64,000 bases of DNA from Octopus sinensis. Its lineage: Eukaryota. Below the pieces are notes generated by a model, which was not told the origin of the DNA, made no database searches, and was given only the letters and a program-made list of their open reading frames with translations. Made by a program: the position numbers and the translations under genes. Of this stretch, positions 1-64,000 are shown piece by piece (positions within the stretch are counted from its first letter, which is position 1; each line of letters begins with the position of its first letter). The stretch is taken from the NCBI RefSeq assembly GCF_006345805.1, contig NC_042998.1:33170001-33234000 (forward strand), in the 5' to 3' direction.

Positions 1-137
1 CTGTACCCATATATGCATGTATATATACATGTAGATGTAGGTACGTAAATATATGTATGTATATATGCATATGTTTTATTTATTAATTTGTTATTACACG
101 ACAGAACGCACACATCCATTTCTCAGTAAGTTTATTC

Positions 138-198
<61 letters not shown>

Positions 199-761
199 CG
201 CTTTCACAGTTCCATTTCAGATTATTGAAACAGCAGTGAAAAAAAATATCAATGTTCATTTATTGATGCATCTGGGAAAGTCTATGTCTGCATTATCAAA
301 CAACTGCAAATATATGTTTAAAAAAATTCAAAACTCTGCCAAAATCCGGTACAAATTTTTCATAGTTCAAAATATTGCTTACTTTTTACTCAACCTGGTA
401 CATTATATATATACATATATATAGTACTGGGTTCAACTTGTTCAAGTAAGTTCCTTCGAGGCGGTACCCCAGCTTGACCGCAGTCTAACGAATGAAAGTA
501 AAAGAAAGAATATGTTACTGTTAGTGTTTTCATCCTATACAACTATACAACAATGCTGCTTAGTTCTTGTTGGTATGTAAATAGTTAAATATTTATCTTA
601 AGTATCATCATTATTATCTAAGTATTCAACAGATGATTGTTACAAAAACATGAAGGAAGTTATGGAAAACGAAACCCAAAATATTATTAAAATTATAAAT
701 TGCAAATAATTAGCTGGGATGGAGTTTGACTGGGTAATGTCGATGTGTGTGTGTGTGTGTA

Positions 762-812
<51 letters not shown>

Positions 813-815
<3 letters not shown>

Positions 816-1175
816 TGGCTGTTTGGTAAGTAGCTTGCTAACCAACCACATGGTTCCGAGTTCAGTCCCACTGCGTGGCATCTTGGGCAAGTGTCTTCTG
901 CTATAGCCCCGGGCCGACCAATGCCTTGTGAGTGAATTTGGTAGACGGAAACTGAAAGAAGCCTGTCGTATATATGTATATATATATAAGTGTGTGTGAA
1001 TATGTTTGTGTGTCTGTGTTTGTTCCCCTAGCATTGCTTGACAACTGATGCTGGTGTGTTTACGTCCCCGTCACTTAGCGGTTCGGAAAAAGAGACCGAT
1101 AGAATAAGTACTGGGTTTACAAAGAATAAGTCCCGGGGCCGCAGTCAAATGACTGAAACAAGTAAAAAGAGAGTA
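813..1175 (+). mobile_element. SINE family B (tRNA head, CORE-like CTTGGGCAAGTG block, internal microsatellite)
   Basis: GAGTGGCTGT.TGGTAAG, GAGTTCAGTCCC, tail AAACAAGTAAAA(GAGTAAAA)n. Confidence 0.85.
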
Positions 1176-1530
1176 AAAAAAAGAGAATATGTCTTTATCT
1201 GCATGTGTGAGTCTGTGTGTTTGTGTCCGTTTGTAAGTGAGTCTGTCTCTATATGTGGTGTATGCAATGGCGGACTGGCCAGGTTGCCAGCTTGCCCATG
1301 GAAAGTGGGCCCCTGTGCCATTAGAATCCATATATGTGGTCCCGTGTTAGTATCTAAGGGGCCCATCCCCTGAAGTTTGAGAATTTTTTATTCACTCCTG
1401 GAAGAATGCATTAATTATTTCAGCCTGGCTGTTTGTAGACGGTTGAAGAGAATACTTTTAACAAAAAAAAAAATTTAATGATAGCTTTGTAGTTGCAGGT
1501 GGGCCCCCTTAATTTCTTGGCAACCAATAT

Positions 1531-1766
1531 AAGGTGGCGAGCTGGCAGAAACGTTAGCGCGCAGGGCGAAATGCTTAGCGGTATTTCGTCTGTCGTTACG
1601 TTCTGAGTTCGAATTCCGCCGAAGTTGACTTTGTCTTTCATCCTTTCGGGGTCGATAAATAAAGTACCAGTTTCGCACTGGGGTCGATGTAATCGACTTA
1701 ATCCCTTTGTCTGTCCTTGTTTGTCCCCTCTATGTTTAGCCCCTTGTGGGTAGTAAAGAAATAAAT
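1531..1766 (+). mobile_element. SINE family A (tRNA head plus Nin-like domain)
   Basis: AAGG.GGCGAGCTGGCAGAA, B box GAGTTCGAATTCC, TTTCATCCTTTCGGGGTCGATAAA..AGTACCAG. Confidence 0.88.
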
Positions 1767-1791
1767 ATTTTGAGACCCAATCCTCCACTGG

Positions 1792-1844
<53 letters not shown>

Positions 1845-2538
1845 CGTGTGTGTGTTATGGAAATACTGAGGTAACCTATTTGTGGATGAATTCTAAGCAA
1901 TTTTAAACGCACGCATTTAGTAAACATTCATTAAATCTGGCTGTTCCAATTGCCTCTGCGTTTGAACCGTGGGGTTCTGCCTGCAGAATGAAACAAAGTA
2001 ATATACGGTTTGTTTTGTCTGTGTTTTGGCAATTCATCGGCGGAGTCTATTTTAGTCATTCATCAGAGATACAGAAAAGAGAGAGAGACAGAGAGCATAG
2101 AGTAGAGTACAGATAAAGAACAGATAAAGAACAAAAAGACAGATAGAGAGAGGGCAGAAGAAGAGAGAAAGGTAGACAGTATAGAGAGTGAACTAGAGAA
2201 AGCGTTGGGAGAGACGAACAGTCTATAATAACTTATGTAAATGTTGAGGCAGATTTTATTTATCTGTACAGATTGGATAGTAGCCCACTTGTTGGCGGCG
2301 GTGCATAAGAATTAAACTATAGAGACGTTGTGTAAATAATTCTCGGTGTGTTTTATGTTTCCAAACAAATGTGGAAACGTTATATTATACACAAAATGAA
2401 ATGCTTATATTTAAAGTCACTTTTTAATTCAGTTTGTGTTTGTTCTTTTATATTTTTTTTAACGGTTTCATTCGTCGGATTGAAGCAGCACTTTAATTTA
2501 TTTCCTGTCAGTTTTTCTATCAATTTATGACTGGAAGA

Positions 2539-3190
2539 AAGGCGGTGAGCTGGAAGAAACGTTGGCACACCGGGCGAAATTCTTAGCGGTATTTCGTCTG
2601 CTGTTACGTTCTGAGTTCAAATTCCGCCGAGGTCCACTTTGCCTTTCATCCTTTCGGGGTCGATAAATTAAGTACCAGTTACGCACTGGGTCGATGTAAT
2701 CGACTTAATCCCATTGTCTGTCCTTGTTTGTCCCCTCTATGTTTAGCCCCTTGTGGACAATAAAGAAATAAGAAACGTTAGCACGCCGGCGAAACACTTA
2801 GCGGTATTTCGTCTATCTTTATGTTCTGAGTTCAAATTCCGCCGAGGGCGACTTTGCCTGTCATCCTTTCGGGGTCGATAAATTAAGCACCAGTTTCGCA
2901 CTGGGATCGATGTAATCGACTTAACCCGTTTGTCTGTTCTTGTTTGTTCTCTCTGTGCTTAGCCCCTTGTGGGTAGTAAAGAAATAGGTATTTCGTCTGC
3001 CGCAACGTTCTGAGTTCAAATTCCTCCGCGGTCGACTTTGCCTTTCATCCTTTCGGGGTCGATAAATTAAGTACCAGTTACGCACTGGGTTGATATAATC
3101 TACTTAATCCGTTTGTCCGTCCTTGTTTGTCCCCTCTGTATGTAGCCCCTTGTGGGCAGTAAAGAAATAAGAAATGTTAGCACGCTGCGG
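2539..3190 (+). mobile_element. SINE-A concatemer (3 body-tail units plus the start of a fourth)
   Basis: Repeated body-tail units joined directly. Confidence 0.88.
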
Positions 3191-3309
3191 TTAATTTGTC
3201 TTTGCAGGAATTTGGTTAGTAATTGTTATTATTATTTATTGTTATTGTTGATATTTATGGTTAAATTTTGAACTTTTGTTATTGTTCTACATTCTGTTTT
3301 AATGCTTGT

Positions 3310-3690
3310 TATTATTGTACAGAATCCACTTTTCATCGCAAGTTACAATATGGTCGAGAAATGGATCGGTCTGGTTACGGAGAAGCGACGAGCAAATTTC
3401 ATATCTGCGCTTTTTCTGATTTTCATTCAAATCGTGTGGTACCCATTTATCGCGTTTTTTTTATTTTCCGATCGCATGAAAATGGTTGCAGGCAGTTTTC
3501 TGGCTAACTTGAAATTCTTTTGCCCGTTCTCAAGTGGTCTTACGTGAATCTTTCTCAATGGTGGTCTTTAATTGATGGTTTAAAGACGGTCTTTAGTTGA
3601 CTTGTCATCGATGACGGCTGGGCATCCACTACGCTTATTATCTTCAAGTCTCAGGTCTCCACTGCGAAATCGCTTAAACCATTTTCGAGC
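3310..3690 (-). pseudogene. mariner (Tc1/mariner) transposase fragment
   Basis: Translation of the reverse complement gives ARKWFKRFRSGDLRLEDNKRSGCP, KWVPHDL and FLDHIVTCDEKWILYNN, with stops and frameshifts. Confidence 0.88.
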
Positions 3691-4376
3691 TGGCCACTGC
3701 CAGTGCGGCTCCCGATTTCGAACGTCGTAGCCACTTCGAAAGTTATGAACTGGCAGATGGCAACCACGTCTATTTCTAGTGACCAGTGGTCATTGATCAT
3801 GAGGTTTTGCAGTCAGGGCTTATGCATTCACACTGCTTATGTTAATAAGGTCATGCTGGATAAGAGAGATAAGGACTACTTTATTCGTGTGGAAGGACAG
3901 GTAATCCCTTCGGCCAACAGAGAGTGTTTCCACAAATTTTTTTCTTTTATTCACATATTTTTATATGTTCAATTCATAACTGTCTCTCAAAAATTTCCCA
4001 CTGCATCGGGATATTTTGCTTTCAACTTTTCATTTCTCTCATGTGTCAACAAACTACGCAGGAAAGACCACAACAATATCAGAAGAAAAATATGCGAATT
4101 TCTACTTTGTGATTGTACAAGGCCAGATGTAACAAAAAAAGAGACATTTTATAAAAAATAATTTGAATGAGAATAACATGCTTTTTATAAATTAATAGAA
4201 AACTGGTTTATAACTTGCATAACTGTCCTATTTACCAGAAATAGATAACCACATATTATTAAATAAATAAACACATTGCAATATGTATATCGTATGTAAA
4301 TACATGCACATGCATATATAATATATATATATATATATAATGTATGCATTTATGCGTATTTATATATGCATGTATA

Positions 4377-4453
<77 letters not shown>

Positions 4454-6099
4454 CTGAAATGCGTTTTTATCGCTTGGATCGCTTTCAATGTCACTACGTC
4501 CCGTCCGATTCGCTCCAAAATTTACAGGCACATGTAAAATGAGGTGACGATGCCCGTGGGCTACCTTAAAAATCCCTATCTTAAAAGGTGTGGTTGCTAG
4601 GGGCCATCTTCCTCACTCACGCTATTTCCTCCATTACCCTCTCACTCCCCTTCATATTTTAACTTTGACAAGGCCACTCCCGTTATTTAATGTATCTTCC
4701 TGTTTCCTACCTTCCCATCACTTCGGCGTTCTTTTATGTATCTGTCTGTCACCAACAACACACGAGCATGAGAACAAATATTATGAATCAGATATTCCTG
4801 CGTTCATTTATATGTGTGTGTGTGTGTGTGTGTTCTATATATAAATATGTATATATAATGTATGTGTGTGTGTGTGTGTGTGTTCTATATATAAGTATGT
4901 ATATATAATCTATATATACAAAGTGTATATATCTGTATTTATGTATATTAAACTTTTTCATACTTTTTCATAGTTATATATATTTTTAAACAAATTATAA
5001 ATATAATTTAATAATTTTTATTTTCAATTTAGATAATTTAAATTTTTCAATTTTATATTTTATATATTTTATATATTATATATATTTTTTGTTTTTGTTT
5101 TTGGTTTTTCACTGTTTGATTTGCCTATTAGTGGTTTTATCTCTAATTTAATTTATACAGATATATATCTCATTTGTATACATTTGTATATATAATGCGT
5201 GCACACCACACACACATATATATATATACATATATATAATATATATATATATATATTATATATTATATATATATATATATATATAATGTGTGCATTACGT
5301 AGTCGGTCGATTCAGCTGAAATATACACACCTATGTTAAAAGTGCTGGCAAGTTTGCATGACAACTATTTTTTTCCTCAAATGAAAGGCGTCACCTCTAG
5401 GACAAAATTCCTCATCTTATAGAATGTGGCCCCAGTAGACCCGAATGAAATTGGGTTATATTAACCAAAATGTGAAAAGGGGGTCTAAATGGGGCTGGAA
5501 GGGGATTAAAATTTCAAGGAGCGTGTGTTTAGGAATTCTCTGTTACATCAAGCTAAAAAATTTGCGCCAGCCTTTTAATCGTCAATGTGTTGCCGTCCAT
5601 GATAAAGAAGTTTTGAATGCTTGCCATGGTGAGTCTACTGTCGTGAGAAAGAATCACTTCAAAACTTGGTGTTTACGAATTTTCTTTTACATCAAGTTCA
5701 AAATTTTACGCCAGCCGTTAAACTGTCAATACGTTGCTGTCCGTCGTTAAGAAATGCCAGCCATGATGACTCTACTATCCTCAGATTCTATCCCTTCAAA
5801 CTTTGGTTTCCAATATTTTATTATTTTTATTCAGCTCGCAAGTTCGTCTGTCCCTTTTAAATGTTAGCGTTTTGCTGTCTGCCTTGAAGCAGACCTTTCC
5901 GTTGCCACTGCCTGATATTTATGATTGATCTTTCTAAATATTTTACTTCGCAACTTACTCAAGATCTTCTGTTGTTTATAAATGGGAGAGAGATAGATAA
6001 AGATAGAAAGTAAGAGAAAGCGAGGGAGAGTCCGAGAGAAAAGAAAAGTAAGAGAGTGGGAAAGTGAGAGAGAAAGGAGAGAGAAACAAAGACAGAGAA

Positions 6100-6410
6100 T
6101 CATCATCATCATCATCGTTTAACGTCCGTTTTCCGTGCTAGCACGGGTTGGACAGTTTGACCGGGGTCTGGGAAGCCAGGAGGCTGCACCAGGCTCCAGT
6201 CTGATCTGGCTGTGTTTCTACAGGTGGATGACCTTCCTAACGCTAACCACTCTGTGAGTGTAGTGGGTGCTTTTTTCGTGCCGCCGGCACAGGTGCCAGG
6301 GGGGCTCGCAGCGGCAATGATCGGTTGGTGCTTTTTACGTGCCACCGGCACAGAAGCCAGTCAAGGCGGCGCTGCAATCGGCCACGTTCGGATGGTGCTT
6401 TTTACGAGCT
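6100..6410 (-). mobile_element. RTE-type 3' tail or RTE-dependent SINE
   Basis: (CAT)n end and GGATGACCTTCCTAACGCTAAC, resembling the RTE 3' UTR motif. Confidence 0.55.
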
Positions 6411-6738
6411 GAAAGGAAGGAACAGAAAGTAACAACCACACTCTTACCCGCGCGTAGAGCGGGTCACCTTCAGCTAGTATATTTATAAAACTGAAATGCG
6501 AAAAGTTTGTTTGTTTGTCTGGACTGCTTTCAAGTCCACTACACCCCGTCGGATTGACTCCAAAATTTACAGGGACATGTAAAATGAGGTGAGGATGCCA
6601 GTGGGCTACGTAACAAATCCCTATCTTAAAAGGTGTCGTTGCTAGGGCCAAAAACCCACTTTGACAAGTCCACTCTCATTCTTTTATGTATCTGTCTTCT
6701 TCCCTTACTCAGCGCTTTCACACTCTGTGTGTGTGTGT

Positions 6739-6805
<67 letters not shown>

Positions 6806-6857
6806 CTATATATAAATATGTATATATTAAACTTTTTAATACTTTTTAATAGTTATA

Positions 6858-7270
6858 TGGCGCAGGAGTGGCTGTGTGGTAAGTAGCTTGTTTACCAACC
6901 ACATGGTTCCGAGTTCAGTCCCACTGCGTGGCACCTTTGGCAAGTATCTTCTACTATAGCCTCGGGCCGACCAAAGCCTTGTGAGTGGATTTGGTAGACG
7001 GAAAACTGAAAGAAGCCCGTCGTATATATGTATATATATATGCGTGTGTGTGTTTGTGTGTCTGTGTTTGTCCCCCTAGCATTGCTTGACAACCGATGCT
7101 GGTATGTTTACGTCCCCGTTACTTAGCGGTTCGGCAAAAGAGACCGATAGAATAAGTACTGGGCTTACAAAAGAATAAGTCCCGGGGTCGAGTTGTTCGA
7201 TTAAAGGCGGTGCTCCAGCATGGCCGCAGTCAAATGACTGAAACAAGTAAAAGAGTAAAAGAGTAAAGAG
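6858..7270 (+). mobile_element. SINE-B, full length
   Basis: Family B consensus. Confidence 0.88.
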
Positions 7271-7294
7271 TATATATATTTTTAGAAAGTCTTC

Positions 7295-7336
<42 letters not shown>

Positions 7337-7977
7337 CTTCCTTTCTCTATAACGTCATTTGATACCGTCTACTACATCTACTTTATCTGGAGGCTCTGAC
7401 AAAACAAAACTGTAGGCGTTGATCTGTACAACCGGTTTTCATCCATAGTCAATTGTATGTAGCCTGTTCTTGAGTTGGAAATCCACATAAACTCTTCATT
7501 CAAGGCAATCGTTCAGCGCACAAGGAACGTGGTTTATCAAGAGGCTCAGACAAAAGAAAACTGATGGTAAGTCATGAAATTTTGCTTGATTTTTTATTTT
7601 GCACCTCTTCATTATCTCTTCATTCTTGAAAATAAAGACATTAAAAAGAACATTGTCCATAAAGAACATTGGGTTAAGATGTTTGCAAACATTTGATCCA
7701 ACTCATTCTCTTTATTCCTCATTTTCCGATTCCTTCTACGTCTCCATTAAACGGTTTCGTCAAGTTATTGTTACTTCGCTAACATAAGACATTCATAAAT
7801 TGAATGAGTTGTTAATTACATTTTATACACTGTTCCATTGTTTAGGTGGTATCTGTATATATATATATATAATTTGTATACATTTATATATATACCACAC
7901 TCTTCCCCGCGCGTAGAGCGGGTCAACTTCAGCGAGTATATTATATATATTTGTATGCATTTATGCGTATTTATATA

Positions 7978-8061
<84 letters not shown>

Positions 8062-8143
8062 CAATAATATGTTACATTACTCGATAGTCAAGATAAAACT
8101 CTGAGTTTCAGATGCCGAAGTGGAAATCCACAACACCATCTCT

Positions 8144-9395
8144 TACTTTCAGTGAGAACGCAAAGTGGGTAAAAAACACCGACACAGAGGGCGCTTTCGA
8201 TGTGAGCATGGGTTCATATGATGGGGCAGGCATCTGCGATCTAATTGGACTTTTTCTCCTAGATACCTTAGGTAAGACATTCCCTAACGTACATTTCGCC
8301 ATCTACAAAGATGATGCCCTCGCCTTAACAGCTAATACAAATGGACCAGCACAAGATCGTTTTAGGAAGGATATTATCCAGTTAATGAAATACTTCGGAC
8401 TTAGTATAACTATAGATACTTACCTGACGGTTGTCAATTTCTTAGACGTTTCCTTAGATCTTAATAAGAATATTTATAAGCCTTATAGGAAGCCCAATGA
8501 TAGACTAAGTTATATTAATGTAGGTTCATGCCATCCCCCTATAGTATTCAAAAATTTAGTTAAAAATATTAGTAAGAGGATTTCTAGCCTCTCCTCTGAT
8601 AAGGACATCTTCAATAGCGTTGCCCCAGTTTGTAATAAGGCTTTAAAAGATAGTGGTTTTAGCGAAAAAATAAAATATACACCCATTAGTATATACTAAT
8701 ATACGCCCAACAGTAATGAAAAGGAATAATAGAAATAGGAAGGTCATCTGGTTTACTCACCCGAGGTGGCCTTCAATATAGGTAAATATTTCCTAGCACT
8801 GATAGATAGACATTTTCCAGTTAACCATACTTATAGGAAACTCTTCAATAGACACAATTTAAAAATTAGTTTTAGTTCCACTACCAATTTTAAAAACATA
8901 ATCAAACATAACATACAAAAAACACAAGAAAACAGCTGTTAATGCAGGAATAAAGAATTGTGCCCGCTAAATGGAGCTTGCATGTCCAAGACCATTATAT
9001 ATGAAGCTACCGTAAACTCTATAACCACTAAAGACACCGTTTCGACGAAGAAATACGTGGGCCTTACAGAGGGTAACTTCAAGGCCAGGTTCAATAACCA
9101 CACTTTGAGCTTTAGGCACTGGAACAAAAGAAAAGCGACACAATCATCTAATCATATTTGGTCTTTAAGAGATAAAGGTGTCGATTATAACATACATTGG
9201 AAGATTTTGGCCAGATGTAAGCCCTATACCAACGGCAGCGGAAGGTGCGGTCTATGCGACATGGAGAGATGGCTTATCTGGAAAAGCAGCTTAGACCCTA
9301 CTACATGTCTAAACACAAGGACAGAACTTTTCGGATCATGCCCACATATGACTAAATTTCTGTTACGTTTTTGGTCCCCTAAAGAAAACAGATAG
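8144..9395 (+). pseudogene. PLE reverse transcriptase C-terminal half, Cys linker and GIY-YIG endonuclease, disrupted by stops and frameshifts
   Basis: FDVSMGSYDGAGICDLIG, YKDDAL, NFLDVSLDL, YRKPND, HPP, KVIWF, C*CRNKELCPLNGAC, IIYEA..KYVGLTEGNFKARFNNH, CGLCDME, LN.R.EL...CPH. The ORF start MPKWKSTTPS comes from the inverted pLTR and is not the true N-terminus. Confidence 0.92.
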
Positions 9396-9596
9396 AACAT
9401 GCTTTCTATGTTATGTCCCAAGAAGATTTTATATATTTTTATATTTTTATATATTTTTTATATATTTTTTATGTATTTTTATATAATTTTTATGACGAAA
9501 AATGCGAGCGATGTATAAGTACGCAGGCAAGCAGAGTTATAACACAGTAATTTCCCTTTGTATAACGGTATTTTTTCATAGCGTTTTCAAATAGCC

Positions 9597-9659
9597 AGAT
9601 AACCGAAGAGATGGTGTTGTGGATTTCCACTTCGGCATCTGAAACTCAGAGTTTTATCT
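9597..9659 (+). ncRNA. Minimal type I hammerhead ribozyme motif in the PLE pLTR (atypical core)
   Basis: Stem I AGATAA/TTATCT, core CCGAAGA, stem II GATG/CATC, then T-GAAAC-TCA-GAGTT with near-palindromic stem III. Confidence 0.7.
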
Positions 9660-9757
9660 TGACTATCGAGTAATGTAACATATTATTGTATAGATAAATT
9701 TCCTCTATTTACATAATATTGAGGTCTCTTTCTTTCTTTTGTTATCTTACCGTTTTA

Positions 9758-9793
<36 letters not shown>

Positions 9794-9803
9794 CACGCAC
9801 ACA

Positions 9804-10019
9804 CGAGAGCCTGCTGAAAAGTCCCTGGCTTTGGGTAACGGAAAATACAGGAAGATCAGTTAAGATCTTATTCAACATATTCCCCTCTCAGATTTTCGCA
9901 ATTATTGCAACGGTTCTTCAATTTTTCTAAGCCCTGTAAAAAAAGAACTCAGAAGGTTGGGTCTCCAACCAAGCCTTTCGCAGTACCCTCAAAGTCAGGG
10001 ACTTTTCAATAGCCCCTCG
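9804..10019. mobile_element. mariner-type MITE
   Basis: TIRs CGAGAGCCTGCTGAAAAGTCCCTG and CAGGGACTTTTCAATAGCCCCTCG, followed by TA. Confidence 0.75.
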
Positions 10020-10534
10020 TATATATATATATATATATATATATCCCCTCCTCCTCCCTTCTCCTCTTCTCCTCTTTCATTCTCCCCCCTCACCCTCACC
10101 CCTTATCTCATCTCCCCCTCCACCCTCCACCCTCATCTCATCTCACCCTCACCCCTCCTTCTTTCCTTCTCCCCCCTCTCCCCCTCCTCACTCTCACCTT
10201 CCCCCTTCTCCCTCCTCCCTCCTCTTCTCTTTCCTTTTCCCCTCCTCTTCCCCTCCTCCTATAATCGTTAACGTGTCAGAGACGAAATGCTTCGCAGCAC
10301 CACCTCCAGATTCGTAGCCTTGTGCGGAAATTATGATTATTTGATGTGAAATGGGTCCAAGTATGAGGAGAAAATATCGTCAGATTTTTTTTTTTTTTTC
10401 AATTTAGCCAGACTTGCATCAGCCGGCTCTTATTAGATCACGGACGAAGGAGCTTTAAGAATAAATCTAGAGAAAATATAAGAGAATATTCTAAATTAGG
10501 GCTTTGATAAATCTTGTTTCTATTTTAATTTAGC

Positions 10535-10714
10535 GGAGGAGTGGCTGTGTGGTAAGTAGCTTGCTATCCAACCACATGGTTCCGGGTTCAGTCCCACTGC
10601 GTGGCCCTCTTGGACAATTGTCTTCTGCTATAGCCCCGGGCCGACCAATGCCTTGTGAGTGGATTTGGTAGACGGAAACTGAAAGAAGCCTGTCGTATAT
10701 ATGTATATATATAT

Positions 10715-10746
<32 letters not shown>

Positions 10747-10990
10747 ATATGTGTGTGTGTGTGTGTGTGGTGTGTGTGTGTGTGTTTTTATGTCTGTGTT
10801 TGTCCCCCTAGCATTGCTTGACAACCGATGCTGGTGTGTTTACGTCCCCGTCACTTAGCGGTTCGGCAAAAGACACCGATAGAATAAGTACTGGGCTTAC
10901 AAAGAATAAGTCCCGGGGTCGATTTGCTCGACTAAAGGCGGTGCTCCAGCATGACCGCAGTCAAATGACTGAAACAAGTAAAAGAATAAA
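10535..10990 (+). mobile_element. SINE-B
   Basis: Family B consensus. Confidence 0.88.
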
Positions 10991-11124
10991 TTGTTTCATT
11001 AAATTTCTGATTCAGCATTAAGGTGTTCAACATGAAGTCGTAATATTAATAATTTATAAGGCGGTGAGCTGGCAGAAACGTTAGCACGCCGGGCGAAATG
11101 CTTAGCGATTTTGTTACTTGTGAT

Positions 11125-12180
11125 TTCATCCTTTCGGGGGTGATAAATTGTGTACCAGTTGAACACTGGGATCGATGTGAAAATTTGAAACCATATTAAT
11201 AATCTACCTTGCGCTGAATATATACATTAATATATATTTCTTTATTGCCCACAAGGGGCTAAACATAGAGGTAACAAACAAGGACAGCTTAAGAGATTAA
11301 GTCAATTACATCGACCCCAGTGCGAAACTGGTACCTTATTTATCGACCCCGAAAGGATGAAAAGCAAAGTCGACCTCGGCGGAATTTGAAGTCAGAACGT
11401 AACGGCAGACTGAGTTCAAATTCCGCCGAGGTCGACTTTGCCTTTCATCCTTTCGGGGATGATAAATTGTGTACCAGTTGAACTCAGGGATCGATGTGAA
11501 AATTTGAAACCATATTAATAATCTACCTTGCGCTGAATATATACATTAATATATTTCTTATTGCCCACAAGGGGCTAAACATAGAGGTGACAAACAAGGA
11601 CAGCCAAGAGATTAAGTCAATTACATCGACCCCAGTGCGAAACTGGTACTTTATTTATCGACCCCGAAAGGATGAAGGCAAAGTCGACCTCGGCGGAATT
11701 TGAAGTCAGAACGTAACGGCAGACTGAGTTCAAATTCCGCCGAGGTCGACTTTGCCTTTCATCCTTTCGGGGATGATAAATTGTGTACCAGTTGAACTCA
11801 GGGATCGATGTGAAAATTTGAAACCATATTAATAATCTACCTTGCGCTGAATATATACATTAATATATATTTCTTTATTGCCCACAAGGGGCTAAACATA
11901 GAGGTGACAAACAAGGACAGCCAAAGAGATTAAGTCAATTACATCGACCCCAGTGCGAAACTGGTACTTTATTTATCGACCCCGAAAGGATGAAAGGCAA
12001 AGTCGACCTCGGCGGAATTTGAAGTCAGAACGTAACGGCAGACTGAGTTCAAATTCCGCCGAGGTCGACTTTGCCTTTCATCCTTTCGGGGATGATAAAT
12101 TGTGTACCAGTTGAACTCAGGGATCGATGTGAAAATCTGAAACCATATTAATAATCTACTTTGCGCTGAATATATACAGT
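11125..12180. repeat. About 3.3 tandem units of roughly 317 bp, each containing oppositely oriented SINE-A fragments
   Basis: GATAAATTGTGTACCAG recurs at about 11143, 11461, 11776 and 12094. Confidence 0.9.
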
Positions 12181-13030
12181 AATATAAGCTTAAAGATACT
12201 TTCTTAAACGTAGAAGCCAGAAATAAAATGATGGTTTGTTTATAAATAGCGTCCAGTGTCTTATGAATTTCTGTTTACTCATAAAACCCACGCAGATTAA
12301 ACTTCTATGACGGAGTAAACAAAGTCATATTTAGACAGTTGGACATGCAACACATTCACAGCTTTCAATTAAATTTTATACATGTCAGCTTCAGTAGAGA
12401 TAGTTAGAAGTATGGAATAAAAATGGGGAGAGAGAGAGAGAGAAGGAACAGAAATGAACTCTGGCGCTTCCGTGATATAAAGTAATTCACTTTGCAGTGA
12501 GGTCGATCCAAGGCAACACCAACGTCCTCTCAACGATTGGCACGAGACGATTTTTAAAATGAGAATATCTGAAATAGCATGAGACCTTTTGGTTTTCTCT
12601 TCTCTTAAATTCTGCCTTCCTTTAGTATTCCTGCTGTTTTATATCGATGTATGGATGTATGTATATATGTAAGTATACTGTAAAGTGTTAATATGTATGT
12701 ATAATATAATATACATATATATATATATACAACCACCGTTATATATATTTTGTTTATTCATTACTGTTTTCAATTTCGTTTTCGTCTCTTGTATTCACAT
12801 CCGTCTTATGCGTTCACATTCCTGTCTTCTACCAAGAAATCTAATGCTTACAGCTTAGTTATTTTTCTTGGGGCTGGCCGAGTTGGAGCAAATATCAGAA
12901 TTGAACAGCCGAAATTTGCTATGATGATTCGGTGTCTGACTGAAGATTGAAGGCTTCGAATGATTTGTCTGTGTTCCGTGTTCGTCCCTTCCTGTATTTC
13001 ACGTTCATTATATATAAAAACATTCATTCT

Positions 13031-13071
<41 letters not shown>

Positions 13072-13279
13072 TATAAAAAGATGTTAGTGTTATTTAATTT
13101 CTGAACGGTTTTGCTGCCGTTTATTTATGTAGTTTGATTTTTTTATCTATCAGTTTCTTCTAAGATAGAGACGCGAGTAAAATAGAGAAACGGAAACTTT
13201 GGAAACAGCCTAAAGGGAGATAATTAAGAAAGACTTGAAAGTGAATGAAAGATCGTAATCATGTGAAGTAAATATAACA

Positions 13280-14122
13280 AATGATCCAGAATCCTTGTCC
13301 GGCACCGGGTCGATCCCAAAATCTAATCAGTTTGTGCCAGTCACGAGGCCAAACATCCCTGAATGTTTCATCTGAATCCATCCAGCGGTTCCTGAGATAT
13401 CTTGTCTACGGAAAAACACGACTGAAAAAAAAAAAATACTTCCGCCTTCGCTGATAATAAAATAATAGAAATAATTATGAAAACATTCAGAGAACGCAAA
13501 GCTCCGCCAACGCAACACCAACATCCTCTCAACGATTAACCGGAGAGGATTTTTGAAATGAGAATATCTTAAGTAAAATCTTTCGCTAAATATCATGATA
13601 GCCTTTGGCATTCTCGTCTCTGAAATTCTGGTCTTCCTTTAGTAATCCTGTTGTTTTAGATTGATGTATAGAATTATGTATATGTGTAAGTATACTGTAA
13701 AGTGTTGAAATGTATGTATAATCTCCTAATATAATAATGAGCATTGTTTTTTTGTATATTTGTGTGTGTGTGTGTGTGTGTATGTATGTGTGTGTGTGTG
13801 TGTGTGTGTGTTTGTGTGTGTGTACAATGGAAATGGGATGGTAATGTTCAACGCTGAAAATGTGTGTGTATGTGTACAAGAAACCTATGTGAAACTTTAC
13901 ATATACATGTAAAGTAAAGAAAATATTTAAAAAAAGAATCCAGAAACCTCGTCTGGCACTGGATTGATCCCCAAATCTAATCAGTTCGTGCCAGTCACAA
14001 GGCCAAATATCCCTGAGAGTTTCATCCGAATCCATCCAGCAGTTCTTGAGATATCTTGTCCACTGACAAACAAACAAATACGACGAAAAACAATACTTCC
14101 GCCTTCGCTAAGACAGAGGTAA
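13280..14122 (-). mobile_element. Tandem Helentron/DINE-like copies
   Basis: Two copies of ATCCAGAA..GATCCC..AAATCTAATCAGTT.GTGCCAGTCAC.AGGCCAAA, each ending in AATACTTCCGCCTTCGCT. Confidence 0.6.
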
Positions 14123-14356
14123 TAATGTTCGTCCATACATACATTAAGCAAAACATACAAATCTGCACACACATACATACATACATACATACATACATAC
14201 ATACATACATACATACATACATACATACACGTACGTACACGCAAACAAAAATATCCAGTTGTTGATGTTGAAATTCCATTGAATGAGCCATGGATCTAGG
14301 TTAGAAACCGGCTCTTTCTCTATTGGCAAGAAATCTTGGAATAAAACTGAACAATG

Positions 14357-14539
14357 ACATACATACATACATACATACATACATACATCCATACATATAT
14401 ACATACATACATGCATGCATGCATGCATGCATACATGCATACATACATACATGCATGCATGCATACATGCATACATACATGCATACATACATGCATGCAT
14501 GCATGCATACATGCATACATACATACATACATACATACA

Positions 14540-14570
<31 letters not shown>
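14357..14570. repeat. (CATA)n/(CATG)n microsatellite
   Basis: Direct inspection. Confidence 0.95.
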
Positions 14571-14571
<1 letters not shown>

Positions 14572-15775
14572 CTGTGAATCAAAAGTTTCTTTGGCATTAG
14601 TACAAATCGTCTAACAGCAAAAAACTTAATCCATTCCAGCCCCAACAAACCACTCAAAAAAATTTTTTTTAGGAGTTTTAAACCAGAAAAGGTGTAGTTA
14701 CAAGTAAAATGACAATTATAAAAAAGAGAATGCAAAAGAATTTAGTAAACTGGTTTTATTAACTGAATTACCTTAAAGATGGGACGATTTGGGTGCTCGT
14801 ACTGCGGATTTCCGCTCATACTTCAAGACAAAAATTTGCATGAGCCACGGCTCGTACAGCAAATTACTCGTACAACGGGGCACTCGTATTGCGAGGTTTT
14901 ACTGTAACTATACACAATGTTCATATTTCTGGAGATGGGTCATGTCTCTGATGCATAAAAATTTTATGTATACAACAATGGTCTTCATCGGCAACCGATA
15001 AACGTGTCGTTATCGCTTACTTGTTTCGGTCATCAAACTGCAGCCATGCTGGGGCAACGCCTGGAAGAATTATGGTCGAACGAAGTGACCACAATATATT
15101 TTTTTTAAGCCTGTACTTGTTTTATCGGTCTCTTTAGCTGAACCGTTATGTTCCGGAGATGGAAACATGCAAAACCGGTTGACAAGCGATGGTGGAGGAC
15201 AAACACTGACATAAACACACACACACAACATATATATATATATATATATACATGCTCTTTTATCATTTTACTTGTTTCAGACATTTGCGGCCATGCTGGA
15301 GCACCGTCTTTAGTCGAACAAATTGACCTCAGGACTTATTTTTTGCAAGCCTAGTACTTATTCTATCAGTCAGGTTTGAAGTTCGTCCTTCTATCGACTG
15401 CCAACGAGGATTGATGGAAAATAACCAACAGCTGCACAACAGAAAACTCGGAGGAAATCGATAAAATATTTTGTCAAATCTAACATAAATGAAGATGTTA
15501 TTTGTGCCATAACTGAAATTCCAGTTGACATAAAATACGTTGTATTATCAAGTAAATATTGTAATTAACATTATGAGGCTAATTATTTCATGTAAACTAT
15601 AATGAGTATTATACATCCGGAATGTTTCAATAACAACACGGACCTAATTTTAGGACATTGTTGCTTAATTTCGTAGTTAACGCGAAATAGGTTAATAATG
15701 CGTGTTACCACGATTATCAGTTGTTTACTGTGGAATTGGTGAGTGAAACGACATCAATATGGTGTAACAAATACA

Positions 15776-16355
15776 AGGCAGCGATCTAACAGAATCATTA
15801 GCTCGCCGGGTAAAATGCTTAGCGGCATTTCGCCCGTCTTCACGTTGTGAGTTCAAATTCCAGCGAGGTCGACTCTCCCTTTCATCCTTTCAAGGTCGAT
15901 AAATTAAGTACCATTGGAATACTGGGATCGATGGAATCGATTAACCCCTACCCCGAAACTGCTGGCTTTGTGCTAATTTTTGAAACCATTACGCTGTAAC
16001 AAATAAGCCGGCGAGCTGGCAGAAACGTTAGCATGCTGGGCGAAATGCTTAGCAGTAATTTAGTCTGCCGTTACGTTCTGAGTTAAAATTCCGCCGAGGT
16101 CGACTTTGCCTTTCATCCTTATAAGTTAAGTACCAGTGAAACACTGGGGTTGATATAATCGACTTAATCCGTTTGTTTGTCCGCTTTGTGTTTAGCCCCT
16201 TGTGGGTAGTAAAGAAATAGGTACTACGTCTGTCTTTTAGGTCTGAGTTCAAATTCCGCTGAGATCGAATCTCCCTTTCATCCTTCGGAGTCGATAAATT
16301 AAATACCAGTTGCGACTGGCCCCCTCCCCCAAAATTTCGGGCATTGTGTCTAGAG
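15776..16355 (+). mobile_element. SINE-A copies
   Basis: Family A consensus. Confidence 0.82.
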
Positions 16356-16776
16356 TACACATCAATATGCTGTAACAAATAGAGCAATTCAAGAAAAAAT
16401 TGTAAATGTTTTAATTGCAATAATTAAAATGATTAATCCAAATAATGCTTTAAGATAATAAAGAAATATGCCAATGTTTTCCAGTTCGATTCTTACGCAA
16501 ATACGCGCGAGAGGGATAATGATTTCATGAACGAGAGATGCGAAGCTATTGTAGCAGTAAGCAGATGACTGACTCTTTTGTTTCAAAATAATAAGAATAT
16601 TTATCAAAGGTAATAATCTTAGAAGGTTCCTGTGATTTTCGAATGATATGTAAAGTAAAATATGAGACTACGAAACGTTGCAGTAGATATAAAATTTAAA
16701 TTAAAGATCTTAAGTCAAAAGCTGAACATCATAACGACTCAATTAATTTGTTCTAATTTTTACGAGATTAAAACAC

Positions 16777-16821
<45 letters not shown>

Positions 16822-17063
16822 TTAATAATAATAATAAACAAGCATATAAGTAGCCAATCAGTAGGCATTAGAAATGTTTGAAATAACAGTTAAATCTTCA
16901 TCAAACCAAACCTTTATCGTTATTTACATTTGATGGATATTTGTCCTCATCTTGTTTATTGTTAACACAACGTTTCGGCTGATATACCCTCCAGCCTTCA
17001 TCACGTGTCTTGGGGAAATCTCGAACCTGGATTCTCATTCCGAAGGTATTTTTCGATGTTGTT

Positions 17064-17100
<37 letters not shown>

Positions 17101-17103
<3 letters not shown>

Positions 17104-17172
17104 TCACTGCCTGGAATCGAACTCGGAATCTTAGGGTTAGTAGCCTGCGCTCTTAGCCACTACGCCATATGC
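17101..17172 (-). ncRNA. tRNA-derived Pol III head (not a functional tRNA)
   Basis: Reverse complement has A box TGGCGTAGTGG, anticodon-like arm GGCTACTAACC and B box GAGTTCGATTCC. A partial second copy is at about 32338-32395 (+). Confidence 0.75.
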
Positions 17173-17180
17173 CCATGGGC

Positions 17181-17227
<47 letters not shown>

Positions 17228-17301
17228 GTAATAATAATAATAATAATAACAACATCGAAAAATACCTTAGGAATGAGAACCCAGGTTCGAAATTTTCCCA
17301 A

Positions 17302-17347
17302 GACACCTGATGAAGGCTGGAGAGTATATCAGCCGAAACGTTGTGTT
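17302..17347 (+). ncRNA. Minimal type I hammerhead ribozyme
   Basis: GACAC-CTGATGA-A-GGCTG-loop-CAGCC-GAAAC-GTT-GTGTT with palindrome AACGTT. The inverted copy at about 16964-17009 has a C3G change. Confidence 0.88.
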
Positions 17348-17538
17348 AACAACAAACAAGATGAGGACAAATATCCGTCGAATGTAAATAATGTAAATAA
17401 TTCCTCATCTCTTAAATATAGAACTGCTTTATTTTTATTTGTTTCGAACAGCGCACTTAGGCGGTTCCAGAATATAGCATTCTTTTTTCTTTTCTATACA
17501 TGTGTGTATGTGTCTGTGTGTCTGTGTGTCTGTGTGTG

Positions 17539-17582
<44 letters not shown>

Positions 17583-17597
17583 ATATATATGTATATA

Positions 17598-17846
17598 TTG
17601 CGTTGGTGCATAATTATTGCGGCTTTTTTTCAATAAATTTTATTCAAACAAAACAATAACATGTAACAAAAACATCTGTAAATGATTATTCCGGATCATA
17701 TTCACCATCTATTTCAATTACTGCTTCCCATTTGCTTGGCAGACGCTCAGACCGTTATTTGAAGAATGTTTTTGTTAAATATTGTTATTGTTTTTGTTGA
17801 ATAAAATTTGTTAAAAAAAAGCCGCAATAATTATGCACCAACCCAA
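17598..17846. mobile_element. mariner-type MITE
   Basis: TIRs TTGCGTTGGTGCATAATTATTGCGGC and GCCGCAATAATTATGCACCAACCCAA. A lone related TIR is at about 21281-21316. Confidence 0.8.
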
Positions 17847-17879
17847 TGCACATATATGTATATATATATACATATATAC

Positions 17880-18088
17880 ATTCAAAATCTGACCGCGTGT
17901 GTACCGTTGGCGATTTTTTTTTCTCTGTCTTCCTTTCTCTGGATCTTTCCTCTTTCTATGTTTCCGACGAAGAGCTCCGCTCGAAACGTTAAACCCTCCA
18001 TCTTTCCTTCTTTCCTGAGCGTCCAATAATACTATATTTGTTCCACGTCCTCGCGTTGTTGTGTTTTTTTGTGCTTTCATGTTTGGAT

Positions 18089-18092
<4 letters not shown>
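17880..18092 (+). mobile_element. pLTR-like hammerhead-containing element in (TA)n
   Basis: Homologous to the reverse complement of 41381-41585, and both copies are flanked by (TA)n. Confidence 0.75.
17960..17994 (+). ncRNA. Minimal hammerhead ribozyme (U4C core)
   Basis: GTTT-CCGACGA-A-GAGC-TCC-GCTC-GAAAC-GTT-AAAC. Confidence 0.82.
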
Positions 18093-18161
<69 letters not shown>

Positions 18162-18176
18162 TTATATCAATCTATC

Positions 18177-18208
<32 letters not shown>

Positions 18209-18338
18209 ATATATATATCAATCTATTCTATCTATATATATATATATATATATATCAATCTATCTATCCTATCTATCTATATATATATATATATATATAT
18301 ATATCATCTAATCTATCTATCTATATATATATCTATAT

Positions 18339-18373
<35 letters not shown>

Positions 18374-18428
18374 GTATGCGTGTATATATATGTGTGTGTG
18401 TGTGTTGTGTGTGTGAAATATCAAAGTG

Positions 18429-18656
18429 TCGGCGAGCTGGCAGAAACGTTAGCACGCCGGGCGAAATGCGTAGCCGTATTTCGTCTGCCGTTACGTTCTG
18501 AGTTCAAATTCCACCGAGGTCGACTTTGCCTTTCATCCTTTCGGGGTCGATAAATTAAGTACCAGTTACGCACTGGATCGATGTAAACGACTTAATCCGT
18601 TTGTCTGTCCTTGTTTGTTCCCTCTGTGTTTAGCCCCTTGTGGGTAGTAAAGAAAT
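18429..18656 (+). mobile_element. SINE-A
   Basis: Family A consensus. Confidence 0.88.
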
Positions 18657-19100
18657 ATATACACAAAGAGGAGACCTTTGTCAGGACACTTTACATGCTA
18701 AAATGCCCGGTTAAAACCTAAACCGCGAAAAAAAAAAAGAAGTCATAAGGCACGCCGATTATAATACTAGAACAAAGTAACAAAACATGAATTAGTTAAT
18801 ACCGGACTCGAGTTTCGTCATAAATTCTAAATAAACTAATTTGTGATGTGTGGCTCATCAGCGAGATCGCTAATTAATGAATAATTATGAAGTTGCAAAT
18901 ACGTATCGAAAACATGTGGTTTAGGTTTTAACTGGCCTTTTTAGCATGTAAGTAATCCTTTTAGAGGCCTCCTGTTTGTGTATAGAAATATTCTATCCAC
19001 TTTTATATTTTTAAAAATATGTTATATCATATGACTTTTGTTTATGTGTGCTAATAACTGGTAATTAGATTAATTTCTTACCCTCATATTTACAGTAGTA
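18657..19100. mobile_element. Fold-back pLTR-like element with hammerhead in the inverted segment
   Basis: Arms about 18657-18730 and 18915-18984, followed by a tail that ends in (TA)n. Confidence 0.75.
18799..18867 (-). ncRNA. Hammerhead ribozyme, canonical core, extended stem II
   Basis: Reverse complement: ATCTCG-CTGATGAG...TCACAAATT/AATTTATGA-C-GAAAC-TCGA-GTC-CGGTAT, palindrome ACTCGAGT, GUC site. Confidence 0.8.
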
Positions 19101-20054
19101 ATATATATATATATAATATAATAAATAAATAAAATATATGCATATATACATACATATATGTACATACTTACATTTACATGTATATATACAAGCATATCCA
19201 TATATATATGAGTACAGAACACCACAAATAAACGTAGAACACAACGAGAGACGAGAACATAAAATCAAACAAGGAAACAGACTTTTTTTAAAACAACGAA
19301 AAAACAGAGTACAGGACAAACAATACAAGGAAAATTCCCCTTCATCAGCTGTCCCTGGTTCGACTCAAAGGTTTTATATATATATATACACACAACTTGC
19401 TTGGAAAAGGATGCGTGGCGTTCAATCATATAATAATATAAATAATATATAAATGTATGCATATATACATACATATATGTACATACCTACATATATATGT
19501 ATATATACATGCATATATTGGTACAGGACATCAAAGAAAACGTAGACGAAATGAGAAACGAGGACATAAAAAAAAAGAAAACGAACGTTTTTTCGAACAA
19601 CGAAAAAAGCAAACAGAGAAACGAGACATGCATAATAAAGAACATCCCTTCCATCAGTTGTCCCCTGTTTTATCTACTCCGCGTTACGAAAGTAAGGACA
19701 CGACTCGACTTCGTTAAAACAATCCTTCCCGTAAAGCAAATTAATTTAAATTTGGGGGTTTTGCGGCAATTTTTCGCTGACTAAGACCAGCCTCAGAGTG
19801 CCCAACAATACGACTCTTTGAAAATCTGACAGTTCTGCTGAATTTTTGTGCGTAGCATTGTTACTCTTCGCAAATGTTTAATATAATGGCACCTGGAATG
19901 AAAAAGAATAATTACATTGTAAATTCTACAAAAAAAAATTTGAAAATTAAAGGTGTCTATTTACTTCCTGTATGTCTGTGTATAGCTTCAAGCCGAATAG
20001 AGACTTGTGAATGGGTTTGGTAGACAGAAACTGAAAGAAGCCCATCGTATGTAT

Positions 20055-20425
20055 TCTCTTTTATTCTTTTACTAGCTTACACGGTCATTTTCACGGCGGC
20101 CATGCTGGAGCACTGCCTTTTCGTCGAAGTCGACCCCTAGGCTTATTTTTTGTAAGCCTGGTACTTATTCCATCGGTCTCTTTTGCCGAACCACTACGTT
20201 ACGGGGACCTAAACACACCAACATCGGTTGTCAAGCGATGGTTGGTGCGCGCGCACGCACACACACACACACATATATATATTTACGGCAGGCTTCTTTC
20301 AGTTTCCATCTAACAAATCTACTCACAAGGCTTTGGTCGGCCCGAGACTATAGTAGAAGACACTTGCCTAAAGTGCCACGCAGTGGGACTGAACTCGAAA
20401 CCATGTGGTTGGGAAGTAAGCTTCT
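20055..20425 (-). mobile_element. SINE-B
   Basis: Reverse complement of family B. Confidence 0.82.
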
Positions 20426-20788
20426 TTATTTCATCGAATTAGCCATAAAGGCTTTACATAGAGGGGACACTACAACACATGTGGGGACATATAACGTTAT
20501 GTCTGTGGAATGCTCAGCCACTTGCACGTTAATTTCACAAGCAGGCTGCCACTTACTGTGTACCTACTTTTGCACTCCGCCTTTATATGTACATTTGTAT
20601 AGATGCTCTCGGCGTAATTTTCAACTGTTTTTATGAAGTGTTTTTAAGTATCATCGTGTTTGTTTGTGCATATGTTTTTCATTAAAATTTCTTAAACTAC
20701 GTTTTTTCAAGTCGTAAATTTCTAAACAAATATTGTATTCAAGTTGTATATAACGAAATAATTATCCTTCAGATAGTAGTACTGATCT

Positions 20789-21203
20789 AAGGCAGCGAGC
20801 TGGCAGAAACGTTAGCGCGCCCGGCGAAATGCGTAGCCGTATTTCGTTCGCCGTTACGTTCTAATTTCAAATTCTGCCGAGGTCGAATTTGCCTTTCATC
20901 CTTTCGGGGTCGATAAATTAAGTACCAGTTACGCACTGGGGTAGATATAATCGACTTAATCCGTTTGTCTGTCCTTGTTTGTCTCCTATGTGTTTAGTCC
21001 TTTGTGGGTAGTAAAGAAATAGGTATTTCGTCTGCCGTTACGTTCTGAGATCAGATTCCACCGAGGTCGACTTTGCCTTCCATCCTTTCGGGGTCGATTA
21101 AATAAGTACCAGTTTCGCACTGGGGTCGATGTAATCGACTTAATCCGTTTGTCTGTCTTTGTTTGTCCCCTCTATGTTTATCCCCTTGTGGGCAGCAAAG
21201 AAA
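20789..21203 (+). mobile_element. SINE-A dimer
   Basis: Family A consensus with AAAGAAATA-GGTATTTCGTC junction. Confidence 0.88.
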
Positions 21204-22124
21204 TATATACTCCGTGATAATCATTTAAAGATGTGTTTGTTACCATGTTGTTAGTGTTTTAGCTGAATAAAATTTGTTGAAAAAAAAAACCGCAATTACT
21301 ATGTACCAACCCAATATTTTATCAGTCTTCAATCAAAGCACAGTTGTAGTAACATAGTTATTTGTTGCTGCAGTGAGAGCAATAGTATCACTGTGAGAAA
21401 TCGCAACACACCAACTCAAATAACTCGAATATTTTAGAAGGAATGGTAACACAACAGATTTGCAAAATATAACGATACGAGAGGATTCATGATATTCTGT
21501 ACTTGGCTTCAGGGAAATGAAATATTTAGAAAAGAATGAAGGTAAAATTTTGAGAGCAGTCAATGGTGCCAAACAAGTGAGGTTTATACCTAGAAAGAAA
21601 CTGCTGAACAACTTGAAGAGAATTACAAATTTTAATATCAATTACCTGCATGCAATGACTAACTATTGAAGCTACTGTAAATATGCTGCCTGAGCAAATA
21701 ACATGATACCAACACTTTCGTTCTTCAGTTTATTTTAGCCATCGCAGCTACGGCTTAGTAATTTTACTGTTAAAATCGCTTTCTTCATTGAGAGAAAGAT
21801 CATGTTACAAATAATCTGAATGCATGTGAGGTGAAGTAGATGCAATATTTGTGTAGCATTCAGAACAAGTATCAGAGTATTGATGGCAAGAAGAGGCGAA
21901 GCAGGTAAAACGAGTGAATCAAAGATGTGCAGCATACAGGCTTTGAAAAACCGAGTAGGTTTATAGTTACAATAGCAGAAACGAAATAGTTCTAGATGAA
22001 ACACACACAGTTGGCCAGTATAAACAAAATGTCTGAGTGGAAAGGCGGCATATTTGTATTTGTTCCAAATATTTTAATAAACTGGATTTAAGTTACTGCT
22101 TAATTTTTGTAATTTACAATTCAT

Positions 22125-22675
22125 TTCCACTCTAGGCACAAGTCCCGAATTTTGGGGGTAAGGGGCCAGTCGATTACATCAATCCCAGTAGTTAACTGGT
22201 ACTTAATTTATCGACCCCGAAAGGATGAAAGGGAAAGTCGACCTCGGCGGAATTTGAACTAATAACGTAAAGACAAGCAAAATACCACAAAGCATTATTC
22301 CTTATTGCTCACAGGGGGCTAAACATAGAGGGGACAACGAACCCAGTGCGTAACTGGTACTTATTTAATCGACCCCGAAAAGATGAAAGGCAAAGTCGAC
22401 CTCAGCGGAATTTGAACTCAGAACGTAACGGCAGACGAAATACCTATCTCTTTATTCCCCACAAGGAGCTAAACACAGAGAAGACAAAGAAGAACAGACA
22501 AACGGATTAAGTTGATTACATTGACCCAGTCTGTAACTGGTACTTAATTTATCGACCCCGAAAGGATGAAAGGCAAAGTCGACCTCAGCGGAATTTGAAC
22601 TCAGAACATAGCGGCAGACGAAATACTGCTAAACATTTCGCCCGACGTGCTAACGTTTCTGCCAGCTCGCCGCCT
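22125..22675 (-). mobile_element. SINE-A trimer
   Basis: Reverse complement of family A. Confidence 0.85.
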
Positions 22676-23156
22676 TTTTGTAATTTATAATTAACGATGC
22701 ATAGTAAATGAAAGTATTATTGTGACACCCACCTGAGAGAAACTTATAATATGCTTTTCTTGAGTTTGTTTTTGAAAATAATGATAATCCGTCTCTATAT
22801 TACAAGCGCAATTTTTAATATAATGCTTTCAGTTTTTTGCACAAAGCCAATGATTTGGGGGGGATGGGGTACGTCAATTACATAAACCCCAGTATTCAAA
22901 TGGTACTTATCTTATCGATTCCGAAAGAATGAAAATTCGACCTTGGTGAAATTTGAACTCAAGACGGAAGAAATGCCGCAAAGTATTTTGTCTGTCTTGC
23001 ACTTTGCTAAGTATTTTGCCCGCTAAGCATTTTGCCTGTCGTGCTAACAATCCTGCCATCACTTTACTTAACACATTAACTGATATGTGCCTGTATGTAT
23101 GTGTGTACGTGCGTGTTTGAGTGTGTGTGTATCTGTCTGTCTGACTCTGTGTGTGT

Positions 23157-23195
<39 letters not shown>

Positions 23196-24384
23196 GTGTG
23201 TGTGTGCGTGCGTGTACATGTCTGTATATAAATCAAAACTGGAGATTTGGATCTGATATTACTTATGTTGACGTGTAATTTAAGAACCAACACTTTCGGC
23301 TTGTTCTTTCTACACACCACACACACACACACTCCCACAGGCGCGCGCATACGTATATATGAGTATCATTATTCAGTTTTATTTCAAAATTTCTTACCAA
23401 CAGAGAAAGAGCCGGTTTCTAACCTAGATCCAAGGCTCCTTCATTAGAATTTCAACATATGCAGATATGTATGCTTTGTTTTTTTTATGTCTTCTCATAC
23501 ATATAGTCGAATGTCTAGACATGCTCATATATACTTAAATGATAAACTTCTGGAAAGTCTTACAGATTTCTAGTTTCAGGGCTGGCTTGGATGTGTAGTC
23601 TTCGAATCAGATTTCTCAAGATCGGTATTCAGGTAGTGTGTTACATATCTATGACAGCTGTATTAATGCTACTATCCCACTGTCACCCCATATTTGTCGC
23701 TTTCACAACCCTGTTTTCCCCTTCCCTGATGTCAGTCACACTCACTATGCCGCTACATTTCCCTCACACTAACACACTTGCACCTTTCTCATTTTATCAA
23801 ATAATAGTCCAACCGACCACTTCAATGTTATGAGATACTAGACTACTCGTGACACTCTGAGTCAATGACGGTTCCGGTAATAAAACATTGGAGCTGATTT
23901 CAACATTGCATTGAAATGAAAGTTAATTTTATGATGATTCAGTCAAGTATTTCAGTTCGTTTGTGTCATCATAGAAATGGCTCTGGCGAAAGTAGCGTTA
24001 ATTCTTTTCGGTCTTTCAATTATTCTCAGCCGATCAATAGACCAATTGAGTAAACCTATCAGTAACATACCTATAATGACTACAGGTAACAGCTGTAAGC
24101 CTAATTTACTCTAATAAAGGAAAAATATGTACTGAACATGTAATGAACATTATTTATACCGTCTTATATATCACTTTGTATAAAAACCAGATCGACTAAA
24201 TATACACTAGACAAAAATTACTCATACATTGAAATGTATGAGGTGGGCTATATGCCTAAATTGGATGCGTATGGAGCCATGTCAGCATTGATGTCATATT
24301 CAATTCCTAATGGTTCAGCCCATCATTTTTCGGTCAGTTGTTTAAGTTTAGTCGCCTTACTTGAAGCACATATTATTAAATAAT

Positions 24385-24790
24385 ACTCTTTTACTCTTTT
24401 ACTTGTTTCAGACATTTGATTGTGGCTATACTGGAGCACCGCCTTTAGTCGAGCAAATCGACCCCAAGACTTATACTTTGTAAGCCTAGTACTTATTTTT
24501 TCGGTCTCTTTGGCCGAACCGCTAAGTTACGGGGAGGTAAACACACCAGCATCGGTTGTCAAGCGATGTTGGGGGAACAAACACAGACACACAAACACAC
24601 ACACATATATACATACATATATACGACAGGCATCTTTTCAGTTTCCGCCAACCAAATCCACTCACAAGGCTTTAGTCGGCCCGAGGCTTATAGTAGAAAA
24701 CACTCGCCCAAGGTGCCACACAGTGGGACTGAACCCAGAACCATGTGGTTGGTAAGAAAGCTACTTAGCACACAGCCACTCCTGCACCTG
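24385..24790 (-). mobile_element. SINE-B
   Basis: Reverse complement of family B. Confidence 0.86.
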
Positions 24791-24939
24791 TGGTAAGTAT
24801 ATATATATATATAAATTATATATAATAATAAGTATATATATAACAATAATAAGCATATATATAACAATACTTATATATATATATATATATATAATATATA
24901 TATATAATATATATATATATAAATTATATATAATAATAA

Positions 24940-25040
<101 letters not shown>

Positions 25041-25196
25041 TGCTGTTAAAAGTGCTTGCTATTACGATTCCAACGAAAATGATTTTTAAAAATCCCCTCG
25101 GAGAGTGTCGTAGCAGGATTAAATAAACAATATTTGCCACAGTAGTTTGTATCAAAACCATAATTTTTCATATGATTTTTTTTCTTCACAATGAGT

Positions 25197-25250
<54 letters not shown>

Positions 25251-25986
25251 GTGTGTGTGTGCGGATTACCTCTCCGTGGGATATGTAGTGTAACCATTAG
25301 TTTTATACTTAGAAGCTACTGAAGTCTTTGTCTAATGCAAAAGATAAACAATATTAAGTAATTTCAAATAAAACTTGCTGTTATAAATTTAGCCTAATTC
25401 GTGCCACATCGGTTTCCTACGAAGACGCGAGGCCAAAACGCGTGGGATTCATGATACAAGTGACTGGATGCGAGAGTATATTGCTGCTCGTTATATACAC
25501 AGTTATGAAAGTTTAAAATGATCTCTGCAACAACCACCAATTACAATTTGTATTACAGAGTTATATCAAATAAAAGATTAACCTCACCCGGGGTTTCATA
25601 GGCGGCAAAGCGACAAAGAAGTATTATTTTATTAATTAACTAGCAGTATCGCTCGGCGTTGCTCGGGTTTGTTTCGACCCTTCAAAATTGGAATTTTGTG
25701 CCTATAGTAGAAAAGAAAAGGCAGCTAGCTTGACAGAAACGTTAGCACGCCGGGCGAAGCGCTTAGCGATGTTTCGTCTGTCTTTACTTTCAGAGTTCAA
25801 ATTCCGCCGAGGTCGACTTTGCCTTTCATCCTTTCGGGGTCAATAAATTAAGTTCCTGTTGCGTGCTGGTATTACACTTATCTACTGGCCACTTCCCACC
25901 AAATCTGAGGCCTTGTGTCTTGAGTAGAAAAGAATATTTATTTAATTTTGCATCTAAATGTAATTGTTCTCGCATTTTAAATAATA

Positions 25987-26309
25987 CTAGCAGTATCGCC
26001 CGGCGTTGCTCGGGTTTTTTTCGACCCTTCAAAATTGGAATTTTTGAAAAGTAAAAATTTTGCATTATGTAGCTTTAAGTGAACATTTTTTCTGGTTGAA
26101 ATGCACCGAAAAATGGTGACACAGCAGTCAAAAAATCGTAAAATATAGGGATTTTCATAGAAAAAAATGCACCTTTTTGATGTAAATAATTTTTGGTGTT
26201 AACATGGACCGATTTGAATTTGCGCCGCAGGGTCTCAGGGGAGATAGTGTTAGTTGAAGGCTACCAAACTTGCCATACACAGACAACTTCAGCTTTATAT
26301 ATAGAGAGA
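25987..26309 (-). mobile_element. Non-autonomous Helitron with the same 3' end; an extra 3' terminus at 25640-25697
   Basis: Reverse complement starts A|TCTCTCTATATATAAAG and ends CCCGAGCAACGCCGGGCGATACTGCTAG|T. Confidence 0.82.
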
Positions 26310-26681
26310 TTTCTTTATTTACTTAATTATTTTGAAGTCGTATTATATATCATTTTCCAATCGAAATTAATAATTTTATCACGCTCCATTTATATGCTTT
26401 TACATAAAAGCAATAAAACTCAACAGGTAGATTCTCCACAAAGAGTCTCATGTTTCATTCCCCGGGTTTTTCTTCTTTCTTTCTTTCTTCATATTCCCGT
26501 ACTAACTGGCAGGCGTTTCGTTTCAGTACCTAATGTATTTTCCAAATGTTGGTTTCTTTCTTTCTTTCGCTAATCTTGTGATTCTTTCGTTCGGTGGAGA
26601 TTATGGGAGATATATGACAAATATACATGTTCAAGTCTTGATAAAGTTGGAGCATATGATGTCACAAATATAAAGCACGAA

Positions 26682-27450
<769 letters not shown>

Positions 27451-27779
27451 TTTGTATATTAAAAGGAGAAGGTTGAGAGCATTTTCGAAATTTCGAGTTA
27501 GAAACTCTCGTCAGACTGTGAAGAACACTAGTTTTCCATTGTTTATATAACGCTTTAGGCTTCTTCTTGAGGTGTGGACCAATATGACTGCAAGTGTGGT
27601 GTAATAATATACTTTAGTAGTATATATAAATTATGGTAAGGAAATGTTTGATTGTTTGGGCTGAAATAAACAGTTTGTGAGGAGAAAGAAATATTAGAAT
27701 AATGAAGGAAGGAAGATGAGGAGAAAAGCATCCGTTTCTAGAGTGGTTGTGGAATTCAAACGATGATAAAGACTATATT

Positions 27780-28180
27780 TACTCTTTTACTCTTTTACTC
27801 TTTTATTTGTTTCAGTCATTTGACTGCGGCCATGCTGGAGCACCGCCTTTAGTCGAGCAACTCGACCCCGGGTCTTATTCTTTTTGTAAGCCCAGTACTT
27901 ATTCTATCGGTCTCTTTTTGCCGAACCGCTAAGTGACGGGGACGTAAACACACCAGCATCGCTTGTCAAGCAATGCTAGGGGAACAAACACAGACACACA
28001 CACATACATATATATATATACATATATACGACAGGCTTCTTTCAGTTTCCGTCTACCAAATCCACTCATTAGGCATTGGTCGGCCCGGGGGTATAGCAGA
28101 AGACACTTGCCCAAGTTGCCACGCAGTGGGACTGAACCCGGAACCATGTGGTTGGTTAGCAGGCTACTTACCACACAGCC
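27780..28180 (-). mobile_element. SINE-B
   Basis: Reverse complement of family B. Confidence 0.88.
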
Positions 28181-28259
28181 AAAACACATAATTGACATTC
28201 TGAGTCTTTGACAGGACTATAAAGTATGAATTATGTTGCTGTGATCGGCCGTCCAATCA

Positions 28260-29330
28260 ACTATGCTGCCACTATGAATCTGGTGACGAGGAAGTAGCAA
28301 TCAGAAATTACGGGAGCAGTAGGAAGGCAGTAAACGAAGGCGTCAATCAAATATGTTAATGCTGACAAGAATTCCTTGTAAGTCGAAAAGGAATCCATCC
28401 TCTCAGGATTTAAGGCAGAAGTCACAGTCGCAATTGTCATATGCAGGGTAAATGACACAACTGACAAAGTAGAAGAGTAATGTGACATGAATGCAACCCT
28501 GGTGAACTCCGTCGAATAAATCAAAAGGTGCAGACGGTTTTCCATTGGCCAGTACAGATATAATTATACATATTTCTTTACTACCCACACAAGGGACTAA
28601 ACACAGAGGGGACAAACAAGGACAGACAAACGGATTAAGTCGATTATATCGACCCCAGTGCGTAACTGGTACTTATTTAATCGACCCCGAAAGGATGAAA
28701 AGCAAAGTCGACCTCGGCGCAATTTGAACTCAGAACGTAGCGGCGGACGAAATACCGCTTAGCATTTCGCCCGGCGTGCTAACGATTCTGCCAGCTCGCC
28801 GCCTTTACAGATATAATTATATAATTATCGCCAGTACACATATAATTATACCATCATAAAAGAAGCAGATTATCTTGAGACATTTAAAATACAATTAAGC
28901 TTGTCAAGAGCTTGTTAAGCTGATCCAGAGAAACTAGCTATTGATTATGTCTCGAAGGACGATTAAAAGATTAAAAGAATCTTAGAGGGTTACCTTCTCT
29001 TTATTGCTGGATAGGCCACTGCTAGGTTTACCTCCACACTGAATTTCTGATTCTCGGTAGAGGCTTTCTATTGTGCAGAGTTGCAGCAGTGTAATCTTTC
29101 AAATCGTCTGGCATAGTCGCTCTCTACCAGTTGTGAGGCATGATTGCATTGTTTGGACAAAGAATCCTTCGCCTCTGTAAATTCATCAAAAATTCCACCC
29201 ACGCTGGAAGATCAAGAGCCTCCTTGATCTTATCAAGTATAGACTATTGCAAACTCTGGGCTCTGAACTGGGTTTACAATGTAGGATCTAATGCGAACTT
29301 TGGTAAAAGTCTCTCTCAAACATTCACTGA
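28260..29330 (-). pseudogene. Decayed LINE (RTE/CR1-like) RT fragment interrupted by a SINE
   Basis: NGKPSAPFDLFDGVHQGC resembles the RT motif GV.QGC. Confidence 0.55.
28570..28805 (-). mobile_element. SINE-A with TSD
   Basis: TSD TACAGATATAATTATA at 28553-28568 and 28806-28821. Confidence 0.9.
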
Positions 29331-29811
29331 TGCTGTTTTTTGTTTTGTGTTTTTTTTTACATCGAGAAGTAATGTACAACCAGCAGTTAAGAAAGAGATT
29401 CTCGCCTTTCATGAACACTAAAATGTGTGTGTGTTTGTGTGTGTGTTTTTGTTTGTGAGTGCGCGCGTTTTGTGTGCGATTCTAAATTGGGAGTCTTGTT
29501 AATCTACATTTATGAAAAAACTCGAATGTTAATGCACGTCATTTTGCAAAAGACTCTGTTTATATCCTTACAACATGGTCAGCGTTCTTTCAGCAAATTA
29601 AGATATTTGTTAAACATCCAGTGGAGAAATACATTAAATGTTGTAATCTCCTTTTTCTCCCTTTTCCCGCCTTTTCTCCTCCTTTTCAGAAGTGGTTGCA
29701 ATTACAGAAAGATTATCCTTCCATTGACAGCAACAAAAATCTACAATAAATCGTTGTTGAACTTTAAATAATGAAAACACCAGAAGTTACTTTGTAATAA
29801 TTTAAACAGTT

Positions 29812-30420
29812 AAGGCGGCGGGCTGGCAGAAACGTTAGCACGCCGAGCGAAATGCTAAGCGGTATTTCGTCTGCCGCTACGTTATGAGTTCAAAAATCCG
29901 CCGAGGTCGACTTTGCCTTTCATCCTTTCGGAGTCGATTAAATAAGTACCAGTTACGCACTAGGGTCGATGTAATCGACTTAATCCGTTTATCTGTCCTT
30001 GTTTGTCCTCTCTGTGTTTAGCTCCTTGTGGGTAGTAAAGAAATAGGCATGTCGTCTGCCGCTACGTTCTGAGTTCAAATTCCGCCGACGTCGACTTTGT
30101 CTTTTACCCTATCGGGGTCGATAAATTAAGTTGCGTACTGGGGTTGATCTAATCGACTGGCCCCCCTCCCCGAAACTTTCGGGCCTTGTGCCTAGATTAG
30201 AAAAGAATATAACTTTAGGCGGCGAGCTGTCAGAAACGTTAGCACGCCGGGCAAAATGCATAGCGATATTTCGTCTGTCTTTACATTCTGAGTTCAAATA
30301 CCGCCGAGGTCGATTTTTTCTATCATCCTTTCGGGAGCAATAAAATAAGTACCAGTTGCATACTGGGGTCAAATGTAATTGATGTGCCCTCTCCTGTAAT
30401 TGCCAACCTTATGCCAAAAT
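29812..30420 (+). mobile_element. SINE-A dimer plus an adjacent copy
   Basis: Family A consensus. Confidence 0.85.
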
Positions 30421-31572
30421 TTTAGTTTAGTGAAAGCATGGGCTGTTGTCCATAATCGCAGGTTCGTCTAGAAATTAGTTACGTTTTACTGCAGTATCAA
30501 TGATATTGTCATAAAACTCCAGGAGGCAGAGTTTCATTGCGTTTACACCTGTGTTACGAGGTGCTCTGAATATTTCGCGGGCAAAGCATCCAAGCAAGCA
30601 AGGATTTATTACCGTCTTCTTACTATTACTGACGTCATTAGAGGAAGACGCAGGTATTTTGCAGAAGACTTCTTGAGAGCTAAGCAAGAATTCATTAATG
30701 ACACATACTTTTTGACACCCCGACATGGCTTTTCAGTAGTTAGTCGTCCTGAAAGAAAATCCTTCATCAAAAACGTCTTTATTAACGTAATACTGTCTTA
30801 CCGACTTCCCAAATGTTCTGCAGGACAATACTGAGACGGATAAATCCGAACAAGTTTCAAAAGTTGTTAAAACTAATGTCAAGAAAGAGTTTCAGCTATA
30901 ATTACGTTTTTAATTATCGATTTCTTTTAAAATATTCTCTGTTTATATTACAAATAAACTAATTAACTAGTAAACTAAAATAAGTTAAGCATAATGATTA
31001 AGCTAAAGTGACAATCAGATAAACAGTGCGTGTGTTTATTGGCAAAATGACCGTTACCAAACACAACAATATCTGTTTCAGCACTTGATTTCACATGAGG
31101 AATCTTGCAAAACAAATACATAGAAACATATATTTTTTCATTTGTTTATTCTGTCTTTTAACGAAAACTTATACCGATCGCATTTGATATTAAGAATCTG
31201 ATGCAGTAAATTATTCTAGAAATCAAATAAATGCTAACACTAAGCATTCCTTCCCACTTAGACGTGACCTGGTTTGTGTAGTCGTAATAAAAGTACTTCC
31301 TAATGTTTTCACATTACATTTTGTGACATTTTAAAACGTTTCTCCATCAATTCAGACCTAAAACATACGAAACTCCATTCTTACGGATTTCTCCAGCTAA
31401 TTCCACATTTTAAAGTGAAACCGTTTTATTTTTCAATCCGCTGCGATTAAAGGGCGACATGTTGGTAAAAGCTATTACTAGACTGGATTAAATTGCTCTG
31501 CAGTTTTAGCCTTCTTCCTTTTTACCCCTAAATAATTATAAACAATATTTCACACACACACACACACAATAG

Positions 31573-31603
<31 letters not shown>

Positions 31604-31834
31604 TATATTTATAGTAGTATTATATATAAATAGTATAGATATATATACGATATATATATATATATATATAATATATATATCTATATGTAGATATATATAT
31701 ATATATAATATGTATATATATATATATATATATATATGTATCTATATATATATATAATATATGTTAGATTATATATATATTATATATATATTTTATATTA
31801 TATATATATATATATATATAGATATATATATATA

Positions 31835-31894
<60 letters not shown>

Positions 31895-31939
31895 GATATA
31901 TGTATATATATCTATATATATATATATTATATATAATAT

Positions 31940-31981
<42 letters not shown>

Positions 31982-33086
31982 GTATTGGAATTTTTCTGAT
32001 TTTTCAGATTTTTTTATATCCTAGGCTACTGGTTTTAAATTGATATTAATTAAATTGATATTCAATTTATCTCCCTCATTATTTAATGTGTATATATAAT
32101 ATATATATATATATATAATTATATATATATATACACATATATATACTACTGCTGCTGCTACAACGGTACTCCGTCGGTTACGACGATGAGGGTTCCAGTT
32201 GACCCGATGAACGGAAGAAGTTGTTCGTGAAATTAATGTGCAAGTGGCTGAGTACTCCACAGACACGTGTACCTTTAACGTAGTTCTCGAGGAAATTCAG
32301 CGTGACGCAGAGTGTGACAAGACTGGCCCTTTGAAATATATGCCCGGGAGACATATGGCGTAGTGTTTAAGAGCGCGGGCTACTAACCCCAAAATTACGT
32401 ATCGATAGATTTCCTGACCACTGACCAAACTATTGCCATTGTACATCCCACCAGCAACACTATATTCTAAATATCCGGTAATCTAGTAGATTCTACTAGA
32501 CACTATATTTATTTCCTAGTAGTGTTATATTTTTGAACTTATGCTGAGGATAATCCTCTATATATATATATATAATTTGGACCTATTTACGATCCCACTA
32601 TATTTGGTTGATTTAGACAAACACTACAAAGGGAAAATTATGATTCTTTTTCGCAAATGGTTTACAGGGTAAAAGTTTTGGAACCGATGCAATTAACTAT
32701 AATCCTCAATTTTTCTCAGTTTGAAACAAAAACAATGAGATGTGCTTGGACAAAAGCCATTAAAGAAATCCCTCAACTACCACGGGGGTTACGTTCCAGA
32801 ACACCCGCGATAGGTGAAAATCCGCGAAGCAAAAACAATCCTGTACTCTTTTACTCTTTTAATTGTTTCAGACATGTGACTGCGGCCATGTTGGAGCACC
32901 ACCTTTAGTCGAATAAATCGGCCCCAGGAATTATTCTTTGTAAGCCTAGTACTTATTCTATCGGACTCTTTTTACCCGAACCGCAAAGTGACGGGGACTC
33001 TAGCATCAGTTGTCAAACGTTGGTGGGAGGACAGATACTGACACAAACGACAAACGCATACATATATATATAGATACACACACAAC

Positions 33087-33118
<32 letters not shown>

Positions 33119-33121
33119 ATA

Positions 33122-33599
33122 TATAATCAAAATAAGCAACAAGGATATCCAAAGGTAATGCAGTACAATCGTTTCATGCGACTCCATTTAATTAAACAAT
33201 GCAAGTATTACATCAGTTTTAAAATGTGGAGCAATCTTCAGCTGCATATAAATATAGAATTTAGTTAAATTGAAAGGATTCATTTTTATAGTTATTCCAG
33301 GATAACTGTGATGCTGGTAAATGGAATAACTATAAAAACGAATCTTTTCAATTTAACTAAAATTCTATATTTATATGCAGCTGAAGATTGCTCTAAATTT
33401 TAATACTGATGTAATACTTGCATTGTTTAATTAAATGGAGTCGCATGATACGATCGTACTGCATTACCTTTGGATATCCTTGTTGCTTATTTTGATTATA
33501 ATCACCCCATTTTGAATTATATATGGATAATACCATACAAATTCTGGTGCCTTAACTTAAGTACCAATTCAACTGAATCTAAATTTTTACTGAACTTGT

Positions 33600-33600
<1 letters not shown>
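33122..33600 (+). mobile_element. Fold-back pLTR-like element in (TA)n, splitting a SINE
   Basis: Arms 33122-33298 and 33322-33500 plus a tail of about 100 bp. The two halves of a SINE-B copy lie on either side. Confidence 0.85.
33158..33247 (-). ncRNA. Hammerhead ribozyme with long stem II; mirror copy at 33375-33464 (+)
   Basis: ATGCAG-CTGAAGA-(TGCTCCA...TGGAGTCGCA)T-GAAAC-GAT(T/C)-GTA-CTGCAT. The + copy has GATAC instead of GAAAC and an intact ACGATCGT palindrome. Confidence 0.78.
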
Positions 33601-33635
<35 letters not shown>

Positions 33636-34099
33636 ATATATTATATATATATATAGATATATATACATACACGCACAGAACAGGCTTCTTTCAGTTCTCT
33701 GCCTACCAAATCCACTCACAAGGTTTTGGTCGGCCCGAGGCTATAGTAGAGGACACTTGCCCAAAGTGCCAGACAATGGGATTGAACCGAGAACCATGTG
33801 GCTAGTATGCAAGCTTCTTACCACACACCCATTCCTGCGCCTATAATGTATACGACAGGTTTCTTTCAGTTTCCGCCTACCAAATCCACTCTCAAGGCTT
33901 TGGTCGGCCCGAGTCTATAGTAGAAAACATTTGCCCCAGTTGCCACGCAGTGTGATTGAACTCGGAACCATATGGTTTGTAAGCAAGCTACTTACCACAC
34001 AGCCACTCCTGCGCCTTTGATTACCATTTTACTATATAGGGCCCCGTATTCATTTAATGTTTTTAAAAAATCCCATCATATTTTTATTATTGACTATTA

Positions 34100-34465
34100 A
34101 TGCGGTGAGCTGGCAGAATCGTTAGCGCACCGAGCGAAATGCTTAACGGTATTTCGTCTGCCGTTACGTTCTGAGTTCAAACTCCACCGGGGTCGATTTT
34201 GCCTTTCATTCTTTCGGGGTCGATATAATCGACCTAATCCATCTGTCTGTCCTTGTTTGTCTCCTCTGTGTTTACCCCCTTGTGGGTAGTAAAGAAATAG
34301 GTATTTCATCTATCTTTACGTTCTGATTTCAAATTCCGTCGAGGTCGACTTTGCCTTTCATCTTTTCGCGGTCGATAAATTAAGTACCAGTTGCGTATTG
34401 GGGTCGATTTAATCGACTGGCCTCCTCCCCCCAAATTCCGGGCCTTGTGCCTAGAGTAGAAAAGA
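34100..34465 (+). mobile_element. SINE-A dimer
   Basis: Family A consensus. Confidence 0.85.
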
Positions 34466-34539
34466 TTATTGAATATTATTAGGAATTGTACTAAGAAATT
34501 AATATATTTTGTGTATTGTAAAAGTATTTTTATTTATTT

Positions 34540-34850
34540 ATGCGCCCTTTTCAAGCCTAGCCAGGCTCATGCGCCCGGTTTCCCGGTTTCTATGGCGTAT
34601 GTGTTCCCCCTCCCCACCCAGTAATACGGGACCCTAGTCCATCGCAGCGTTACTCAAGAAACAGGAAGAGAGAGTGAGAGAATGTTGGGGCGAAAGAGTA
34701 CAGCAGGGGTCGCCACCACCCACTGCCGGAGCTTCGTGGAGCTTTAGGTGTTTTCGCTCAATAAACACATACAACGCCCGGTCTGGGAATCGAAACCGCG
34801 ATCCCCCGACTGCGAGTCTGCTGCCCTAACCACTGGGCCATTGCGCCTCC
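34540..34850 (-). mobile_element. SINE-C head with an alternative tail
   Basis: Reverse complement of the family C head joined to a different 3' part. Confidence 0.78.
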
Positions 34851-35670
34851 GCATTGTAAAAGTGTAACTGATTTAATTAGCATGCTTTTTAACAACTAAA
34901 TCTTATATGGACCCCTAAGCTTCATGTGGTCCCTGGCTGAAAACCCTACTCTAGGTTATGATTTTAAATCCTTCTAAATTGGCTCTATTTTTCACTATAT
35001 GAGGTGAGGGAAATAATTACGTCCAATTCTGTATACATTTCATCCTGTATTCGTATGAATCAAGGAATATATTTTTTTAATGTTAATAATACGACTTGAA
35101 AAGAATTTCGTTTCCCTACTTGTGGTCGAAATTATATTTATATTCACTTCGGGGAAACTATTAAATACTGGAACTTATCATCTACTACAAGACATTTAAC
35201 ACGCAGCATAAGTACCCAGTAACATGGCAGATAATCTAAGATAAACAGGAGTGATTGCGTTCTACTTCGCGAAGTTTACCTACCCTAGATTATGTTAAAT
35301 TCAAATCTTTAGAGAGCTAAACTGCTTAGCATCTTCAAGTATTTACAAAGTAATTAATATCCAGCCATAATGAATTATCTACATTTTGTTGGCTACACGA
35401 AACTCATAAACAGACAGCAGCAGCTGTAAGAGAGACAAGATGAACAGTATAACCAAGGTGTCTGGCAATGTTTCTTATCACCCTTCAGTGCCAGAAGTTG
35501 GGATTGATAGCATTTCTAAATGGTTACCCGATCTGCTAGAAACAACAGTCAAATTTCTTTCGAAACGCACTTTGAGTCTTAAATTAAGAGAAGACACATT
35601 AGATATTTTACTCTAGCATACGCCTAAAAGACAGGATTCTCATGTCTGAAATGCCTTTGATCATAGGTCT

Positions 35671-36399
35671 ACTTGACCTAATCTTACCTAAACAACAACA
35701 GCAACAACCAAATCTATAACAAGTAGGTATCACGATAACTTAAGTGATTACTTTAACATGCATTACTATACAACTAACAACTAACTCTATTTAGAATAGA
35801 GACGTGGCTGTGTGGTAAGAAGCTTGCTTCCCAACTACATGGGAAAAAGTCAAGGTAGAAAATGCTAAAATAATTTTATAAAAACATTTTAGTACCGGTT
35901 TCAGTCATTGAAACTTTTTCAACTGTAAGTATGGAAAACAATTAAATTTTGGGAAAATTAAATTAAAAGTTTCTGTCTCTCTTGTTTACTCTTGTTTACG
36001 ATTACGAACTCCCAAGAGTAAACAAGAGAGATAGAGACAGGAAGAAACAAGGAAAATGTCCCTTGTATTTGAATAATATGCAAATATATTTTTTTTAAAC
36101 TTTTCATTTAATTTTTCCAAAATTTAATTGTTTTCCATACTTACAGTTGAAAAGGTCTCAATGACTGAAACCGGTTCTGAAATGATTTTTATAAAATTAT
36201 TTTAGCATTTTCTACCTTGACTTTTTTCCATGTAGTTGGGGAGCAAGCTTCTTACCACACAGACACGCTTCTATTCTAAATAGAGTTAGTTGTTAGTTGT
36301 ATAGTAATGAATGTTAAAGTAATCACTTAAGTTATCGTGATACCTACTTGTTATAGATTTGGTTGTTGCTGTTGTTGTTTAGGTCAGATTAGGTCAAGT
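35671..36399. repeat. About 300-bp inverted repeat made of a pLTR-like core plus host flank
   Basis: Arms 35671-35972 and 36097-36399, with an inner small hairpin at 35973-36040. Confidence 0.9.
36144..36179 (+). ncRNA. Hammerhead-like motif with U3-A8 core variant; mirror copy at about 35890-35926
   Basis: CAG-TTGAAAA-GGTC-TCAAT-GACT-GAAAC-CG-GTT-CTG with palindrome AACCGGTT. Confidence 0.65.
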
Positions 36400-36406
36400 G
36401 ACTGTA

Positions 36407-36541
36407 ATGACTGTAAATATTGACTTCACACAAACACGTTGCTTCCCGATACAGGCACAAGGCCAGCAGAACTATAAATATTGAAAATTGTACCCACACA
36501 CGCACACATATATACACGCGCGCGCGCCCCAACATACATAT

Positions 36542-36599
<58 letters not shown>

Positions 36600-36687
36600 G
36601 CGCACACATACATACATATAGCTCTTCCTGTCCTAAACGAACTTACTATCAGGAAGCAACGTGTTTGTGTGAAGTCAATATTTACAG

Positions 36688-36691
<4 letters not shown>
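36407..36691. repeat. Element with about 45-bp terminal inverted repeats; body shared with 53496-53706
   Basis: ATGACTGTAAATATTGACTTCACACAAACACGTTGCTTCC at the left end and its reverse complement at the right end. Confidence 0.75.
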
Positions 36692-36728
<37 letters not shown>

Positions 36729-37216
36729 ATAAATGAAATGAAACATATGCATATATATAAACATATATGTACGTACCTACCTCTACATGTACATATACAC
36801 GCATATATGAGTACAGGACACCAAAAGGACGTCGAACACAAAGAGAAACGAAAACATAGACACAAACCAAAGGAACTGGACATTTTTTTTAAAACAACAA
36901 AAAATGGAGTACAGGACAATTAACACAACGAAAAAACCCTTCTTCAGTCGCTAAGGTTTCATCTACTCTACGTTTCGAAGGATAAAAGCGAGACATATCT
37001 TCGACAAGAAACTTTCCTTCCTGCGAAAAGCAAATCAATTAAAATTCTGAGATCTTTTCGCAGAGGGTAAAAAATGGTAAAAAAAACAGGACAGTAACGC
37101 AGTACAAAAATACAACAGAAAAAAATATTATATATATATATTATATATATATATAATATATATATATATAATATAAATATATATATATATATCTATATAT
37201 ATATATATAGTTATAT

Positions 37217-37272
<56 letters not shown>

Positions 37273-37273
<1 letters not shown>

Positions 37274-37655
37274 GAGGCGCAATGGCCCAGTGGTTAGGGC
37301 AGCGGACTCGCGGTCATAGGATCGCGGTTTCGATTCCCAGACCGGGCGTTGTGAGTGTTTATTGAGCGAAAACACCTAAAGCTCTACGAGGCTCTGGCAG
37401 GGGATGGTGGTGATCCCTGTTGTACTCTTTCACCACAACTTTCTCTCACTCTTACTTCCTGTTTCTGTTGTACCTGTATTTCAAAGGGCCGGCCTTGTCA
37501 CTCTCTGTGTCACGCTGAATATCCCCGAGAACTACGTTAAGGGTACACGTGTCTGTGGAGTGCTCAGTCACTTACACATTAATTTCACGAGCAGGCTGTT
37601 CCGTTGATTCGGATCAACCTGAACCCTCGTCGTCGTAACCGACGGAGTGCTTCCA
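37273..37655 (+). mobile_element. SINE family C (tRNA-derived head)
   Basis: GGAGGCGCAATGGCCCAGTGGTTAGGGCAGCGGACTCGC, B box GGTTTCGATTCCC, tail CGTCGTAACCGACGGAGTGC. Confidence 0.86.
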
Positions 37656-38059
37656 TATATATATCAACTCGTGTGTTCCTTTTCATCCTTCTACATATAT
37701 ATGTATATATATATATATATACCTTACAAAGCCTTTCTGGTTTATTTATAAAATATTATATGTAGTATTAGACAGTATATATTCATAAAATTTAGCTGAA
37801 ATTGATGGGTGAACGTTTGACCCAATCACATGTACGTTGAGGCATGTAAACGTTAATGCGTGGGTTCGATTCTGCCTAGGGTTAGGTCATCAATTTTTTT
37901 TCAGTCAATTATTTATATTTAATAACAACGCTTTAAATCGGTGAATATATATTATCATAATGTTATATATATACACACATATGTAGGTATGTGTGTGCGT
38001 CTGTGTTTGGGGACATAAACACACCAAAACCGGCCGTGAAAGTGGCAGCAGGGTCAAAT

Positions 38060-38114
<55 letters not shown>

Positions 38115-38539
38115 CAATGGGCTTCTTTCAGGTTCCGTCTACCAAATCCACTCACAAGGCTATGGTCGGCCCGAGGCTATGGTAGAAGACACCAAAGGTG
38201 CCACGCTCTGGGACTGAACTTGGAACCATCTGGTTGGGAAGCAAGCTTCACACCATACATCTGCGCGTATATAATTTCCTTTTTAAGAAAAACTTGTATT
38301 AATCTGTGAAGAAAATAAACTTTTAAGCAGTAACTTACAATATTTAGGTTCTATAGTGCAATAAACTAGTCTCTTGTCTTCACGACAAACAAAATCACAT
38401 CAGATGTATTGAAGTCGGATAGATATCGAAGAGGAAGGTGAAAGAAATCATTAAAATTAAGTTCAATATCGTCCAATGAAATTTTTATTCAATTTCAACA
38501 TGAATTTGTAAACGAAAGAAAAATGCTACTTAATAATTA

Positions 38540-38935
38540 TTTCTATTACAGACACATGGCCAGAAATTTAGAGTGAGGTGGAACAGTCAATTACGTCGAC
38601 CCCAGTACGTAGATGGTTCTTAATTTATTGACTCCGAAAGGATGAAAGGCAAAGTCAACCTCGGCGGAATTTGAACTCAGAACGTAGCGGCAGACGAAAT
38701 ACCTATTTCTTTACTACCCACAAGGGGCTAAACACAGAGGTGACAAACAAGGACAGACAAATGGATTGTGTCGATTACATAGACTCCAGTGTGTAACTGG
38801 TACTTATTTAATCGACCCCGAAAGGATGAAAGGCAAAGTCGACCTCGGCGGAATTTAAACTCAGAACGTAGCCGCAGACGAAATACCGCAAGGCATTTTG
38901 CCCGGCGCACTAATGATTCTGCCAGTTCGCCGCCT
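38540..38935 (-). mobile_element. SINE-A dimer
   Basis: Reverse complement of family A. Confidence 0.85.
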
Positions 38936-39485
38936 TTCGCCGCTTTAATAATGACATAAAATACGACTTAGCACAAGTAAGACTTGAGAAAACTATTCAT
39001 CTTATATAGTCTTAAGCATTCATTTGGGAATAGATTATGTCAGCGCCATTTATTTGAGATTATAAAACACCGAAATGAAGGATGTCAAGAAAGACAGTAA
39101 CATAAGTATAACACTTATGTTATTTGAAGCAAAAAATATAAATGCTATAAATTTTCATAAATGCCATAGGCAATTTCCTGAAAAGCTATACCATAGCGGA
39201 AACAAAGTGAAATATAACCAAGCCAAAATAAATATAGCTACGATGTTTATTTACGCATTAATGAATTATTAACTATGTTTGATTACACATTAGTACATTA
39301 ATAACTGTATTTAGTCACTCAGTGCTACATCAAGAACTTATTGCTTATAGAAGAGCAGGCAAAATGCAGGCAAAATAGCCCAAGAGGAGTAAAGGGAACG
39401 ATATGCACGTATATATATGTTCACATGTAGACACATATATTCGAAAGCTCATAGACATACTGTACATTTGCTCATATACAAACAT

Positions 39486-39851
39486 CGTGGCACTCCGTCG
39501 GTTACGACGTCGAGAGTTCCTGTTGATCCGATCAACGGAACAGCCTGCTCATGAAATCAACGTGCAAGTGGCTGAGCACTCCAAAGTCACGTATACCTTT
39601 AACATAGTTTCCGGGGAGACTCAGCGTGACACAGTGTGTGTGACAAGGCTGGCCTCTTTGAAATACAGGTACAACAGAAACAGGAAGAAAGAGAGAAAGC
39701 TGTGTGAAAGAGCACAGCAGGGTTCACCACCACCCTCTGTATGAGCTTCGTGGAGCTTTAGGTGTTTTCACTCAATAAACACTCACAACGCCCGGTCTGG
39801 AAATCGAAACCACGAGTCCGCTGCCCCAACTACTGGGCCATTTCGCCTCCA
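39486..39851 (-). mobile_element. SINE-C
   Basis: Reverse complement of family C. Confidence 0.84.
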
Positions 39852-39929
39852 AATACAAACATTCACATATATATTCATGCATAAAAGTATACTCATACAT
39901 AAGCAGACATATGCCTCTCTCTCTCTCTG

Positions 39930-40186
39930 TATGTATATATATGTATATATGTATATATATATATATATACTTTGCATATATATATATACTTTGTATATAT
40001 ATATACATATATATACTTTGTATATATATATACATATATATACTTTGTATATATATATATACTTTGTATATATATACTTTGTATATATATTATATATACT
40101 TTGTATATATATATACTTTGTATATATATATACTTTGTATATATATACTTTGTATATATATATACTTTGTATATATATATACTTTG

Positions 40187-40222
<36 letters not shown>

Positions 40223-40230
40223 ATATATAT
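39930..40230. repeat. Minisatellite (TA)n-CTTTG units
   Basis: More than 10 CTTTG(TA)n units. Confidence 0.9.
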
Positions 40231-40684
40231 AATCACTTACTGTAAATAATGTCAAGGGTACGTAGCGTTCCATTAATTAATAAGGCAAAAAAACACATAA
40301 TAAATGTAGAAACAAACGGAAAACAGTTACAGAAGGTTACCAACTTCCCATCAGTTATCGGCTGAAGGGTCAAACGCAAATTGGTTCTTTTGATGATGGT
40401 ATTACTTCCCTTCCGGTGACACCAGCAAAAAGTTTAAAAACAAAAAAAGGACTGCAGGAAAATGGGACCGAAACATAACAAGTACGAACAAACAATAACT
40501 GGATAGATATGCAACACAAAATTGGACATGCGAACATGAATAACTGTGACTGAAGACGGCATCATTAGTGAACGGCCGAGAGGACAAGGACGAAATAAAT
40601 AATCAGAACCCAGCCTAAGGGCCGGAAAGAGACGAAGTGTGGATAAGAATCTGAGTAAAATCGTGAACGATTAGAAACAGAAAG

Positions 40685-40905
40685 AAGGTGGCGAGCTGGC
40701 AGAACCGTTAGCACGCCGGGCGAAATGCGTAGCCGTATTTCGTCTGTCGCTACGTTCTCAGTTCAAATTCCGCCGAGGTCGACTTTGCCTTTCATCCTTT
40801 CGGGGTCGATAAATTAAGTACCAGTTATGCACTTAGGTCGACTTAATCCGTTTGTCTGTTCTTGTTTGTCCCCTCTATGTTTAGCCCCTTGTGGGTAATA
40901 AAGAA
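40685..40905 (+). mobile_element. SINE-A
   Basis: Family A consensus, flanked by a duplicated GATTAGAAACAGAAAGA. Confidence 0.88.
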
Positions 40906-41380
40906 ACAGATTAGAAACAGAAAGACAACGGAGCGAAAAAGGTTGAAGCGGCAGACAAAAGAAAATACGACCGGATGCTTCAGCCGTTGGGGTAAAAAGG
41001 AAAAAGAAGAAGAAAAGGAAAACAAAATGACAGTGGGTCACGTGTCAGTAGTAGGAGGGAGGGAGTTAAGTGGTAGATGCAGAGAGAAGAGAGACACACA
41101 CAGAAGGCAGAGAGGGAGTATGAGAAAGTGAGAGAGGGGGGAGAGAAAAAAGAGGGAAAAAGGAGAAAGAAGAGATATAGAAAAAGACATCGAATAAATA
41201 TATCAAATCACCTTCTGTAAATAAAGTCAAAGGTACGTAGCGTTCCATTAATGAATAAGACAAAAATATAATAAAGAACAAACAGGTGTGTATGTATGAA
41301 TACATACATACATATATATATATATATTATATATATATAATATATATTATATATATAATATATATATGATATATATTAGT

Positions 41381-41585
41381 TAGTTAATCAAACAAGAAAG
41401 CACAAAAAAAACACCACAACGCGAGGACGTGGAACAAATATATTATTATTGGACGCTCAGGAAAGAAGGGAGAAGAGGATTTAACGTTTCGACGGCTCTT
41501 CGTCGGAAACCTAGGAGAAGGAAAGATCCAGAGAAGGGAAGACATGGGTGAAAAAAATCGCCAAAATCGGTCCACACGATTCACA
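41381..41585 (-). mobile_element. Second copy of the 17880-18092 element with an eroded hammerhead (41480-41510)
   Basis: Reverse complement GTTTCCGACGAAGAGCCGTCGAAACGTTAAA and the same tail. Confidence 0.75.
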
Positions 41586-41595
41586 GGGGTGTGTG

Positions 41596-41629
<34 letters not shown>

Positions 41630-41781
41630 ATATATATACATATGTGTGTGTATAAATATATAATATATATATAATATATATATGTACATATGTGGTATAT
41701 ATATATAATATATATATAATATATATATACATATGTGTGTATATATATATAATAATATATATATATAATATATATATATAC

Positions 41782-41823
<42 letters not shown>

Positions 41824-42529
41824 GTGTGTTAATATATATATATATATATATAATATATATATATATATAATATATATATATACACACCCACACAATTAAA
41901 AGGAATGATCACCAAAGTGGATTCCTAATATGCTAGGGAGAGACGTCAAATCGCTTTACCACGAAGAGTGTATTCTCAAGAAAAATTTCACCAAAACGCC
42001 AGAATGTAAAAATGAGCAAGGCAAATGAAAATATACGAAATAAAAAGAGAGAGGCGGGGAGGGAGAGGAAGAGAGGGAGGGAGGGAGGGAGGGAGGGAGA
42101 GAGATGCAATAATACGGATAAAACAAATTTGACACATCAAATATATTAAATATATTAAGCATCAAATACAAAATATACAAAAGGCGAGGAGCAGAAGATA
42201 GAACATTTCAGATGATGAATTTTTATCTATGAGTATATAGATTGCTATATAAATGTGAAGGCACGTGGCTTAGTGGTTAGGGCATTCGACTCACGATTAT
42301 AAGGTCGTGAGTTCAATTCTCGGCGATGCGTTATGTCCTTGAGCAAAACACTCTTTTTCACGTTGCTCCAGTCCTGTATTTCAAAGTGCTAGATTTGTCG
42401 TATTCTGTGTCACGCTGAATCTCCTCGGGAACTACGTTAGGGGTACACGTGTCTGTGGAATGCTCAGACACTTGCACGTTAATTTCACGAGCAAGCTGTT
42501 CCGTTGGTTTGTATTAATAGGTCCAACTT

Positions 42530-44045
42530 GCATTGAGTACAAATGACAGAGAAAATTAAAGGTGCGGAAGAAAAAGTCCAGCATCTGTTTCTGGGGTCTC
42601 GGTGATCGATAAAAATGTTGGTTCATCTTGTACAGAGAAATGAAAGACAAAGTCGTCACTGCATATTTGAAACATCTCAAACTTCTCTTAAAATCAAAAC
42701 TCAACTCTGAACCTTGTGACTGCCGTCAACATATGGGTTGTTGCTATAGTCTGCTATAGTGCACCCAAACTGAAATGGACACGAGCGAAAGAAAATTACA
42801 AGAAATAGTGCCCTCCACCCTAAGGCGAACGTGCACAGGCTCTACATGAAGAGGTGTATTGGTGGACGTGGGCTGATTAGCGTACGGGAGTGCATCAACA
42901 GTGAAAGAAGAAACATGGCAGAAAATTTGGTAAACAGCAAACAAGCTCTGCTACAGTATGCTGCTAATGCAGAAAGATTTCCCAAAGATTGGACTTGAGA
43001 GTGCTCATGAATTCCGATCAGGAGAGAGAAGAAACCCTTCTCCGCATAGAATTACATGGTCAGTTCCACCGTGAAAAGATCAGGAAGCATCATGGAGGTG
43101 GATTGGTAAGTGTGACCTAAAAAAGAATATTGAAAGCCAAATCATTGCTGCCCAGGATCATGATCAGGCATTGACTACCGACTCAGTTAAAAGAGATGTA
43201 TACCACACGAGTGCAACGAACCTCTGCAGAATGTGTGGGAAGTGGGTCGAAAGTGGGACTCACATTGTGAAAAACTTGCGCAGAGAGAGAGAGAGAGTAC
43301 AAGTGCAGACATGACAAGGTAGTCCAAAATCTTTAATGGATACTATGCCGGAAGTATGGATACGAGGTAACGGGTGCTTGGTACCAACATACACCGGAAA
43401 AGATAATGAACGAGAAGGGGTAGGTAAAAATCCTCTGGGACTTGATTTCCAAACCGATAAGGTGTTTGAGCACCGAAGGCCAGATTCAGTGACATTTAGG
43501 AGGGACAAACAAGAGTGCCTAATAGTCGACGTAGCAGTGCCTGGAGATCAACGTATTATCATGAAAAGATGGATAAATATGTAGAGCTGAGAATTGAGAT
43601 CGCCAATTTTTGGCAACTACGAGAGTCAAACATAAAGGCTGTCCCAATTGTCCCCGGAGCTTTGGGGTCAATACCATCCAAGCTGAAGAAACATCTGGAA
43701 ACTTTATATATTTCTTTATTACCCACAAGGGGCTAAACACAGAGGGGACAAACAAGGACAGACAAACGGATTAAGTCGATTACATCGACCCCAGTGCGTA
43801 ACTGGTACTTAATTTATCGTCCCCGAAAGGATGAAAGGCAAAGTCGACCTCGGCGGAATTTGAACTCAGAACGTAACGGCAGACTAAATACGGCTACGCA
43901 TTTCGCCCGGTGTGCTAACGTTTCTGCCAGCTCGCCGCCTTACATCTGGAAACTTTATAAGTATTCTACAATCTAGGCGTATTGCAAAAGTGAGCGTTAT
44001 TTGGAACTGCATGCATATTGCGTAAAGTACTGTCAGCCTAAGGTC
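42530..44045 (+). pseudogene. R4/Dong-like non-LTR retrotransposon 3' part (post-RT region, CCHC knuckle, restriction-like endonuclease), decayed
   Basis: HPKANVHRLYM, GRGLISV, LHGQF, IIAAQD, CRMC...HIV, RHDKV, HRRPD, LIVDVAVP, EKMDKY, PIVPGALGSIP, ILRKVL. Confidence 0.85.
43709..43941 (-). mobile_element. SINE-A inserted in the R4-like LINE, 18-bp TSD
   Basis: ACATCTGGAAACTTTATA at 43691-43708 and 43942-43959. Confidence 0.92.
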
Positions 44046-44506
44046 CTTGGTGTCCATCAAGAGAACTTCTTCATGGTCATTTTATTTATTTTTTTTTTTT
44101 ATAAATAGTAATGATGAAGGAGAAACGTTTACACTGTTGCTGCTATTTCTGAATATACTTCCAATGTTTATAACGTGATTTTTCTTCTTCTTCCTCTCTT
44201 GCCTCGAAAACAAACAATGTAATTGAAAAGAAACCTCTCTCTCTCTGTCTATCTATCTATCTGTCTATCTATCTATCTATCGTTTTTTCCACCTCTTTGC
44301 TAAAAACGTCACATAATAGAACAAGGAAACGCTCTGTTTTTTTTTCCTCTTTATCATTTAGATTTTAATTCCTATCTTAAAGAGTTCGTTTACACGAACG
44401 AAAGTGCTAAGAATAAAGGAATTATTCAAAATTCTGACTGTTTCCTTTTGTCTCGATATACAATATCTGTACACCACTTCAGACACTCTATACACACACA
44501 CAGACA

Positions 44507-44640
<134 letters not shown>

Positions 44641-44644
44641 TATA

Positions 44645-45030
44645 GATGCAGGTGTAGCTGCGTGGTAAGCAACTTGCTTAGCAACCACGTGGTTCCGGTT
44701 CAGTCCCACTGTGAGGAGCCTTGGGCAAGTGTCTTCTACTGTAGCCTCGGGCTGAAAAAAGCCTTGAGATTGGATTTCGTAGACGGAAACTGAAAGAAGC
44801 CCGTCGTATATATATAAGTATATATATATATGTGTGTAAGTGTGTGTGTGTGTGTGTGTCTGTGTGTATGTGTGTGTGTGTGTGTCTGCGTTTGTCCCCC
44901 GCTTGACAACCGATGCTAGTGAGTTTTGTCCTCGTAATATAGCAGTTCAGCATAAAAAAGAACCCCGATAGAATAAGTATTAGGCTTACAAAGAATAAGC
45001 CCTGGGGTCGATTTCTTCAACCAAAACCCT
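44645..45030 (+). mobile_element. SINE-B
   Basis: Family B consensus. Confidence 0.8.
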
Positions 45031-45630
45031 ATACATAATACATCCATAAACACATACATACATACACAGACACAGACACACACACACACACACACATACA
45101 TACATACATAAATACATACATACAGATGAAGTATAGCCGGATGGCGAAGAGACATTGTGCGTGAGATTAAACAAACGGAAACTATGGCGAAGCCCGTCAA
45201 ATGGGTATATATTACTAATTCAAACGTCCAGCCTTGACATTCTGTGTCACGCTTATTTTGTCTGATGGTTATGTATAAACGTTTATTGAATGAGCAAACA
45301 GCGTACATTTTTCGTACCCAACGAAGATCTATTTCGTTTACATGTGTGCTTTTACACACAAACACACACACACAACATCTAATTAGAGAAATAAGAGAGA
45401 GGGGACTGAGAGAAGTATCGGTATGCGTATATATTTATATATACAAATATACATACACACACACACATATATATACTTATATACATATATATATAAATAT
45501 GTATATATATATATATACACAAAATATATATACTATATATACATATATATACGTATATATATATATATATATATATATGCATATATATATATATATACAT
45601 ACATATATATATATATATACATATATATAT

Positions 45631-45850
45631 ACCGGAGTAAACACATAAATGTGAAACAAGGTGGAAAAAAGAGTACTCAAATAACAGTGGTAGAGTAATA
45701 TGCTTTATTTAAAGCAGCATAAAATTCAACAAAACCTGTTACTCTGAGTTTCACGTTTTGCTATTCTAGCAAAAGCTGTCCGACGAACGGCAACGTGAAA
45801 CTCAGAGTAACAGGTTTTGTTGAATTTTATGCTGCTTTAAATAAAGTATA
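45631..45850 (-). mobile_element. Fold-back pLTR-like mini element in (TA)n
   Basis: Arms 45699-45757 and 45792-45850, with the tail on the left. Confidence 0.85.
45776..45813 (+). ncRNA. 38-nt minimal hammerhead ribozyme
   Basis: CTGT-CCGACGA-ACG-GCAA-CGT-GAAAC-TCA-GAGTA-ACAG. It shares GAAACTCAGAGT with the PLE pLTR at 9641. Confidence 0.82.
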
Positions 45851-45858
45851 TATATATA

Positions 45859-46250
45859 CTGTGTGGTAAGTAGCTTGTTTACCAACCACATGGTTCCGGG
45901 TTCAGTCCCACTGCGTGGCACCTTGGGCAAGTGTCTTCTGCTATAGCCTCAGGCCGACCAAAGCCTTGTGAGTGGATTTGGTAGACGGAAACTGAAAGAA
46001 GCCTGTCGTATATATGTATACATATGTATATATGTGGGTGCGTGTATGTTTGTGTTTGTCCCCCTAGCATTGCTTGACAACCTATGCTGGTGAGCTTATG
46101 TCCCCGTCACTTAGCGGCTCGGCAAAAGAGACCGATAGAATAAGTACTGGGCTTACAAAGAATAAGTCCCAGGGTCGAGTTGCTCGATTAAAAAAAAGGC
46201 GGTGCTCCAGCATGGCCGCAGTCAAATGACTGAAACAAGTAAAAGAGAAA
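45859..46250 (+). mobile_element. SINE-B
   Basis: Family B consensus. Confidence 0.86.
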
Positions 46251-46549
46251 AAGAGAGATATATACATACACACAGACACACAAACATATATACATATACA
46301 CACTCACAGATACATATATTAATGATTGCTGTTATGTGCAGTACTCATAAAAAAGTTTTACATTGATCTCATGGGTTACTCTATACTTTTGAAGAGTACA
46401 AATTATTTTTATTGAAGAATGTTGTGGACAGTGACTTCGAAGCTTCGTATATATATATATATTTATATATATAAAACGTCTTCTACTATAGCCTCGGTCC
46501 GATCAAATCTTTGTGAGTGGATTTGTTAGATGGTAACTGAAAGAAGCAG

Positions 46550-46850
46550 AGTAGATGAAACCATGGCGACTGAAGAAGGGGAATTTTCCTTGTGTTATTT
46601 GACCTGTACTCTTTTTTTTTCTTTTTGTCGTTTAAGAAAAATGTCCAGTTCCTTGGTTTTGTGTTTATGTTTTCGTTTCTCATTGTGTCGACGTTTTTTT
46701 TTTTGGTGTCCTGTACCCATATATGCATGTATATATACATGTAGATGTAGGTACGTACATATATGTATGTATATATGCATATGTTTTATTTATTAATTTG
46801 TTATTACACGACAGAATGTACGCATCCATTTCTAAGTAAGTTTGTTCTTA
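46550..46850 (+). repeat. Interspersed repeat ending in (TA)n, possibly pLTR-derived; other copies at 1-140 (+) and 19138-19345, 19457-19745, 36720-37080 (-)
   Basis: 46711-46850 is nearly identical to 1-140. Shared GTACAGGACA..AAA..GAGAAACGAAAACATA block. Confidence 0.7.
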
Positions 46851-46879
46851 ATATATATGTATATATATATATATATATA

Positions 46880-47259
46880 TCTCTCTATATAAACGGCAGT
46901 TTGTCTGTGCGTGTTTCTGTGTGTCTGTTTTCTCGTACCCTCACTCTGACCACGGCTTTCAACCGATTCTGATGAAACTTGACACACACATAGCCCAATG
47001 TCATAATTCAAAACTAACGCAGCGAAAATTTTGAAAAGTTCCCCCAGTTCTGAAAAAATCGATAAATTCGACATGGGTCGAGAATCAAAAAAAATAAACC
47101 ACAGACTGTCTAGGGGACGCAACTCAAACTTTTTTTACTCTCAAAAAAAAATTAACCATCATTTTTTTTCCATTTTTTTGCTATTTTTGGCTATAACTCT
47201 CTAAAAATGCTTTATAGTATTTCCCTACAAACCTGAGCAACGCCGGGCGATACTGCTAG
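46880..47259 (+). mobile_element. Non-autonomous Helitron
   Basis: A|TC 5' end, subterminal GC-rich hairpin CCTGAGCAACGCCGGG, CTAG|T 3' end. Confidence 0.85.
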
Positions 47260-48941
47260 TATATATATATATATTATATATATATATATATATGCATATA
47301 TCCCATGCTCATGGATATCCCAGAAACAGCTGTAAGATTTTGAATTTCTTCCTATAATAATATGGTATACGTACTTGGGTGATCTAATCGACTGGCCCTT
47401 CCCCCACAAAATTTCGGACCTTGTGCCTAGATTAGAAAAGAATCATTGTTGTTGAGAGAAAACAAGGAATTGGTAGCGACTACTTTTTTTTTTGTATTCC
47501 GTATTTAAATTTTATTTGAACGAACTTCGAATTATGTCTCTATGGGGATACAAAAATATATTTACCAGTAATATACCGGTCAATTCAATGAAGTGTATTA
47601 CTTTTTTTAGAAATTTTGGCTAATACGAAAGTGTCTTTATGGTTGTCGAAACTACTACAACACTCTGCCAATTTTCCTTTAAATCACAATCTAGCGTTTT
47701 TTTCCCTTTTCTTTTCTTTTTTTCTTTCTCATTCTTTGTTTCCTGCTTGGGGTGCATATCGGACCATAAGTAACTTGATAACACTGTCTTGAAAAGAGAA
47801 ACGAATGAGGTCAGGGCTTCAACATCTTTGATGATAGGTTCGCTCTACTAGGACTAAGCTTAAGTAAAAAGGAATAACATTTGACGTTTATCCATTTCGC
47901 TTTATCTTGGTCGATGTGACTCAATGGTTAATGGAAATATACAACAATCTGGTTGTGTATAATCAGCTGCCAAAATGTGCTTGATAACATTTCAAAGCGC
48001 TGTATCTATTCCCACTCTGAAAGATAAGCCTGGAACGGTTAATCAGTTTCTTACTTAATATGCGCTTCATGCATACATATATCTTGAAGATCGTCATCAA
48101 ATTACTTAATTAGCCTTATTAATAAACCAGACTTTAAAAAAATCCAAAGATTGCTGCACGAAAGTCAATTGACTCGTGGCAGATTAACTAATTTAAATTA
48201 TTAATAAACTACCACGTAATAAATCTTAGTTTAAATATAACAGATATCATTTTTATCTCATATAATTTTTCATTTATCTCGGATAATTCTTAACTATATA
48301 TAATAAAAATACCGAGCAGCAAAGTTTTTATTTTGTCTTTTGTTTGTTTGTTTTTTTTAATATAAGAACTACCAATCGAAAAACCTGGAGAACATTGAAA
48401 TAAAGGCTACTAAATAGTGATTTTTCTCCCGCTATTTTCTGCCAATGTATTCCAGTACTGTATTGAATTTCAAGACGTGTACTTACCTCAAAGATATCAG
48501 CATATATTATAATATCTTGGGTTGAGATGTTAACACTTTTCGTTCATCTCGTTCATCGAATAACGGCAGAAGTAAAATCTCTATTTTTATCCGCCAACTA
48601 TGTCGAAGTGCAGATAGAAAAGCACAGCGCCAATTAACTGCGGGTGTCGGCTTAGTGTTCTGTGGCATGACTGCAATTATGATTACTAAACCCACTGTGC
48701 TGTATCACTTACAGATGGATACCTTTTAATTCTTCTTAATTAAGAGCATACGTCTATATTTTTCTAGAAGAGAGTTCGCATGTGATATGATGTTCATGCC
48801 TCACCGAAGTCAACTCTGCTTTCATCCTTTTGGGATCAGAAAAATAATGTATTAGCTAAGTCCTTCGGTCGATATCAACTAATACTCCCCTCCAAATTTC
48901 AGGCTTTGTGCCAATGCAATCATTATTATTAGAATATAATC

Positions 48942-49560
48942 AAAGCGGCGCGCTGGCACAATCGTTAGCACGCCAGGCGAAATGCTTAGCGGTATTTCGT
49001 CTGCCCGTTACGTTGTGAGTTCAAATTCCGCCGAGGTCGACTTTGCCTTTCATCCTTTCGGGGTCGATAAATTAAGCACCAGTTACGCACTGGGGTCGAT
49101 GTAATCGACTTAATACCTATGTCTGTCCTTGTTTGTCCCCTCTGTGTTTAGCCCCTTGTGGGTAATAAAGAAATAGGTATATCGTCTGTCTTTACTTTCT
49201 GAGTTCAAATTCCACCGAGATCAGCTTTGCCTTTCATCCTTTCGGGGTCGATAAATTAAGCACCAGTTGCATACTGGAATCGATCTAATCGACTAGCCCA
49301 CTCCCCTAAAATTTCGGGCCTTGTGCCTAGGGTAGAAAAGAATATTAAAATAAAATCAAGGCGGCGAGCTGGCAGAAACGTTAGCACGCCGGGCGAAATG
49401 CATAGCGGTATTTCGTCTACCGCTACGTTCTGAGTTTAAATTCAGCCGAGGTCGACTTTTCCTTTCATCCTTTCGGGGTCGATTAGATAAGTACCAGTTA
49501 CGCACTGGATTCTATATAGTCGACTTAATCCGTTTGTCTGTCTTTGTTTGTCCTCTCCGT
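48942..49560 (+). mobile_element. SINE-A dimer plus an adjacent copy
   Basis: Family A consensus. Confidence 0.85.
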
Positions 49561-50160
49561 GAAGAGGATGGTAGGGGCAGATCTAAAAATGAACTAACAA
49601 AAGCGAGAAATAGTTAGAAAAGTTGTACGAGAAACCTACCTTCACTGAGGTCCTGGCCAATCGGATCAGTCAAAAGCTTTCGAGTAATCTATGTGAGTAA
49701 AGCCCTACAGAGTTACCAGCAGAGTTGGCCAGTATCCCTCAGAAAAATATCAAACGAAAGCTATCTTTGAAAGGTCATGCAGAGGTTGAAAAGGTTTTCA
49801 TTATTACCGTCTAAGAATCTTGCCTTACTCCAGTTTTTGCTTGACCAGATTGGAGAGACTGCTTTTCCGCTTCGTGTTTAAGGGATGCGTTCCACTGGTC
49901 AGGCAGCCTGTTTGCAACCAACACAGTTGACACCGAGTGGGCTCCGTATTCTGTGGCTGTTGATACGCAGACAGGAGATGAGAATGCAACTCCTCCTGAA
50001 CAGTGAGTGATCTCTGGAATGTAGAATGTTGCCAAACGCTCGCCGACCTCTAACAGATGGACAATTTGGTCGGTGGAACTTACACGTTAGCAATCATAGA
50101 ACAATCATAGAGCGGAGAAGAGGGGTGACGACGTTCTCAGGAAACTCTGGTAGTTGACGG
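49560..50160 (+). pseudogene. L1/Tx1-like ORF2 post-RT fragment
   Basis: RKLSLKGHAEV, LTRLERLLFRFVFKGCVPLVRQPVC, LIRRQEMRMQLL. Confidence 0.65.
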
Positions 50161-51947
50161 GGCTGGAGTGGTTTATTCTAGAGGTGAAAAATAATGTAAG
50201 AAATTGTTTCTTCGGGTGCCGAACTTTAAGCACTAAATGTCTTTACCTTACTCAAAAAATGGCACAACAAGGACTTAACAGCATCTGATAAGCTTCGGCA
50301 TCGTCATTCACAAAAATACAAAGGAACAAAGTGACAAAACATGTCTATTGGCCCGTTGAAGAAACTCACTGGTACCTCACTTATTTCGAAACTATAATCG
50401 CCCCACTCAGCCTAACTAAAAGAAAAATTAACATTTCAGTGCCTCACTGTTTCAAAGCACCAACTGGTTTTTACCTCAAATATGAAGCAATTCCTTCTTT
50501 ACAATAGGAGATGTTTAAAAAAAAAAACAAATACCGCTAATTGTTTCTATACATAGTATGTTCATGATTTTATTTTTCATTCACTCCGAGTAGCACATCA
50601 TAAACGCATTTCCAGTTTGGCTCACCCCAAAAGAGTTTTGCGTGTTTTTTCTTTAGTCATATACAGACACTTCCTTACTCTGCCAATCACTATTACATCA
50701 ATTAAAGTTTTGGTAATTTCTTCCTTTGTCCTTTTTGATAGCAATTTTCATTAACAATAACGACTTTTTTTCGTCAGTACGATTACAATTTCATTTTCCA
50801 TTTTCCTGCAGCCTTTGTGCTTGTAAGGAACCTGAAGATTTTTATCAATCTTTTCCATCCTTCCCGACCATGAGCTTCCTTTAATCATTTAACGTGTCCA
50901 GTATATAATCAAATATTGGTGTAACTTTCATTCAAGTGTGTCCTTGAATTTGCCAAACCTGGTACCACCTACCATTTCTCTCTTTGAGAGATTTTTTTTT
51001 AAATCCTGCCAGGTGCAGGATTAAAACAGTTGCAAGCGTTCATCAGACACGATGGAATTGCTTCTGATTTGACATGGAAGATTCTAGTATCAATTTAAAA
51101 AGTTTTGTCTGATCTCCCGAAGAATGGTTGCTAGCGCTTAACTATATACTTCACTCCCCCAGAAGGTAGCCTTGAGAAAATTTACAACGTAATTATAAAT
51201 GTAAGAAGGTTATTAAGAAAAGTGAATGCGCATCAGTCCAGATGTACAAAATGGAATGGCAAATTCCCTGAAATGTTTTTAATTCAACTGTGAAATCGGT
51301 GTAACTGTTTAGCTTTTTAGCCAGCTTGCACCCAACTTTGTAATAATTTGGCGTTACTATTTTGCTCATTAATATACTAATGGCATTTCTAAAAGAAGGA
51401 AATTATGCCAGATTTATTAAATACTAGTGACCTGCCTTTATAATAAAGTTTTGCAGTATTTTTGCATTGTTATTTCCTAAGATGAGAGAAGATTCATGGG
51501 AGTAACTTAGAGCTTTTATGCGAAAAAAGTGGTACTGCGAAGTTAGGCGTATAAACAGTAGCTTTGTTTATATTGCTGCTACTCCAAGTTTATTTTCGAA
51601 GTTAATGGAGACCATCTTGATACAAAACACTATCATTACTAATTTATTTGGAAGGGAAGGAGAGGCGGCTATGCGAGTTTCTGCTGCACCATCTGGTGCA
51701 CCTCTCTTTTCCTGAGATGTGTGCAACGATGTGTTCTTATTTTTGGTATGATTGGACGGGTATAGACGCCTCCTGTTGGGGTACTGCACCTGTTTGTTTT
51801 GATATGGGGTTTTGTTTCGTGTCATATTATGTTTGTTCTGTTGAATCTGATGTGTATAAAGTAAGTTCTGTTATTTTATTGCGCCTTAAACATGTCTGGT
51901 ATATGTCGAATGAGTTGTGTTTCTTTAGATTTGTGGGTGTTATATAT

Positions 51948-52317
51948 GTGGCACTCAGTTGGTTACGACGACGAGGGTTCTAGTCGATCCGATCAACGGA
52001 ACAGCCTGCTCGTGAAATTAACATGTAAGTGGCTGAGTACTCCACAGATGCGTGTACCCTTAACGTAGTTCTCGGGGACATTCAATGTGACAAGGCTGGG
52101 CCTTTGAAAATACAAGTACAACAGAAACAGGAAGAAAGAGTGAAAGAAAGTTGTGATGAAAGAATACGGCAGTGTTCGCCACCACTCCCTGTCGGAGCCT
52201 CGTGGAGTTTTAGGTGTTTTCGCTCAATAAACACTCACATCGCCTGGTCTGGGAATCGAAACCGCGATCCTACGACCGCGAATCCGCTGCCCTAACCACT
52301 GGGCCACAGCGCCTCCA
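51948..52317 (-). mobile_element. SINE-C
   Basis: Reverse complement of family C. Confidence 0.84.
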
Positions 52318-52851
52318 CTGGGTGTTATATAACCAATTGCTCAATGCAGCGTCCTTATTTTATCCTCCTCTAGATGTTTTGTTATTTGCCAACATCAGAA
52401 TTTAATTATACTGTCTAGCAGAAAAGGCATCAACAAACGTATGTAGCTTAATGCGTGGTGAAAGTGTAATGCAATAGAATTTAGTAGTGCAGGAGAAGGA
52501 TCTTGTAGATAATCGAGTTCAGATGTTACGTTCCAAAACCGCCGCGATAGGTGAAAATCCGCGAAGTAGAAACAGTACTGTACTGCATTTTTTTTATTAT
52601 TATTTTTATAATTTGTATATATTTTATTGTAACTGCCAAACAACACCACGGAGGAATCGGCATAAGCTTAAATAATAAATCGCGATAGGTGAACCACGAT
52701 AGGTGAACCGCGATAGATGAGCCGTGATATGTATACATACATATATAATATATATATATATATATATATAATATATATGTGTGTGTATGTATGTATGTGT
52801 GTATGTTATATATATATATATATTATATATAATATATATATATATATTATA

Positions 52852-52902
<51 letters not shown>

Positions 52903-52906
<4 letters not shown>

Positions 52907-53125
52907 GGTGAGCTGGCAGAATCGTTAGCACGCCGGGCGAAATTCTTAGCAGTATTTCGTCTGCCGTTACGTTATGAGTTCACATTCAGCCGAGGTCGAC
53001 TTTGCCTTTCGGGGTCCATAAAATAAGTACCAGTTACGCACTGGGGTCGATCTAATCGATTTGATCCGTTTGTCTGTCCTTGTTTGTCCCCTCTGTGTTT
53101 AGCCCCTTATGGGCAATAAAGAAAT
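52903..53125 (+). mobile_element. SINE-A
   Basis: Family A consensus. Confidence 0.85.
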
Positions 53126-53154
53126 ACATACATACATACATATTATATATATAT

Positions 53155-53196
<42 letters not shown>

Positions 53197-54316
53197 CACA
53201 TATTGATACCTGTGCCGCACAACTTCATCCCAATTTTAGCATCTTTCCCCTCTACAAATTTAAAGACAATGCCACTCATACCCAGCGAATAACCATGGAA
53301 TCCCACCTTATTAATAAATACAGACCACTTCTAAACACATCCCCCTAACACGAACCCACAAAACACACTTACACCTGCACACACCCTACACACACTTTTA
53401 CCCAGATATTAACACCATGACACACGCAAATATATGGTTCCACACATACACATAATTTGATACGGATGCAAAACATCCAACACTATTTTTGGGAAATGAC
53501 TGTAAATATTGACTTCACACAAACACGTTGCTTCCCGATACAGGCACAAGGCCAGCAGAACTATAAATATTGAAAATTGTACCCACACACGCACACATAC
53601 ATACACGCGCGCGCGCCCCAACATACTTATAAACACACACACACGCGCGCGCGCGCGCGCTCACACATACATACATATAGCTCTTCCTGTCCTAAACGAA
53701 CTTACTTATCCAGCTCAAATTCAGTCAAGCGGAAAATACACTCCTTAACTACGCTCTAAAAAGCTATTTAAAATATCCACATGACGTCTACTGACCAGCC
53801 TGAACAATAAGAATTTTCAGCAATGCTATTTTCGAAAACTCCATACACCACCCACAGCAACATTCATTGTAAACATTCACGTGACCTCTCTATTATGACC
53901 ACATCTACGTGACCTCTTTATTATGACCAATAAGAAATTTTAGGCGCGACACTAGCCAAATTTTAACATCTCTGGAGCCTATTTTCTTACCCCAACACCA
54001 ACTTCCATTCAAACATTCACGTGACCCCTTTATAATGACCAATCAAAATTGTATTGACCATTGTCCACAAGAAATTTTAGGCGCGAAACCAAGCAAATCT
54101 TAAACAACTCTGGAGCCTCTTTTTTCACATATAAGAGACAGCAAACCCAACATAAAGTCAGATAAGAGAAAAAAATCTATCAGAAAGGAACTCTATCTCT
54201 CTTAAAAAAATATCTTTTGATAAGCATAACAAATGCGCAACCAGTAAAAAGCACATTCACCTAATTAAATACACTCTCCCTTACTTAAATTATTTTGTCA
54301 GCATTTTCTTCATTTC

Positions 54317-54357
<41 letters not shown>

Positions 54358-54386
54358 TATATATATATATATATACACACACACAC

Positions 54387-54482
54387 AGAGTAATCCCTTG
54401 TCTGTCGTGGGTATTACGTTCCAAAACCCCCGCGATAGGTGAACCGTGATAGGTGAACCGCGATATGGCGCGGTATTACTAT
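54387..54482. mobile_element. pogo/Tigger-type MITE; related pieces at 52526-52732 and 32766-32838
   Basis: TTACGTTCCAAAAC..CGCGATAGGTGAA subrepeats and imperfect AGTAATCCC/GGTATTACT ends. Confidence 0.6.
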
Positions 54483-54899
54483 ATAACTGCGTTTACATAC
54501 ATATTGAGAAAACTGACCGAAACCACTATTTGAGGGTTGCTTTATTCGCTTATTGCTTTCTCGGTGTCATTTGGGACGGAGGTTGGAGTTTTCATTGATC
54601 GAGTCATGACTGTACACTAAAACTGATTTTGTTTTAACCCTTACCCTAGGTAACGCTTACTACAATGCTTCTTGTAGTTTGTCTCATCATGAGTTGTGGC
54701 TGTGTGGTAAGAAGCTTGCTTCCCAACTATAGGATTCGGAGTTCAGTCCTACTACGTGGTACTTTGGGCAAGTGCCTTCGGCTATAGACTTAGGCCGACG
54801 AAAGCCTGGTGAGTGGATTTGGTAAACGGAAACTGGAAAAAGCTTGTCGTATATACATGTGTGTGTATTTTGAGCATTAAAATTCGCTTTAATGCCGAC

Positions 54900-55480
54900 G
54901 TTTGGAATATGCCCCTCCAGGATCTCCCATACGTATATAATAGTATATCTCTCTCTTCGTCATTCAAGAGAGTAGAGACGCAGAGTTTTCAGGCGTTCCC
55001 AGTAATTAAGATCATTAACCAAAGTTATTTTACTGGTCGATGTTCTTTGTATCCCTTCAATTTCTTCTATGAGACCAGGTGAATTTGAAGACCAAAGGTG
55101 TGAGCAGTAATCTAATCTGCTCAGAACTAGGTTTTTCCATAGAGTTAGCTATTACTACGTCTCTCCGTTGTAATTAATCATTAGTAAATATTGGGTGCCC
55201 TTAGCGGAATCCACTTTTATGACTAATATCCTTATACTACAACACACGTCCATTTTGAAATCTTTCTTGCTACAAGCGTCCGCTTCTATTTGATTTTTAC
55301 TCAAATGTCTAAGGTTTTTAACTTGACAGCATTCTGAAACATATTTCTTCAACCAAAATATCGTTATTTTCTTTAGACATGTTGAATTAACCTATTTACA
55401 GTGAAGTAAAATCTCAGAAATGCCAGTCATTACTGAATTATTTAACCTCTAGGAAAAAACAAATTTCTTATTTCAATACG
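54900..55480 (-). pseudogene. CR1-clade LINE ORF2 3' fragment
   Basis: LWKNLVLSRLDYCSHLWS..IEEIEGIQR...LNYWERLKTLRLYSLE*RRERY. Confidence 0.82.
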
Positions 55481-55916
55481 TAGTTGTTCATCTCTACTCT
55501 GGCAGGGTCAGTGATGTTTATGAATCGTTGATGTTGCCAGATAAGAACCAAACATGCTCTGAATTATCTTCTGTATTTGCGAGTAAATAAAAGCAGTTGT
55601 TAATCTCTTTATTAATATCAACTTACCATAAGGCGGCGGAATCGTTAGCACGCCGGGCAAAACACTTTTCGGTATTTCGCTTGTCATTAGAATCTGAGTT
55701 CAAATTCCGCCGAGGTCGACTTTGCCTTTCATCTTTTTGGGGTCGTTAAAATAAGTACCAGTAGAGCACTACGGTTGATGTAATTGACTTACTCCTTTCC
55801 TCGAAATTGCTGGCCTTGTGCCAAAATTTGAACAGAGTATTAATTTGCCATAATGGCTGCGAGCTGGCAGAATCGTTAGTGCGCCGGGCAAAATGCTTAG
55901 CGACATTTCGTCCGGT

Positions 55917-55949
<33 letters not shown>

Positions 55950-55951
<2 letters not shown>

Positions 55952-56353
55952 TACAATTAATAAGAGTAATGACCAATCAAGTGGATTCCTAATATGCTAA
56001 AGATAAATGTCAAATCGCCTTACCACGAAGAGTGTGTTCTCAAGAAAAATCTCAGCAAAAACCCCAGAATGCAAAAATGAACAAGACAAATAAAAATATA
56101 CAAAATAAAACGATTACCTACGTATCATGATTTCATTGTTAACACTTGCAAAATGCAAATATCTGCATCTCTTCAGCGTAGTTTGTCGCGATTTGACGTC
56201 TATCATTAGCATATTAGGAATCCACTTTAGTGGTCATTCCTCTTATTAATTGTAAAATAACTTTTAAATCTTCGGATTTTTTAAAATATGCTAGACCACT
56301 GGCTTAAATTGATGTTAATTGATCGATATCAAATTCTACCCTCATTATTTAAT

Positions 56354-56355
<2 letters not shown>
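55950..56355 (+). mobile_element. Fold-back pLTR-like element, no clear ribozyme
   Basis: Arms about 55950-56030 and 56168-56255, tail ending CCCTCATTATTTAAT. Related pieces at 41890-42045 and 31985-32090. Confidence 0.65.
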
Positions 56356-56403
<48 letters not shown>

Positions 56404-56460
56404 ATATATATATATTATATATATAATATATATATATATATATTATATATATATAATAAT

Positions 56461-56510
<50 letters not shown>

Positions 56511-56521
56511 TATTATCTATC

Positions 56522-56910
56522 AGGCGCAGAAGTGGTTGTGTGGTGGGTTTGCTTGCTTACCAATCACATGGTCCTGGGTTCAGTCCCACTGTGTGGCACC
56601 TTAGACAAGTGTCTTCTACTATAGCCTCGGGCTGACCAAGGCCTTGTGGGTGGATTTGGTGGATGGAAACTGGAAGAGGTCCGTCGTGTACGTATATATA
56701 TATATATATATGTATACATGTGTGTGTGTGTGTTTGTGTGTCTGTGTTTGTCTCCCCAACATCGCTTGACAACCGATGCTGGTGTGTTTACCAATATACT
56801 AAGTACTAGGCTTACAAAGAATAAGCTCTGGGGTCGATTTGCTCGACTATAAAGACAGTGCTCCAGCATGGCCGCAGTCAAATGACTGAAACAAGTAAAA
56901 GAGTAAAAGA
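56522..56910 (+). mobile_element. SINE-B
   Basis: Family B consensus. Confidence 0.84.
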
Positions 56911-57058
56911 GTATACTAGTTTAACCCCAGGCACATTCTCCGCCAGCTGGTTATCGGTGCGATTCTGCAACCTTTATATACTATATATTGTTAGCAGGGG
57001 GAGCGAAGCCCAACCACCTTCTCTCTCCTCTCCTCTCTCTCTCTCTCTCTCTCTCTCC

Positions 57059-57090
<32 letters not shown>

Positions 57091-57461
57091 TGAAACACAC
57101 AGACAGAGGGACAAAGAGAAAGAATAAAGATAAAAGATAGACAGATACAGACATAGATATGTTTGTGTTTATGTGTGAGTGTAGTGGTGCATATCGCCAT
57201 ATATTCATGTGTCTGTGTGTGTGTTTAGGTTGTCGGATGAATTCATTCGTTTCTGCGCTTTCCATCATTTTCGCTTCAGATTTTATTCCTTCTCCCCTGT
57301 TCGCGGATTTGTTTTTCCTCTTTCTCTCTTCCTTTCATTCCCTACCTCCTCTCTCATTCTCTATTCTCCCAGACCCGTTCCCATTTTCTCATTAAATCTG
57401 CTTGACTTTTTTTTTCTTGTATGTAGCACACCACACGCTCTAATTTACCATTAACACTTTT

Positions 57462-57503
<42 letters not shown>

Positions 57504-58204
57504 ACTACTTTACCACTCCTATTTAACATACAAAATACTCTCTGACCAAGTCTGACCCTTTTCCCTTATTATCAATGAAGGAAAGCCAAACGACTTAGAC
57601 TCAATATTCAGAGACTTGCTAAAAGATAAATGCAATAAAACACAATAAAACACAATAAAAATGCCTGTGTTTAAAAATACATTGACATTTCATCTCATTT
57701 TTTCCTTCATCTCATTTATTTCATGTTTTCCCTTTATTTAGCTCGTCGTCATTTCCATATATTTTTCGTCTTTCTGATTTCTCTGTGATTTCTTTTTATG
57801 TCCGTTAAATCACAATTAACCGAATCGGCAGAGCTTGGCTTTTTGACCGAAAGGTTGCCAGTTTGTTTATGACCAAGTTACTTAAATCTCATTTAGCCGT
57901 CTCCCAAATATGAAATGCTTTGCTTCGTTCGTTGTAAATGTTTATTTAGCACAGTTAATGCGGGAGTGTAGTATTATACACAGAGTATATTTCGCTAACC
58001 TGCTTTGCTAAATTCAAAACCTCTCTAGATAGGGTGCGTGCATGTGTGAGTGAGCATGTGTGTGTGTGTGTGTGTGTAGCGTGCGCAAGAGAGAGAGGTA
58101 GGAGAAGCAGAGGAGGGAGTCAGACAGACATGCAAAAAAGAAGGGAGGGAATAGAGACTAACTTACCCTAGACACAAGATAGGAAGAGGAAATCTTCAAA
58201 TAAT

Positions 58205-58438
58205 ATATTTCTGTATTACCCACAAGGGGCTAAACATAGAGGGGACAAACAAGGACAGACAAACGGATTAAATCGATTACATCGACCCCAGTGCGTTACT
58301 GGTACTTAATTTATCGATCCCGAAAGGATGAAAGGCAAAGTCGACCTCGGCGGAATTTGAACTCACAACGTAACGGCAGACGAAATACCGCTAAGCATTT
58401 CGCCCGACGTGCTAACGTTTCTGCCAGCTCGCCGCCTT
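58205..58438 (-). mobile_element. SINE-A
   Basis: Reverse complement of family A, with (CTT)CAAATAATA duplicated at the flanks. Confidence 0.88.
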
Positions 58439-58929
58439 CAAATAATAATTCTTCTTTCCAAGTAAGTTATGAAACTACTAATGTGTGAAGTTCGATAATG
58501 GTGATTTAAATTCGTTGGTACAAGGCCCGCAATTTCAAGGGAGGAGACAGGTCGATTACATTGACTCTGGTGTTCAGTCGATATTTATTTTCTCTAAACT
58601 GAGAGGATGAATGGTAAAGTCGACCTCGGCGGAATTTCTGCCCAAGTGTATTGTTCACACCTGCACAGACGTCTAACAAACTTCGGGATATCTATTTTTG
58701 CTTAAAATACCAGTCTGGATTATTCCTAGGAATCAATAATGAGGAAACAAGGATAATGGAGGAAGAACTGGTTTCACTTTTTAAATGGCATCGAGCTGAG
58801 GCCAAAGTTCAAAAAGTCATTTCAGGGTGTTTGATTGCAAAAGGGCAACATCCAACAGGGTGTTTGATTGCAAAAGGGCAACATCCATGAATGATCTTAT
58901 ATATTTCTTTATTTGGATTTATATATTTC

Positions 58930-59650
58930 TTTATTCCCGTGGATGATCTTATAGCAACACACACAACACATGTGGAGGCGGAAAGGGTGTTGACTTTACC
59001 TGAGAATATAGCGACAATGAAGTTTAAGCCGAATAAGTCAAGGTGTATGGTGATTAGGAGAGACAAATTAAGAAACAAAATCAAGCTGCAAGTGTAAGGA
59101 GAAGTTATTCCATCAAGAAAGGAAAATTCAATCAAATGCCTTGGAATGTGGTTTGACAATCCACTCTCTGATAGAAAGAGTGGATGCGGAGGGATGAAAG
59201 ATCGGGGTTTCCAAGAAAATACAAGACATGGTTCTAGCAACAAGGACTGCTACCAACGCTCATAGGGTTATTGACGGTGTATGAGATTCTAATGACAAAA
59301 GTAGAAAGGCTGGAGAGGAAGGTAAACAAATATTCCCAAAGGTGGGCAGATATCCCTTCAATAGGGCTGTACATAAGATCCGGGCATTTAGAACTTCCCC
59401 TATTATCAGTAGTGGATGAGTTCAAAGTCGCGAAATGTAGAGTCTTAATGATGTACATGGACTCACGGGATCAGCGTGTAAGACAAGCAGGTATCACAAA
59501 GTGGGTAGCTAGTACCTCAGTCGCACGGGTTGAAAGGATGCTGGAGCTACGCAAAATCATTAGAATTACATACAAAGGTAGGCAGGGTCTCGGTTCTTCT
59601 CATTTTCAACAATGGAAAAAGGCGAACACCAAGGAGAAGAAGGTCATGAT
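58930..59650 (+). pseudogene. Hero-like RLE non-LTR retrotransposon RT and post-RT fragment
   Basis: VDDL, MKFKPNKSRCMVI, IKCLGMWF, VYEI..TKVERLER, LPLLSVVDEFKVAK, GRQGLG. Confidence 0.78.
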
Positions 59651-60215
59651 CTGAGTTCCATGGTTGTGAAGTGTGGCTGTTCGTGAAGCTAGTAATAGAT
59701 GGCTGATGTGATAAAATTAGTGACACTATTTGCCTTGCGGTAGAATTATTATTCTTCCACCTTGTGTGAAGAGAGGGCAGTGTTAGTAATAACTAGAAGA
59801 GCAACGTAACAGGTTACTTCGGAAACTTACTTTTATGAGTGTATTGATTTTCTTTATGAAATACTCTCCTTGTAAATCATACACTTAAACGACAGCTGGA
59901 TAAACGTTTAAGTGTATGATTTACAAGAAGGAGAGTATTTCATTAAAAAAAATCATTATACTCCAAGAGGTAAGCTTCCAACATTTGTGAAGCAGCCTGT
60001 CATGTTGCTCTTCTAGTTATTGCTAACACTGCCCTCACTTCACACAAGGTGGAATAATATTAATTCTACCGCGAATAAAGCAAATAGTGTCACTAATTTT
60101 CACGGATTTTACTACTTCAGCCTTCTATTACTAGCTTCACGTACGGCCACACTTCACAACCATGGAACTCAGAAAACATATATTATTGAATTTTCGTAAG
60201 TCCTCATTATATATC
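59650..60215. repeat. About 250-bp-arm fold-back element with a 13-nt spacer and short tail
   Basis: Arms 59650-59891 and 59905-60173, diverged with indels. Confidence 0.85.
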
Positions 60216-60309
60216 CGATACTATTATTACTTTTGCAAACACAGACCCACGTTTCGTTAAAGAAGGTGTTAACAGAAGGCGAAGTTACCTTTCTGTTAGT
60301 TCATGGACG

Positions 60310-61124
60310 TTAATTAAAAACTGCTCCTTGTAATATACGCTGGACTAATTGGACACAACTAATTTTAGACAAGCTTATATGAACCAATACCTCTAGTCCA
60401 TACCCCCAGCAGTTCACCTCCGTAATTCTTGATATTTTTATTATCTCAGTGTCCTCCTCTGTGTTGAAGAGGATGGCTTCCACCAGCCACGCCTCATCAA
60501 TTTCTGGCGGAACTTTACCTATTCTTACTCTGGCCGCACGTTTGCCACAGTAAGTCGGCAGCAGTGCCCACTCCGCTGATCTCAAAGCACAGTTGTGTAT
60601 TTTCTCGCTTCTTCTTCAATCACGAAGCGTACCTCTACTGTGCCGTATTTCCTTCCTCCGGTGTAGTACGTCACTACGTTCTTAATTTCTCTAAGGCACT
60701 CCTCGACCGCTGCTACTTCGACCTTTTTTGTTGCAATTTTTAATGTTCTGTACACAATCATTACCTTCTCCGTTTTATCTGTTACTTCTTTGGGGGGACG
60801 TCAACCTCAGGCTATCTCCCCCCTTTCTTAATAAATCATTGTATTTTTTTAAGTCTTTCTCCTGTAATTTAATTTCTTTGACTTGCATCCCTCCGCTGAC
60901 AGGCTTTTGCCAGTCACCGCAGCATGCGCGTTTGCACAGGTGTACTTTCCATATTATTCACGACTTCACCCATAAATGGAGAAGAAAACTAAAAAAAAAC
61001 AAACGGTAACAAGTTCAACAGGCAACAACAATCCAACAATTCAATAAACAACAGTCAAACAAAAAGGGTACTCACAAGGAGCGGATACTTTTCCAACTCA
61101 CTAACTCAATAAAACACGAACGAC
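60310..61124 (-). pseudogene. L1/Tx1-like LINE 5' UTR and ORF1 fragment
   Basis: VEECLREIKNVVTYYTGGRKYGTVEVRF, then LLPTYCGKRAARVRIGKVPPEIDEAWL (RRM-type ORF1 pattern), frameshifted. Confidence 0.6.
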
Positions 61125-61511
61125 GGCGTGCTAACGATTCTGCCAGCTCGCCGCCTTGTGACTGCAGACTAAATAAATAACATGTACATGCCCACCTCAA
61201 ATAAAAAGAAAATCGGTCACGTGCTCACTTCTTAGGGTGGCGAAGTTCATTTTGTGCAATAAATCGCTTATATTTTTACAATGCAAAAAGTATTTTAAGC
61301 AATTTTTTTATACAATTCCTAAAAATGCTTAATTGAAGAAATACTATAGGATATTTTTTTAAACATGTAACGGTTATGGGGGTTAGCCCAAGAAAAGTAA
61401 GAATCGAAGAGGTTCATAAGGTAAAAATGGACGAGAACCACTGGTTTACATTTAGCGAGAATAGAAGAAACCAATTTCGCTAAATTTTTAGGTGGAATAT
61501 ACACAGATTTA

Positions 61512-61927
61512 GGGCGGCGAGCTGGCAGAATCGTTAGCACGCAGGGCGAAATGCTTAGCAGTATTTTGTCTTCCATTACGTTCTGAGTTCAAATTCCGCC
61601 GAGGTCGATTTTGCCTTTCATACTTTCGGGGTCGATTAAATAAGTACCAGTTACGCACTGGGGTCGATGTAATCGACTAAATCCCTTTGCCTGTCCTTGT
61701 TTGTCCTCTCTGTGTTTAGCCCCTTGTGGGTAGTAAAGAAATAGGTATTTCGTCTGCCGCTACGTTCTGAGTTCAAATTCCGCCGAGGTTGATATTGCCT
61801 GTCATCCTTTCAGGGTCGATTAAATAAGTACCAGTTACGCACTGGGGTCGATATAATCGACTAAATCCCTTTGTCTGTCCTTGTTTGTCCCCTCTATGTT
61901 TAGCCCCTTGTGGGCAATAAAGAAATA
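61512..61927 (+). mobile_element. SINE-A dimer with TSD
   Basis: AATATACACAGAT duplicated on both sides. Confidence 0.88.
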
Positions 61928-62189
61928 AATATACACAGATATCGTTGTAACCTTTCGCAGAAGATTTGTTCCTTTATATTGGAGAAAACTATCCATTTTT
62001 TTGATAGATAAGTTCATATGCTACAATAGTCTTATTCAAATACGAACATATAGATTCTTTCTTTGACTCTAGAATGGATAGAAACAATTTACGTGTATGA
62101 TGTTTTACGAACTAAAGAAAGCTCATTCTGTAGGATAACATATTATTGGTTTCATAGCGATTATGCTGCATGCTACAAGAAGCCAATTA

Positions 62190-62932
62190 TAACAGGAGCA
62201 CTCATACAGCGCAAACCGCCGCCAAAGCAACACCGACGTCCTCTCAACGATTAGTCATAGATGATTTTTAAAATGAGAATATCTGAAATAAACTCGATTG
62301 CTCTCAAAAACAAGAATACTAAAATTGATGCCGACCGCTCTCAAAAATTAAGTTAACAACGTCCTCTCAACGATTAGTCAGAGATGATTTTTAAAATGAG
62401 AATATCTGAAATAAACTCGATTGCTCTCACAAACAAGAATACTAAAATTGACGCCGACCGCTCTCAAAAATTAAGTTAACAACGTCCTCTCAACGATTAG
62501 TCAGAGATGATTTTTAAAATGAGAATATCTGAAATAAACTCGATTGCTCTCAAAAACAAGAATACTAAAATTGATGCCGACCGCTCTCAAAAATTAAGTT
62601 AACAACGTCCTCTCAACGATTAGTCAGAGATGATTTTTAAAATGAGAATATCTGAAATAAACTCGACTGCTCTGCAAATGAAAATGCTAAAAATGACTCC
62701 GACCGCTCTCAAAAATGAAGTTAAAAAATCGGCAAAATAATCCAGAATCCTTGTCTGGTGCCGGACCGATCCCAAAATCTAATCAGTTCGTGCCAGCTAC
62801 GAGGCCAAATATTCCTGAAAATGTCACCCGAATCCATTCAGTAGTTCTGGAGATATCTTGTCCACGGATAAAGAAACAAAAGACAAACACGACTGAAAAC
62901 AATACCTCCACCTTAGAGAAGGTGGCGGTAAT
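62190..62932 (-). mobile_element. Helentron/DINE-like non-autonomous element carrying an internal tandem array
   Basis: End AATACCTCCACCTT..AAGGTGGCGGTAAT hairpin. Body shared with 13280-13457 and 13935-14122. Confidence 0.65.
62236..62725. repeat. Tandem repeat, 4 x 123 bp
   Basis: ACGTCCTCTCAACGATTAGTCA starts at 62236, 62359, 62482 and 62605. Single units at about 12520-12580 and 13520-13570. Confidence 0.92.
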
Positions 62933-63003
62933 TATTTGCTGTTACACAATGTAAAGGCTAAATGAAAGAAGATTCAGCGATAAGGACCAACCAACCAACT
63001 ATT

Positions 63004-63041
<38 letters not shown>

Positions 63042-63598
63042 ATACGTATAGCCAAATTTTAGAGGATGCAATTAGTATGTTAACACAAGTTAACATGAAG
63101 GTCCTATACAGATCACAAGTAAGACATACAAAGAAAATAATAGCAGAAAATAAATAGATAGGAAAATGTTTTAATAGATCCCAGATATTGTGACTGTTAA
63201 AGCAAGGTATGAATCCGATAAAATTAATCGAGATAAAAATAACGCTGTAAAAGCATTAACGTTACGCTTGACCTTAAATATATGCAATATATATGCACAA
63301 GAGAGTAAATTGCCTTAAGGGAGAAAAAAGGCAAAGAATAACCTTTGAGAGTGACACGGTTGAACATAATTATGATGATGGCAAAGGGTAGTTTAGCATT
63401 TAACGGATTGTACTTATTGTTTTGGTTATTCACTAAAAGAATTTTCATTCATTAACTGCAGATCAAAACTATGGTAGATATACAATCTTAAAAGTTAATA
63501 AAGATACAGAAATAATTTATTCTCACACGCTTGATAATACTAATACAATAGCATTAACAGGATAAACTATCCATATATTGCAGAAAAATTCGTTAACG

Positions 63599-63670
63599 GC
63601 CAGCCATGAGACTCAAACTCACATCTCTGTGATTACGCGTCAAATGCTTTACCTTTAAGCTAAACTGCCC
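63599..63670 (-). pseudogene. tRNA-like sequence (Thr-CGT-like), degenerate
   Basis: Reverse complement GGGCAGTTTAGCTTAAAGGTAAAGC..TGACGCGTAATCA..GTGAGTTTGAGTCTCA. D, anticodon and T arms are visible, but the B box and acceptor stem are imperfect. Confidence 0.5.
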
Positions 63671-64000
63671 AGTAACTAACTGTCCTGCAATTTTAGGATT
63701 TATAAATCTAGCTTTATAAGACGCTAACGTTAAAATCAACTTACGATGAAAGCAAACAGAGTTTGCTTTAGAAGCGTTAGGATGTATTGAAACCTACAAC
63801 TTAAATCCAAAGCAATATGATGTCTTATTTCCAATTTGTTTCAACTCCGTAGAATATCCTAATTCGTTGTTACTTTTTTTTAATTGCCACAGAATCAAGG
63901 AATACATTGCATCGGTCGTTGAACTTTTAAACTACAAGTAACACCCCCAGTGTTGACATAAGTCTGACTAACATCCTTCAAATGAACTAAAACCTAGCTA

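What the first reader, a model, noticed from the sequence alone, without database searches (positions are those of the whole stretch)
16920..17428. tRNA-headed, hammerhead-containing fold-back element: candidate Penelope-mobilised SINE
Seen: read on the minus strand, the left arm runs tRNA-like A/B-box head, (AAT)n, a second GGTTCGA box, a hammerhead, then 3' sequence. The right arm is the inverted copy without the tRNA part, with an intact CTGATGA/GAAAC-GTT core and an extra tail. A second head copy lies at about 32338. Known: PLE insertions often have an inverted pLTR, PLE pLTRs carry minimal hammerheads with palindromic stem III, and schistosome Sm-alpha SINEs combine tRNA heads with hammerheads. 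Inference: a Pol III transcript processed by its ribozyme and integrated by a PLE RT/GIY-YIG rather than a LINE. I am not aware of such a SINE-PLE pairing being described in cephalopods.
Basis: partly seen in the sequence, partly recalled or inferred. Interest (0 to 1): 0.85.

Follow-up and report, generated by a model that had tools for sequence, protein, structure and literature searches.

The report
Penelope retrotransposon with tRNA-type internal promoter

Summary
The sequence features are real, but the element is not an independent SINE. Head, (AAT)n and hammerhead part form the pseudo-LTR (pLTR) of an autonomous Penelope-like element (PLE) with one ~835-aa RT + GIY-YIG ORF. The head follows the ORF stop in 27 of 29 ORF-end loci. 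The hammerhead and the 'tail' lie inside the first 52 codons. Short and ORF-linked copies share 250 of 251 majority positions. The fold-back is the usual PLE insertion: one long and one short arm in 42 of 44 pairs, with ~12-bp target duplications. The ribozyme does not set 5' ends (2 of 32 lie at the cut site). What is unusual is the head. It carries tRNA-like A/B boxes, 11 of 18 arms that reach it stop at its first bases, full-length copies also start there, and the 2.6-kb majority sequence has no TTTT run (P 0.005-0.14 by model; control PLEs have them). So the pLTR likely became a Pol III promoter that yields SINE-like short RNAs and possibly the full coding RNA. Transcription and cleavage are untested. 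Ten paper searches found no such PLE; Repbase and Dfam could not be checked.

The parts
16912..16925 (+). left copy of the likely target-site duplication; its last bases overlap the element end
   Evidence: 12 of 14 bases equal 17427-17440, read by eye; the script, allowing one mismatch, scored only 8 here
16920..17061 (-). short arm: pLTR body ending at body nt ~142, without the tail
   Evidence: short ends cluster at nt 140-153 in the family
16964..17009 (-). left minimal type I hammerhead with C3 changed to G, predicted inactive
   Evidence: C3G abolishes cleavage in the anole PLE (PMC11167929)
17062..17099 (-). (AAT)n spacer of the pLTR, length variable between copies
17101..17174 (-). tRNA-derived head (+1 to +74) with A box 17157-17167 and B-box-like 17113-17124; in full elements it starts 33 nt after the first base of the ORF stop codon
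   Evidence: (best of 11 host tRNA genes tested: Arg-TCT, 49 of 77 columns, z 7.3)
17167..17184 (.). 18-nt palindromic joint of the two arms, built on the element's own GCCC-AC-GGGC at -6 to +4; inferred RNA 5' end
17185..17249 (+). (AAT)n spacer of the long arm; head missing after +8
17250..17426 (+). long arm: pLTR body, which from the ATG at 17273 is the 5' end of the PLE ORF
   Evidence: open frame from 17273; the body runs straight into the ORF in 19 of 29 ORF-start loci
17302..17347 (+). right minimal type I hammerhead: 5-bp stem I, extra A before stem II, palindromic AACGTT in place of stem III, predicted cut after 17342; it also codes for protein
   Evidence: features as listed in PMC4209133; activity not tested
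17359..17410 (+). predicted stem-loop whose loop holds the short-arm end; likely reverse transcription start structure
   Evidence: 17340-17428: z -2.4, 6 of 200 shuffles as good
17392..17426 (+). PLE 'tail', present on one arm only
17427..17440 (+). right copy of the likely target-site duplication
   Evidence: by eye
32337..32399 (+). separate fragment of the same head, without body

Best explanation
[quoted passage not shown] Shown: the full element runs head-(AAT)n-body-ORF-head-(AAT)n-body, with hammerhead and tail inside the ORF start; pairs have one long and one short arm and ~12-bp target duplications; 5' ends pile up at the head start. Inferred: each pLTR, solo or at the 3' end of a full copy, is transcribed from about -8 to +5 into a short RNA that already holds the sites where the PLE protein starts reverse transcription. 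The GIY-YIG nuclease makes a ~12-nt staggered cut. Each DNA end primes a cDNA on uncleaved RNA, one at body nt ~145-152 and one at nt 177. The two cDNAs join at their 3' ends, here through the GCCC-NN-GGGC palindrome. Short copies therefore spread like a SINE while being the autonomous element's own terminal repeat. The head most likely arose as a tRNA-derived SINE with an (AAT)n tail captured in the 3' UTR (inferred; no headless ancestor found).
For: The head directly follows the ORF 3' end in 27 of 29 loci chosen by the ORF end alone (L063-L091; L064 and L065 look like one duplicated place). The body directly precedes the ORF in 19 of 29 loci chosen by the ORF start. L122 and L134 have a head at both ends of the ORF. 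[quoted passage not shown] A real copy scores RVT_1 at E 1.9e-6; another is 68% identical to P0001, which carries PF00078 and PF26215. 42 of 44 inverted pairs are long + short; 35 of 88 ends lie at nt 177; 27 of 44 have a flanking direct repeat of 11 nt or more against 1.1% of shuffled pairings. In the 29 body-selected loci, 11 of 18 arms that reach head +5 stop within about -8 to +5 (P 6e-4 at a generous stop rate of 0.23), most of them joined to flank or body, not to a second head. Full-length copies L027, L122, L123 and L134 also start there. No T4 run in the 2605-nt majority; 0.36 per kb in 53 kb of copies against 2.8 per kb in 24 kb of a Neptune-like control family. Two RT starts and use of uncleaved RNA are shown for the anole PLE (PMC11167929).
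Against: No Pol III transcript was seen. Two raw RNA runs of another organism label gave equal reads on both strands, 70-75% of them running on into unlike sequence, with no start pile-up at the head. The lack of T4 is weak alone: P 0.025 (codon shuffle), 0.005 (third-position model), about 0.08 (Markov) and 0.14 (run-length); G4 is also absent, and the control family's RT part has only 1 T4 in 1104 nt. The head is a decayed cloverleaf with no Rfam or ARAGORN hit, and its tRNA source is unresolved (Ala-TGC z 6.9 against Arg-TCT z 7.3; few isotypes tested). The 5' pile-up coincides with a small palindrome and fits a Pol II start equally well. All copies seen are 5-11% from the majority and none has a whole ORF. 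Loci were the top BLAST hits, not a random sample.
Confidence: 0.65

Rival explanations
1. Ordinary PLE with a Pol II internal promoter. The tRNA-like piece is a passenger, an old SINE carried in the 3' UTR, and the short copies are 5'-truncated products of the long RNA that stop at a Pol II start or at the palindrome.
For: Drosophila Penelope has an internal TATA-less promoter in its pLTR (PMC2377424). An ORF needs a translatable RNA. T4 absence is not significant under two of four models. 7 of 18 arms read through the head into the ORF.
Against: The A box begins 8 nt into the head and the 5' ends lie 3-16 nt before it, as for tRNA-type promoters (established knowledge). The whole unit lacks T4 while control PLE ORFs have it: 5 in 1488 nt and 37 in 5.6 kb of 5 ORFs from 2 clusters.
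Confidence: 0.27
2. One reading: an independent tRNA-headed SINE, cut by its own ribozyme and moved in trans by a PLE.
For: Many copies are pLTR only and start at the head (57 of 113 loci lack the ORF end). Solo pLTRs could act as masters.
Against: The head is in the autonomous element. Short and ORF-linked copies agree at 250 of 251 majority positions, the one difference being a CpG site favoured by the query. Only 2 of 32 body-internal 5' ends fall at nt 92-96, and 15-nt bins are flat.
Confidence: 0.06
3. Chance neighbours: a SINE inserted into the (AAT)n of a fold-back repeat at this locus only.
For: Other elements do insert into this (AAT)n tract (L009, L029, L048).
Against: Head and body are linked in 25 of 29 and 27 of 29 loci in the same order and strand.
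Confidence: 0.01

Closest known systems
Penelope/Poseidon-type PLEs (anole PAc, PMC11167929; D. virilis Penelope, PMC2377424; overview PMC8557442)
   Same: One RT + C-terminal GIY-YIG ORF, pLTRs, inverted 5'-truncated partner, tail on one end, minimal hammerhead overlapping the ORF start, target duplications.
   Different: The pLTR starts with a tRNA-derived A/B-box head and an (AAT)n tract, and the sense strand lacks T4. The Penelope promoter described is a LINE-like one with Inr/DPE alignment and an intron.
TRIMp3 elements: Cassandra, Helenus, Ajax (PMC10886601)
   Same: Small-RNA-derived Pol III promoter inside a terminal repeat, proposed to arise by SINE insertion.
   Different: These are non-coding LTR elements of up to about 1.3 kb. 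That paper states that their autonomous partners must use Pol II. Here the head sits in the protein-coding element itself.
Schistosome Sm-alpha SINE-like repeats and animal non-LTR retrozymes (PMC6765202; bioRxiv 10.64898/2026.07.22.740005)
   Same: Pol III-type promoter upstream of a type I hammerhead (Sm-alpha); derivation from PLE pLTRs (retrozymes).
   Different: Those are non-coding head-to-tail repeats released by ribozyme cleavage. Here units are solo or head-to-head, shared with an ORF, and not cut at the ribozyme.
Octopus OR1/OR2 tRNA-derived CORE SINEs (Ohshima and Okada 1994; paper not held, cited through PMC4824008 and PMC4758252)
   Same: tRNA-derived head; an Arg origin for OR1/OR2 is recalled, not read.
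   Different: Those have a CORE domain.

Membership tests
Endonuclease-bearing Penelope-like element | single ORF with RT and C-terminal GIY-YIG nuclease | tested here: met
   833-codon majority frame; RVT_1 below cut-off in 1 of 4 real-copy pieces scanned; 68% identity to P0001. The nuclease was recognised by recalled motif; no Pfam GIY-YIG hit.
Endonuclease-bearing Penelope-like element | pLTR at both ends of the ORF | tested here: met
   L122, L134 and others
Endonuclease-bearing Penelope-like element | inverted 5'-truncated partner and 30-40 bp tail at one end | tested here: met
   42 of 44 pairs long + short; ends at nt 140-153 and 174-177
Endonuclease-bearing Penelope-like element | minimal type I hammerhead with palindromic stem III in the pLTR | tested here: met
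   sequence at 17302-17347; core intact in 17 of 43 arms; no Rfam hit
Endonuclease-bearing Penelope-like element | ribozyme cleavage as a dimer or with protein | not testable with these tools
   needs an in vitro assay
Penelope/Poseidon clade | placement in an RT tree; no Zn-finger linker between RT and nuclease | tested here: inconclusive
   linker motif absent by eye and present in the control family; no tree with named references was built
tRNA-derived SINE | tRNA-derived head with A and B boxes | tested here: met
   cloverleaf decayed
tRNA-derived SINE | non-autonomous family distinct from its partner | tested here: not met
   the whole unit is the partner's pLTR
tRNA-derived SINE | simple-repeat or poly(A) tail at the 3' end | tested here: not met
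   (AAT)n is internal; 3' ends fall in the ORF start
tRNA-derived SINE | transcribed by RNA polymerase III | tested here: inconclusive
   5' pile-up and lack of T4 fit; RNA reads did not resolve it
Sm-alpha / non-LTR retrozyme | head-to-tail arrays of a non-coding unit | tested here: not met
   no array of whole units in the 58 loci mapped
Sm-alpha / non-LTR retrozyme | unit ends set by hammerhead cleavage | tested here: not met
   2 of 32 body-internal 5' ends at nt 92-96
TRIMp3 (Cassandra, Helenus, Ajax) | small-RNA-derived promoter in the terminal repeat | tested here: met
   promoter function inferred
TRIMp3 (Cassandra, Helenus, Ajax) | non-coding LTR element with PBS, PPT and 4-5 bp duplications | tested here: not met
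   coding PLE, ~12-bp duplications; PBS and PPT were not searched for

The most novel reading that the evidence does not exclude
An autonomous retrotransposon transcribed end to end by RNA polymerase III. A captured tRNA promoter drives a ~2.9-kb RNA that has been purged of T-run terminators and is translated without a normal cap, and every pLTR it leaves behind is a ready-made SINE. One family would be both LINE and SINE.
Probability: 0.3. Interest if true: 0.88.

Novelty: new variant of a known kind. Interest (0 to 1): 0.62.

Why it matters
PLE promoters are known from very few elements, and Pol III promoters are held to be limited to short non-coding retroelements (PMC10886601 says so for LTR partners). 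A coding PLE whose terminal repeat is a tRNA-type promoter would break that rule and show how a SINE-like or retrozyme-like parasite can bud directly from a pLTR. It also warns that such copies are likely filed as 'SINEs' in repeat libraries. The 42 of 44 long + short pairs with ~12-bp duplications give genomic support for a two-primer PLE insertion model that in vitro work left open.

Tried and rejected
Rfam and ARAGORN: no hit on this head or hammerhead. The window-wide repeat finder was swamped by microsatellites. Sequencing runs: no RNA holder listed. Laying 2 raw RNA runs of organism C, 1 guessed-RNA contig set and 1 untyped contig set on L141 gave depth falling from the ORF 3' end to its 5' end in all four, with no strand bias and no start pile-up at the head or ribozyme; it does not decide the matter. 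Ribozyme-set 5' ends: rejected. Absence of target duplications: rejected. A second B box at 17284: not supported, it is coding sequence. A headless ancestral subfamily: L069, L089, L102, L124 and L137 lack the head but each with different breakpoints, so they read as deletions. Two protein searches of the genome returned this family again; one search confirmed it for the 30 loci, and the loci were not cut out. Metagenome relatives were distant (64 loci, best segments 23-56% identity); 5 had a long enough RT frame and none showed an A + B box pair downstream. No PDB sequence match. Pfam gave nothing for 3 of 4 real-copy pieces. The second hammerhead family of the window was tried as a control but no ORF was found in its 30 loci. 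The central two bases of the palindrome (AC, GT, AT) cannot separate repair from CpG decay. No structure or complex prediction was run.

Full report
Observation. The features are as described. On the minus strand the left arm runs: tRNA-like head (17174-17101; A box 17157-17167, B-box-like 17113-17124), (AAT)n, then a body holding a minimal type I hammerhead with C3 changed to G. The right arm keeps 8 nt of the head, then (AAT)n and the body (17250-17426) with an intact core and a predicted cut after 17342. The arms agree at 135 of 144 positions and the right arm is 35 nt longer. Rfam and ARAGORN score neither this head nor this ribozyme. The genome is 2.72 Gb; that it is an octopus is my inference from recalled repeat make-up, not a tool result.

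One family. Body and head gave 2006 and 2457 first-look candidates, of which 40 each were scored and 30 each fetched. Leaving out the window's own locus, the head lies beside the body in 25 of 29 body-selected loci and the body is present in 27 of 29 head-selected loci.

It is the pLTR of an autonomous element. In L010 the body runs straight into an open frame, and in L019, L022 and L025 the end of a nuclease-like frame lies just before the head. Searches with these ORF ends gave 2940 and 469 candidates. The head follows the ORF end in 27 of 29 loci (L064 and L065 look like one duplicated place), and the body precedes the ORF start in 19 of 29. L122 and L134 carry a head at both ends. The majority of 68 segments is one frame of 833 codons; with the ATG at window 17273 it is about 835 aa, and hammerhead and tail lie in its first 52 codons. 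[quoted passage not shown] One of 4 real-copy pieces scores RVT_1, at E 1.9e-6 and below the cut-off. L286 is 68% identical to P0001, which carries PF00078, PF28514 and PF26215. ORF copies are 89-95% identical to the majority and none seen is whole. Loci without the ORF end (57) and with it (56) agree at 250 of 251 majority positions of head and body (L065, L310, L311 and L313 dropped as duplicates). So there is no separate SINE lineage in this sample.

Insertion pattern. Of 87 loci examined, 44 hold an inverted pair; 42 have one long and one short arm and 2 have two short arms. Long ends sit at body nt 177 (35 of 88 ends), short ends mostly at nt 140-153. A direct repeat of 11 nt or more flanks 27 of 44 pairs, against 1.1% of shuffled pairings; the median is 11.5. 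In the window the duplication is 12 of 14 bases by eye and scored only 8 in the script. The short end falls in the loop of a predicted stem-loop (17359-17410; z -2.4 for 17340-17428). This matches the PLE pattern of an inverted partner and a one-sided tail (PMC8557442, passages) and the two internal RT start sites of the anole PLE (PMC11167929, parts 1-2 of 4 read). That each target strand uses a different start is my inference; that paper saw no strand difference in vitro.

The ribozyme does not set the ends. In 108 loci not chosen by the head (9 duplicates dropped), 32 arms start inside the body beyond nt 30; 2 start at nt 92-96, and 15-nt bins are flat. The core is intact in 17 of 43 arms of the body-selected loci. 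The anole work likewise found uncleaved RNA to be the substrate.

The head. Of 11 host tRNA genes from loci L142-L170, Arg-TCT aligns best (49 of 77 columns, z 7.3), Ala-TGC next (z 6.9); the isotype is open. In the 29 body-selected loci, 18 arms reach head +5; 11 stop within about -8 to +5 and 7 read on into the ORF side (P 6e-4 at a stop rate of 0.23). Most of the 11 join flank or body, so pairing of two heads does not explain the stop. Full-length copies L027, L122, L123 and L134 start in the same place. This marks an RNA 5' end 3-16 nt before the A box, the spacing known for tRNA-type promoters. The element's own GCCC-AC-GGGC at -6 to +4 explains the palindromic joint in the window.

Terminator test. 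The 2605-nt majority has no run of four T and 29 runs of four A. Expected T4 is 2.9 by codon shuffle (P 0.025), 5.0 by a third-position model (P 0.005), 2.6 by a Markov model (P 0.08) and 1.9 by run length (P 0.14); G4 is absent too. Copies carry 0.36 T4 per kb over 53 kb; a Neptune-like family of the same genome carries 2.8 per kb over 24 kb and 5 in 1488 nt of its majority, though only 1 in its 1104-nt RT part. Five distant PLE frames from 2 clusters hold 37 in 5.6 kb (59 of 64 loci had no long RT frame). The result is suggestive only. The window's right arm has gained one TTTT.

RNA. No RNA holder was listed. Two raw RNA runs of another organism label, about 6% read, covered the element equally on both strands, mostly running on into unlike sequence, with no start pile-up at the head. 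They neither support nor refute a Pol III RNA.

Mechanism. Shown: structure, linkage, arm asymmetry, target duplications, 5' pile-up, no ribozyme-set ends. Inferred: Pol III starts at the head of any pLTR and makes a short RNA with the RT start sites; the PLE protein cuts with a ~12-nt stagger, primes two cDNAs and joins them (0.65). The full ORF may be read by Pol III as well (0.3). The main rival is a Pol II start with a passenger tRNA piece (0.27).

Comparison with the known. It is a member of the nuclease-bearing PLEs by every feature testable here; the Poseidon clade is likely but no tree was built. It works like a SINE in its short form but fails SINE membership. It parallels TRIMp3 elements (PMC10886601, passages), whose author states that autonomous partners must use Pol II, and Sm-alpha repeats (PMC6765202, passages). 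Other papers seen: PMC4209133 (passages), PMC2377424 (abstract and passages), bioRxiv 10.64898/2026.07.22.740005 (abstract and passages, no mention of tRNA or Pol III; supplements closed), PMC13282606 (part 1 of 3, passages and one supplement search; lists PLE families without this structure), PMC4758252 and PMC4824008 (passages). Ohshima and Okada 1994 was not held. Ten searches showed no PLE with a tRNA-headed pLTR; I read only the papers named, and Repbase, Dfam and SINEBase were out of reach. Three earlier scan notes describe tRNA-bearing non-coding elements with PLE-type ends in other genomes; I did not check them.

Verdict. Real, a new variant of a known kind, interest 0.62.

Noticed in passing
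window 17890-18090 (+) and 41399-41614 (-): A second minimal-hammerhead family, T-rich, inserted in (TA)n; 1851 candidates genome-wide; no ORF found in 30 loci.
   Followed up: partly
window 18658-18945: Inverted-repeat element with an Rfam Hammerhead_1 match at 18799-18867 (-), 33.2 bits, just under the cut-off of 34.
   Followed up: no
L009, L029, L048: 3' ends of a LINE with a restriction-like nuclease (Dong/R4-like, recalled) abut the (AAT)n tract of the pLTR and separate head from body.
   Followed up: no
L061:945-2420: Chimera of this family's ORF start with the RT of a Neptune-like PLE family, which was used as the control.
   Followed up: partly
window 63598-63669 (-): Decayed tRNA-like sequence, Rfam tRNA 31.4 bits, not called by ARAGORN.
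   Followed up: no
window 1517-1822, 20775-21080, 61497-61802 and about 25 more places: Very abundant dispersed repeat, likely the known octopus SINEs; no match to this head or body.
   Followed up: no
window 11124-12085: Three tandem fold-back units made of the abundant repeat, spaced about 315 nt.
   Followed up: no
L141:3080-3126: A 45-nt GT..AG skip in both raw RNA runs, on the strand opposite to the element; likely splicing of a host transcript through a copy.
   Followed up: no
L035, L037, L042, L046, L055, L060: The second arm copies only 20-30 nt of the head from the palindrome and then jumps, which suggests fold-back self-priming at the cDNA end.
   Followed up: partly
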